DNA of 60,548 bases, filler included, from Asterionella formosa (GCA_002256025.1; 11 parts of 11 records of this genome joined end to end with filler, not necessarily neighbours in it); one strand, 5' to 3'. Shown: positions 1 through 60,548, numbered from the whole stretch's first letter. Notes: generated by a model from the letters alone, not told the origin. Program-made: numbers and translations.

Positions 1-19
1 AATCCTAACCCTAACCCTA
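1..19. repeat. Short telomere-like (CCCTAA)n tract at contig start
   Basis: aatcctaaccctaacccta: about 3 units, C-strand oriented as expected at a left chromosome end. Very short. Confidence 0.45.
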
Positions 20-313
20 GACTCTTCAATTGTAGCATCTGATGATAAGGGTTCATCACTTCTTGTCGTCAACGCTCCTTTGCAGTTGTGAATTCTTGGC
101 TGTTGTTTCTAATGTCATATTATCATTGAGTGCGGTTTCCTTTTTCGAGTTCACACAATATAGCTTGAAGCACCTTTAAGTGTATCAGGAGAATATAGAA
201 ACATATATTATTTCTTCATTGTTGTGTGACAAGAAGTGATTCAAAGAGACTGATTGTGACACGTGGAAGCGAGAGTGAGGTGACGTTCCTTGGACACACA
301 AAAAAGAGGAATC

Positions 314-1328
314 ATGAACAGGAGTATGCTACCGGTCGTTCTATTGTTGTCGTTGTCAGTGGCAACGATGATGGTGAATGCCTTTCAGATACCAATTCAT
401 CCTACTAGGGCTGCTGTAGTTCCTGTGTCAAAACCACAACAACGAATGGCCAATACGAAAGTAATGATGACTGTTGCTCCAATTACAATTACATCAAGAC
501 TCTTTGCTGTCATTCAAAATAATGCCGAACAAGACGAAACCAAATGTCCAGTCACTCGTTTGACTCGACGACTTCGAGCTATATGGATAGCAGTATGGAA
601 GATCTTGACACTTCCCAAGGTGCGTATCAATAGTATGTACACATGAGTGACATATGTAAGCTATGACTATTTATTTTTCCAACATGGACCAATGGCTCAC
701 AACTTCGTTCTTTCTTCGTTATCATTTTTTTAAAAATGTATTTATATAAATGTTTCAAACATGAAAAACGATTCACTCACGTGAATAATCTAGAGATGGT
801 CGAGTCGATTACTAATCCATCAAAATACAAACACTATGAAAAAATCGTCAACGATAACAAACTCAACCACCGGGACTCATGTTGCCATCGAAGTAGAAGA
901 GCAACAACAACAACAACCAATCATCACTGAAATTGATGAAACAATTCATGAAAATAATGATGAACTTTCTCCTCCAATCACTCTTATGGAACAACAATGT
1001 ACTACGATTCTTGACAAACCAAGTATTGAACAGATCACATCATCATTAACATCGTCATCTGCTGTCATGACATTGGATAATAGTGGTCTTACCCCATCCG
1101 TTGCGACTGTGGATTTGTCAGGAGATTGGACGATTATAGTATCTGATGAATTCAAGACAGAGTATGATGAATATCTGAAACAATTAGGTCAACCCATGTT
1201 GGTACGATCTATTGCCCTTGGGATTATTGGTATGACAACTGAACATACCGACCAACGCGACAATGGACGAGTCTTGTTCATTCGAGGAACCAATGCACGA
1301 GGAGTTTGGGAACGATCCTTGGTTGTGA
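314..1328 (+). CDS. Putative plastid-targeted protein with C-terminal calycin/FABP-like domain (3' end lost in gap)
   Basis: Exon1 314-619 (MNRSMLPVVLLLSLSVATMMVNA|FQIP: signal peptide with Phe at +1, ASAFAP-type). GT-AG intron 620-793. Exon2 from 794 is in frame with ORF 836. DLSGDW...EYDEYLKQLGQPMLVRSIA resembles the FABP N-terminus. Confidence 0.7.
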
Positions 1329-2680
1329 NNNNNNNNNNNNNNNNNNNNNNNNNNNNNNNNNNNNNNNNNNNNNNNNNNNNNNNNNNNNNNNNNNNNNNNN
1401 NNNNNNNNNNNNNNNNNNNNNNNNNNNNNNNNNNNNNNNNNNNNNNNNNNNNNNNNNNNNNNNNNNNNNNNNNNNNNNNNNNNNNNNNNNNNNNNNNNNN
1501 NNNNNNNNNNNNNNNNNNNNNNNNNNNNNNNNNNNNNNNNNNNNNNNNNNNNNNNNNNNNNNNNNNNNNNNNNNNNNNNNNNNNNNNNNNNNNNNNNNNN
1601 NNNNNNNNNNNNNNNNNNNNNNNNNNNNNNNNNNNNNNNNNNNNNNNNNNNNNNNNNNNNNNNNNNNNNNNNNNNNNNNNNNNNNNNNNNNNNNNNNNNN
1701 NNNNNNNNNNNNNNNNNNNNNNNNNNNNNNNNNNNNNNNNNNNNNNNNNNNNNNNNNNNNNNNNNNNNNNNNNNNNNNNNNNNNNNNNNNNNNNNNNNNN
1801 NNNNNNNNNNNNNNNNNNNNNNNNNNNNNNNNNNNNNNNNNNNNNNNNNNNNNNNNNNNNNNNNNNNNNNNNNNNNNNNNNNNNNNNNNNNNNNNNNNNN
1901 NNNNNNNNNNNNNNNNNNNNNNNNNNNNNNNNNNNNNNNNNNNNNNNNNNNNNNNNNNNNNNNNNNNNNNNNNNNNNNNNNNNNNNNNNNNNNNNNNNNN
2001 NNNNNNNNNNNNNNNNNNNNNNNNNNNNNNNNNNNNNNNNNNNNNNNNNNNNNNNNNNNNNNNNNNNNNNNNNNNNNNNNNNNNNNNNNNGGTTCTAGTA
2101 TCCATACATAGTTTTATGCATGATGTCTACATGCTTACATATACCGTATTGTATATATATAAGAAGAAACAAAAAAGAAGTGTGCATCTTTGCTTTGCCC
2201 CACCCATGTTTACCCCCCCCCATCCATGAATGACTGACAACACGAACAAATTGCCCGTCATGATTTGCCTTCGTGTCCTTGTTGTCGTCCATCACCGCCG
2301 TTGCTTCTTGCTCGCTCGCTCTCGGCCGCCTCTCGCACGTGTTCAATTTTATATTTAAAAATATATATATATTAGTAAATATAAAATATCTAATAGTAGT
2401 GATATTACATGAACCTCATATCCTTATATATTATGTGGTTACAGTAGATTATAATACAGAGTGAAAAGAAGAGAAAGTTCCCGGAATCCGAATTGGCCCC
2501 CGCAACAATCGACATTTTTTTAATAATCATCATCATCATCCATCCATCCAAACGACAACGAAGAAGCAGCTGCTTGCTTTAGAAAGTTTGTTTCCCGTTT
2601 CCTACCGCCGTCCATTTCATCTTGGATTCCTACCTGTTCTAGAACATATTCTATATTCTTTATCCTAGAGAGGTATCAAC

Positions 2681-4880
2681 ATGGGCAATGATCAATCATC
2701 TGCTGGAGGTGCAACAAGACCTTCTCGGCGAGCAGCAGGCAATGGGAAACGGTCTTCCAAACATGGACCAGCTCCAGTGTCCTCTGGAATGGGGATAGGT
2801 GAGTTTTATTAGTCATATGTTTATATATAGAGAGAGAGAGCGACGAGAGTTGGCAAAATATATATTAGACATTTTTACAAAACAAAACGCAAACCCTTTC
2901 AACACTCACTCACGCACTCGTTACTTTCAAACCATTCTCCAGTACCTGCATCATCCAACGTGATCAAGAACACGACTGTCCAACCATCAAAACCAAAGGT
3001 AACGATGCAAGAATCTGCCGAAACCTTTGGAGGGTCGAAACAAAAACCAAGACCAGATAAACAATTTGAAGCTGTTGTTATTACTGATGCATTGTCGGAT
3101 GTTAGAATCAAGTACGTATAATACAAACTTGGATATGGTTCAAAAGCATCACACTTTTTTTAAAACAAAAAATACATTCATTACACATAATGTCCATCAT
3201 TCGCTCACTCATACACACTCACACACTCTTTGCTGCTCCCATCATCCACTTTAAAAACAGTTATCACATCAATCCCAAGGAATTAGGTCATGGCCACTAT
3301 GGTGTTGTACGTAAATGCATGAACCGAGAATCGAAACAATGGTATGCCATTAAATCCATTCGTAAATCAAAGGTGGGAAAAATTGAAGTCCTCAAACGGG
3401 AAATTGATATACTCAAGGAAGTTGATCATCCAAATATTATTAAATTAGTGGACGTGTACGAAGACACCAAATACTTACATTTAATTACAGAACTATGCAC
3501 GGGGGGTGAACTCTTTGATCGGATCATTGCGAAAACACACACTGTGGAGGGACACTTTAGTGAACATGATGCTGCCAAATTGATTTATGGGATATTGGAT
3601 GCGATACGATACTGTCATGATATTAAACAAATTGTTCATCGGGATTTGAAACCGGAAAATTTCTTATTCTTGACACCTGACGACGGATCCGATATCAAGA
3701 TTATTGACTTTGGTCTATCAAGGCATGATACACAAAACTTTGGTGTCATGAAGACCAAAGTTGGGACACCGTACTATGTGGCACCAGAAGTCTTGAATCG
3801 AGAATATACCAAATCATGTGATATTTGGAGTATTGGTGTTATATCGTATATTTTATTATGTGGATATCCTCCATTTTATGGTGACTCGGACAATGAAATT
3901 TTTGAAAGTGTCAGGACAGGACGATTTGATTTTCCATCGCCTGATTGGGATGATATTAGTCAAACCGCAAAAGATTTTATTTGTAGTTTGTTGAAGAAGA
4001 ATCCAGATGACCGGTAAGTTGCTGCTAAAGTTGACATTTCTGAAACTATTGAATTGCAACATATCCTTGGTACATAAACACATCAACTCACTCAAACTCC
4101 ATTGTTCGTAATTACAAAGTTTGACAGCGGCACAAGCCATGAAACATCCCTGGCTCAAGGAACAGCTTCTGGACGATCTTGATGATGTACACATGATTGA
4201 TAACAGTCGACGAAGGTCTGTCTCACATTCCAATGATCGTGGAGTTACATTTAAAAAGTTCTTGGCTATGCAAAAACTTAAAAAGGCTGCATTAGCTGAT
4301 ATTGCTTCAAATTTGACTCAAAAAGAAATTGGAACACTTCATGATATTTTTAATACCATTGATCGTGATGGTGATGGAACACTTTCATTGACAGATTTGG
4401 ATGAAGCATTGAAACATGGTACGTAGAATAGTTATCATATATATATATATGCTGGTGCATGTCTTCCGTATTTTTATATTGGGAGGATACACACTCATGT
4501 AATTTTGGTTTCACTTGACATTATATATATTTCTACTCGTTAATTCAGAAACATTCCCTGATCAAGTGGGTGAAAATCTCAAGGACCTTCGTGAGGATTT
4601 AGCCTTATCTGGAACAGATGCACTCATGTGGAAGGAATTCTTAGCAGCCACCATGGACCAGAGTTTGATCATGAGAGAAGATAAAATTCGTGAAGCATTT
4701 ACACATTTTGCAAAGGGAGATAGCAAATACATGCAAATGAGTGATCTGGTGGCAATTTTAGGTGGAGAATCGCATGCTCTGGAAGTTCTTGGGTTTGTTG
4801 ATACAGATGGGGATGGTAAAATTACGTTTGATGAATTCCGAGCAGCAATTAAGGAAGCCATGGATGACGAGGAGTACTAA
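2681..4880 (+). CDS. CDPK: Calcium-dependent protein kinase (kinase domain plus calmodulin-like domain)
   Basis: Five phase-consistent exons: 2681-2798, 2943-3111, 3261-4013, 4120-4418, 4549-4880. Motifs GHGHYG, AIK, HRDLKPEN, DFG, GTPYYVAPE. EF hands DRDGDGTLSLTDL and DTDGDGKITFDEF. MGNDQS N-myristoylation motif. Confidence 0.95.
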
Positions 4881-5423
4881 ACATGTCACATGACACACAA
4901 TAAGGACACATGCACACATGACTATTATGGTTTTATGGCAAACAGAATAAATGTTGTGTCTGATAAAATGTTATGAGAGCAAAAGTGAAGTTTAAAGGGT
5001 GACTCAAAGTTATAGCAGCTCCCCAATGTATGCAGTGACATCATGATTAGTTAGTTATAGGTGTTACTTTTTGGATGTCTGTTGCCCATTCCCTTGAATA
5101 AAATTTGAAGCTCCACCTGTTTTGGGCCTGACAGTATGCATAAAGAGATACCAAGGAAAGCCCGGGATATTACTACTTAAGATAGTTCTGGGCTGCAGCT
5201 AGCTTCAACATTGGATGCAACTTGATTTTTTATATTAATTGAGTGGAATAAATGGTTGAAAGCAAATGTATCATTCCCTGGCCTTTCTAGACAAACTATG
5301 TGCAAAGTGGTGTATCATCCTCTTTTGTGTATACTGTACACTTTACACAGTACACAATGATATTTCATTCTCATACACAGGTATACCGATATGAGTATAC
5401 ACAAAAAAGATATACTTTCACTT

Positions 5424-5523
5424 NNNNNNNNNNNNNNNNNNNNNNNNNNNNNNNNNNNNNNNNNNNNTTAATTAATTAANNNNNNNNNNNNNNNNNNNNN
5501 NNNNNNNNNNNNNNNNNNNNNNN
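5424..5523. other. Artificial contig linker 44N-TTAATTAATTAA-44N (first of 10)
   Basis: Identical linkers at 10947, 16469, 21990, 27505, 33014, 38523, 44031, 49544 and 55047. TTAATTAATTAA gives stops in all six frames. Confidence 0.98.
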
Positions 5524-5694
5524 GCACATTTTGCGATTCGATGTGGTTGTTCATTAGGCTTGAATTCCAAAGAATATCAACTCCCAGTTGTGGCACTTGT
5601 TTGCAACTTGCAAGCGCCTCAAACTGGTTATGCTGCACTGTTGAGCCATATTGAAGTCGAAACGTTGTTTCATGAATTTGGTCATGCCTTTTAA
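5524..5694 (+). pseudogene. Fragment of M3 metallopeptidase (mitochondrial intermediate peptidase-like), truncated after HExxH
   Basis: Translates AHFAIRCG...[11 protein letters not shown]...[18 protein letters not shown]. Absent from the ORF track because it has no start codon. Confidence 0.8.
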
Positions 5695-6265
5695 TACCGG
5701 TACCAGGGTTTTTTGTAGTTTACCTTTGTACACAGTGCTAGTTGACTGCTAGTACACTAGCTTTCACTACGGACATAAATGGTTGCACTGGGGGTTGAAT
5801 TTTTTGCATGTACCACCCTGGTACCGTGCAGGAGGTAGAGGCATGTACGGGTGTTATGTACTGTAGTCACCACTGTAAATTATTGTTCTTGTTCTGACTC
5901 CTTCATCACTCATACAAATAGGAAAGCATTTTCTAGTAGAAAATGTTTGTTGCTTATACTACATAGGGCTTCTTCGAACGACGTTAGCCACTGAGCATGT
6001 TACAACTACAACTACAACGGAATAGAGGGAGTACTCATCTGTGATGTGGTGATGACATGGACATGGTGAAGTATCTAACTAGAAGTAGTAGTATTTGTTG
6101 AATATATGAGCTAATTAATCTTATATACAACTTGTTTCCCAAGTTGACATCAAAGTATTCAATAGGTGTTAGTCGAGTTCTGATATATTTGATATAACCC
6201 TAACCCTGTATACATCTGTGTCGATGTGCAGGATCGCTCACTCTCCCACACTTAAGGGAAAACCT

Positions 6266-8155
6266 TTACCTATGAAAAGGTTTGATACGAGGAATATTAA
6301 TTCGTTCTGTAATATTCACAGTGCGTTGAAAAGTAACTGTACCATTGGCATGTACTTGAATAATAGTATAAGGACCTCGTCCACGATCATCCAAAGTAGT
6401 TGGATTATCCAAAAGTATTAAAATCTCATCACCCACTTTGTAATCATAAGATCGACGACAGAAATTAACACGACGCAAGCGTTCGTCAATTATCACTTGT
6501 CGATGTTGATGTATCAATTGTAAATCTTTCATCAAAGGAATAATTAATATCATATCAAGTTGAAAAACCCATGCGCCTGGTGAAATACGTAATATACTAT
6601 GAATAGTAGTTCGAGCTGCATATGATGCAGTTGCAAAACATGTATCCACAATATTTTGGGCTTGAAATTCATTCATTGGAGGATGAGCCTTTAACATAAC
6701 TCGTAGACTATTACTGATAGATTGATGTAAACGTTCACAGATAGCATTTGCTTGTGGATTCTTGACTGTAGTAGTCACATCTTTAATTCCATTCAACACT
6801 ACTAACATGTGAAAGAAAGGAACACCAGTAAATTCACCTCCATTGTCATGTATACAACGTTCTGGACGGGGATATCTGGCTAACCAATCATTTTCAAATT
6901 TCATTGCAATATATTCTGATGTTTTATTATTGATACGTGAAATTTCTGCCACTTTGGTGACCATATCAATACAAGTTAGAGCACGAAATTCAATCGCTTG
7001 AGTAGCCACTGTTATCTTCCATGGACCAATTAAAGCTTCTGGGACTTCTGACCGTGGTAATAACAATGCATTCTTGGGTGGAAGTTCACCAAAACCAGTA
7101 CCAGGTAATTTTGTACGTTGACATGCTTCACATACTCTTACAATATGTTCCACTTTTGCTTTTAATGTAGTGTGATAAAAATGTGTAGCAATTGTAGCAT
7201 TTAATCTTGTCATCCCCACATGAGCTAACATCTGATGATACCAATTAATAATAGGATCCAATAATGATGTAGGAATAGCAATACGCCATGTATCTCCTGG
7301 ATTCTTCACAAAACAAATTAAAAATATATCATGAAAATTGATAGATGGAAATTTTAACAGATGCGTTTGTTGATTGAGAATCAATTGTATATCCAGCAAT
7401 TGTCTATCATGTATTAAATTATAATCCAGAGGATATTGAATATTGTCTGTCAAGATGGGATGATTAAGGAAACATGTAAGCAAAGGTTCATCATCTAATT
7501 CAATTGAAAAGGTAGAAGTGGATGTTGATATCGGAGATTTCGGTCCAATATCAATATCATCTCCCACCAAAGACTCAAGCCTCGGGAGGCGAGAGATGGA
7601 ATCTGCAATAGCATTGTCAGTCCCTTTCACATAGTGAAAAGTAGGATGATATTCTTCAATATAAAGTCTCCATCTTAGAATACGTTGAGTATGTAAAGTA
7701 TTATAAATAAGATTTCGATGATCAGTGTTCACATGTAGAACTGCACCCAATAACATAGAGCGAAATTCTTTGAAAGTTTCTACCACAGAAAGTAATTCTT
7801 TTTCAATAGTAGTATAATTCTTATGAGCAGCAGATAATTTGCGAGAATAATAAGCAACTGAGAGATCATTTTGCATAATGACCGACCCATATTGATAATC
7901 AGAGGCATCAGTAAAGATATGAAAAGGAAGATTATGATCAGGATAACGCATGCGTGTATCTGCAACCAACAACGCTATCATTTCTTCGAAAGCTTGTTGA
8001 TGTATAGGTAACCAGACAAATGGACTGGTTTCAATTAAATCTGTAAGTGGTCCAAGAACATGAGATCGTCTAGGAAACATGTCTTGATAGCACGTAACAG
8101 CACCAAGAAATGATCTGACTTGTTTAAGATTGGTAGGTGAAGACATATTAATCAA
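6266..8155 (-). pseudogene. Gypsy pol: RT thumb, RNase H and integrase
   Basis: FTDASDYQ, EKELL, TDHRNL (RNase H). HHCC zinc finger. CID...HDNGGEF...NAICERLH (DDE). GPY C-terminal module; no chromodomain. Confidence 0.92.
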
Positions 8156-8159
8156 TGCT

Positions 8160-8900
8160 CGGACCTTTTTAGACCAAGGTTTCAGTCCATTAGGAGTTAA
8201 CCAATAGCCTAACTAATCTGTCTCTTGGACTGCCCATTCACAATTAGATGGATTAATTGTGAAATTATTTGCCTGTAAACGATGTAAAATAGTGTCCAAT
8301 AGATGAATGTGATCCGAAAAATTCATTGAATAACAACCCACGTCATCAATATAAATTTCCACATAATCTAAATCACTAAGAATCTGTTCCATAGTTTCTT
8401 GTGCAATATCAGATGATTGTTTCACCCTCATAGGGAGACGTAAATATTTATAAACCAAATGGAGTGGAAATAACGCACAAATTTTGACTCTCAACATCTA
8501 ATGCGAAAGTATAGTATTGCATAGACATCCAATTTGGTGAAAAATACATATCCAGAACGTTTAGTGAGAATAGTTTGTATTCGAGGCAAAGGATATATAT
8601 TGCGATTGATGACTTTATTGAGTTCACGAAAATCTGACAACCGCCCATCGGACACTTCCATCCGTTTTAGGAATAAATAAACTGGGAGACGCCCGTTTAG
8701 AAGCACCACATTTTTGTAGCACTCCAATATCACGCACACAACCGTTGTAATTCGGTTTTGAAAACTTCTAAATGATTATGAGCGACCGGATATGCTCGTT
8801 GATGACGAGGGATGGCATTTGATAATAATTCCAAGTGTACCTGTTATAAGATAAACTTTTATTATTCCATCAAATAATGTTTGATGTTTAACCAATATAG
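8160..8900 (-). pseudogene. Gypsy reverse transcriptase, frameshifted
   Basis: DFRELNK, YPLPRIQ, STPFG, YKYLRLPM and YIDD are spread across several frames. Confidence 0.88.
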
Positions 8901-8940
8901 TTCGCAAACATGATCGTTGCATTGTTGTTAAATGAATCTG

Positions 8941-9444
8941 TTAATCCACCACTGTATCAATAATCACATAATTATATTCAGCAGCTTTAATTTCCAGCGC
9001 ATATGAAGATTCCACAATCATAGGTGCATCAAAATATAATAATGCATCACGTAAATGTTCTCCATCATCAAAGAATGTGAGAGTATGCATAGGAAAAATC
9101 ATTTCCATACAGGACATGGTTTTATTTACGAAATCAATGGTTAGACCAACTTGACGAAGGAAATCACGTCCTAAAATAGCATCAAATGTGCATAGACCAT
9201 TAAAAACTTGACACTTTTGTTGTAAAACATGAGCAGATCGATTAAATTCAGGTAGAATCAGGTCATATAAAATAACTCTGGCATGAGATGAATAAGTACC
9301 AGCTATAGTATGTATTAATTGTGAAGTCTTGTTAGACAAAGAAATACCTTGAGGCATAACCTGTTCATGTATCACTAAGGATAAGGATACTCCACTATCA
9401 AATAATACTTGTAGTATTTTACGCATAGGCATAGCATCCATCAA
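8941..9444 (-). pseudogene. Gypsy aspartic protease
   Basis: VLFDSGVSLS and DAILGRDFL motifs. Confidence 0.85.
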
Positions 9445-9875
9445 TCGTGGCGCTTAAAGAGACATCTGAATCAGATCAATTGACGTTTTTATATCCTTCA
9501 TAGTAAAACAGGAAACCAGAATTGGGCCCTGATGTGTATGTGGAATGTCATGTCCATCGATACATTTATATATGTCCCGCGTTACAGCAACAGCGGTATT
9601 CATAGTGTATTTAACCTGTAAATAAACAATATTATCCAGGTGATGACTAATGTGAGATATACTCAACGAGTTATTATAAATAGCATCGCTTTTATCACAC
9701 ATATCTCTGTCATGGCGATCAGCAATCTGCTGTTGTGAAGTAGGGAAAAAAGTCACTATCTGACCAGCAGGAGGGCTCGTGACCACTGAAATTTCCTGGG
9801 TAGATGTATTCTTTGTAGGGTCGGCATGTGGCATGGTTCCCCAACCGGATGGATGAGCATGATGACCCCATGTAT

Positions 9876-10946
9876 TTAGCATACAAGCATGTGGAACAGG
9901 CACAGGGTTAGCAGTGTCAGTATGGTAGCTTTCCTTAGGATTACTGTGTGAACCGCCTCCACGACCACCAAAATGTCCTCATCTACCGAAACTGGAACGG
10001 CCACGTCCATTATGAAGACCAGCCATGTGACCTGCGCGACCACCTTGAGTACGAGTATTCTGAAAACAATTGCCCTAAGTATGTGTACCTTCAGGATGTA
10101 CCGGACAAAGGCCACGATAATCATGGTATGTACGACTGGCTTGTAGAGCTTGATGATGAATAGTTGCCTGACAGTCCCATGCCCGACCGGCTGCATTGAC
10201 AATAGCACGCGCTCTTCCACGACCACTTGGAGTAAAATTATCGTTGTAGAATTGACGACTGACACGCTCGTTTTCTTGACGCATCACACGATTGCCTTCA
10301 GCAATACGAAGACGATTTTGTGTGATTGTTTGAAAACTGCTCTTGGGAAGGTGCTTGTTTCGATCCTTAAACGATTGTTGACTCTCGAAGTAAGCGAGAA
10401 CCGAGCGAATCGATTGGTCTGAAGTTTTAGCATGATTCAATTCAAACTCTTGTTGCCACTTGCTCATCGGGCATAGAATGGATGATGATAATCTGCATAT
10501 CTTCTTTTGACAATCCGTTTTGATCTTCTGGATGAGGCATTAGTTGAAGCAGCCTGATCAAAGTTTTAATACCAGCTTCGAAATCCATTACCAACATAGA
10601 AAAGGGTTTAGACAAGCAGCATAGCATCCATTGACGTTGACGTTGAAAATTCTCGTTTGCAAACGATTGTCTAACCATAAAACCATCGCTTCATCAAAAC
10701 TATCGTATGATTGATCTTCTGGGTGTACTTCTACATTCAACCAATCCAATAAGGCAATGTCGGTCAAGCACCTTTTAAAGTAAGAAAAAGGTATCTGCAG
10801 GGCTAAAGGCATATATGTTAGCCATGTCACGAAATTGATTCACTCCAATCAACAATGCTTCCACAGAGCTTCCATTGTTTATATCTTGATCAAACGATTC
10901 AAACCTTCCACCGGTTAAAGCAACTCTGAATGTTTTAGTCTTGATA
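9876..10946 (-). pseudogene. Gypsy gag with CxxHxxxxHxxxxC knuckle and RGG tail
   Basis: CPVHPEGTHT*GNC (TAG at a likely Trp codon). RG-rich segment follows. Frameshifts present. Confidence 0.7.
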
Positions 10947-12893
10947 NNNNNNNNNNNNNNNNNNNNNNNNNNNNNNNNNNNNNNNNNNNNTTAATTAATT
11001 AANNNNNNNNNNNNNNNNNNNNNNNNNNNNNNNNNNNNNNNNNNNNACCAGGTACCATCCTGTTGTTGGTACGTACAATGGTCCTGGTGTACAGGTACAG
11101 ACCGAAATACACTGTTTTGACCTGATGATATCTCTATCATCTATTAGCACCAAACCAAACTACAGCTAATATAATAGACCTAGATACAGAAACATCCATA
11201 GATAGTGGAATAAGAACATTTTATAGTACGCTTTTATTGAAACTCGAATCTAATGGAGTTCGTGGAGTCGCACTAGGGCCCAAATGGGCCCCAAAGGAAT
11301 GATGAGTGAGGGTGAGTCCATTGATGGACTCTTAGGGGTTACAGACTAGGAAACAACCGTAGATATGGCAAGCAAGGGTAAGGAACCCACATAAGCTCTT
11401 AGAGAGTGTAAGGAACACCCAGTATAAGGAGGAACTGAGGGAAGAGAGGAAGGCCAATCAAGGAGTAGAAGAAAATATGGAACAAACTGCATGGCCATTT
11501 TGGAAGAAATGTTTTAAAGGAGAATCCGGAATTTGAAGAATCAATGAAAGTGGTAGTCTGATGAAGACATAAGGTGAGAGCAAGAGAAGGCTTTTGAGAG
11601 ATGCAGAAAGTATATAGCAAACTGTGTTGCCATTTTGGTGAATTTTAATTTTAATTTTAATTGTGAATACTGGCAGGCAATTGCCAGGATGAAATGTAGG
11701 GCGGAAGAGTAAGGTAAGATCACACCTGGCTGGTGGAATGGTGTTAAGGGCTGAGAGGAGTGCTGTTGTTGCATTTGGGTGGGTGGCTGGTTGACGCCAA
11801 GGTATAACAGTGGTCTAGCAGTAGTGGCAAGCAAGTTGGCGGAGGTGTCATTTGGAGTAGAGGGATGAGATGAGCGCTTTTTGTTGTTGTGGACCAAAGC
11901 GGCAAATGTGGATGAGTGAAGGGGGTCAATAATAGTGGTCGGAGGGTCAGTTGGGCAAGACAGGGTAAAAGAGATTGAATTACAGTGGAATTATGCACCA
12001 AGCAGGGCTTTCCAGTTTCGACTGAAGTTTCAAATGAAGACTTGGAGGATTTGAGAGAGGATTTGCATGGGGGAAGAGCAGGATTGAAGGAGACAGTGTC
12101 AGCCATAGAAATATCAGGAGGAGCAGGAGTGGGAGGAGCAGCATGGGCGGAAAGCACCATGGTCAAGGGTGATTGAAGCAGCAGCACTATGGGAGTGGAT
12201 GTAGGCCATGTACCAGAGTAGTATAAATTAGAGGGTAAGTGACCTGGAAAGTTCAATTCGCATTGTTGAAAAAGTGGAAACTTCCACAGATATATGTAAA
12301 GCAGCAATGACAACATAGTAGCTATGGGTAGCTTCAACAAAGTTTTTTAACAAAGTACTGGAATCGGAATACACCGTCCTTTAGATACCAGTAAATTGCG
12401 AACTGGTACCTGGTACTCTGGAAGAGGCTAATTCCTTGTTATACACTGTGCTCAAGAGTGCACATTCCATTCTTAGCATTAGCTATATACAGCGGGCTAT
12501 ACAATAACCTTGCTTCCCTATACATAAAATGCTGATATGCGATGTTGTAGTGTTTGCTTTAATGTCGCAAGCATTTTCCTAGAGTTGGCGATATTGGGCT
12601 ATTGATACAGGAAGTTTCCAGTGGCAACTAGACTATAGCCAACATCCAAAAGAAAGGAAAGTGTTCAAACTGTTCAGCCTAGAAAGACGTCTAAGTTAAT
12701 TTTGGGTGTGATGGTTTTGCCTGGTCTGCTGGTGGTTACGAGTGTCTCGTTTTCTCGTCCAATAAATCTGATTTAAGCGCATAATAATCACGGTATGTCC
12801 ATAACAAAACACATCGATGCTGAAAGCAAGGAAAAAGTCATGGCGGCATATATATATTGAATTATGCATCTTCCGAATTCTTCCCGTACTATT

Positions 12894-14635
12894 TTACGCG
12901 GCAATAAAGTCAACATTGTATTCTCCCTTGAATTCCATCTCGTCCTCATCGAACCCAACAGTTGGGAAGGAGCAAGCAAAATCACAAACTTCGGCACGAA
13001 GCTTCACCAAATCGGGAGATACAGATGGTCCAACACTACACATTTCCTTGAAGCCTTTTAGTTTCTTGCCTTGTTCTGTTTTCTGTAGGTCCACAGCAAT
13101 CGTTACTGCCCTGTCAAAGAACTGAGCGACCTTGGTGAAGTCCTTCTCCATAAATCCACGTGAGGTAAGAGCAGGAGCTCCCATACGAATGCCACCTGGA
13201 GTCAAGGCAGATGTGTCACCAGGAATAGTGTTCTTGTTGGTGGCCATGCAGCACAACTCCAGGATGCGTTCAACACGGGCTCCATCAATTGCACGAGATG
13301 TCTTAAGGTCAACAAGGACAAGGTGGTTATCAGTTCCTCCACTTACGAGGGTGTAACCCAACCTGTTTAGCTCATTTGCCATAGCGGCGCTGTTCTTCAA
13401 AACCTGCTTTTGGTACTCCACAAACTCAGGAGTGTTGGCCTGTTTCAAGCACGTAGCAAGTGCACCAATGGTGTGGTTGTGGGGACCTCCTTGGAGACCA
13501 GGGAAAACTGCAAAATTGATCTTCTCCTCTAGATCATACATGATAGGGTTGCCCTTCTTATCAACTCCCTTCTGGCCCTTCCTGAAGAAGATCATAGCTC
13601 CACGTGGTCCACGAAGACTCTTATGGGTGGTGGTAGTGACAACATCAGCATATGGGAAAGGAGATGGGATCACCCCAGCCGAAACGAGACCGGAGATGTG
13701 AGCCATATCGTTCATGACATATGCTCCAACGCCATCGGCAATCTTGCGGATGCGCTCGTAATCGATGAGACGAGCATAGGCAGATGCCCCGGCAACAATG
13801 ACTTTGGGGCGGAAAAGCTCAGCAGACTTTTCCATTTGATCGTAATCAATCGTTCCAGTCGTCTCATTGAGCCTGTAAGGCATTGATTCGAAGTACCTTG
13901 AAACCATAGAAATCTTCTTGGTAGGTGTCTGGTACCCGTGGGAGAGGTGACCTCCGTGGGGCAGGTCAAGGGCGAGAATTCTATCATGGGTCTCAAGGAG
14001 AGCAGTGTATACCTATTAAAGAACAAGGGCAAAATTAGAAAAATCCGTGACAGCGAGCATGGAAGCATTACCCTCAAGTTGAGACGTTGCATCGTCATCG
14101 TGCTGTCGTCCCAATTCCTTCCACAACGTCACATGTTCAAGTCGAGCGCTTATGGTAAATCATTGAGCAGGCTGAAAATTACACCACATTCAATTCCTCT
14201 GTTAAAAGATGCAATGCGGCATGAAAAGCAACTTACCTGGAAGTTGGCGGGAGATCCGGAGAGCGACTGAACATTTACGCCCCACTCTGCAGGATCCAAA
14301 TGAAAGGCTTCCAAGGCGCGCTTCTGGCAAAGGAGCTCAACTTGATCGATATTCTCGTTTCCTCCGTAGTATCTAGCTCCAGGGTAGCCCTCACTATACT
14401 TGTTAGAAAGAACGGACCCAAGAGCCTGAAGCACAGCCTTGCTGGTGAAGTTTTCACTGGCAATGAGAACAAGGGAATTGCGTTGACGCGCCTTTTCCTG
14501 TTCGATCAGATTACAGAGTTCAGGATCTTGTTCCGTCAAAGGCTTGTTTAGGTTAGCACCTGATGAAGCACCAGTGATAGAACGGACCGCAACGCGGCGG
14601 GCAGCGGGAGCGAAAGCACTACGAATGGCCAACAT
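12894..14635 (-). CDS. SHMT: Serine hydroxymethyltransferase, probably mitochondrial
   Basis: Exons 14635-14237 and 14012-12894. [35 protein letters not shown] (PLP lysine), FPGLQGGPH. Arg/Ala-rich transit peptide [19 protein letters not shown]. Confidence 0.97.
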
Positions 14636-15127
14636 GATCTTCAACAAGCGATGTTTATGAGAAACCAGAAATGATGCATATTGGTAGATCTCCTACATAT
14701 CTATGTATTTTTAATTTTTATTCAAGTGAAAATACCCTCCTAGCATGTATATACCAGTACATACGCAAATTCGAGAGTTTTCTTTACCTCATGCGTCATG
14801 AGGTTGATCAGGCATGACGACGAGAGGAGACGTGACGGCAGCAAACGAACGACTTCTTTGGTTTGAAGTTTGAAGTGACGTGTTGGAACCCATCGTATGA
14901 CTCGTCCGACTCTAACATTCGAAAAAGAGGCGTACCGGTAGGAGGAATGATCATGGGGGATAGCAAATGTGGTGGTACCTGGTACTCCCTCTGTCTAGTA
15001 ACAGTTGCATCGATAATTCAAATTTATCCGGGGCCATTTTGACTCCTACGATTTTCTCCGGCTCAATTGCCCTATTGTGCGGATTGCTCTAAGCTACAGA
15101 ATCATGTATACATTATATATAGAATGA

Positions 15128-15254
15128 TTAAAATTGGCTACTACATTTGAAAAAAACGTTTTTGGGATGTTTCGATTTTCACTTGTAGCTATCTCGAGCA
15201 AAATGCAGATGCATGAGGACCCATTTTTCCTCGAACCATATATTCTCAACATAC
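15128..15254 (+). repeat. Dispersed repeat end; inverted copy at 41652-41780
   Basis: ttaaaattggctactacatttgaaaaaa...gaaccatatattctcaacatac aligns by eye to the reverse complement of 41652-41780. Confidence 0.8.
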
Positions 15255-15559
15255 GTAAAAAGTACGATATAACAGTAGAACAACTGCAAATTGCGTTCAA
15301 TTATGGGATGTGCAACCCCGAAAGGAAATGTCACGAAACGTAAGGAAATGCGAAAGGAAACTTCAGGAAATTCCTGGAATTTCCTGAAGTCTCCAAAATT
15401 ATTTTTTCTGGCCAAAGTGAAAAACCGCATATCCTTCGTTCTGGATTTACAAGATTCCTTATCGGTAATAGTTAGGAGCATTTGAATTACCTGCGGATCC
15501 TGATAAAAGGTGCTGAAAACACGTCATCATCTATGTCACTGGTATACTTTCAACGTAGA

Positions 15560-16060
15560 AAAAAAGATTCCAGGTGGAAGCACATGAGGGAACGGAATCT
15601 TGATCAAACAATGCGACGACGAGTGTTCGGACCTGCGCCTGCCCATCTAATACGCATGCACAATTCTGTATATACTGGTTCATACAGTGGTCCTGGTACA
15701 GTGTAGTTTTGTACCTGGGCCTACCCACCTCAATGCACATGCCCAACGCTTTGTAAACTGGGGTTCAAACTGTGGTCCCGGGGTACCAGTACTGGGTATC
15801 GTACTGTACTACCGTTAGCATCACATACATCTATAACATCCATCAAGTCACGTCGATCCAGCAGATTTTACCTACGGTACTAGGGTACTGGTAGTAAATT
15901 CAGCTGATTCTTTGGATTTCATCAGATTTGATGTAATAACAGATAAACCCAGTACCTGGTACAAGTATATAGTGTAGAGTCTAGAAAACCGGTATAAGTG
16001 GAAACGCCTGTATGTATCGGTTTTGTCTCCGCAATATCAAATCCGACTCCTCATACTGTG
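15560..16060 (+). repeat. Dispersed non-coding repeat; inverted copy at about 56150-57110
   Basis: Shared blocks ttccaggtggaa..catgagggaacggaat, ggacctgcgcctgccc and ggaaacgcctgtatgtatcggttt..tctccgcaatatcaaatc. Confidence 0.9.
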
Positions 16061-17068
16061 CTATGCAGCCTGACAAGTTGCTAATAGTAACTACCTAGCA
16101 GCAGATCTGTAAAATCAAACAAGTTGCTTTAATTTTTCTGCTATGATATGAATGTCAAGATAAGATGCAACGGAAAGTCGTCTGGTAAACTTGCTTGAAA
16201 TAAATATTAAGCTTCACCACAGACAGCATTGAGATATACAGAGGAATCAGAGGATAACAAACAGCTTAAAATGAAGGTGATGGATTCATTCAAGACAGAC
16301 ATCATGATGTTATCATGTTAGTAAAAAAGGTAGGAGTAGATGTTTCCGAAGTGTTCTGCTCCATGTTGGGTCACAAGGAAGATGCAGTGGTGCAAATGCT
16401 GGGATGATGATCTTCTTAACAAAATAATTGCCATTGGGCAAATTCACGAACACAAAGTTGCCATTAAANNNNNNNNNNNNNNNNNNNNNNNNNNNNNNNN
16501 NNNNNNNNNNNNTTAATTAATTAANNNNNNNNNNNNNNNNNNNNNNNNNNNNNNNNNNNNNNNNNNNNTATCAAGTATCATGACATCAAGGATATGATGA
16601 TAGATGAGGGTGAGTTACAGAATAATAAAAATGGCACTACATGTGTCCATTTATTTGGGCCTGAGTGCGATTATTGGATAGCTTTACTAACATACTATAC
16701 AATTTAATTGACTTTATTTTGGAAAGAGTCTAATATAAATGCTTATCTATAGAGGCTGTCATAACAACATGAGTATACAGATAGTCTACCACTATGTAGC
16801 CTACTAGCATGTATTTGTATTGGTGTGAGGGTTCAATCATTATTGTATTCTACATGCGCGTACATATCTGTGTGTATCTCTGATAGTGTAACACCGATGT
16901 ATTGCTTTGTGGAATACATGTACATATTATCCACAGGGTCAGAAAACATTGAGCGTCCTCTTTTCTTGACTGTAATCTTTTGGGGAGACAAAACTCCCCA
17001 GTTTTCTACCCTGGCTGATTAAGTTACCAATTTTAAATTTACTATCGGGTATATATATAGAGAGACCT

Positions 17069-17105
17069 TGGGGATTGGCTGAGTGGTTAGCATGCGGGAT
17101 TCCCA
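17069..17105 (+). pseudogene. tRNA-Gly(CCC)-like 5' half (tRNA relic or SINE head)
   Basis: TGGCTGAGTGGTTAGCATGCGGGATTCCCA: A-box, D-arm and anticodon loop. No T-arm. Abuts a MITE. Confidence 0.45.
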
Positions 17106-17106
17106 G

Positions 17107-17189
17107 TACCTGGAAGTTGCGGAAAAGACTGTTGTTAGTCCTATGAGGACGACATAGCTAAATTTCACATTTATCGCAACTTGCTGCTA
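17107..17189. mobile_element. MITE, CC(A/T)GCAAGTTGCGG family, diverged copy
   Basis: TACCTGGAAGTTGCGGAAAA ... TTTATCGCAACTTGCTGCTA: imperfect TIRs with TA flanks. Confidence 0.65.
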
Positions 17190-18435
17190 CTACTCTGGTA
17201 GTTACCTGGTACACTGTTCATAAAACATACTATATACAACTACCTGAATCCATTATTCATATAGTCATTCATGCCAATATACCGGTAGACACTGAATATA
17301 TCACAAGGAGCACAATTTGTAGAATGGGATCAAGATCTCCACTTGACAACCCCCTCCCCCCATATGTTGTGGGTTCTTTCCCGCTCATTAGTAGGCTGCT
17401 TTAATTTTCTCTTTGGGGCTCAATATATAAAAGTCTTAAAGTCACTTTACTTTGACACTTTCCTTTGAAAAAAAGATACATCGTTAGGTAGTACTTTTTT
17501 CTCCTGAAAGAAAGGGCTATAGGTGGTAACAAAGAAGAATTAGATATTTTAACTACTATCATTTAGTCGTGTGCCATTCACAACATGAAAAATTCTTTAG
17601 ATGTAGATCTGTCTGGACTAGAAGGACTCTGTGGAATTTTGTAAACAAGAATCAATGCATCGAAACACACCCATGGAGCATACACAACATTTCCAAGTCT
17701 TTATTTTCTAGTCTACAGATGATGGCCTTTGGGGGGGGGGGGACGATGGGAACTGTCAGCATCCTCAACCTGTGTACTATCCCGAAAATTTTTGTGCCTT
17801 TGGTCAGTCCAAAACTCTTTGTTCAAAATTTTCGGTCAAATTTGATGATCTTCTAGGCGATAGTTCTTCTACGTTTTTGTATTAAGGTTACATAATACCA
17901 ATGCCTCTGAAAAAAGATTGCGAGAGCAGAGCATGCCATAAAACTCCACCTTGCAAGTGGTCATACTATATGCCAGTGTATATAAATGTTATCTATTTCT
18001 TATTCAATCCATTTGAGTAGCTCATCATGGGTTACAGGTTTGGCCTCTATCTCTTGATTAATGATTAAAAATAAAGTATTTTTCACACTTTGAAAAAAAG
18101 AAGAGTTCAAACAACTGGAAAGCAGTTGACATAAAAAAAGAAATCACAAAAGTATTGGATTGATATTTGATGCATTTGACTGTATGCCCCCCCTCATTAT
18201 CAAACAAATCATTTCTGACTTGATTGTGACAAAGAAATTTTCAGGCACTGGGGCATTTCAACATTTTATCAACAAATACAGCTGGAATGGTGACATCGCT
18301 CATTGGCATCATGAATGGTGCCAGTACACTTGACAAGTTCAAGGAGTGATTAAGACATCACTTCCCCTTCTGCTGCATCCTCCTTAAGTACATAATCACC
18401 TTCACCATAGAAGTAAAGTATCCTGAATTCATACA

Positions 18436-18541
18436 GCTCAGTCATATCAGCATCATCCACACTACCAGGAGCTGTGACCGCAGTGGCTCAGTCATATCAG
18501 CATGATCCATCATTGTCCTGGGAGCTGTGACTGCAATGGCC
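18436..18541 (+). repeat. Tandem duplication, about 50-bp unit x2
   Basis: gctcagtcatatcagcat..atcca...ggagctgtgac.gca.tggc occurs twice. Confidence 0.8.
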
Positions 18542-19251
18542 ATCACCAGCCACTTTACCCAAGATTTTCTTGAGCTCCCTCAGCAAAACTGCCATTCTTT
18601 CAATCCCACGATGCTTTGTGGTATCCAAATGATGATTTCAGACCCAACGATGGGTGAATGTACTTAAAAAGGCATGAAACAACAGCAACGTTACTCATTT
18701 GTCAAGTTTCATTTTCGTTCCATCCCATGCAGATAATGTTGAGATAATTATTGCAGACAGGCTTCTCATGTAACTTTTAATTTCTTTAACCTAGAAACTC
18801 ATTAAAATGCATACTTCCAGAAAACCTACTGTTCTGCAAATATAAATTATCTCGTCAGAAATGAAATATTTGATGAATTGAACAAGGGGCAATGGGTTGA
18901 ACTTAAAGACTGAATCCAGTCTATAATACTGAATTCAGCCTTGCCGGAAAGGATCCGGTTGAAAGTAAAATACTGCTTGATGTAACATCATGTATGATGT
19001 GAAACAAATATTTTTTCTTTGTTCGTCAATCGGTGTCAAAGGGAAAAACACCTGGAGGACGCATTCAGTCGGAAAATGGCGATATCGCTATTTGAGGTGC
19101 CCAAACCATCGTGCCGATTCTTCCCTTCTCCTCCTTTCTTCTTTTGAGACTTGAAGGACCCTTTGGAACATCCCCTCTCTCAGCAAGTGTCAAGCTGCGC
19201 TTCGGCAAGACTACATAACTCCCGGTAGTCAACTACCAATACAACGTCAGC

Positions 19252-20454
19252 ATGTTTCTCGCACAAGTAGGCTTCAAGTGCTGCAACAGTGGAAGCAGCT
19301 TCCAAATATTTTCAAAAATAGCGAGATCCCCTCCTGGAGCACGAGATGTTGTGAAGTCAGTTTCAAGGCTTCGATCCTTCTCGAAAAAGACTACGACCCT
19401 ATCATTGACATCGAAGAAACGCCATGGAGAGAAAATCACCATGGTCACCGCTTACGACTATCCTTCTGCTGTTCATGTGGCCCGAACCGGTGTAGATATG
19501 ATCTTGGTGGGAGATTCGGTGGCAATGGTGGAGCTAGGTCATGACACAACCCAGCCGATGACTATGGAGGACATGTTGCACCATTGTCGCTCCGTCGGAA
19601 GAGGGATCGCATTCGCAGGTTTACCCTCGCCTTTGTTGATTGGTGATATGCCCTTTGGGACTTATGAATTTGAAGATACAGATGTGGCCCTACGCAATGC
19701 ATACCGATTTGTGAAGGAAGCCGGTTGTGATGCTGTCAAGTTGGAGGTGAGTATCTCTTTTCCTTAGAAGTGGACCTTCGTTGGTTTCGCCTATTTGTTA
19801 CTGACCGATGATCGACCCTGGGTTCTTGTACCAAAGGGAGGAAGCGAAGCTCGAGCAAGAACTGTTCAAAAGATCGTTGAAGGAGGTGTGGCCGTCATGG
19901 GGCACATTGGCCTTACACCTCAGGCCATTAGTGTGATTGGTGGGTTCCGAGCTCAAGGTCGAACGGCGAACCGGGCTCGTGCGCTGCTTGATGAAGCTTT
20001 GCGATTGCAAGATGCAGGTGCTTTTTCAGTTGTTATTGAGTGCATTCCAAGCAACGTTGCCGCTGCCATTACCGAAACACTCGAGATTCCCACAATTGGA
20101 ATTGGCGCAGGTGGAGCCACGTCCGGGCAAGTTTTGGTATTTCACGACATGCTAGGCATGTTGTCGCATCCGCATCACGAGCAGTTTGTTCCAAAATTTT
20201 GTAAGCGATATGCGCAGGTTGGGCATACTATCCAGCAGGGGTTGTTGGAATTCAAGGCTGATGTTGAGAGTGGGGAGTTTCCAGGCGAGTCGTTTTCACC
20301 ATATGTGATGAGTCCCTCCGAAAAGCTAGCATTTGACGAGCTGCTGCGAAAGGACGAGACAGAACGCAAGCAACTGCATGAGAAAGCAGCAAAGAAACTG
20401 TCTCAAGCTGATGAGTATGAGCAATTGCACTTGTATGGTAAAGGCAAAGAATGA
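19252..20454 (+). CDS. panB: Ketopantoate hydroxymethyltransferase
   Basis: Exons 19252-19746 and 19837-20454. ITMVTAYDY, ILVGDS, GDMPFG, VKLEGG, VMGHIGLTPQ, IGIGAG, GQVLVFHDMLG. N-terminal extension suggests organelle targeting; exact start is uncertain. Confidence 0.96.
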
Positions 20455-20888
20455 ATTGTCCTTTCGATAACTATAGACAACTTGATGAAGACATCACAAA
20501 CTGCAGGTAGACCGCAAGAAGGGTCGCAAGATAAATGTTGCGAGTCCATTTCAGATGCTTTCTCGTTCGAATTCGCCCTGGCAAAAACAACATGTGTCGC
20601 TGTCCACAATCGAATGGGCAACCAAGACCATCAGTTCCCACTAAACGTCAACTGCGTCACTTAGTGCAAACTATTCGATTCATCTAAAACAAAAAGAGAG
20701 GATGCAAGCTGGATGCATCAACGACTGAAGATGCATTCGTGTAGCGATCGTTGAATTGCTAAAATTGTTATCCGACGCATGTAGTTTACATTACTTGTCC
20801 TACAGCTGCAGTACAGATAGATATGTTTGCCCGGTGTAAGAGTTATTTGAGTGTTTGGATGGTTTGGGTGGTCTTCGAAGTTGAAGAT

Positions 20889-21677
20889 TTAAGCCTTCTT
20901 GTAGGAAATAATCTGTTCAATGCCAACAGCAGCCTGGACTGTGACCATCACACTGTTCTCACCACCATCCCATGCGTCACGGATCTCGTCAGCTAGTTCT
21001 TCAGGGAAAGTAGGAAGATTGAGGTCAGTCTTCTGGTTACCTCCTTCGTCCATAAGGGTGAGTTCGTTTCCATCAATGTCAATGATTTCCCAATCGGTTT
21101 TGCTGACAATAGGGACGGTGGTACCGTGGGTGGATGGAATCATATCCTCCAGCTTTTTTCCAGTGAAGATGTCGGTAGCGGTAAAGTTACACTTAGCGTG
21201 ACCATGCTTTCCCGTCTTGGACACGGAGATGTTAAGGACCTTGCAAGGCTTTCCTTTGATCATCATGTACCCTAACACGTGAATCGAATAAGGTAACCAA
21301 GGTGTAGAGAACGTGAGTGCACATGTTGAAAGAGTTGGAATGAAATGCATTTAGGTTCCGGATGAATCTCAGCTCATGGCGAAGTCGAACGAGTTTCCCG
21401 TGTGTTATTCCAGCGGGTCACATCATAGTGGTACCACAACAAGACAACGTGACCTTCGCAATCAGCGCAATAGTTTGGCACTGCCCACCACCAGCATTAG
21501 ACAGTCCATTTTCCGTGGCCAGAATGCCTTCACGTAGACTACAGTATAGTGCACACGCAGACAAGCCAATTCTGCGTACTCACCTCCCTTCTTGATCTGC
21601 CCAGCTTCCATGGGGATGGTGTCGGAGGCTCCGGCATCGGCGGAGTCGATGGCGTAATCAGCTTCGTCTTCGGACAT
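20889..21677 (-). CDS. eIF5A: Translation factor eIF5A
   Basis: Exons 21677-21584 and 21271-20889 (phase 1). Hypusination motif SKTGKHGHAK. Confidence 0.97.
21365..21430 (-). ncRNA. Candidate intronic box C/D snoRNA
   Basis: Sense-strand ATGATGT (box C-like) ... CTGA (box D), about 97 nt before the 3' splice site. No clear terminal stem. Confidence 0.35.
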
Positions 21678-22181
21678 GATGAGTTGCTTTCAGGTATGTC
21701 GAAGAAATGGAGCCTGATACTATGTCAATTACTGGGTAGAGGTGCTACATAACGGTATACGAGTTTCCCATCAGTGTGCAGGGCACGACAAGAGCGTACC
21801 TGCGTGGTATCCCAGGCGATGATCACCAACCACAAGCCAATGTTGCTGGGTGGCTGATGGATGGAGAGTGGCCGTGCAACTGCCAAGTTCAAACAGCCAA
21901 GCTGACAACAAGGTGCTGTCTGTCGTGGTGGTGTGTTTGTCGGTGAGGAATGAGGACACTGGGCGGTTGAGCCATTCATTTTTTGTTTTNNNNNNNNNNN
22001 NNNNNNNNNNNNNNNNNNNNNNNNNNNNNNNNNTTAATTAATTAANNNNNNNNNNNNNNNNNNNNNNNNNNNNNNNNNNNNNNNNNNNNCGCTGTCATTG
22101 TCAAATCATCATCATCAGCAGAAAAGTCTTGTCTCCTGTGCTCTTCCTCTCCCGCACTCGTTCGGATCATAGTGGACACAC

Positions 22182-23539
22182 ATGCGTTTACACACGATAA
22201 TGATAATTACAAGGAGGACGACGAGACTCTCACAATGCTTCCGTCAACTTCGCTTGTCCACGTCGTCGCTTGCACCAGTAACTGCATTTACTGAAGACGA
22301 AACCATGATTCAATTAACCGCTCGGCAGTGGTCTAGAGAAACATTATTGCCCGTAGTACGAGCGATGGACGACGAGGGACAACTTCGACCTGAAATTGTC
22401 GCATCGTTATTTGACCATGGATATATGGGAATGGTGAGTACTACTTTTCACTCTATCTTGGTGCACTCTGCCTAGGAAGCCACAAAGTTGGACACTCCTT
22501 ACCAAACAATTTTTTTTCTCACAAGTGACTTGCTACAAACTATACGAAGGAAATACCCGACGATATGGGTGGCTCGGAATTGTCCTTTTTGTCTGCATGT
22601 CTTGTTGTTGAAGAAATTGCTCGTGTCGATCCGTCGGTGGCCTTGCTGGTGGACATTCATAATACATTAACCATCAACGCCATTCGTTTCTGGGGATCAT
22701 TCCACTTACAGCAAACATGGCTTCCGAAATTAGCCCACGGTACGGTGTCGTCCTTTGCCTTATCTGAAGCCGGATCTGGATCGGATGCCTTTTCATTGAA
22801 AACCACTGCGAGTCTGGATGCACAACAGCAGTATACTTTGCACGGGAGCAAAATGTGGATTTCAAATGCCAAGGAAGCGGGCGTCTTTTTAGTCTTTGCC
22901 AATGTCGATCCATCCAAGGGATACAAGGGAATTACTGCCTTTGTTGTGGATGCAACTACTCCAGGTCTTACTGTGGGTCCACCTGAACGAAAATTAGGTC
23001 TCAAGGCATCATCCACCTGCCCCGTCACATTCGACCATGTGATAGTTGACTCCTCCAACGTCTTAGGTGAGGTGGGAATGGGTTACAAGTATTGTATCCA
23101 AATACTCAATGAAGGGCGTATTGGTATTGCTGCACAACAAATTGGCATAGCCAAGGGTTGTTTGGATATAGTTATGCCATATTTGCAAGAACGGATGCAA
23201 TTCGGAACCCGCATTGGTGACTTTCAGGGAATGCAACATCAATATGCCCAAATTGCTACTCAAGTTCATGCTGCGGAATGTATGTTGTACAATGCTTGTC
23301 GATTGAAGGAATGTGGAATGCCATTTGTCAAACAAGCCAGTATGGTGAAATTGTTTGCTGCGCAAGTGGCAGAAACCACAGCCAGCAAGTCCATTGAATG
23401 GTTGGGTGGGATTGGATTCACCCGCGACTTGCTGGTTGAAAAGTTTTATAGAGACTGCAAGGTAGGGAGTATCTATGAAGGGACTAGCAACATTCAGCTT
23501 CAGACCATTGCAAAATTGGTTCAAGAGGAGTACAGATAG
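22182..23539 (+). CDS. ACADSB: Short/branched-chain acyl-CoA dehydrogenase, mitochondrial
   Basis: Exons 22182-22433 and 22550-23539. SFALSEAGSGSDAF, GSKMWISN, KLGLKASST, LNEGRIGIAAQ, IYEGTSNIQL. Confidence 0.93.
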
Positions 23540-24432
23540 TTCAGTGATTTGAAATTCTCATCTATGCTATTTTTGTTTGGCTAAATGAGATTGTCTATTT
23601 ATTGGTACTTGCTTGTTCCACTGAACGACATTGTAGTAACCAACACACAATTATTGCATGATGTATTACTTCATGGTGGTATCGTGTCTGCAATGTTTAG
23701 CCAAGTGTATTTCTTCAGCGAGACATCACNNNNNNNNNNNNNNNNNNNNNNNNNNNNNNNNNNNNNNNNNNNNNNNNNNNNNNNNNNNNNNNNNNNNNNN
23801 NNNNNNNNNNNNNNNNNNNNNNNNNNNNNNNNNNNNNNNNNNNNNNNNNNNNNNNNNNNNNNNNNNNNNNNNNNNNNNNNNNNNNNNNNNNNNNNNNNNN
23901 NNNNNNNNNNNNNNNNNNNNNNNNNNNNNNNNNNNNNNNNNNNNNNNNNNNNNNNNNNNNNNNNNNNNNNNNNNNNNNNNNNNNNNNNNNNNNNNNNNNN
24001 NNNNNNNNNNNNNNNNNNNNNNNNNNNNNNNNNNNNNNNNNNNNNNNNNNNNNNNNNNNNNNNNNNNNNNNNNNNNNNNNNNNNNNNNNNNNNNNNNNNN
24101 NNNNNNNNNNNNNNNNNNNNNNNNNNNNNNNNNNNNNNNNNNNNNNNNNNNNNNNNNNNNNNNNNNNNNNNNNNNNNNNNNNNNNNNNNNNNNNNNNNNN
24201 NNNNNNNNNNNNNNNNNNNNNNNNNNNNNNNNNNNNNNNNNNNNNNNNNNNNNNNNNNNNNNNNNNNNNNNNNNNNNNNNNNNNNNNNNNNNNNNNNNNN
24301 NNNNNNNNNNNNNNNNNNNNNNNNNNNNNNNNNNNNNNNNNNNNNNNNNNNNNNNNNNNNNNNNNNNNNNNNNNNNNNNNNNNNNNNNNNNNNNNNNNNN
24401 NNNNNNNNNGCCCATCCTCCAACTCCAACAGC

Positions 24433-25239
24433 ATGTTTCGCAATCAATACGACACAGATGTGACAGTGTGGTCGCCAGAAGGTCGCTTGCTGCAAGTGGA
24501 ATATGCCATGGAATCAGTCAAGCAAGGGTCGGCGTGTGTCGGAGTCCGCTCCAACACGCACGTGGTCTTGGGAGCACTCAAGCGCGCTGTATCAGAACTC
24601 AGCTCGCACCAGAAGAAGTTATTGGAAATCGATTCGCACATGGCAGTCGGATTCGCTGGTTTGACGGCCGACGCTCGATCCTTGGCCAAGTATATGCGCA
24701 ACGAATGTTGGAATCACAATTATGTCTACGGGGCTCACATGCCACCGCACTTGCTCATGGCAGATCTGGCCGACAAGCATCAACGAACCACTCAAACCTA
24801 TGTGAGGCGTCCATTCGGGGTCGGACTCCTGGTGGCTGCCATGGATACGGGGACCGCGACGCCGCATTTGTATCAAACATGTCCATCGGGAAATTTGTAC
24901 GAATACTACGCCACAGCTGTCGGAGCGCGCAGTCAAAGTGCCAAGACATACTTGGAGAAACACCATGAGGCCTTCCAAGATTCGACCATGGACGAATTGA
25001 TTGTCCATGCCTTGCAAGCTTTGGTCGGATGTGTCAGCGGAGATGACGAGCTTACCAACGAGAATGGGTCAATCGCTATTGTTGGGAAGGACATGACGTT
25101 TACCTTGTTGGAAGGTGATGCATTGCAGCCATATTTGGATAGATTGGAGTTGAGGGGTGGTGGAGAAGGAGAGGAGGAGAACGAAGGAGAAGAAGAAACT
25201 AAGGAAGACGACGACGACGCTGATGCCATGGAAACCTAA
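24433..25239 (+). CDS. PSMA1: 20S proteasome subunit alpha type-1 (alpha6)
   Basis: MFRNQYDTDVTVWSPEGRLLQVEYA, RRPFGVGLL, VGARSQSAKTYLE; acidic tail. Confidence 0.96.
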   Translation: MFRNQYDTDVTVWSPEGRLLQVEYAMESVKQGSACVGVRSNTHVVLGALKRAVSELSSHQKKLLEIDSHMAVGFAGLTADARSLAKYMRNECWNHNYVYGAHMPPHLLMADLADKHQRTTQTYVRRPFGVGLLVAAMDTGTATPHLYQTCPSGNLYEYYATAVGARSQSAKTYLEKHHEAFQDSTMDELIVHALQALVGCVSGDDELTNENGSIAIVGKDMTFTLLEGDALQPYLDRLELRGGGEGEEENEGEEETKEDDDDADAMET

Positions 25240-25475
25240 ACCTATGTCGTGATATGTTCGCTTATAGAGGATTGCTACCTTTTCCGGTACTGTAATCGCT
25301 CAAAATGATAAGAGAATTTCATTACATGATTATTTTTCTACTTATAGTTCTATCGGTTGCCGGTTTTGCCTGGCACAGAAATATCACAAAACAAGTCAAC
25401 CTGGGATAAACATACAAGAAGGAAACCATTCTCGTTGCAAAAACTCCAATTGGACTGTCATTTTGAATTCTACTT

Positions 25476-27377
25476 CTATACTTCTGTGGTTCGTAGATTT
25501 CTCCATTGATCCGGCACCATGGCATCGGGCAATTGCATGGGATGTCGAAACGCATTGGGTAAATGAATATCTGTTGTGTAAACTTCATCCACAAATCGCA
25601 TGGCTATTTTTGGAACATTCGACACGTAGGTTTCATCCTCCAATTCCACATCGTACACAGTATTTCCATCGTCATTGACATAACGTTCATGAATGGTACA
25701 TGAAACGCCAGTTTCGCCAGGTTTCCACAACTCATCCGCAATATCCAAAGCTTCGAAATCTTCGGTTCCCAAAGAAGTGTGACAATGAATGAGTATATTG
25801 CTAGGATATGGATCCGTTTCTTGTTCTTCTTGAGTCCGAAACGGTGATTCATGCAACACATCATTCCATGTGGTTGCATTATCATACTGATCGGCATCAT
25901 CAACGGGTACCCACGAGGCAACATGATCGTTCCATGCGGCTTCCCAAGCATCTCCATAGTCCAAGAGCAATTCTTCTCCGGGTTCAATATCCCTTAGTGC
26001 CAGAATGTCCAATGCCAAACCCACCTTGTGACGGTTGATAAATTGTTTAACTTGCAACGTCAAATACATATCTTGATGTCCGATTCTTCCATCCTTGGCC
26101 CATTGTATCTTGACATTTGGATTTTCATGAGAATGATTAATGTATCCCACTCCGGTAGAATACGGACACAACAGCATGGTACTTTCGACATGACCGAAGC
26201 AATAGTTGACCACGAGTTGTTCTCCCACTATCTTGTGCGAATTTCGAGTCCAATGCCAATGTCCTTCCCTCTTATTATAATGCCAGTCCTTTTCATACAT
26301 GGTTACGAGCTTGCTACGAAAGGGTATGTGCAACAATGGAGTTGTTGTGATGAGTTGATCCCTTGACAAGGCACGTGCCGCAAAGGCCCCTCTGCCAGCT
26401 TGAGCTATAGTGGAATATCCAGGGACCATATGATCCAAACAAGTCCCATGTTGTTTCAAAAACTTCAACGAATGTATATGATTGGGTTGATGAAGTCCTA
26501 CCATACCTCTTTTGGCCACCAACTCGGCTTCAGCGTATGTGTTCGGAAATGCATTCATCAATCGTGATTCGTACGGAATGGATTTGATAATGGTCCAAAG
26601 GCTCTCTCGAGCTTCATTGGATGGTAAGGATAGATCGAAAAAAGCTTCAATCATGGATTCGGCTTTTGGATAGTCTTTCGAGAGGGGTACCAATCCAAAT
26701 GAATGTGTACGAAATGAAAACCAAGAATCCCCATAGTCAATGAATAGTTCAGCTCCCACAGGAATAGGCGTTATTGCCCATACGGTGGCATTGTGATAGG
26801 GAGTAATGGCTCCAGCTCCTGGATCTTTGGCTCGATGAAGTCCAGCTGTATCCTGCTCCGGGATTGAGCCATCGATATTAAGTAGCGGAAGCCAACAGTT
26901 GGTCGCACAATAGAGCCCGGGGGCGAAGCCATCATTGTGATGAAACGCTTCTCGCTGCATTCCTAATGCTTGCGCCTGCCATGTGTAATGCTCAAAATGC
27001 GAAAAGCCTGGTTTTTCTCCAAGATGCTGAGGAATGTCAATCATGGGAAATGCTACATCTCCACCAGCAAATTGGTCCATGGGGTTCATGGCCTTGGCCG
27101 TAAACATGCCGAGATTAGCCCCTGGAATGGTGGACGGAGCCAAATATAGGGTGCACTGTTCGTCATTGCTGGCTTCTGGTTCTGTGACAGAGCCACTCGC
27201 ATCAATTTCATAGGATAGTGTAGTGGCATCCGCGGAAATGCATGCCATTGCCGAGAGTAAAAGTAACAATTGCAAAGATGTTCTACTAGCACAAGTGAGT
27301 CCAGCATCTAGCCTCCTTATGACAGTTTCATCCTTTGGAATAGTGCCGCCGTATTTGCTTTGTATGCTCATGGTCAT
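25476..27377 (-). CDS. Tandem SET-domain protein with N-terminal hydrophobic signal (diatom BacSET-like)
   Basis: First ATG at 27377. LQLLLLLSAMACISA hydrophobic stretch. SET1: YLAPSTIPGANLGMF...GAELFIDYG. SET2: GRGAFA...YINHS...ALRDIEPGEELLLDYG. Confidence 0.85.
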   Translation of the reverse strand: MTMSIQSKYGGTIPKDETVIRRLDAGLTCASRTSLQLLLLLSAMACISADATTLSYEIDASGSVTEPEASNDEQCTLYLAPSTIPGANLGMFTAKAMNPMDQFAGGDVAFPMIDIPQHLGEKPGFSHFEHYTWQAQALGMQREAFHHNDGFAPGLYCATNCWLPLLNIDGSIPEQDTAGLHRAKDPGAGAITPYHNATVWAITPIPVGAELFIDYGDSWFSFRTHSFGLVPLSKDYPKAESMIEAFFDLSLPSNEARESLWTIIKSIPYESRLMNAFPNTYAEAELVAKRGMVGLHQPNHIHSLKFLKQHGTCLDHMVPGYSTIAQAGRGAFAARALSRDQLITTTPLLHIPFRSKLVTMYEKDWHYNKREGHWHWTRNSHKIVGEQLVVNYCFGHVESTMLLCPYSTGVGYINHSHENPNVKIQWAKDGRIGHQDMYLTLQVKQFINRHKVGLALDILALRDIEPGEELLLDYGDAWEAAWNDHVASWVPVDDADQYDNATTWNDVLHESPFRTQEEQETDPYPSNILIHCHTSLGTEDFEALDIADELWKPGETGVSCTIHERYVNDDGNTVYDVELEDETYVSNVPKIAMRFVDEVYTTDIHLPNAFRHPMQLPDAMVPDQWRNLRTTEV

Positions 27378-28240
27378 TATATTCCCATACGTAGAGTGCA
27401 CTCCTTGCTTTGAATTGGCAAGGCCGTGATGAACTTTGGTGGCTCACTGCCTTCCGATTCCCGATAGATGATGAGCTTGTTGTATAGTACCAGGTACCAG
27501 GTACNNNNNNNNNNNNNNNNNNNNNNNNNNNNNNNNNNNNNNNNNNNNTTAATTAATTAANNNNNNNNNNNNNNNNNNNNNNNNNNNNNNNNNNNNNNNN
27601 NNNNATGCATGAGCAACTACTCCGGTATAAACTATGATCTTTAATCAATGAATTTAGATTCGTTTATCCTATAACTTTGATCATAACATATTGATCATAT
27701 GATGAACGGTGTCGTTGATGAGAAAATGAACAATCAACATTTATTTTCAAGAATCAGGATCAATTGATCTTAAAAATATGATCAAATGATCCTAAACACA
27801 TGAGCATATTCAGTTTTCCGCTGCACTATTGTGGTATTTCCATGATGGAAGTAATTACCAGCAATTATACAGGACTACCGGTAGGCCATATGAATTTTGG
27901 TCAATATGTCAATATACATAAATGTATGATTTCGACCATTTGAAAAATTGGTGATGACTCCCGTTTATTAAGGGGCTTAATTAAATCAGCCAATGACTTG
28001 TAGGTACAAGAATTGACACAACAAAAATTGAAAATACTCAACAGGTTGTGGAAAACTATGAACTCATCATGCATTGTATATATTTGAATTATGTATAATC
28101 AAAATTGATGAAAGTATACACAGGATGTGCCATATCATGAGGGTGTTTCAAACTATGCAAATGTTCAACTTTATATACATTCAAACTTCTCATAAATCTT
28201 TATATATATGTATTCATGGCTGAAACATTTGAAATCATGT

Positions 28241-28530
28241 TTTCATGTTCCTTGTCATGCATACACTTTGCTCCTGAATTGAAGGATTAACACAGATGAT
28301 GACGCGGAAAACGAAAGTGATAATAAAGCACAATGAGCGATACTTGCGGCTTAGAAGGGAAGGGCGGAATCAATTGATGGTAAGTCAAGAGCAAATGCCT
28401 TTCGTGTTCCTTGTCATGCTGCATCCACTTCCTGAAATGAAGGATCTCAAGCAACGAAAAACTGAAGTGACAATACACCATGCGGCTAAGAAGGAGTGAA
28501 TATGATGGGCGGAGAAGGGCGGAATCAACA
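28241..28530 (+). repeat. Diverged tandem duplication, about 160-bp unit
   Basis: tgttccttgtcatgc...tcctgaa.tgaagga...gaagggcggaatcaa occurs twice. Confidence 0.7.
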
Positions 28531-28770
28531 AGCTGTGTATAGTATCACAGCATGTCAAGAGCATATCCAGGATGATCAATTGTTGAGATTACAATTACGG
28601 AATGACTCGTCCCCTTTCAGCGATTCAATAGCTCCTTTTCGATTTGGTGACTGGTGGCCAACCATCAGTGGCTGTGGACAAGAGAAATCAGTAAGTGCTG
28701 CCTATCAGCCATCTTTGGATCAATCTACAACTGTTAGAAAAACTGACACATATGTGTTGCTTCTTTCAGG

Positions 28771-29080
28771 ATAATGGTAGACAAACAGTAATTGTAAGTT
28801 ACAAACAGCAGTGTTGGAGCCCATTTATTGATCGATACTTTGCTTCTCATTCAATCTTCGACTGACACATTCTTCTACAGAAATATGTATCAATTACTTC
28901 CTCAATTTATGGTAAGTGAAGGCAGATAGAAGCGAAATGAATGTTGTTGTGTAACCAAAACATGAACAGCTGACAATGAAGTGCTTCTCTTTGTTAGTAT
29001 GATTGGGACAACGAAACGAAACGGATTAAATAGTAATAGGAAAATGCGTGAATGCAAACTCAGATCTGTCAGGGGTAAAT
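28771..29080 (+). repeat. Dispersed repeat; near-identical direct copy at 53408-53720
   Basis: ataatggtagacaaacagta...gcagtgttggagcccatttattgatcgatactttgcttctcattcaatcttcgactgacacattc...aggaaaatgcgtgaatgcaaactcaga. Confidence 0.93.
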
Positions 29081-29280
29081 TGAATCATCCTCCTCCTTTC
29101 CTTCGTTAGGTTCTTCCAAAAGAAATCTGGTGATAGGTTTTGCATTCTGTACCAAATCTTCAATTCAGATCATTGAAAACATTGAATATATAACCATTTG
29201 TATGGAACCATCATACATGAAACGAATCTCTATATTCTCACTTGAGTATAAAAAAGTACAGGACCAGCCAGGTACTCTGG

Positions 29281-29308
29281 TACCAGCAAGTTGCGGTCAC
29301 TTTGCTGA
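29281..29308 (+). mobile_element. Solo TIR of the CCAGCAAGTTGCGG MITE family
   Basis: TACCAGCAAGTTGCGGTCACTTTGCTGA matches the TIR at 35691/35789. Confidence 0.7.
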
Positions 29309-32017
29309 AACAGACAATGCCATAAATAGAGAATATCATCAATTCACTCTTTGAGATCGTCAACGTCACGACTTAGTGACATGGGGGTCTCTGCTAATTA
29401 TATTCTTAAACGTGAAAACCGTAAAACATGGGCAAATGGCAAAAAAGCAAATGACAAAGACCAAAAATCATTTTGCTTGCTTTGCTTTATTCTCACCAAA
29501 TTCAAGATAGTTCTCTATTCCAGTCGAAAATATGAAATCACTCATGTAACGGTTTCAAAGTCGTTAGGATTTGAAATTCATAACTGCAAGCCATCGTACC
29601 AACTATCCTATGCAATGGAACTGTTGTGTACTATACCTCATCTAAGCTGCTTATTACGTGAAGTGACCTTGACGTAAATAAGCCTACCAGTAGTTGATTT
29701 TGATTGGATCACATGAATTAGTTGAATAAATCAAAATGCGTATTTGAATATATCAACTATAGTATTTGAATACATCACCTTAATTATTTGATCAGAGTAA
29801 GATGCATGCATTCCTAATCATCACTATATTACGTGATCATCTTCATGTAATTATTTGAAATACTTCATGTAAATCTGTGATTTTGTTCATGTAAGTAAGT
29901 TTTGTTTACATAATTCTGTACTATAGTTCACATATCCTAACAATTCTGTTCACGTAATTCTATAATACAGTTCACATAACACAATAATAATTCTGTCCAC
30001 GTAATTTATTTTTTTAGTCAACGTAATTTTCCAAAGTTCATTGCACTAATTATCTGAAGGCTCGTTCAACTTTTTATCTGAAGGCTGTCCAACTAAAATA
30101 AAAATTCTATACAATAATGTAGTTGACTAATTCAACTATTTCACTCTAAGTGGGAAACCAATCTTGACATGCAATCAAGGCTGTACTTTCAGAACTATGT
30201 AATCTTCAGTTCTAAAAAAGGCAGACATTATGGGACATCTGTATGGACAATGCAAGCAGAGGAGCTGTTCATGCAGAAAGGAACAATTTTCAATCTTGAA
30301 CAGGCATCATTGTGCGTCATTGCAACAGGGATGACCAACATTGGTTTCCTTCTCATCTGTGCAATGCCTTCTTCATCGACCAGCAGAGATTTTCGTAGCA
30401 ACATTGCTTGATTCATTAATCAACTCGATAGAACTAGCTACAACAGAACGCAACACAAACACATGTGCCATTCAACTTTTTCACAGAGCCTTTCAAGAAA
30501 CCAGGAACACACCAGCATCAGTCAGACTGCACCAGACCTCACTCCTGTGTTCAAACGAAAGATCCTATTCTAAAATGGCCTTCTAAAATTTCGAGTAAAT
30601 GTAGAGAACAATAAGAAGATATCAGTGTGAGTTATTTGCCCCCTTTGCTGATATGATGAGAAAAACTTAGATAATTAATCTTACCTTAAAAGCCTCCATT
30701 TGTGGATCACCATGTTGCATGTATCACTCCTGCTTTTAAAAGAAGACTCCTTTCGTGAAAAGGCCTGTTCGAATGTCAAATGAATGTAGAGAACAACAGC
30801 ATACCTATATAATTGATATGATAGCAAAAATAGCATACAAATTCATTTTACCCTAAAAGCATCCAGTGCGTACCTCACTGTTGCATCATTCCACCATTTG
30901 TTGGTGCAACATAGTACTGCAGTACTATCTGAGCTGATGAAGGATTTACTAATAGTGAGGCAGCTGAAAAGCTGGAAGGGAGACACTGATTGTAAGGATT
31001 GACCCCATGTTGGAATTATATCAATCGCTGTGGTGTTGAAATTTTTATAAACTCAGATGCTCAAAAATCCTGGCGCAGCCATCATGATTTCCTCTTTTTA
31101 CCACAGCAACGTAAAATCTCTACAAAAACATCTGGCTCATTCTTGCTGGCTAATAGTATTGTCCGGACTTATTTCTGTGGCTACAAGTGTGACTTTGAAC
31201 AAATACGACAAGAAGGAGAGCGCACAATTAATGGTTTCTGATAATGGCCCAAGCTGGATGACCCACTAGACTTTTTTAGAATTACACAAAAACATCTGGA
31301 TTTGTATTAGTATTGAAAAAACCACCTGATTGAGTTGAATAGTTCATTCTCCATCATGTAATATATATATATATATATATATATATCGTTTCTTCGCCAA
31401 TTAAATATTATCCCAAAAATATCTTGGAAGAATACGAGTGTTAACTCTGGTGCATAATGATAAAATTTTGTTTCATGATCATCTTCTCCTCAGTTTCTGA
31501 ATGATTTGTACATTCCGGGTAATACATTGACGACGAAGACAAGGAGACACTTAGAACAAGCTGGTTTACTGGTGAGCGAGGGATGACTGCCAAATGAATG
31601 ATTTACGCAAAAATTAAAATGTAGAGTTTTATATTGACAATGCGAATTTCTTTTAAGTCTAGCTGCGATATAAACTGTTGCGTCAATTTATGGTGCATCA
31701 GCCAGGATGGCGAAATCTCCTTCCAATGTATCTTCGTCATTTCTCGGGCGATTCATACATTTAGACTTTTACATTGACAATGCGTTATCGGCGATTTATT
31801 TTCGCTGCACTGTTGTAAAATACTTCTACTTATGTATATTGACTAATGAAGGGTCAATGAAAAGGGGGGGCAGAGCAATCATTCCAATCGGGGCGCAATT
31901 CTACAAAAAATGCGCAAAACAAATTGAGGTCTGGTTCACCTAATTCTAGCCTACTTAGAACATATAATATATACCTCCCAGTACACAATTCGATTCGGAA
32001 AAATTGTTTAACAGGAA

Positions 32018-32140
32018 GGACTGTTAGCCTGAGAATCATTGGAGCTGCTTGTGTTTCATGAGAGGCAGTGATCTTTCTAATCGGAAAGACTGTTAGCCTG
32101 AGAATTATTGGAGCTTGTGCTTTATGAGAGGCAGCGACCT
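32018..32140 (+). repeat. Tandem duplication, about 70-bp unit x2
   Basis: gactgttagcctgagaat.attggagct...atgagaggcag occurs twice. Confidence 0.85.
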
Positions 32141-33569
32141 TAAGTGTGGTTACAACTGGAGTGGAACAGAAGGAGTCGGATATAGCAGTAGAACAATATC
32201 AACTTTCGTTTGACTATGTTTTGCGCAACAGTGGAGGTGTTGATGATGGGAAGGAAGGAAGAAGGTGATGGTATGCTCATTTTGAGGATCGGAACTGTTA
32301 AAATATCTGGCTGTGTGGTCCATGTAAATGTAACAACCATAGAAAGTAAACTATGTAATGATGATTTTTATTCTATTCAAATTATAATTATTATAGTGAT
32401 GTGATTTTTTTGGTTTCACAAAATTTTGAGCAGCTGGCCAATGTAGAACAGCATTGGGCGGTGTACCGGCGGTACATTTATACCCAATGTATATATGTAT
32501 ACATGTTCAATTGGTTTCCATAATTTTAACAACAAGGAATTGCATTACTTTGCAATTGTGAGTTTATACTCAACCTTTGTAATACAAACCAAACACATTT
32601 TCTCGAGTACCACCATGAGCCAATCACATGGTATGTTTCCACATAATCCATCCTAAATTTAAGCTACTCAGCACCTGAGTCGCTGCAAATAAATGCAATT
32701 GTTTTCAACCAGAGCAAGTTAGTACCACCTACCAGGTAAGAGTATTCACCATGCAAGTTTTATGAGTTCATTATGGTACTAGGTAGTAAACTTTAAAGCG
32801 GTATTTGTTTGTATATATAGACTATATACCAAAAGTCTACCTAGTAATATCCGAGAAAAAATCCATCTTGTGCGTATTTCGAATCACCTTGTTTCCGCAA
32901 AACACAATTCATTAGAATAGGCAACGGATAGCTTTCAACTTTATGACTCTATCATCATTCAACAACACTTCCAAGCCCTCTTGTTTCAGCCTGTATTGTT
33001 TCCATTGACGTTGNNNNNNNNNNNNNNNNNNNNNNNNNNNNNNNNNNNNNNNNNNNNTTAATTAATTAANNNNNNNNNNNNNNNNNNNNNNNNNNNNNNN
33101 NNNNNNNNNNNNNGTATGTACGTGTGTATGTACCGGAAACAAATAGACTAACATGTACCAGGTCCTAGCTACTAGCTAATACCGATAGCTACTAAAGAGT
33201 GTGTTTTCGGAGATGATACTGGTTCATTCTACATACTACCTGGTACGTCAATGTGGCTGATGTATGACGATTGTTGTTCTGGCTGTTTCAAGTTGACACG
33301 AGTGAAAACGAGCGAATCCTCAACAGATGTTACTCCCGCGCGCCACACCGTGCAATGGTAGTCTACGGTATGTTGGCTTATCATTTTCGGGTCGTGATGC
33401 GAACGCCTTGGAAGCATATAGATCGTCTTGTTGCTCGTTCTTTGCGTCGCAAAAATCATAATGTTGTTCTTCGTTAGCTTCTTTCCTTGTGACACCAACT
33501 ATACAATCATGTTATATAATTTAATCTGTAATTCAGTTCGCAAATCATTACAACACAAATTACATTAGA

Positions 33570-33863
33570 ATGGGTTGCACACATTCTCAAGTCCGTGACG
33601 AATCTGCTCCGGTTGTTCACAAGGATACCTATCGTTCACATGTAAATCAGACAAAAGCGGATACCTATATTTTTCAACAGTGGACAGAAGAAGGATATTC
33701 AATGCCAGAGATTACAATAACGACAAGTCTTGCAGAACCACAGTCTCTTCCTCCTCGTACTAAAAGTCGCTATCCTACTACAGACTCATCATCGTCGAGA
33801 ATGAGTACCAAGAAGAATACTATCAAGCCATTTGGAAAAACTGCATCGCCAGCAGTATTTTGA
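33570..33863 (+). CDS. Small hypothetical protein with MGCxxS dual-acylation N-terminus
   Basis: MGCTHSQV. Single exon, 97 aa, in a gene-dense contig. CAA-rich sequence downstream. Confidence 0.55.
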   Translation: MGCTHSQVRDESAPVVHKDTYRSHVNQTKADTYIFQQWTEEGYSMPEITITTSLAEPQSLPPRTKSRYPTTDSSSSRMSTKKNTIKPFGKTASPAVF

Positions 33864-34441
33864 TCTCCCAAGGACAATACTAACAACTGTACAGCAACAA
33901 CAAGTACAATGCTAACAACAAGAACAACAACAACAACAACAAACCGACACCATCTTATATTACTTTTATTATTGCTGATGAGAGATTGAATAAGGCTGTA
34001 TAGTAGTAGCACTGTGAATGAACAAGTACCCTACGTTGTCGTCATGGTCTTAATAATGACAATCGAATAGGAAATGGAAAACGGAAACGGAATTGGAACG
34101 AAGCATTGATGAATGAACCATGTTGTCCCATACATGGCATACATATATACATAATATACAATTAGAAGTTTATAGATAACACCTAAATAGTATTTATAGA
34201 GCAAACCAATGACATATCATGCATGGAACCAACCACCGGTACTGGAACCGGTAGTGGCAAAATAACTATTTCTTGTGTTGAGACAATGCTACATCTATTC
34301 TCATCCATGATGCTATTTGTGTATGCACACAAGTGAATGCCAAGTGCCACTACTATTATTTATCAATCGAATTTGAGAGCAGCATGTAGTATATAAATAT
34401 ATAACATCAACATCATTTTCACTGCCAGTACAATGACTTAG

Positions 34442-35167
34442 TTACAAGTATTCGACATGTGGCTTGATTGCATTGTACACCTGTTCAACTGCTACATCTG
34501 TTTCAATAGTCACCAATTTGTCCTTGTACAAGTCCACAATCGGTTTTGATTCTTGTTGAAATGTTTGAAATCTCTTTCGAATGACCGACAATTCATCATC
34601 TTGACGTCCACTGGTCCTTCCCCGTTCCAACAATCGTCCCACCAAGACTTCTTCTGGACAGACCAAGTTGAGTACCAATTTGACAATGATATTGTTGTTG
34701 TTGTTGTTGTTCTTTTGGAGGATGGCATCATTCCATGCATCGACATTCTCTTGAGATCTTGGAAAGCCATCGACCAGTACTTTCTCATGTCCCACCATGG
34801 CAGCTAGTAATAAGGCAACAGTAATTTCCGAGGGTACCAATTGTCCTGCTGAGATTCGTTGTTCAATTAATGCTGCAGAGGGTCCTTTTTGGATACGTTC
34901 GGCACGTAACAAATCACCAGCGGATAGATGAATCCATCCTAATCGTTGAGATAGTAATTGACAAAGTGTCCCCTTGCCAGCACCAGGACCGCCCAAAACA
35001 AAAACAACTGTAGTAGTAGTAGTAGCGGTAGTAGCAGTCGAAGTCGAAGTTGTAGTGGTAGTCGTCAAATTTCGCTGTTTTTGATAAAATGTAAACAAGG
35101 CTGCTGTTCCGAGAAAGAGAGTGATGGAGACAGGACAAAAGGACAAGACACTGGTCGAAAAAGGCAT
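34442..35167 (-). CDS. CMPK: UMP-CMP kinase (adenylate kinase family) with N-terminal hydrophobic anchor
   Basis: VFVLGGPGAGKGT, HLSAGDLLR, LVDGFPRS, GRTSGRQDD. Confidence 0.92.
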   Translation of the reverse strand: MPFSTSVLSFCPVSITLFLGTAALFTFYQKQRNLTTTTTTSTSTATTATTTTTVVFVLGGPGAGKGTLCQLLSQRLGWIHLSAGDLLRAERIQKGPSAALIEQRISAGQLVPSEITVALLLAAMVGHEKVLVDGFPRSQENVDAWNDAILQKNNNNNNNIIVKLVLNLVCPEEVLVGRLLERGRTSGRQDDELSVIRKRFQTFQQESKPIVDLYKDKLVTIETDVAVEQVYNAIKPHVEYL

Positions 35168-35690
35168 AGTGTTGGTGGTGATGGATTCAGTACAGGTGTT
35201 TGTAATGATTATTAGTTTCAGAAATGTATTATGTGTTTTGTTAGTATGTTCATTGGTATTATTAAGGTACCATGTAGTACCAGGTATGTACCGTCACCAG
35301 GTTACCTCGTAGCTATACTTAAGTCATTGCACGTATGACACTCATACCGGAATATAGTTCGGTACCTGGTACCGGTACTACCGATAAATGACATGTGTTT
35401 GCAACAATTTAATTCTCCGACAGGGAAGGCCCAGCCAGAAAAAACGTTTCGAAATAAAGAAAGGTTAAGCTAAATATCTCGATTTTTACAGGACCTTCCA
35501 GTGGAACAAGTCATGCCTGTGGCTGACCCAGCGGTTTTGGCAACGGAGATCAAGTCCCCATGCATTGTTGTTCAGTATTTGTATCCACGATGCCGGCGGT
35601 CCTATGTGCCCGTAGAATTCAAATGTATATATATCCGGGGTATATTTTTCAAAAATCATGACCACTTTTGGGTGGAGGATTTTCCATGGT

Positions 35691-35789
35691 TACCTGCAAG
35701 TTGCGGTAATTTTGCTGAGATTAAAGATTTAGCTATCTTTATCCCAGATTGAAATGTTATTCAAGCAAAATGACCGCAACTTGCTGGTA
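35691..35789. mobile_element. MITE with about 26-bp TIRs and TA flanks
   Basis: TACCTGCAAGTTGCGGTAATTTTGCT ... AGCAAAATGACCGCAACTTGCTGGTA (2 mismatches). Confidence 0.85.
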
Positions 35790-35972
35790 CTGGTCGTCTT
35801 GACAAGCGCAGTCATTGGATAGCTTCGCTCATTTTTCTTCCATTTCCTGTTGCGCACATCAGAAATAGACTACCGGTACATACAGACTCTATGCTTCTGC
35901 TGTTGTATATACCTATTGTATAGTCCCAGCACTAGCACTAGCACCAGCATCCATTCCATCCCCTTTCCCACG

Positions 35973-37313
35973 ATGATGAAATCCCCTGTACGAATATCTC
36001 TGCTGCTTCTATTGCAACTCCTTCCATGCTTCTACTGCGACAACAGCAGCAGTGTCCTCGACAATGATCATCCGGACCCCAACGAGGAGCATTATGAAAA
36101 CATGGTGTACGTTGGACGACACTTACATGATGACACGACACGTCGTGTTGGATTTCACATGGACAATACAGTTCGCTATATTTTCGGGACTTCGTTTGAT
36201 GAAACACACAAGGTGACCATTCAAGACATTCATTTGTTGCACCGTGATGGTGACACGCCACTTGAGGACTTGCCACAGCAGGATCGTCGACATTTACAAG
36301 TGGATCCAGAGGGACCAAAGCCATTTGGACATGTCAATGAACACGTACTTGATGGCGGTGTCGTGCCTCCAAAGGTTGTAGCTGTAGATCCATTCTTTAT
36401 GGATACAACTCTTGTGACAAACAAGGAATTTGGAAAATTTGTTAGAGCCACCATGTATGAGACAGAAGCGGAGCACTATGGATGGTCCTTTGTCCTGTCC
36501 AGCTTTTTGCCAAAGTCAGAAGCTCTACTGGCAGCAGAACGAGATCCAGAAGCACAACATTGGGTAGCAACGACTGGGGCCTATTGGAGACGACCAGAGG
36601 GGCCAGAGACATCGTACAAGTACAGAGAACATCATCCTGTAGTGCATGTGTCACATCGCGATGCTGCAGAATATTGTACTTGGGTAGGGAAACGACTTGC
36701 GGGGGAAAGAGAATGGGAGGCAGCGGCGAGGGCAGGACATTATGGTCCCAACAACAGGACACTCTATACATGGGGTGACTCACAAGACTGGGATGTGGCC
36801 AAGAAATATGCGAATCTATGGGGTGCGGGATTATTCCCCTCAGTCAATTTGGCAGAAGATGGGTGGAGAGGAACATCTCCAGTAAAAACGTACCCACCAA
36901 ATGCATTGGGTTTTTATGATATGACAGGGAATGTTTGGGAATGGATGAGAGGAGGGAAACACAAGGCAAGAATTGTTAGAGGGGGGTCATTTGTTGATTC
37001 GCTGGATGGATCCTTCAATCATGCTGCCACCTTGGGAGCAAGATCGACTTTACATGGGACGACCACCACGGGCAATGTTGGATTCAGGTGTGTCAAGTCA
37101 CCCAAACGAAAAGTTGAACACCACTGGGTGTATCATGATGAAGAAGTGCATGGGGCCTTGGGAATAGAAGATGAATTTGGAGCTCAAGATCATGTGCCGC
37201 TCAAAGGGTGGGAGGACCAATTTGAAGAGGATAATGATGAAGACGAAGAAGGAGTGAAACGAAAAAAGAAAAAGGTCATCAAACCAAGAACTATTATTTC
37301 CAATGAATTGTAA
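35973..37313 (+). CDS. SUMF2: Formylglycine-generating-enzyme family, non-catalytic SUMF2/pFGE-like, ER-luminal
   Basis: Signal peptide. VTNKEFGKFV, HPVVHVSHRDAAEYC, EREWEAAAR, DMTGNVWEW, RGGSFVDSLDGSFNH, NVGFRC. C-terminal SNEL. Confidence 0.82.
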   Translation: MMKSPVRISLLLLLQLLPCFYCDNSSSVLDNDHPDPNEEHYENMVYVGRHLHDDTTRRVGFHMDNTVRYIFGTSFDETHKVTIQDIHLLHRDGDTPLEDLPQQDRRHLQVDPEGPKPFGHVNEHVLDGGVVPPKVVAVDPFFMDTTLVTNKEFGKFVRATMYETEAEHYGWSFVLSSFLPKSEALLAAERDPEAQHWVATTGAYWRRPEGPETSYKYREHHPVVHVSHRDAAEYCTWVGKRLAGEREWEAAARAGHYGPNNRTLYTWGDSQDWDVAKKYANLWGAGLFPSVNLAEDGWRGTSPVKTYPPNALGFYDMTGNVWEWMRGGKHKARIVRGGSFVDSLDGSFNHAATLGARSTLHGTTTTGNVGFRCVKSPKRKVEHHWVYHDEEVHGALGIEDEFGAQDHVPLKGWEDQFEEDNDEDEEGVKRKKKKVIKPRTIISNEL

Positions 37314-37564
37314 CAAGTACCATGGTTGATGGAATCAGTTAATTATTAGCTCCAACAGTAGTGGAATCAGTTAAATAAAACCGGAACAGTAACGACCATG
37401 AGTGATGCAATATTGAGTATTTAATTGATGAAAAAAATTCATCTTATTTTGTTCCAGTAGAAGGAAAACTATATCCCAGTTTCGCTTATTGCAATTAGCT
37501 CAAAAGGAAATCATTTCATTCTGGTTTCTCGTCATGAAAATAGTTTCCAGAATCACGTTTGGAA

Positions 37565-38522
37565 TCAACTAGTATGTATAGATAGTGGTTTGTCAATCAC
37601 ATGAAGAATGCCTTGTTCAGAAAATATGTCTTCCTGGATGATGGTGGCATATCCATTGATTGTCACATTTACTGTATTGATCTTGAGCTGTAGTACTACT
37701 ACTCCACCTGATGATGATGATAATGCGGCTTGAGACTCCAGCATCAGTTCTGTATCACTTACTTTAGTCCCAGTTGGTATAGTCCACCAGCAACGTCGGA
37801 CAAAGTTTCCAGAAACAACATGATGTAACACATAATTCTCCAATGCTTGACTATCATTTGCTGCACCTATAATGGTACTTGCATCAGAAGTCCCAAATGC
37901 TTCATTGGTAGGAACAAAGAGTGTGATTGCTTTGCTATCACCTTGTTGCAGTAAAAGTTGGGACTTGAGATTAGGCAATGCCCTGACTAAGCCAATAAAG
38001 GTTGATAGGTCACCACTACGAAGAGTGTTGATTTCAAGTAAGACATCGAATGACGATTTTCCTATCCAAGGCACCAGGGGAATAGGATAGTGTAATAAAA
38101 TGTGTGTTATGCCATTCTTGAAACGCAGGTCTCGATCTGTTGCTGATATGGATACATTGTTCACTCGAAATGGGTCCAACTGGATCCTGAGTGGATAGCC
38201 AGCAATAGAAGTTAGCACCATACCGTCACACATGTCGGCCAAGACCAAACTCTGTCCCTCAACATTGAGACTTTCCAATGCATCAAGCTGAGATAAAATG
38301 AGGAGTACAATGAGGAGAAGATCTGATGATCAACCCGATTCGAGTCTATCATTACAAAGTTGCAGTTGACACTTACCGCATGGCCGTTCCATAGAGGCGT
38401 AATCATCTTGGTTATCAGCATCAAGTCAGTGCCTTCCAGGATAGCTGCATCAGAGCTTATTCCAAAGTGAGTGAAATTTGTGTCTGTGCGATTGAGCATC
38501 TGTAGGATTACTTTCCCACTAT
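37565..38522 (-). CDS. Fasciclin (FAS1)-domain protein, 5'-truncated by contig end
   Basis: Exons ..38522-38377 and 38287-37565. ITLFVPTNEAF, VLHHVV, NGITHIL, GILHVIDKPL. Confidence 0.85.
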
Positions 38523-38622
38523 NNNNNNNNNNNNNNNNNNNNNNNNNNNNNNNNNNNNNNNNNNNNTTAATTAATTAANNNNNNNNNNNNNNNNNNNNNN
38601 NNNNNNNNNNNNNNNNNNNNNN

Positions 38623-39042
38623 TGTTGAATTATATCGTTCACATATTCATTGATTTTACGTACCGTATGCCCGATTTCGTCCTCACAAATATAGTTCTCA
38701 CTCTATCTTGCCTGCCTTTGCTCTATTCGGGCTCGCAATAGGCAACGTTCGTCTTTCTTTGATCCCATCGTTTGCTGCTTGTTATACTAGTTGAAGCGGA
38801 TCGGTGAGTACAACAGTGAAATACTGAATGTGGATTGTAGATCGTATTTATCGTCTTTCCGATTTGATTGCTTCCGTGGTTTGTTTTGATCGTTTCCATC
38901 GTTTTTTGTCGTTACGCACTGTCGTTTTGTTTCGATTGTACATATCTACATAAGAACCAATGCATTTATCAATGACTACTCATTGAAGATGTTGTATTGT
39001 GCCGTTGTTGATCGTATTTGTTGATTTGTATAGTCGTTGACA
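38623..39042 (-). mobile_element. Candidate Copia-type LTR (solo, or a 5' LTR at the contig edge)
   Basis: TGTTGA...TTGACA termini and about 420-bp length mirror the LTR at 57330-57735. No internal homology checked. Confidence 0.4.
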
Positions 39043-39999
39043 ATGATGTCAATATTGCCGCCAAGCAATGCTTTTCTTGTACTAACGCGCTTTGCTACAT
39101 TTCTACTACGAGTTCATATCAGAAGCTACATGAATACTCAGCTAGAGAGAGTCAATAGTGCTGGAGCAGCGTGGCGATCATGCTTGCTCAGAATGGAATG
39201 ATCAGGGTTGCTTGTTTGGTGGGCAGCGGAGAGGAATGACTGTGGCGGAAATACTGCTACTGGAGTCAGGCTACTACAGCGATGCGCATGGTTGCAGAAA
39301 CCAGACCCTTTACGCTACATAACGATGTAGGTCAAGATTGGGTTGAGCTTTTTTTCTTCTTCTTTCGGTCTTCGATTGTGAGGTGATGGAAAGTCAATGT
39401 TGCCTGCTGGTGTGTAAGTACTACAATGATTCACAATGCATACATCTCCATTGGAACACTTATTTTTTATTTCATTTCTAACCCAAAACAATTTTTTCTA
39501 TTTCTCATTTGATGCTACTTATTACATTGCATTTCATACTTTGGTTGCTCCAAACAGCCATCATGTTCAATTTTCGTTGATGTTGCATGTTACAATCATT
39601 CTCGTGTGTTTTACGCTTGCTTGTTGTACCATCTCTATGCATATTACCGTTATTTTGTTTGTCATGCTAAAATCGGCAATTTTATTGCCGAAAAATTCGA
39701 TGTGCCCCATATTGCCCTTAAATAAAAATTACTTAAGAAATTGCTTAGAGACTAACAATTACTTAGAAGTACCCGAACGGCAAGACATAGCTGGAGCGGG
39801 AATTGCTGGAGTACTGGAAGCACTTGAATTATTGAGATGCAATTGGATCACACCTAATCCCTCCTTCACTTTGTTCCATTAAACGACATTGCCTTTATTG
39901 GCATGAAGGCCTTCGTTAAATGGCGCAACTCTCTTGGATGCTTTTTTAAATTCTTCAGCTGATTAATCGACCATCATTACTGTAAACTGTTATACAGTA

Positions 40000-40744
40000 T
40001 ACCCATTGCATAACTTGAGCAAACTTGAGCATAATTTTGATCTGCAGGCAAGGGAAGGAGATTTCAATACTAGCCAGGGACATGCAGCAGTCTGCCCATG
40101 ATGACACATCATGGTACATGAGGAACAATGCTGCCTTGACAAAACTTGCACATTGCTATTGATTATTGCTCTTGACAGCATCAAAATAATCCAACTTTGG
40201 TCTTGTCTGAAACAAACAATGAATCATCCTCATTGGCTGCTGCTCCTACTCATGTAGCATCCTGCTTTGACGCCAATGGATAATGATATCTTACTGGGAC
40301 TCTCAAAGACTTGAAGGACAACATTCAGCAAGATATCATATTTATGCATGAGATTGTTTTATAGATAGCTGCCAGTATTATTCAAAGGTATTTGTACTTA
40401 AGTTTATTATTTGTCTACATCAAGAGAGTAAGGTAGTAAGTGTATTGTAAGCCTTTGTGGATCAATTAAACAGTCGACGTTATGTTGCCGGCACAAGCCA
40501 TAATCTAGACCAATACAAATGCTCCCTTTGTTTGGCTAGTATGGTCGGAATATAATCGACCAAATACCTGATATTTGGTCAATAAGGGGGTCATCCTCAA
40601 TCAAGACCAAAGCATATTTGGTCTTGGTCGATGCAGTGGCTAAAATTTTTTTTGCTTTTTCGTCCAAGACAACACATCATGACTTGTAATGACTCCCAAC
40701 TGCAATTGGCTTGGTATTTGGTCGATGCGGTGGAGATGCTCTAA
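40000..40744 (+). mobile_element. PIF/Harbinger remnant (right TIR plus TAA)
   Basis: TGGAGATGCTC-TAA at 40731-40744 (reverse complement GAGCATCTCCA, PIF/Tourist-type end). Subterminal ttggtcga repeats. Left boundary unclear. Confidence 0.55.
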
Positions 40745-43700
40745 ACACATGCAACCTTCTTGGCTGGTGCTTCAAACGTTTTGTAGACGAAAAGGGCAAT
40801 TAAAAATCAGTGGAAGCTAAACGATTCATATTTAAAATTGTGATTTAATAGCTAAATTCAATTACTTCATCATGCCAATCGAGTGATTCGAAATGAAGGG
40901 TGGATCGCTGTCATTTTCCGGTAGATTTTCAACTTACTGCCTTGCTCCCTCATCTCTTGGCGAATCTTGAAAGCGAAGCAGTCAAAAATCACAGATCGCA
41001 GCGGCAATTTCATAATTTTGGAGATTCGTCACCTTTTTGTCTGTACGCACAAACCTTCATAGACTTTGCTCACCCTCTGATCACAACACAGTAAAGCTAG
41101 TACAGTGGACAAGACAACCTCACCATAACAATAAATTGTGACACACCTGTGGCATTTTCATCCTTGCCCTCCATTTGTCTTGATTGCTTCTTGTCTTGCC
41201 TTAAAGGATCTCACATGTTGAAAGTAGTGTTTAGGTACTTGCCTGGAGCTTAGGGAATTGTGCACATCATCCCTGATATGACGAAAAACAGAGAAACCTT
41301 CCAATGGTAAGTGACAAACTACAGCAGAAAGTATAATTACAATCCATTTCAACCTATTTTCAACAGTGATTTCAATAAGAATTATCATCATGTTCAGAAA
41401 CATGTATGATGAAAGAATGTACATGATAGGATAATGTTTTGATAATTACATGGTGTATAGCAGTTTATTATAAGTATGCTAAACATGATCATACACATAG
41501 TATGTATTTATTTTACAAATAACAAAATACGTATCATGTGGCGAAACATTCTGTGCCAGTTGGCGTACAATACCTGTGATCTTATAAATATGATAAATTC
41601 TATTTTCAGACATATTAATCCAGTATTTAATAGTTCCAAACACATTAATTTGTATGTTGAGAATATATGGTTCAAAAAAGGGGGGCAGGTCATGCATCTA
41701 TATTTCGCTTGATATGATTATAAGCGAAAATCGAAAAAACCGAAAAACGATTTTTTCGAATGTAGTCGCCAATTTTAAATGTATCTGTTGAGAAGTTATT
41801 GTTTGGTTCGACTCTCACACTTCTTACCATCCCGCAGGGTCTTGCTGCTTGCTTGGTGCGCCAAAATAGTGGGTTGCCCCCCTACAAGCAGCTTGTGCCG
41901 CCTTGCTTCCTAGGCAGTCGGAGTTTCCCCCAATGCTGCGGCTGAGACGATCACCTTTCATGAAAGGTGGTTGGGTACTCACCTACAATAACAACACTAG
42001 GGAATGACAGATCTGGTTGGCAGGTAGCTCAATGAAAGACTTGCCTATAAAAATAGGGGAGTACAAATGAGCTTTAAAACATGCTATCGTTTAAACATAG
42101 ATCTGTAGCCTGTGTTATTGTGCACGCACATTAGAGCAATTGAATCAGAGAAAGTTATCGGAGTCAAAATGCCCCTGGAGAAATTTTAAGAATCACCGGA
42201 ACTATTTTCAACCAGAGGACACTTTTTTGCCAAGTATAAAGGCGAGTTTAAGAAAGACTACTACAGACTACAGCGCTGATCACAGAATTTTGTGGTCCAT
42301 AAGCCACATGGACCTCCCGGTCCCAATAATTATTAATTCCTATAAACGACTGATTCGCTCACCATGATGAAAGTCGCTATCCATGCGTCCAACGAAGCAA
42401 AGAAAGAACAAATCATACATGGGGGACAGAGCTATAAGATGGTAATGAAATCCGACAAAAAGAGAATGCAGAAAGAGGCGGAGATAAAAAAGCAAACGAA
42501 GATTAGCTAATGTAGCTAGGAGCGGTGAAAAACAGCAATTGCACTGATGTCGAATTGGCGTTTTACGCAAACACTATGCACAGTTGGTAAATTCATGGCA
42601 ATGGCATCAACACAACGCAAACAGAAGAAGAACCAGGCAAAAACAGCAACAAGAGAAAATAAAATAATATAAAAGAAGAAGTTTAACACCTTTTTCACTA
42701 CAGTGAGCGCTATTACAGTGCAAGGAGCAGAAGAATACAAGAACAGCGATATGCCAAACATTAACAAGAATAAAGAAAAATACAAAGAAAGAAAAAAGTC
42801 ACTGATGAAGAAATTGGGCCAGAGCTGGATGTGCTGCTCAAAGCAATAATTTCATTGATAACAAAGACAATGAAGCAGACCAAGACAAAAACAATGAGTT
42901 AGAATACCTGGAATCACCCATTGTTGAAGAGAATTCAAATTGAATCATCAGAAGTGGGGCCAAAATAGAAATCTTCAAACCCAATCCACACTCACTATCC
43001 CGTTCTCCGGCGGCTGACACGAGAATTGCAGTCAGAGAGAACTGAACCAAGAACAAAGCTACCACAATTTTTTTTAACTACTTCCACATGAGGATGTGAC
43101 TACCAACCAAACCTTTCCACCATCCCACCTTATATGGGCCATTGTGTGCAATGACTGCAACTCTAGAAATAGAATAGTTAGAATACGCTATAAAAATGAT
43201 TACTATATATTTTTCAACCAGAGGGAGTACCTGGTACCCTGGCTTTTACAAGGATAAATGTAGTGCTACTTGTATAACATGATCTATATGGTTGTACCTG
43301 TACACTTGCCCATCTGATCTTGGACTTTATTAAGTACAGAATAGCTATGCTGGTGCTACAAAATGATACAATAGAAGAATTCTCATGTACATGTATCATA
43401 TTTTTTGTTTATTAGATGTAGCAGAGAAATATTAGAATGTACCTCTTGTATAGTCATTCAATGTTGAAGAGGCACAGTACTGGTATGGTGGTAAGATGTA
43501 TGACCAACACATATGTACATTGAACTGATGAATTTATATCAGACATCCAACTGATACCAGCAGTAAAACCAACAGAGTTTGAAATTAATTTATAGAGTAC
43601 ACATTAGCAGAATTAAACATTTGGTAAGTCTTTTATCTGTGTCCAGCAATGATTGGGTTCATCGTGATTTGCACTTCGCGCAGTTGTGCGTTCATACCAT

Positions 43701-44130
43701 GTTTCCCCTTTCCTTCAGTACCTGTTAGAATACTAAGATGTTTACAATAGTGTTAGTAATGTATAGGTATATTTCATATGTCGTACCTTGTTAAATTCTT
43801 TTGCAGTCTGACTGCAAGAATGCTAGATCTTTCTACATCTAAGCCGCGAAATACGCCACTTTTCGAAATTTCGTCTACGTATGAGTGTTAATTATGTGGT
43901 AATTCACATGCATTAATGCCACTCTTCACGTAAAAAAGATTACTTTTAACGGTTTCATGTGAAGTTTTAACTGTTTCATGTGAAGTTTTCACAATGAATT
44001 TTGAACGCGAGACTGAATTAGTTGATGTTTNNNNNNNNNNNNNNNNNNNNNNNNNNNNNNNNNNNNNNNNNNNNTTAATTAATTAANNNNNNNNNNNNNN
44101 NNNNNNNNNNNNNNNNNNNNNNNNNNNNNN

Positions 44131-44478
44131 TCGGCGAGCTCTTGGAAACGTTGGTGCTCGCCTGGCAGTTGCTGTTCTTGAAACTGAACTAGTAGGAGCA
44201 CGTGAAAAATCGTTGTTGTTCCTTGATGGGGACTGAGTAACCCCAGAAACACCAATCCGAGAAACACCTGGGACACCCATCCTACTGTCCTCATTGTCAC
44301 TGGCAAACTCATCAGCACCAGTGTCATCTTCATTCTTGTCGTCGTCCTCCTCCTCTTCTTCTGGTTGAGTCTGTTCTTGTTGTTCTTGTTGCTGGTGACG
44401 GCGACCTTCAAGCAGCCTTGGAGAGGAAGGAAAGCCCTCCATGGCTGCTCTCCTTTGACCAGAAGAAGATGAAGACAT
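44131..44478 (-). CDS. N-terminus of an acidic low-complexity protein, truncated by contig end
   Basis: Open frame from MSSSSSGQRR to the gap with a Q/E/D-rich tract; no recognisable domain. Confidence 0.45.
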
Positions 44479-45009
44479 GGCCGAAATCTAAAAGCGATGA
44501 TGATCGATTTATTATGTAACAATATGCATATGTATATGCATACCTATTTTGGCAAGAGCAAGCCATTTTGCATTTTGAGTATGAGCAAGCAAGTCTTGAA
44601 ATATTCCGGGAAATTCTTTATAGTCATCCATGTCTAAACATCTTTTTATATAATGCACTGTTATTTATAACTGTAAAAAATTTGGTCAACACAAACACAA
44701 ATTTTGGGGTTATGGGTACAACGATTTGTGTTATAATACACATGATATAATAATTTTTTATTATCAGAGCGCGCCCAGTATGTCAATCCATTCGTCAAAT
44801 GACCGATCTCGACAACTGAAATTTATTTACTACATGAAAATTAGTAGTCTTGTCCGCAGGAATATTATAGTAATTAATTATAATGAAAATTGTCAACACT
44901 CAATGCTCCATCATCATCCTTGCTGTTGTTGTTTTAAGGTGATCGGCCTTCACATCGTCCTATCTCCTTTCTCCTCTGCTCCCACCACCAGCATCTCTCT
45001 TTTATCACA

Positions 45010-46356
45010 ATGGCGACTGAAGGACCAGCCAACAGAATACTCAACTGAGGAGGAGCATTCCTTTTGCGACCATATTCGATATTGGATAGGCGGCCCCATT
45101 CAAGTGCACATGCTTCGAAGTGTGCAGATTGCCATTATATTTGCTGCTGGTTGTGAACTTCAACACAGGTATGCATCTAGGGAAGAGAAGAAATTTCGAG
45201 ATACGGCTGAAGCGTATTTTTGAATTCTGGATGAAGACCTCGAGGATGATCTGTGTGATACTGCCATATAAACTCAACTGCGATATGCATGGGGGTCCAA
45301 GGATAAGTCGAGCATGACTGGCGATACCTTATGGAGAAAGTGGCAGGAGATTAGAAACAAACTTCGCAACAGTATCATTTCTAGTTCAAACATCGCCCAG
45401 GATTCTTTGCACAAACTTCCAAGTGGACAAGGTTTGAAGGATGCATATTTCAAATTTGTCTGCAATATTTACAAGCAAAGTTTCCAAAAGAAGAATCCGA
45501 TGTGTCAAATCATGATTGATGGAGTTGATCTACCTGGTCAATCAACCAGCAGATTCGAAATCATGGTTGTTCCAAGCCCACCCAATCATTGGGAATACAG
45601 GGATCCAACTTTGTGCTATTTGCTTACTTTAAAGATTTTTCGGAAGAATATGCAATTGGTTCCAGATTTGAAAGACAGTGATGTTGTAAATATAAGTCGA
45701 CGAGAGATGCTGCTGGCAGATCGCGAAGAGAAGAGGAATAAGGAGCATGGAAGGAGCAACAAACGAAAGCATCATCATAATGAATATTCATCACCAAGCA
45801 AACAGAAAACCCCAACCATGATGGCAGAAAGCCCCAACCAGCCATGATGGTGGATATGTTGATGCTCAATTTTCAAGCAGCACAAACTCGAAAGGGAGAA
45901 ACTGATGAGATTGTTGCTCATCTTGATCTATATGAAAGATTCAAGCACATACTCCCTGAAGACAGATATCATGCAGGTGTTTTGCATTGTTTCGATAATC
46001 TACCTTCCCTACAAACTTATGATGTTGAGAGTTCAAGTGTTTTGACTGACAAAAGTATTGTCAGTGCAACAAGTGTCTTTGGAAATGAACTCACTCCAAC
46101 AAATACTGCCCCAATTCCCTCTTTTGTTCGTAATGATGAGCAATGTAAAGATCAAGGCCCAGGACTTGTTGGAGTCATTTGCACTGACTGCCAAGTCATG
46201 AACAGTGAACACCTTTGCATTGATTGCAACAAATTTGTATGCTCCATTTGCTGTGATGGTTTTCGAAATCTACAGAACATTTGGTGTTGTGGTGCTTGCT
46301 TTTCAATGCACAGCTCTGATGTTCAGGAACTAATTAGGCAACATAAATACTCATGA
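45010..46356 (+). pseudogene. Harbinger partner ORF (Myb/SANT-like helix plus C-terminal Cys-rich zinc finger)
   Basis: LWRKWQEIRNKLR. C-terminal CTDC..EHLCIDCNKFVCSICC..WCCGAC. Stops and frameshifts. Convergent with the transposase. Confidence 0.6.
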
Positions 46357-46396
46357 ATATATTTTACTAAGAATAAATATAGTTACATAATATATA

Positions 46397-47746
46397 TTAA
46401 GCTATCTTGCTAACTTGCTTCTTGTTACATCTTTTACGAAATTCGTCATAATGATCAACAAGTAGTTGAACTCTATTCCACCATTGACTTTGTTTACCCC
46501 CAGCCACTGTTTCATTCAAGAAGTTGCGGTGTGAAGTAACATGCAATTCCATGCAGTCACCTCGCACAGTATGCGCAATATGCTGTGTGTCAGAACTTTC
46601 ACAGTCAAGGTAACCATCGCTTTCTAATAGAATGTTATGGAGCATACAGCATGATGTGAACGCATTTTCGATATGCTCAGGTCGAGACAAGTTGTTCCAG
46701 TTCTTAAGAAATAACCATCGACTTTTCAATATACCAAAAGTTCATTCAATATCTTTTCGAACTGACTCCACCATCATACCCCATGACCTTTCTTTTCCAT
46801 GTTCATTGCCGTGTTTAATTGGACAAATCAACACTGGCCATCGTAGGTACCCTCCATCACAAATGAAATAGTGGCCTTTACAAGTAATAGAAGACTCGAC
46901 AGTGAGCACATTCCACTCTTGCCTGCCAAGAAACGAATTTCTATCGTGTAGATTGGAAACAGCAGCATCAAACTTGACTATGTGTTTGTCATTTCTTGTT
47001 CCTGGGTGTAGGTAGCTGATTGATAAAATCTTTCTTCTGTGATCAGAAACCACCTCAAAAACAACTGAAGGATACCCCTTGGAACCTTTAAATATATTCT
47101 TCTGGTAGGCAGGACATTGATTCCATCCAATGTGCACACAATCGACTGAGCCTATACAACCTGGAAGCCCAATGGAACTGTAATCATTTAGAATTCGATG
47201 CAGTTGGTCATCATCTTCCTCTTCCTCTCTCAATATGTATACATATTCATCCTTCTTTTCTGAAAACTTTGAAGTCCAGTGAATGAAAAAATTTCGGTGT
47301 AACTCTTTAGAAATGTCAGTTTGAATATACACATACAAATGGGAAGCACCGGTTGCCACTAGAGTGTAGAGAACACCCAGGAGGAGCAACTCAAGGTCCT
47401 TGCACAGAAGATTGGTGCAATCTTTCCAGTGCGGATCATACCAACCATTAGATATTGTCATATCATACAGTTTTAAGAATATGTTGAATGGAAGACGAAA
47501 ATTTTTGCGAAAGAGTCTTGCTTCCCATGTGTTCATGTCCAATTGTAAGATGCGCTTTTCGTTTGTTAAGAACTTCTTCCACCAACATGAATCTTCCCTT
47601 GACACCAGAGGTCGTTGCTTTCTTTTTCGCTGAGCAGATGTTGTTGGATGGCAATTGCTGTTGGACGGCGATTGCTGATTCCCTCTTTCAGATTGAGCTT
47701 CCAAATGGAACTGAGAAACCAGCTCATTTCGCAATGCAGCTGGCAA
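46397..47746 (-). pseudogene. PIF/Harbinger DDE transposase with one in-frame TGA
   Basis: GLPGCIGSVDCVH, PGTRNDK, ICDGGY, ESVRKDIE*TFGILKSRW, CCMLHNILL. Confidence 0.92.
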
Positions 47747-47940
47747 GGCTGCTGGTAGTTGCCATGAAAACCGTTGTTGCTTCCATGCGTCTGCAAATAA
47801 AAACTATCATATTTCCATGATGCATCATAGGATTGTGATCATCTGATCATAATATTTCGTTATATCATCTAATAATTTTGATAAATGCCTATGTAATTTA
47901 AATAGTAACCCTTTTGACTACATATATTTAATTATTATAT

Positions 47941-48002
47941 GTATTGTTTCTATTTGATTCCTGTATTCGAATTTCTTGGTAGGATAATGTACCAGTTCAA
48001 GT
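47941..48002 (-). repeat. About 60-bp block nearly identical (inverted) to 49644-49704
   Basis: acttgaactggtacattatcctaccaagaaattc.aatacaggaatcaaataga. Confidence 0.9.
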
Positions 48003-48514
48003 AATGTAATTTGGCTCGTCATTTCCATCCGCCCCTCATCACTCCGATTTTTGCAACAACAACGAAATACTAGCAATGACAAGCAGAATGAATGTTTGCG
48101 ATAACGTCTTCAATTTGTTGGTCAAGTGATCTTTATATCTTCGAGTAATCGTCATGTGCAGTGAACCTTTTTTCATAATCATTCAATTAAGAGTTTACAG
48201 GAGAGAAGAAGCCATTCGAACTCGTAATGTTTCCGCACACAGCGCACAAAGTATATCCGTTTCGTCCACTTCAGCGTGAGAATCTCGCCAATCAACCTGT
48301 CCCGTAAACAAACACATTCTACTTGTTTTCGTTGACATTTTCATTTCTCACATGATACTACATCTACTATTGAGATTCAGCATAGAAGGAGATACGAAAA
48401 TGTGCGTAACAGACTACTGTCCACATAGCTATAGTTATAGAATGATTCTGATTAGAATGTATTTCATTTTCATATCGCTCGCTCGTTTCTGCATTTGGTA
48501 TACTGTACTTGAAT

Positions 48515-48805
48515 TAACTATTGAACTTGTCCGAATCTTTGATACCATCAAGAGAGCGAAAGCAAGTGGCTCTTTTCATTGTTGTTTGCTAGTAGGAAGA
48601 ATTTGATATCTGTATCGTCATTTGCTTGTTGGAATTGTCTTTTGCCTCAAACTTGCTTGGCATGTGCGTGCACACACTGTTGACTTGTTTTCAATGGTAT
48701 GTTGTTCTTGTATTCACTGTTGATCTTGTCCGCATCTTTGTTACCATCAATAGAGCGACGCAGACGAAGTGGGTCTCTTCATTGTTGTTTGCTCCTGGAA
48801 AAGTC
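48515..48805 (+). repeat. Diverged tandem duplication, about 200-bp period
   Basis: ttga.cttgtccg.atctttg.taccatcaa.agagcga...ttcattgttgtttgct occurs twice. Confidence 0.75.
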
Positions 48806-50024
48806 GGTGTCTGTGTCATCCTCATCAATAGAGAGACAAGTTCTTTCGTTGGAAAAATTGGTACCCGTGGTATCGTCATTCGCTCGTTGGAACCACTGTC
48901 CGTTGCCTCAAACCTGATTACCGGTAGCGTGTGGGTATGTGCACTGTCGACTTTTGTACATTACAGGCGGAGTGACTTCGCTACTAAATTGCGTGATATA
49001 ATAATATACCCTGTAGCACGATGCAGAATACAGTTGCTTCCCAATCATCTCATCATGATTGAGAAGATGATACTGTGATATCATGATAAGGTTACATCGA
49101 TACATACATCACCAAAGTATGATACGTAATAATGAATAAAGTACATCACATAAGAATGATACATTGATCATAGAACTGTGATGATTTTAATATATGTTTA
49201 TCATATAATTTTGATCAAAATATGATCATGTAAAAATAGTACAGTGACAATAAAGTATGATAAAATATGTACGCAAGTGTTACCAAGACATCATAGAATA
49301 TAAATCAAGCAATCATAAAGTATGTTAATTAATATATATGTTTGTCGTTTAATGTATACAGTTAAAGTCAACAGTTAATATGATAGTATTATACAGTGGA
49401 TAGGATCTAAGTATACGGATGCGTTGATATGTACATCACTATAATATGATTTGTGATATGGATTGATGCATATCACATACCGGTATCCACAACAACCAGC
49501 CATCACGTTCATTGTCGTGTCGTCTTTCCTTGTTTTAGCTGTANNNNNNNNNNNNNNNNNNNNNNNNNNNNNNNNNNNNNNNNNNNNTTAATTAATTAAN
49601 NNNNNNNNNNNNNNNNNNNNNNNNNNNNNNNNNNNNNNNNNNNACTTGAACTGGTACATTATCCTACCAAGAAATTCTAATACAGGAATCAAATAGAATC
49701 AATAAACGCGTATGAGAATGAGTCCTTTCTCCCTCAACGCTATTGGTTGGTCCCCTTAAGTCCTCCTGAGTCTATGAGGAGTCTGATCCGTGAGGGATAC
49801 AGGACTCATGTGGATTATCCACTGCTCTATTTTCTTGCTTTTTTCACTCATGTGAGCAAGAGTCTCGAGGCTTGAGGAAGATTTTACATTGGTCGCATCA
49901 ATGTACATGACCCAAATGCTGATGATAGGCAGTACAAAAGAAAAGTTAGGATCACCCAAATTCCCCTTGACACCTTTGCCACCTCTAAAATCCCTTTGGA
50001 GAGCAATGAGGCAGATTATGACTT

Positions 50025-53000
50025 TTGGCCAAATCTTTTGGTTATGTTTGGAATTCTGTTGTTACCAACCAAGTTTTATACACAAGTCAGCTCCAGAAGA
50101 AGTTTCATGGCAACTTTGTCATTATCACTGAAGAGAGGGAGAATTTGGAGAAGAAGTTCAAGCCCATAGCTATGGCTGTTGTGAAGCAAAAAGAGTTTCC
50201 AACTCCTATTGCTTGTATTCACTATCTGGTGACAAGTAATCAGTATTCAACCCATGATTTGCACAAGTATAAAGATCGTGACATGGGTCAATTGCTGATC
50301 CAAGCTGCTACTTGTCTTCGTATTGATGAGGAGGCCTGGAAATGTGCATAGTACCAAAGATGTCCTTCCCAACATCGACCAGTTTTTGTACAGGTGCTGG
50401 GCAATGCGGTTGAGTGGTATAAATCCTTGGGATTTGTACACTGCAATTCTATTCCTTGGATGGACAGGATCAATTATCCTCTTGAAAACCTTCTTCATGA
50501 TGAGAGGAACAAGAACAATGGCGATGTTGATTCATACAATTATGGACCTGATATGCCAGAACCAGCAAATTTCGAGACCTTTACTATCGTGCGTTTGCGA
50601 ACAAATATAGCTGAGAGTCTTCTTTCAGCCACTCATTATGATCTTCTTGATCATCAATTGGAAGAGCAAGCCTATGTGTACTCGATGTTTCTTCCAAAAG
50701 GGGGTTTCATCTACAAGCAACCAAAAGGGTTGTTTGTTTACTATATGTGCTGCATTCATATTCATTTATTCATTCACACATTTCTTTTTTTGCATTCATC
50801 GCCTGACAGAGGTGATGAATGTGAAGGCAGCTATCAGGTCAGAGTGTGCCCGCTTGGAAGCTCCTTCTTATGCGCTCAGAAAGCGTGCGAAGAGAGGCAC
50901 TATGATACAGAAGGCTGCTTTTATAGTTACAGCAGGATCAACACAGGACCAATCCCAAGTGTTGCAGAAGAGTGTTCCAAAGAAAGCTGCAAAGACAAGG
51001 ATGAAGGCTCCTCCAAGAACTGTTGCTGCGAAAGCTGTTGCACTCAAGCCTTCTGCCAAGGCTACTCCCAAGCATGATGCTACCAAAGCCGTCACATCCA
51101 AGGCAGGTGCTTACAAGGCTGCAAAGTCAACAGCCAGGAGCCGAGATGTTGCATCAATGCCTGTAACTAATCTTTACAAAGAATCTGAATCGGACTGCAA
51201 ACCAGCCGCAATTCCCAGCAAAAAAGTATCGAAACCAGACTCTAAACCAGCTGCCATAAACAGGAAAAAGTATCCAAACCGGATTCCAAATCAGCTGCCA
51301 CCTCCAGCAAAATGGTCTCTAAACCGGAGTCCCAACAAGTTGCTGTGCCAATAATCAAGAAACAATCGAAGGCTACTACCTGTCCGCCTTCTAGGTCTAT
51401 TTCCAAGAAATCACGAATTTCTTCCAAGGACAATGATGTGACTAGTCTGACAGATGATGATAGTAGTGATTCAAAGGCAACTGCCTCAAAGAATGACCTC
51501 CTCCATTGTGTCAATCCTGAACTACCTTCTTTTGTCAATTTCGACAAAAGTAACCAGAATGTGATCAAGCTGGAACTCATCCTGTCCCACCATGGGATAA
51601 GGTCGAAACAATCTGACCTAGCAGGAACTCTTCATTCACGCCGAGCAATCACCACCCAAAGGCTCAGCTCTGAAGGCAGTTTCAAGGGTGTCACTAACAC
51701 AGCAAATATTTCAAGATTGCTCTATCAGGCTGATGCAGCCTACCACCAATTTCGTCAGGAGTGCTTGCAGTATGCGGAACGAGTGTTGTCCCCATTGTCA
51801 AATGAAGATTAGACGAAAAATAATAGCAAGTCGCCTCTCACTGGGAACAAGGGTGTGGAAGAGAGTGCAAAGTGGAAGCACAGTTTTCAAGACCCTACTT
51901 TTGGTGTTTCCAACAGTTTTGACTCCAAGAGAATTGTTGATGTTCAGATCCTACCTTAACCACCTTTGACCAACATTAACAATGAGGGGCGTAAAAACAT
52001 CGAGCAAGAAACCTTGATTTCTTCCAAGGAAAAGAACATTGTAAAGGCCAAAGAAGCTGTGGTCCCAACTCCACCAGCTTTGCTTAACAATATTCCTAGT
52101 CCAGTCAAAAATCCTGTCCACTTGAGATTTGACCGGAGCACCAAGAATTATGATTCAAATACTCATGATTCAGTTCTTGAATCAGCAGCTCAATCAGAGA
52201 AAAATGCGCGTAAGGAAAACAATGGCAATACTACTGTGGTTTTTGTTCATTGACCACCTCCAGTATTAGACCCTGCCCTCAAACCTGTGCCCTTAACAAA
52301 GCACACCACCAAGGCTAATCCACAAGGCAAAGACGAAGAAGATATTTCCATCGCCTCAGAGGATGTCTCAGATGCTGGTCCTTCTTTGGAATTTCTCAAG
52401 TCTGTTGAAAAATCGAATATGAAGTTGCTTGGGGTCAACAGCAAGGATCATAAGCAGGTCAAGAAGGGTCCACATCTTACCCTCCAGCAAGATAGGAACC
52501 CAGATGATACTTTCGGTGAAATCTGGTCTATCATCAAGCTCGCACAGCATTCTATCTCCCTTCAGCAGGATCATTTCCAACCTGGTCTGAAACCTGTGCC
52601 TTCAACCAAGCATATCACCAGAGTGATTCCGCAAGGCAAAGACGACGAAGATAGTTCCATTGTCTCAGAGGATGTTCTTTCTTTGGAATTTCTTAAGTCT
52701 TTTGAGAAATCAAGTGTGAAGGAGGTGCCTGCGGTCGACAAGAAGGATAATGAGGTCATGAAGGGTAGACTTCTTATTCTCCAGAAGGATCATGTCAAAC
52801 CGGTACCCAAACCTGTGCCTCCAACAAAGCACACCAACAAGCTGAATTCACAAAGCCAAAACAAAGATAGTTCCTATGTCTCCGAGGATGGTCCTTCTTT
52901 GGAATTTCTCAAACCTGTTGAAAAATCTGTCAAAAAAATCCAACCTACTTTCCCACCTTTCTTTGCAAAGAATGAAGTTAATGTTGCTAAAAAAGAAAAA

Positions 53001-53270
53001 GGTAATAAGATTCCCAAAAAAGGCCTTCAAAAATATTCTATTCTCTCTGAGAATGTTTCCATCCCAGGAAAAGTTCTCATCCATGTCCCTGCCAATGGCG
53101 AGAATCTTTTACGTTCTCCATCTACAACCCCATCCTCCTCTGAAACCTCGTCTTCTGCTGTGTCCTCAACTAGTTGTGAAACCTCTACTGGTGGTGAAAA
53201 ATCGGATTCCAAGTTAGATGAGGAGGACAAGTCCAAAGTGATTGATTCTGACTATGAATCTGCATTGTGA
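50025..53270 (+). pseudogene. Decayed multi-domain gene: GNAT acetyltransferase-like domain, Lys/Ala-rich region and three internal repeats
   Basis: ACIHYLVTS..YKDRDMGQLLIQAA..*..VFVQVLGNAVEWYKSLGF in one frame. KKAAK/KATPK tract. Three KPVPxTKH..SEDxxSLEFLK repeats. Confidence 0.6.
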
Positions 53271-53406
53271 GTAAATGAGTGAATGTTTAGCATCTCCTAC
53301 TACCTTACTAATGAATCAGGAGATTAATGATTTCTATAAAAATTGATAATTATATGTTACCTTACTTCCCTTGTTTGTTGGTTTTGTAGTAATATTAATC
53401 GTTTTC
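53173..53406 (+). repeat. Direct duplication of ORF 3' end and UTR; second copy at 54209-54436
   Basis: gttgtgaaacctctactggtggtgaaaaatcggattccaag...aatattaat is near-identical in both copies. Confidence 0.95.
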
Positions 53407-54511
53407 AATAATGGTAGACAAACAGTATTTGTAAGTTACAAAGAGCAGTGTTGGAGCCCATTTATTGATCGATACTTTGCTTCTCATTCAATCTTCGACT
53501 GACACATTCTTCTCCAAAAATATGCATCATTTACTTCCTCAATTTGTGGTAAGTGAAGCAAGATAGAAGCGAAATGAATGTTGTTGTGTAAGCAAAACAT
53601 GAACAGCTAACAATGAATTTTTTCTCTTTGTTAGTATGGCTGATTGGAACAACGAAACGGATTCAATAGTAATAGGAAAATGCGTGAATGCAAACTCAGA
53701 ACAACACTCAGGAGTAAATGGAACAAAGCAAGCAGGGGAACAACGGCAAGGCAACCAGTTTAACAACCTTCAGAATTGGATTGGGGGGAAGGTGGAAGTG
53801 AAAGCGGCACCAACAATCATTGCGATGAGAGCATTGTAGAACATTCTGTAGCAACTCAAGATATAGAAACATAGAACCATTCTTAGCTAAATATAGTTCT
53901 AAATTTCGATCAATTTTATCCTATTTTAGACAGTGATATCGATGAGAATTACGATCATGCTAAGATAGATGTATGACAAAAATATACACATCATATGACC
54001 ATGTTTAATTAATTATATGATGCAATGGTATTATAGCTATGATAGTCTCATCATACTTCAAGCTCGGTAAAAGTTTACTGTATGATCATAATTATATGAT
54101 ACATTGATCATATATTTGATCGAAAAACTATCATATATGTGAAAATCCTGTGCCACTTAGCGTACGATACCCTTAATCATATTTTCATGATTTTTTTATT
54201 TACAGACGGTTGTGAAACCTCTACTGGTGGTGAAAAATCGGATTCCAAGTTAGATGAGGAGGACCAGTCCAAAGTGATTGATTCTGACTATGAATCTGCA
54301 TTGTGAGTAAATGAGTGAATGTTTAGCATCTCCTACTACCTTACTAGTCAATCAAGGAGAATAATGATTTCAATAAAAATTGATAATTCTATGTTACTTC
54401 CCCTGTTTCTTGGTTTTGTACTAATATTAATTGTTTCCACATCTTTATCTACCAATTTTTTCTAAACATTTCTTTCATCAGTTGCTTTATGCAATCGTAA
54501 AATCCAGCAAA

Positions 54512-55046
54512 TCAAAAGTGGAATAGGGATGCCCAGGCAGACTGCGGCTTGATTTTAATCACCTTACCTGGAGTGGCTCCTAAATTAGGAGCAGCAACAG
54601 CAGGAGAATGAATGAAATCCACGGGAACAAACAAAAGTCCTTTGTTTACATATCGATCCAATGTGAGATCAGCCCCTAACAGCAACCTTGAGTAGTTGTG
54701 CAAAGGTTCTGAGGCATATTTACAAGAGTGAATAATTGCAAAGACACCGGGGCTATGATTTCTCAAGGATGATGGTAATCTTGGATCAGTGAAATTGATC
54801 AAAGACGGACCCAATCCCAATCCAATAAAACCGTAGATCTGGCCAAGCACAATTGTCTCAACTTCTGTTTCTCCATCAAACCAGCAAGCAAACTCTGCCC
54901 AATCATACCAGGAATGACCCCCACGGTAGCTTGGATGGGCATGAAATATTACGTTGTCACTACGAGTGTGGTCGCACATCACTTCAATTTCCATTGTTGA
55001 CAAAATGAAAGGAAGGAGTTGGGCGCCTAGAACTCGCACCAGATCT
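54512..55046 (-). mobile_element. C-terminal part of a Plavaka-like (CACTA-related) transposase
   Basis: IFHAHPSYRGGHSWYDWA...LGQIYGFI...FVPVDFIHSPAVAAPN. Truncated by contig end. Confidence 0.72.
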
Positions 55047-55302
55047 NNNNNNNNNNNNNNNNNNNNNNNNNNNNNNNNNNNNNNNNNNNNTTAATTAATT
55101 AANNNNNNNNNNNNNNNNNNNNNNNNNNNNNNNNNNNNNNNNNNNNTTCCCTAATGAAGACACAAGGGATTCTCGTAATGAGGACGCTCAGCAACAGCGC
55201 CGATGACCCTCAGTCCAGTTGGGTATGTTGATGTGTCAGATCGCTCGGGTGTGGCATTTTTGATAGCAAAATAACATCAAGCATTGTGGCAGTGAGAACA
55301 AG

Positions 55303-55941
55303 ATGATTGGAGATTTCATTGGTGATGAGTCTTCGCATAAGATCATTAAGCAGGTGCTTGAAGATACCAATAATGACTACGGCAGCGATGTCGAGATTGG
55401 TGGTGCTACTGTACAACTGAAAGATCCCAATGGTACAGTTGTCATGCCAACCATGACTGACTGCAATGGTAACTTTACGTTGAATGCTTCTCCAGGCATG
55501 TACCGGTACACAATTGTCAAACAGAAACCTCCTGGATTCCTCAATGTTGGCAACAGCACAATTTCTGTAAATACAAGTTCTGCAAATGTTTTGAACATTT
55601 TTTTCGATGACCAGCACCCCATCAGCGCTCCAAGTGTGAGTGGCTGCCTCTACAGGTACTTTTTGCTTGGATCAATTTCCAGAAGTGTCAAGGAAGATAC
55701 CGACAACAATGATAGTGAAGACACTAACTTGGTGGGTGTGACTGTTGCTCTACAGGGTCCAAGTGGTAACAGCCCTATTCTACATGCTACTGTTACTAAC
55801 TTTAATGGTGACTTTGTGTTTGTGAATTTGCCCAATGGCAATTATTTTGTTAAGAAGATCATCATCCCAGCATTAGCACCACTGCATCTTCCTTGTGACC
55901 CAACATGGAGCACTTCAATGAATTCATCACCTTCATTTTAA
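55303..55941 (+). pseudogene. SdrD B-like / Cna-B repeat protein fragment
   Basis: Two repeats of (V)xEDTxNxxxxD..I/LxGxTVxL..P.G...T.TxxNGxF.F....GxY. Confidence 0.7.
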
Positions 55942-57329
55942 GCTGTTTGTAATCCTCTGATTCCTCTGTATATCTCAATGCTGTCTGTAGTGAAGCTTAA
56001 TATTTATTTCAAGCAAGTTTACCAGACTTTCCGTTGCATCTTATCTTGACATTCATATCATAGCAGAAAAATTAAAGCAACTTGTTTGTTTTTATAGATA
56101 TCTGATGATAGCTACCAAATGCTACTATAAGCTACATGTCAGGCTACATAGTACTGTACGAGGAGTCAGATTTGATATTGCGGAGACGAAACCGATACAT
56201 ACAGGCGTTTCCTCTTATACCGGTATTCTAGACTCTACACTCTACACTATATACTCATACCGGTATATCTATTATTACATCAAATCTCATGAAATCCATA
56301 TCAAAGCTGAATTTACTGCCGGTACCCTGGTACCAGGTACCACCTAAAAACTGAGAGTCATATAAAGTTTACCCCATGTTTTGACTCAAACTATTTTAGT
56401 CAAATTTCATGGTGACAACAAATCAAGCACGTAGCTAAATGTAGAACAGGCTCTCCGCTTTAAAACGTGAAAAATGGAAATGATCTCCAATGGTCAATCC
56501 ATTCCTCTCTTCCTGTAGGGTGATACTGATTCCACAGTTAAATAGTGCACACGTAATCCCAGAATTGACGTGGTGGTATGCAAACATACGTATTCCTTTT
56601 TCTCAAATTCTCAAGATCGGAACATATCCAGCTGTTCTGATCTTCCTATATACATAGTAAACCCCTAGCGGTAATAATTTTTATTAACAGAACGAGTCTG
56701 TTATTTTTTTATCTACCAGTAGTTCGACTACCGGTAACCTACCAGCCAGTACCTGGTACCTGGTACCAGGTACCCTAGGTAAAATTTGGTGGATCGACGT
56801 GACGTGATTGATGTTAGAGATGCATCTGATGCTAACGGTACCATAGTACAGTACGATACCCAGTAACAGTACCAGTACCAGGGGACCACAGTTTGAACCA
56901 GCTTATTACAAAGCCTCAAGCATGTGTATTGAGGTGGGTAGGCGCAGGTACGAAACTACAGTCTACCAGGACCACTATTGGAACCAGCATACCGGTATAC
57001 AGAATCGTGCATGCCAATTGAGACGGGCAGGCGCAGGTCCAAACACTTGTCTTTGCATTGTTTGAACAAAATTCCGTTCCCTCATGTTTTTCCACCTGGA
57101 ACCTTTTATCAGGATCCCCTTCCGGCATATCACAGATGTAAAAATGATACCAATATGCATATGTGAAGATATTAGCAACTACTAGCTGAGGAACCCCCAA
57201 TGTGGAGCAACTTTTAATGTCCATGTGGAATTATTCTTATGATTATTATATTCATGGAGATATCCGGTACCTGTTACCAGATCTCTGGTACATTGAACTA
57301 CCGGCAAACCTATCCGCTTTAAAGCATGG

Positions 57330-57735
57330 TGTTGAAATGGTCCGTACTACTTCCCGCGGGCTGGGCCTCTCTTAACGTAGACTCTTACATGATCGTAGTA
57401 CTACCTAGTACCACTTACTTTCTCTCGTGTCTCTGCTTCTAGCCTTCCTGCTAGATAGACTAATTGACCTTCCTGTCAATTAACACACTGTTTCCTCGGT
57501 TAATAATCTAAAACACAAATTAAATTATAAGCTAAACTAAATGTTTCCTTTCCATGCATCTTTGCTTCCTGCAAAGTCGTTCTAAGACTCTCTTCGAGTT
57601 TCCACTTAACATTTCCATAGAAATCTTCAATCTTCGATCTCGTTAGACAGCTGATTGATGTGGCAATGCAATATTTAACTCGTTCGATTACAATCGAGTC
57701 CACAATCCTTGTGACTCGGGCTAATATTCTTGACA
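57330..57735 (-). repeat. 3' LTR of the Copia element
   Basis: Starts TGTCAA immediately after the PPT and ends TTCAACA; 406 bp. Confidence 0.75.
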
Positions 57736-60548
57736 TCCTCCCCATTGCCACGCTCAAGAGGCTGTAACATCGTTCCACTCTGAACTGGTTCGGACCATCT
57801 TGTATGAATCTGTTCCTTCACGTTCTTGGTCATAATGTCCGCAAAATTATCTTCCGACCTTATAAAAATGACTTCCAATTCTTCATCCTCAATCATGACC
57901 TTTACATGATGATACTTAATATCAATATGTTTTATCCTGGTTCCGATTTGCTAATTCTTCGCGATCAAAAGAGCTCTTGTATTGTCTTCTCGTAGGATAC
58001 TTGGTAACATGACCTTACCACCAGTAACCTCATTCAGTAGCATTGCTATGAACTTGATCTCTTGTCCACACTGGGACATCGCCACATACTCGGCTTCTGT
58101 GCTGGACAGTGTAACCGTTTGTTGTCCCCTCGACTGCCAACTGATAAGTGCCCTGCCAATAGTAACAAGATAGCCAGTCGTGCTCTTCCTGTTAACCTTA
58201 TTAGCAGCCCAGTCACTGTCCACGTAGGCAATGACTCTTAACTCTTTTGGCTTACGCAACTTGAGAACTCTATCCTCCATATTGGATAGGTAACCAATGA
58301 CTCTTGCCACTGCATGCCATTGTTCTTCACCTGGGCAGCTTAAATGATCCGATAGTTCCCGAACCGCATTCTCACAGTCCGGCGAATCCTTCTTTGTAGA
58401 CCATAGTAACTTGCCCACAATTTTTCGATATTCTCCTTCCATAATGACTTCACCGTCATTCTTGTTCAATGTCTTTCCTGGTACGCCCGGCGTTGCGTAG
58501 GACTTAATTTTCATACCGGTCAACTTGTAGTAGTTGCATACGAAATTTCTGCATCTGCACCTCCCAGTATTCACCATACTTGTCCTCTTTCCAAGCATAT
58601 TCCACTCCTAGGTGTATCTGTAGAATACCCTGCTTGGTAATATTGAAATCTTCCTTGATAACATTTTTCATATAGTCCACTGCACTTGGAGTCCCACATA
58701 CAATACCGTCATCCATGTAATTAACAAGTAGACCATCAATTTATCCATCCTTTTTCGGTGCATAAATAACATAGGGTCGATCTTGCTCTTTGTCATACCT
58801 GGTTTATTGGTGACACATTTCGCAAACATCCTGGACCAGCATCATGGAGCTTGTACTATCTCGTACATAGCCTTCACAAGCTTGCAAACATGTGTATTGG
58901 AATCGACTCCGATCAAACCTTGAGGAGGGGGCTCAATATAAATGTCCTCATCGACGTCAGCATTTAGAAATGCTGCTTCCACATCAATAGCCTCCGCTCG
59001 CCAACCGTTGTACATCGTCACTGCGATTGTCGCATCGCTTGCAACAGGAGCAAATGTCTCAGTAAAATCGACACCTGGGATTTGCTCATATCCCTTCACG
59101 ACCAATCTTGCCTTGTTGTAAATGGTCTTCCCGGTTAACACATCATCTTCTTTAATTCGAAACACCCATCTCGTTTTTAGTGTTCGCTTCTTAACAGTAT
59201 CACGTTTGACAACTTTCCACACTCCTCTCGACTGGAAGTTTTCATAATCTTTGTTGATCGCCTTGATCCAATCTTTCTTGTCTGGTCTTGCCATTGCTTC
59301 ATCGTAGCTTGCTGGTAATCCTGGATCAGAAGCCAGACTTGCGTTGTACACAAAATTCACCTGTGTATTCTTCGTAATTTCCTTCATGTTATCCTCCTCG
59401 ATAACACCGGCCGTGCATCTCAGTATCTCCTGAAATTTTCATAATTTTCCTACTCGTAGGATTGAACAATGAGTCCAATCTTCGCATTTCACGTGCCAAC
59501 TTCGCTTGCTTTGACTGAGCACTTTCCGCACGTTTAGCCTTCACAATTGGGGTATTGGTACTACCTGTAACCTCGTATTTTGTAGTACCATCTATCTTAG
59601 TTGATTGTTCAGTGTTCCTCCCCAATTCTTGCTTGTCATCATCTTCATCTTCATTATCGGACACTTCTCGAGGTTCGACCTCGTCATAAAAATCGTCATG
59701 TAACTCTGCATTATCTTCTCGTACTGATATCTCCGTATCCTGTTGGTTGGTGACTGGTTTGAACATTTTTTCTAGTCCATCCGTTGGTACGTTTGTTCCA
59801 TGCCACTCACTCCACTTTATGTCACGTGTATTGACCACAGTATTTGTCTCGTGATTATGCATGCGATACGTATCTTGAGAGTGGTCATCTGAGTATCCCA
59901 AAAAGACACACTTGATGGAACGTGCATCTAATTTCTTGACACCTTCTCTTATAGTAACCCAACCAACACGTCCAAATTGCCTGTAGAGCTTGTAGGGCCG
60001 CCTTGTATTCGTTTCTCCATAGAACGCATCATCAGGACTCTTCTTAGTCACTGAATTCACTGTACTGTTCGTCAATCTTGTCGCAGTATGTACAGCTTCT
60101 GCCCACAATGGCCCCTGATATTCATCTGTAAACTTTGCACTTAGCATCATAGCGAGTGCTCTCTCACGCACTGTAACAAAACCACGTTCCACAACGCCGT
60201 TGTGCTGCGGAGTATGAGGTGCCGTAAATTCCATCTTGACACCTTGGTTTTCACATACTTTCTTTAGTTGCTTGGAGTTCTCACCTGCGTCATCACATCG
60301 GACAAATTTAGTCTTATGTCCTGCACCTGCAAGTTTTGTGAGTAACGCTCCAATGACAGTTCCGATGTCACTTTTCTTCTTGATAAAATAACTCCAGCGT
60401 TTCCTTGTATAATCGTCCACAGCCATCACCCAATACTGATTTCCCACAGCGGATTTTGCGTAGGGTCCGCTAATATCAATAAACAGTCTTTCTCCTGGTG
60501 TCGTAGCCTTCTCTTGCGTCATCTTGGGTATTGCGCGTGCTTTCTCCT
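57330..60548 (-). mobile_element. Ty1/Copia LTR retrotransposon (diatom CoDi-like), degenerate, 5' part beyond window
   Basis: Order IN-RT-RH. FIDISGP, RCDDAGEN, PQHNGVVER; KARLVVKGYEQIPGVDF, DVEAAFLNA, YMDD; YVDSDWA, SSTEAEYVA. PPT ATGGGGAGGA. Confidence 0.95.

Follow-up and report, generated by a model that had tools for sequence, protein, structure and literature searches.

In red algae, giant Plavaka elements carry the accessory genes PAG1-3, given in the available portion of the preprint as an adenine methylase plus SET, a ParB plus 2OG oxygenase and an unknown gene (bioRxiv 10.1101/2025.02.11.637652). For their part, PlavakaB and other fungal DNA transposons carry TET/JBP cargo, which the accessible part of that report regards as probably anti-silencing (PMC12730594). 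These Plavaka elements, with their TET/JBP, SET/methylase and 2OG-oxygenase accessory genes, are closer precedents for the locus described here than VANC and TnpA, the proteins put forward in a first-pass annotation.

The locus was found in a window of 60,548 nt, filler included, in which parts of 11 records of the Asterionella formosa assembly GCA_002256025.1 are joined end to end. Positions 49702-55046 come from the interior of a Plavaka (CMCT) DNA transposon ~13.7 kb long that bears a GNAT-like gene, and the copy is dead. We are nearly certain that this gene is fixed in a three-gene Plavaka transposon, that purifying selection acted on its N-terminal 320 aa during multiplication of the element, and that copies decayed neutrally after insertion. 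Silicon transporters above the Pfam cut-off are present in the genome, one of them on a contig bearing an element copy, and the diatom host proposed from the DNA at the outset is therefore supported.

Layout of the element and state of the window copy

The piece in the window sits on a 5.4-kb contig with a gap on either side, and it is 94% identical to positions 3246-6967 and 93% identical to positions 6732-7568 of L186, a 12.9-kb metagenome contig. Both transposon ends lie outside the window contig and were mapped in other copies, the layout being pieced together from 42 genome stretches plus L186. The element has the ends CATCT..AGATG, with CATCTAAGACGCC at the left end and CATCTACAACGCC at the right end (reverse complement), and its terminal inverted repeats are 13 bp long, imperfect (11/13 matching) and of the 5'-CA..TG-3' type. 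The exact end patterns occurred 165 (left) and 109 (right) times in the genome, and reversed controls gave 0. All five two-ended copies were deletion derivatives without the GNAT exon; a 2-bp target duplication was present in three of them (ta, tt and tg), the other two showing mismatches (ta/tt and aa/ga).

From left to right, the left end is followed by a ~190-bp tandem array, by an orphan gene that runs divergently and is open in three pieces, and then by the GNAT-like gene; a transposase frame of 955 codons converges on the latter, and ~2.9 kb without a long frame lead to the right end. Its length of ~13.7 kb is a sum over records, and no single record has both ends and the GNAT-like gene. 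Four records (C12547, C13386, C12388 and C4154) link the gene to the left end, and two (L186 and C12935) link it to the right end. L186 contains the array, the three genes and the right end, in agreement with the earlier proposal of a gene inside common transposon ends. The expected multicopy co-occurrence with a Plavaka transposase was also borne out, since 8 of the 13 stretches selected by the GNAT-like gene hold transposase sequence, in one orientation throughout; the remaining five are truncated or run into a contig end. The first-pass description "flanked by multicopy DNA" was right about the repeats but understated the case. A DNA search with 50025-50800 returned 60 candidates, and because all 40 that were scored matched at 86 to 100% identity, the gene is itself a repeat.

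The Plavaka identity was confirmed in other copies, the 955-aa frame of L186 matching PF18759 with 51.1 bits (cut-off, 26.3; E = 1.5e-13), while the transposase end in the window (54512-55046) alone gave no Pfam match. The L186 frame contains the motifs FIDKTH (282), GDAEG (390), CREC (412), KFHQQMH (645) and PMEKNL (669), that is, a D..D..E arrangement with both C(2)C and H(3)H after the second D and ahead of the E, in which the acidic triad was assigned by motif reading.

The features of the window copy are collected in Table 1; the motifs quoted in the first-pass annotation were all where it had placed them, and its three internal repeats are present. The copy is decayed: the 5' part is truncated, frameshifted, interrupted by a TAG stop and deprived of its intron donor, and the 3' part shows a frameshift near 51270, later stops and a foreign repeat (828 candidates, 40 scored, 89 to 100% identity) flanked by a duplication of ~235 bp. 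The TAG stems from a 3-bp insertion that only this copy has, other copies being in frame through the site. In other copies the start of the gene lies ~74 codons upstream of 49702, where this copy is cut. In motif A, other copies read YKERGMG and the window copy YKDRDMG, with a G-to-D change.

Table 1. Features of the element copy in the window (positions counted from the first nucleotide of the window)
Feature	Position	Strand	Basis or remark
Internal fragment of a Plavaka-type TIR transposon	49702..55046	+	Identity to L186; ends from other copies
GNAT-like gene, exon 1 remnant, codons ~75-412	49702..50727	+	5' part missing; frameshift near 50011-50026; TAG at 50349-50351
Predicted GNAT-like domain, aa ~149-320 of intact allele	49930..50447	+	Pfam, ESM Atlas, host-GNAT profile, selection
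FVIITE	50115		Motif position
KPIAMAVVKQ	50160		Motif position
ACIHYLVTS	50211		Motif position
YKDRDMGQLLIQAA	50268		Motif position
Motif A	50268-50297	+	Within GNAT-like domain
TAG	50349-50351		Private 3-bp insertion
VFVQVLGNAVEWYKSLGF	50382-50435		Motif position
Motif B	50400-50435	+	Within GNAT-like domain
Predicted 82-nt intron	50728..50809	+	Most of the 34 copies aligned have a GTATG donor and a CTGACAG acceptor
Basic tract rich in Lys, Ala and Ser (exon 2, first ~200 aa)	50810..51400	+	Composition; weak selection signal; no Pfam match
KSVPKKAAK	50968		Motif position
Remainder of exon 2, low-complexity tail	51401..53270	+	Several stops here; L185 and L188 open for 826 aa
Three internal repeats in exon 2 tail	52272-52927	+	Within the low-complexity tail
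Duplicated segment	53173..53407	.	Second copy at 54209-54440
Stop	53268-53270		
801-bp insert of unrelated, very abundant repeat	53408..54208	.	Between duplicated segments; missing from L186
Plavaka transposase, last 177 codons	54512..55046	-	Cut by contig end; whole frame in L186

Intact form of the gene and selection on it

The gene consists of an exon 1 of 412 codons and an exon 2 of 826 codons, joined in frame across an 82-nt GT..AG stretch. The intron that had been suspected near 50729-50809 is thereby recovered as a prediction, its donor being mutated in the window copy. An unbroken allele, with a predicted protein of 1,239 aa and one 82-nt intron, is present in the metagenome contig L185; in L188 exon 2 is open and exon 1 has an early break, and in L186 exon 2 has a 4-bp insertion. 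Within this assembly, none of the nine copies spanning exon 1 is open, and 4 of the 18 spanning the core are. Exon 1 is also open in the representative of a 90-member cluster of public proteins, although contigs of this sort may be a collapsed consensus of many copies.

The tail that follows is basic (amino acids 401 to 600 contain 14 to 17% K and 16 to 20% A, with a net charge of +19 and +12 per 100 aa). The label "histone-H1-like" therefore describes its Lys/Ala-rich composition and nothing further: no linker-histone family matched the protein in Pfam at an E value of up to 2, and histone H1 identity was rejected, there being no winged-helix globular domain.

For the analysis of selection, single-base codon changes were split into private (post-insertion) and shared ones (inherited via active elements), and records at least 99% alike were removed, keeping 26 of 33 records (exon 1), 36 of 42 (exon 2) and 31 of 38 (transposase). 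In exon 1, private changes gave a dN/dS of 1.09 and those shared in at least three copies one of 0.30 (19 synonymous and 18 nonsynonymous; p = 3e-4). The transposase gave 1.05 and 0.34, respectively, in the same test; shifted control frames were mostly null, with one at p = 0.047. When CpG changes were excluded, the GNAT-like domain showed a private dN/dS of 1.06 and a value of 0.23 for changes shared in at least two copies (15 synonymous and 11 nonsynonymous; p = 2e-4), and shared variants gave 0.36 in the N-terminal domain (p = 0.015) and 0.51 in the transposase (p = 0.002; private, 1.05). Under the same exclusion, the first 200 aa of the tail gave 0.68 (p = 0.14) at the threshold of at least two copies and 0.38 (p = 0.024) at that of at least three; the rest of the tail gave 1.1, with no selection at the amino acid level, and the C-terminal part of exon 1 gave 1.07. 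One of three control frames in a noncoding stretch gave 0.59 (p = 0.014). The result was unchanged with a similarity filter of 97.5%.

Purifying selection on the GNAT-like domain is thus at least equal to that on the transposase. Since it is seen in shared variants, the gene does work for the element instead of being carried along passively, and its first 320 aa are of use to the element; the signal speaks of usefulness and does not reveal the kind of use.

Assignment of the core domain

Amino acids 149 to 320 probably form a GNAT acyl-CoA transferase domain, as predicted by motifs and profiles. Motif A reads K-E-R-G-M-G in open copies, with Lys in place of Arg/Gln at the first position and an insert of 8 residues before it; its glycines are kept at G265 in 24 of 25 and at G267 in 22 of 25 copies, the window copy having D265. 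Motif B (a strand, then N/A..aromatic-x-x-x-G-F) follows in the correct order and is of the ordinary protein-GNAT type, as in the host set. Open copies matched Pfam Acetyltransf_7 with E values of 0.006 to 0.024, the best at 17.3 bits, below the 27-bit cut-off; among five open or near-open core sequences, L009 and L016 matched, and L005, P0007 and P0008 did not. The read-through translation of the window copy had no Pfam GNAT match, and a genome-wide PF13508 search did not list copies of the family. In the ESM Atlas (score, 0.95) the ten best named matches all belonged to the GNAT clan and the best neighbours were viral GNAT clusters, with 143 to 149 features in common, where true members of a family typically share 170. 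When 34 host GNAT domains (35 matches, one duplicate omitted) were made into a profile, it aligned over the whole core, with 15.0 bits for the intact allele and 10.3 for the window copy. The score of the intact allele was not reached by any of 1,000 residue shuffles (best, 7.1), 1,000 block shuffles (best, 14.0) or 152 real control pieces (best, 1.9). AlphaFold models were unusable (pLDDT 35 and 43) and gave no significant structural match. The GNAT reading of the first-pass annotation accordingly stands as a GNAT-like core in motifs and profiles, with Pfam scores under the cut-off.

That the core is instead an orphan alpha/beta domain resembling GNATs by chance appears very unlikely. The subthreshold Pfam scores, the block shuffles that came up to 14.0 bits, and the second AlphaFold model, for which none of 48 Foldseek rows was a GNAT and VIA gave T-fold noise, would agree with it. 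Pfam, ESM features and the whole-core host profile, however, point the same way; true host GNATs left out of the profile scored as low as 13.5 and 17.4 bits (range, 13.5 to 88), and 11 of 47 weak Foldseek rows of the first model were GNAT-type acetyltransferases.

The protein had no match in NCBIfam, PHROGs or PDB sequences, and no relatives were found outside the element family, viral contigs included, so conservation offers no guide to the catalytic residues. None of the 34 host GNAT domains was a close pairwise match that would mark a donor gene in the host (best phmmer E value, 0.005). Host loci presumably encoding Gcn5 (L217) and Elp3 (L228), which we name from their motifs, share with the core a short loop before motif B and, in L228, an insert before motif A; the element protein differs from them in having no catalytic Glu, bromodomain or radical-SAM domain. 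Gcn5/PCAF identity was rejected: Cys243 aligns with the catalytic Glu of L217 in a low-identity alignment, and no bromodomain was found by Pfam in the exon 2 pieces.

The Lys that opens motif A, the 8-residue insert and the want of a clear general base would suit a GNAT fold devoid of transferase activity, an acyl-CoA-binding or scaffolding helper acting at the ends like TnpA, and CMCT elements commonly require a helper protein. We consider this improbable, given that motifs A and B are both kept and nearly invariant among copies and that the second orphan gene could fill the helper role.

Possible function and relation to known systems

C>T changes at CpG in element copies were 3.5 to 4.1 times as frequent as the non-CpG rate, as expected from methylated copies, which points to host methylation. 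Tentatively, and at somewhat less than even confidence for the whole chain, we favour a nuclear protein-lysine acetyltransferase, tethered by its tail, that would acetylate chromatin over the element against silencing. The basic Lys/Ala tract would hold the protein on DNA or nucleosomes, perhaps assisted by a product of the divergent gene bound to the ~190-bp subterminal array; acetylation of chromatin over element copies would then keep the transposase expressed, or the ends open, despite host methylation. The designation "chromatin acetylase" of the first-pass annotation should be lowered to such a proposal, in view of the Cys in the Glu column, a fold that the models did not confirm, and RNA in which no spliced transcript was seen.

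A sister Plavaka family in the same genome has 62% transposase identity. Five short stretches behind its transposase showed no similarity to the GNAT-like gene. One of them contains a frame of 461 codons with HxD..H..R motifs, on the same strand as the transposase, unlike the GNAT-like gene; it had no Pfam match and is, by motif reading, a candidate 2OG-Fe(II) oxygenase. The fuller picture, of a eukaryotic cut-and-paste transposon with its own lysine acetyltransferase, from a GNAT family confined to the element, placing an active mark on its own copies, and of sister families with unrelated modifying enzymes in what would be an exchangeable anti-silencing slot, we regard as doubtful.

The enzyme might instead acetylate one of the element's own proteins, either its transposase or what the divergent gene encodes, or else a repair or cohesion protein of the host, tuning transpososome assembly or gap repair. 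Selection parallel to that on the transposase, the missing Gcn5 catalytic Glu, and the fact that an own partner as target explains why each family keeps its gene are in accordance with this, but in the stretches examined the ORF at this place in the sister family, which also transposes, is unrelated, and a long basic tail fits nucleic-acid tethering; on balance we find it unlikely. The same tail would also suit an enzyme that acylates nucleic acid, either RNA or a DNA base within the element, and so keeps off host methylation or its readers. Phage Mu Mom is the model for acylation of a DNA base, the best ESM neighbours are viral, and other Plavaka accessory genes (TET/JBP, adenine methylase, 2OG oxygenase) are, as far as described, predicted to modify DNA. 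The ordinary protein-GNAT type of motif B, and the lack of a PHROGs match or of a relative among viral contigs, make this as improbable as the inactive helper. Least probable is a toxin-antidote pair, in which the GNAT would be the toxin and the divergent gene would supply the antidote, maintaining the element in the cell line: the genes do form a divergent pair and GNAT toxins are known from bacterial mobile DNA, but dozens of broken copies and many derivatives without both genes persist, and no family match was obtained.

The favoured reading, chromatin acetylation over the element, can be tested with the unbroken natural allele of L185 and a catalytic piece of less than 200 aa; the different cargo of sister families offers a built-in comparison in a host with a CpG-methylation signature on the copies. 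A literature search whose coverage left out most subscription journals and Repbase Reports revealed no GNAT gene carried by a DNA transposon of a eukaryote. The word "acetyl" is absent from the main text of the red-algal study (bioRxiv 10.1101/2025.02.11.637652), and "acetyl", "GNAT" and "diatom" are absent from the available text of the PlavakaB report (PMC12730594).

As far as their available descriptions go, the red-algal elements resemble the diatom one in being large, with several accessory genes, tandem arrays and mostly decayed copies, their accessory genes being proposed chromatin or DNA modifiers swapped between elements; they differ in size (17-19 kb versus ~13.7 kb) and, by description, in cargo (bioRxiv 10.1101/2025.02.11.637652). 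PlavakaB shares, in the part of the report available, the CA..TG ends, a PF18759 transposase bearing the C(2)C and H(3-4)H motifs, and an enzyme or predicted enzyme as cargo, and its 2-bp duplication has a counterpart in three of the five two-ended diatom copies; its ends (CATCA..TGATG versus CATCT..AGATG here) are one base apart and separate the two by end sequence alone, and its cargo is a dioxygenase, that of the diatom element being GNAT-like (PMC12730594). In Arabidopsis, HDP1/HDP2 likewise link transposon proteins, histone acetylation and anti-silencing, but these are Harbinger proteins that have been domesticated and belong to an acetyltransferase complex of the host, and the enzyme is not borne by an element, according to the portion available (PMC5339849). 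HarbingerS and MuDR, both with SET methyltransferases, and VANDAL/VANC also encode chromatin regulators; they belong to other superfamilies and, in the accounts available, supply methyl writers or nonenzymatic binders, not acyltransferases. Counter-silencing enzymes described so far on transposons, in the sources covered, remove or write methyl groups (TET/JBP, 2OG oxygenases, SET, adenine methylase), or else act as binders (VANC). Enzyme cargo on Plavaka elements has already been published, and the GNAT-like cargo is what differs; an acetyltransferase, if true, would be a new chemistry among them.

Genes and frames accompanying the Plavaka transposases

The product of the divergent orphan gene, as read on the metagenome contig L186, contains a coiled-coil stretch and Trp-rich motifs, and is a candidate end-binding helper. 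No match to this gene was found in Pfam or PHROGs. In the stretch between the transposase start and the right end of the element (L186:9908-12000), used as the non-coding control, one reading frame showed a weak excess of synonymous changes among the shared variants (p=0.014), reflecting either chance or a small unrecognised gene. Behind the transposase of the sister family, two frames were labeled "oxygenase-like" and "KOW-like" by motif reading; neither yielded a match when Pfam was searched.

Features located in the window, in L186 and behind the sister-family transposase (L191, L192)
Feature	Location	Strand	Description
PIF/Harbinger-type element	window 46397-47803	-	transposase
PIF/Harbinger-type element	window 45272-46356	+	convergent second frame
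Frame with SdrD-B / carboxypeptidase-regulatory-like repeats	window 55267-55941	+	E=3e-13
Copia-type retrotransposon, decayed	window 57951-60546	-	integrase, reverse transcriptase and RNase H pieces
Divergent orphan gene	L186:580-2542	-	~600 aa, split over three frames
Oxygenase-like frame	L191:1039-2421	+	461 codons; motif reading
KOW-like frame	L192:267-539	+	short; motif reading

Other repeats in the window

The PIF/Harbinger-type transposase matched Plant_tran (E=9e-18). Window positions 53408-54208 correspond to the terminal fragment of a different, highly abundant repeat, for which 828 candidates were found, and this end recurs within or adjoining other copies of the Plavaka element.

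Small insertions and internal repeats among element copies

In copies covering every part of the element, most small insertions were 3-bp and 4-bp duplications, the 3-bp size accounting for 32 of the 56 found in exon 1 of the GNAT-like gene. These duplications, which were likewise observed in non-coding DNA, are possibly excision footprints or the product of a genome-wide mutational habit.

Four non-autonomous derivatives of 5 to 7.5 kb, L159 (C7262), L161 (C13229), L163 (C3856) and L167 (C2229), retained the element ends, while several kilobases of ∼190-bp tandem repeats replaced the element genes in their interior. These repeats constitute a transposon-borne satellite.
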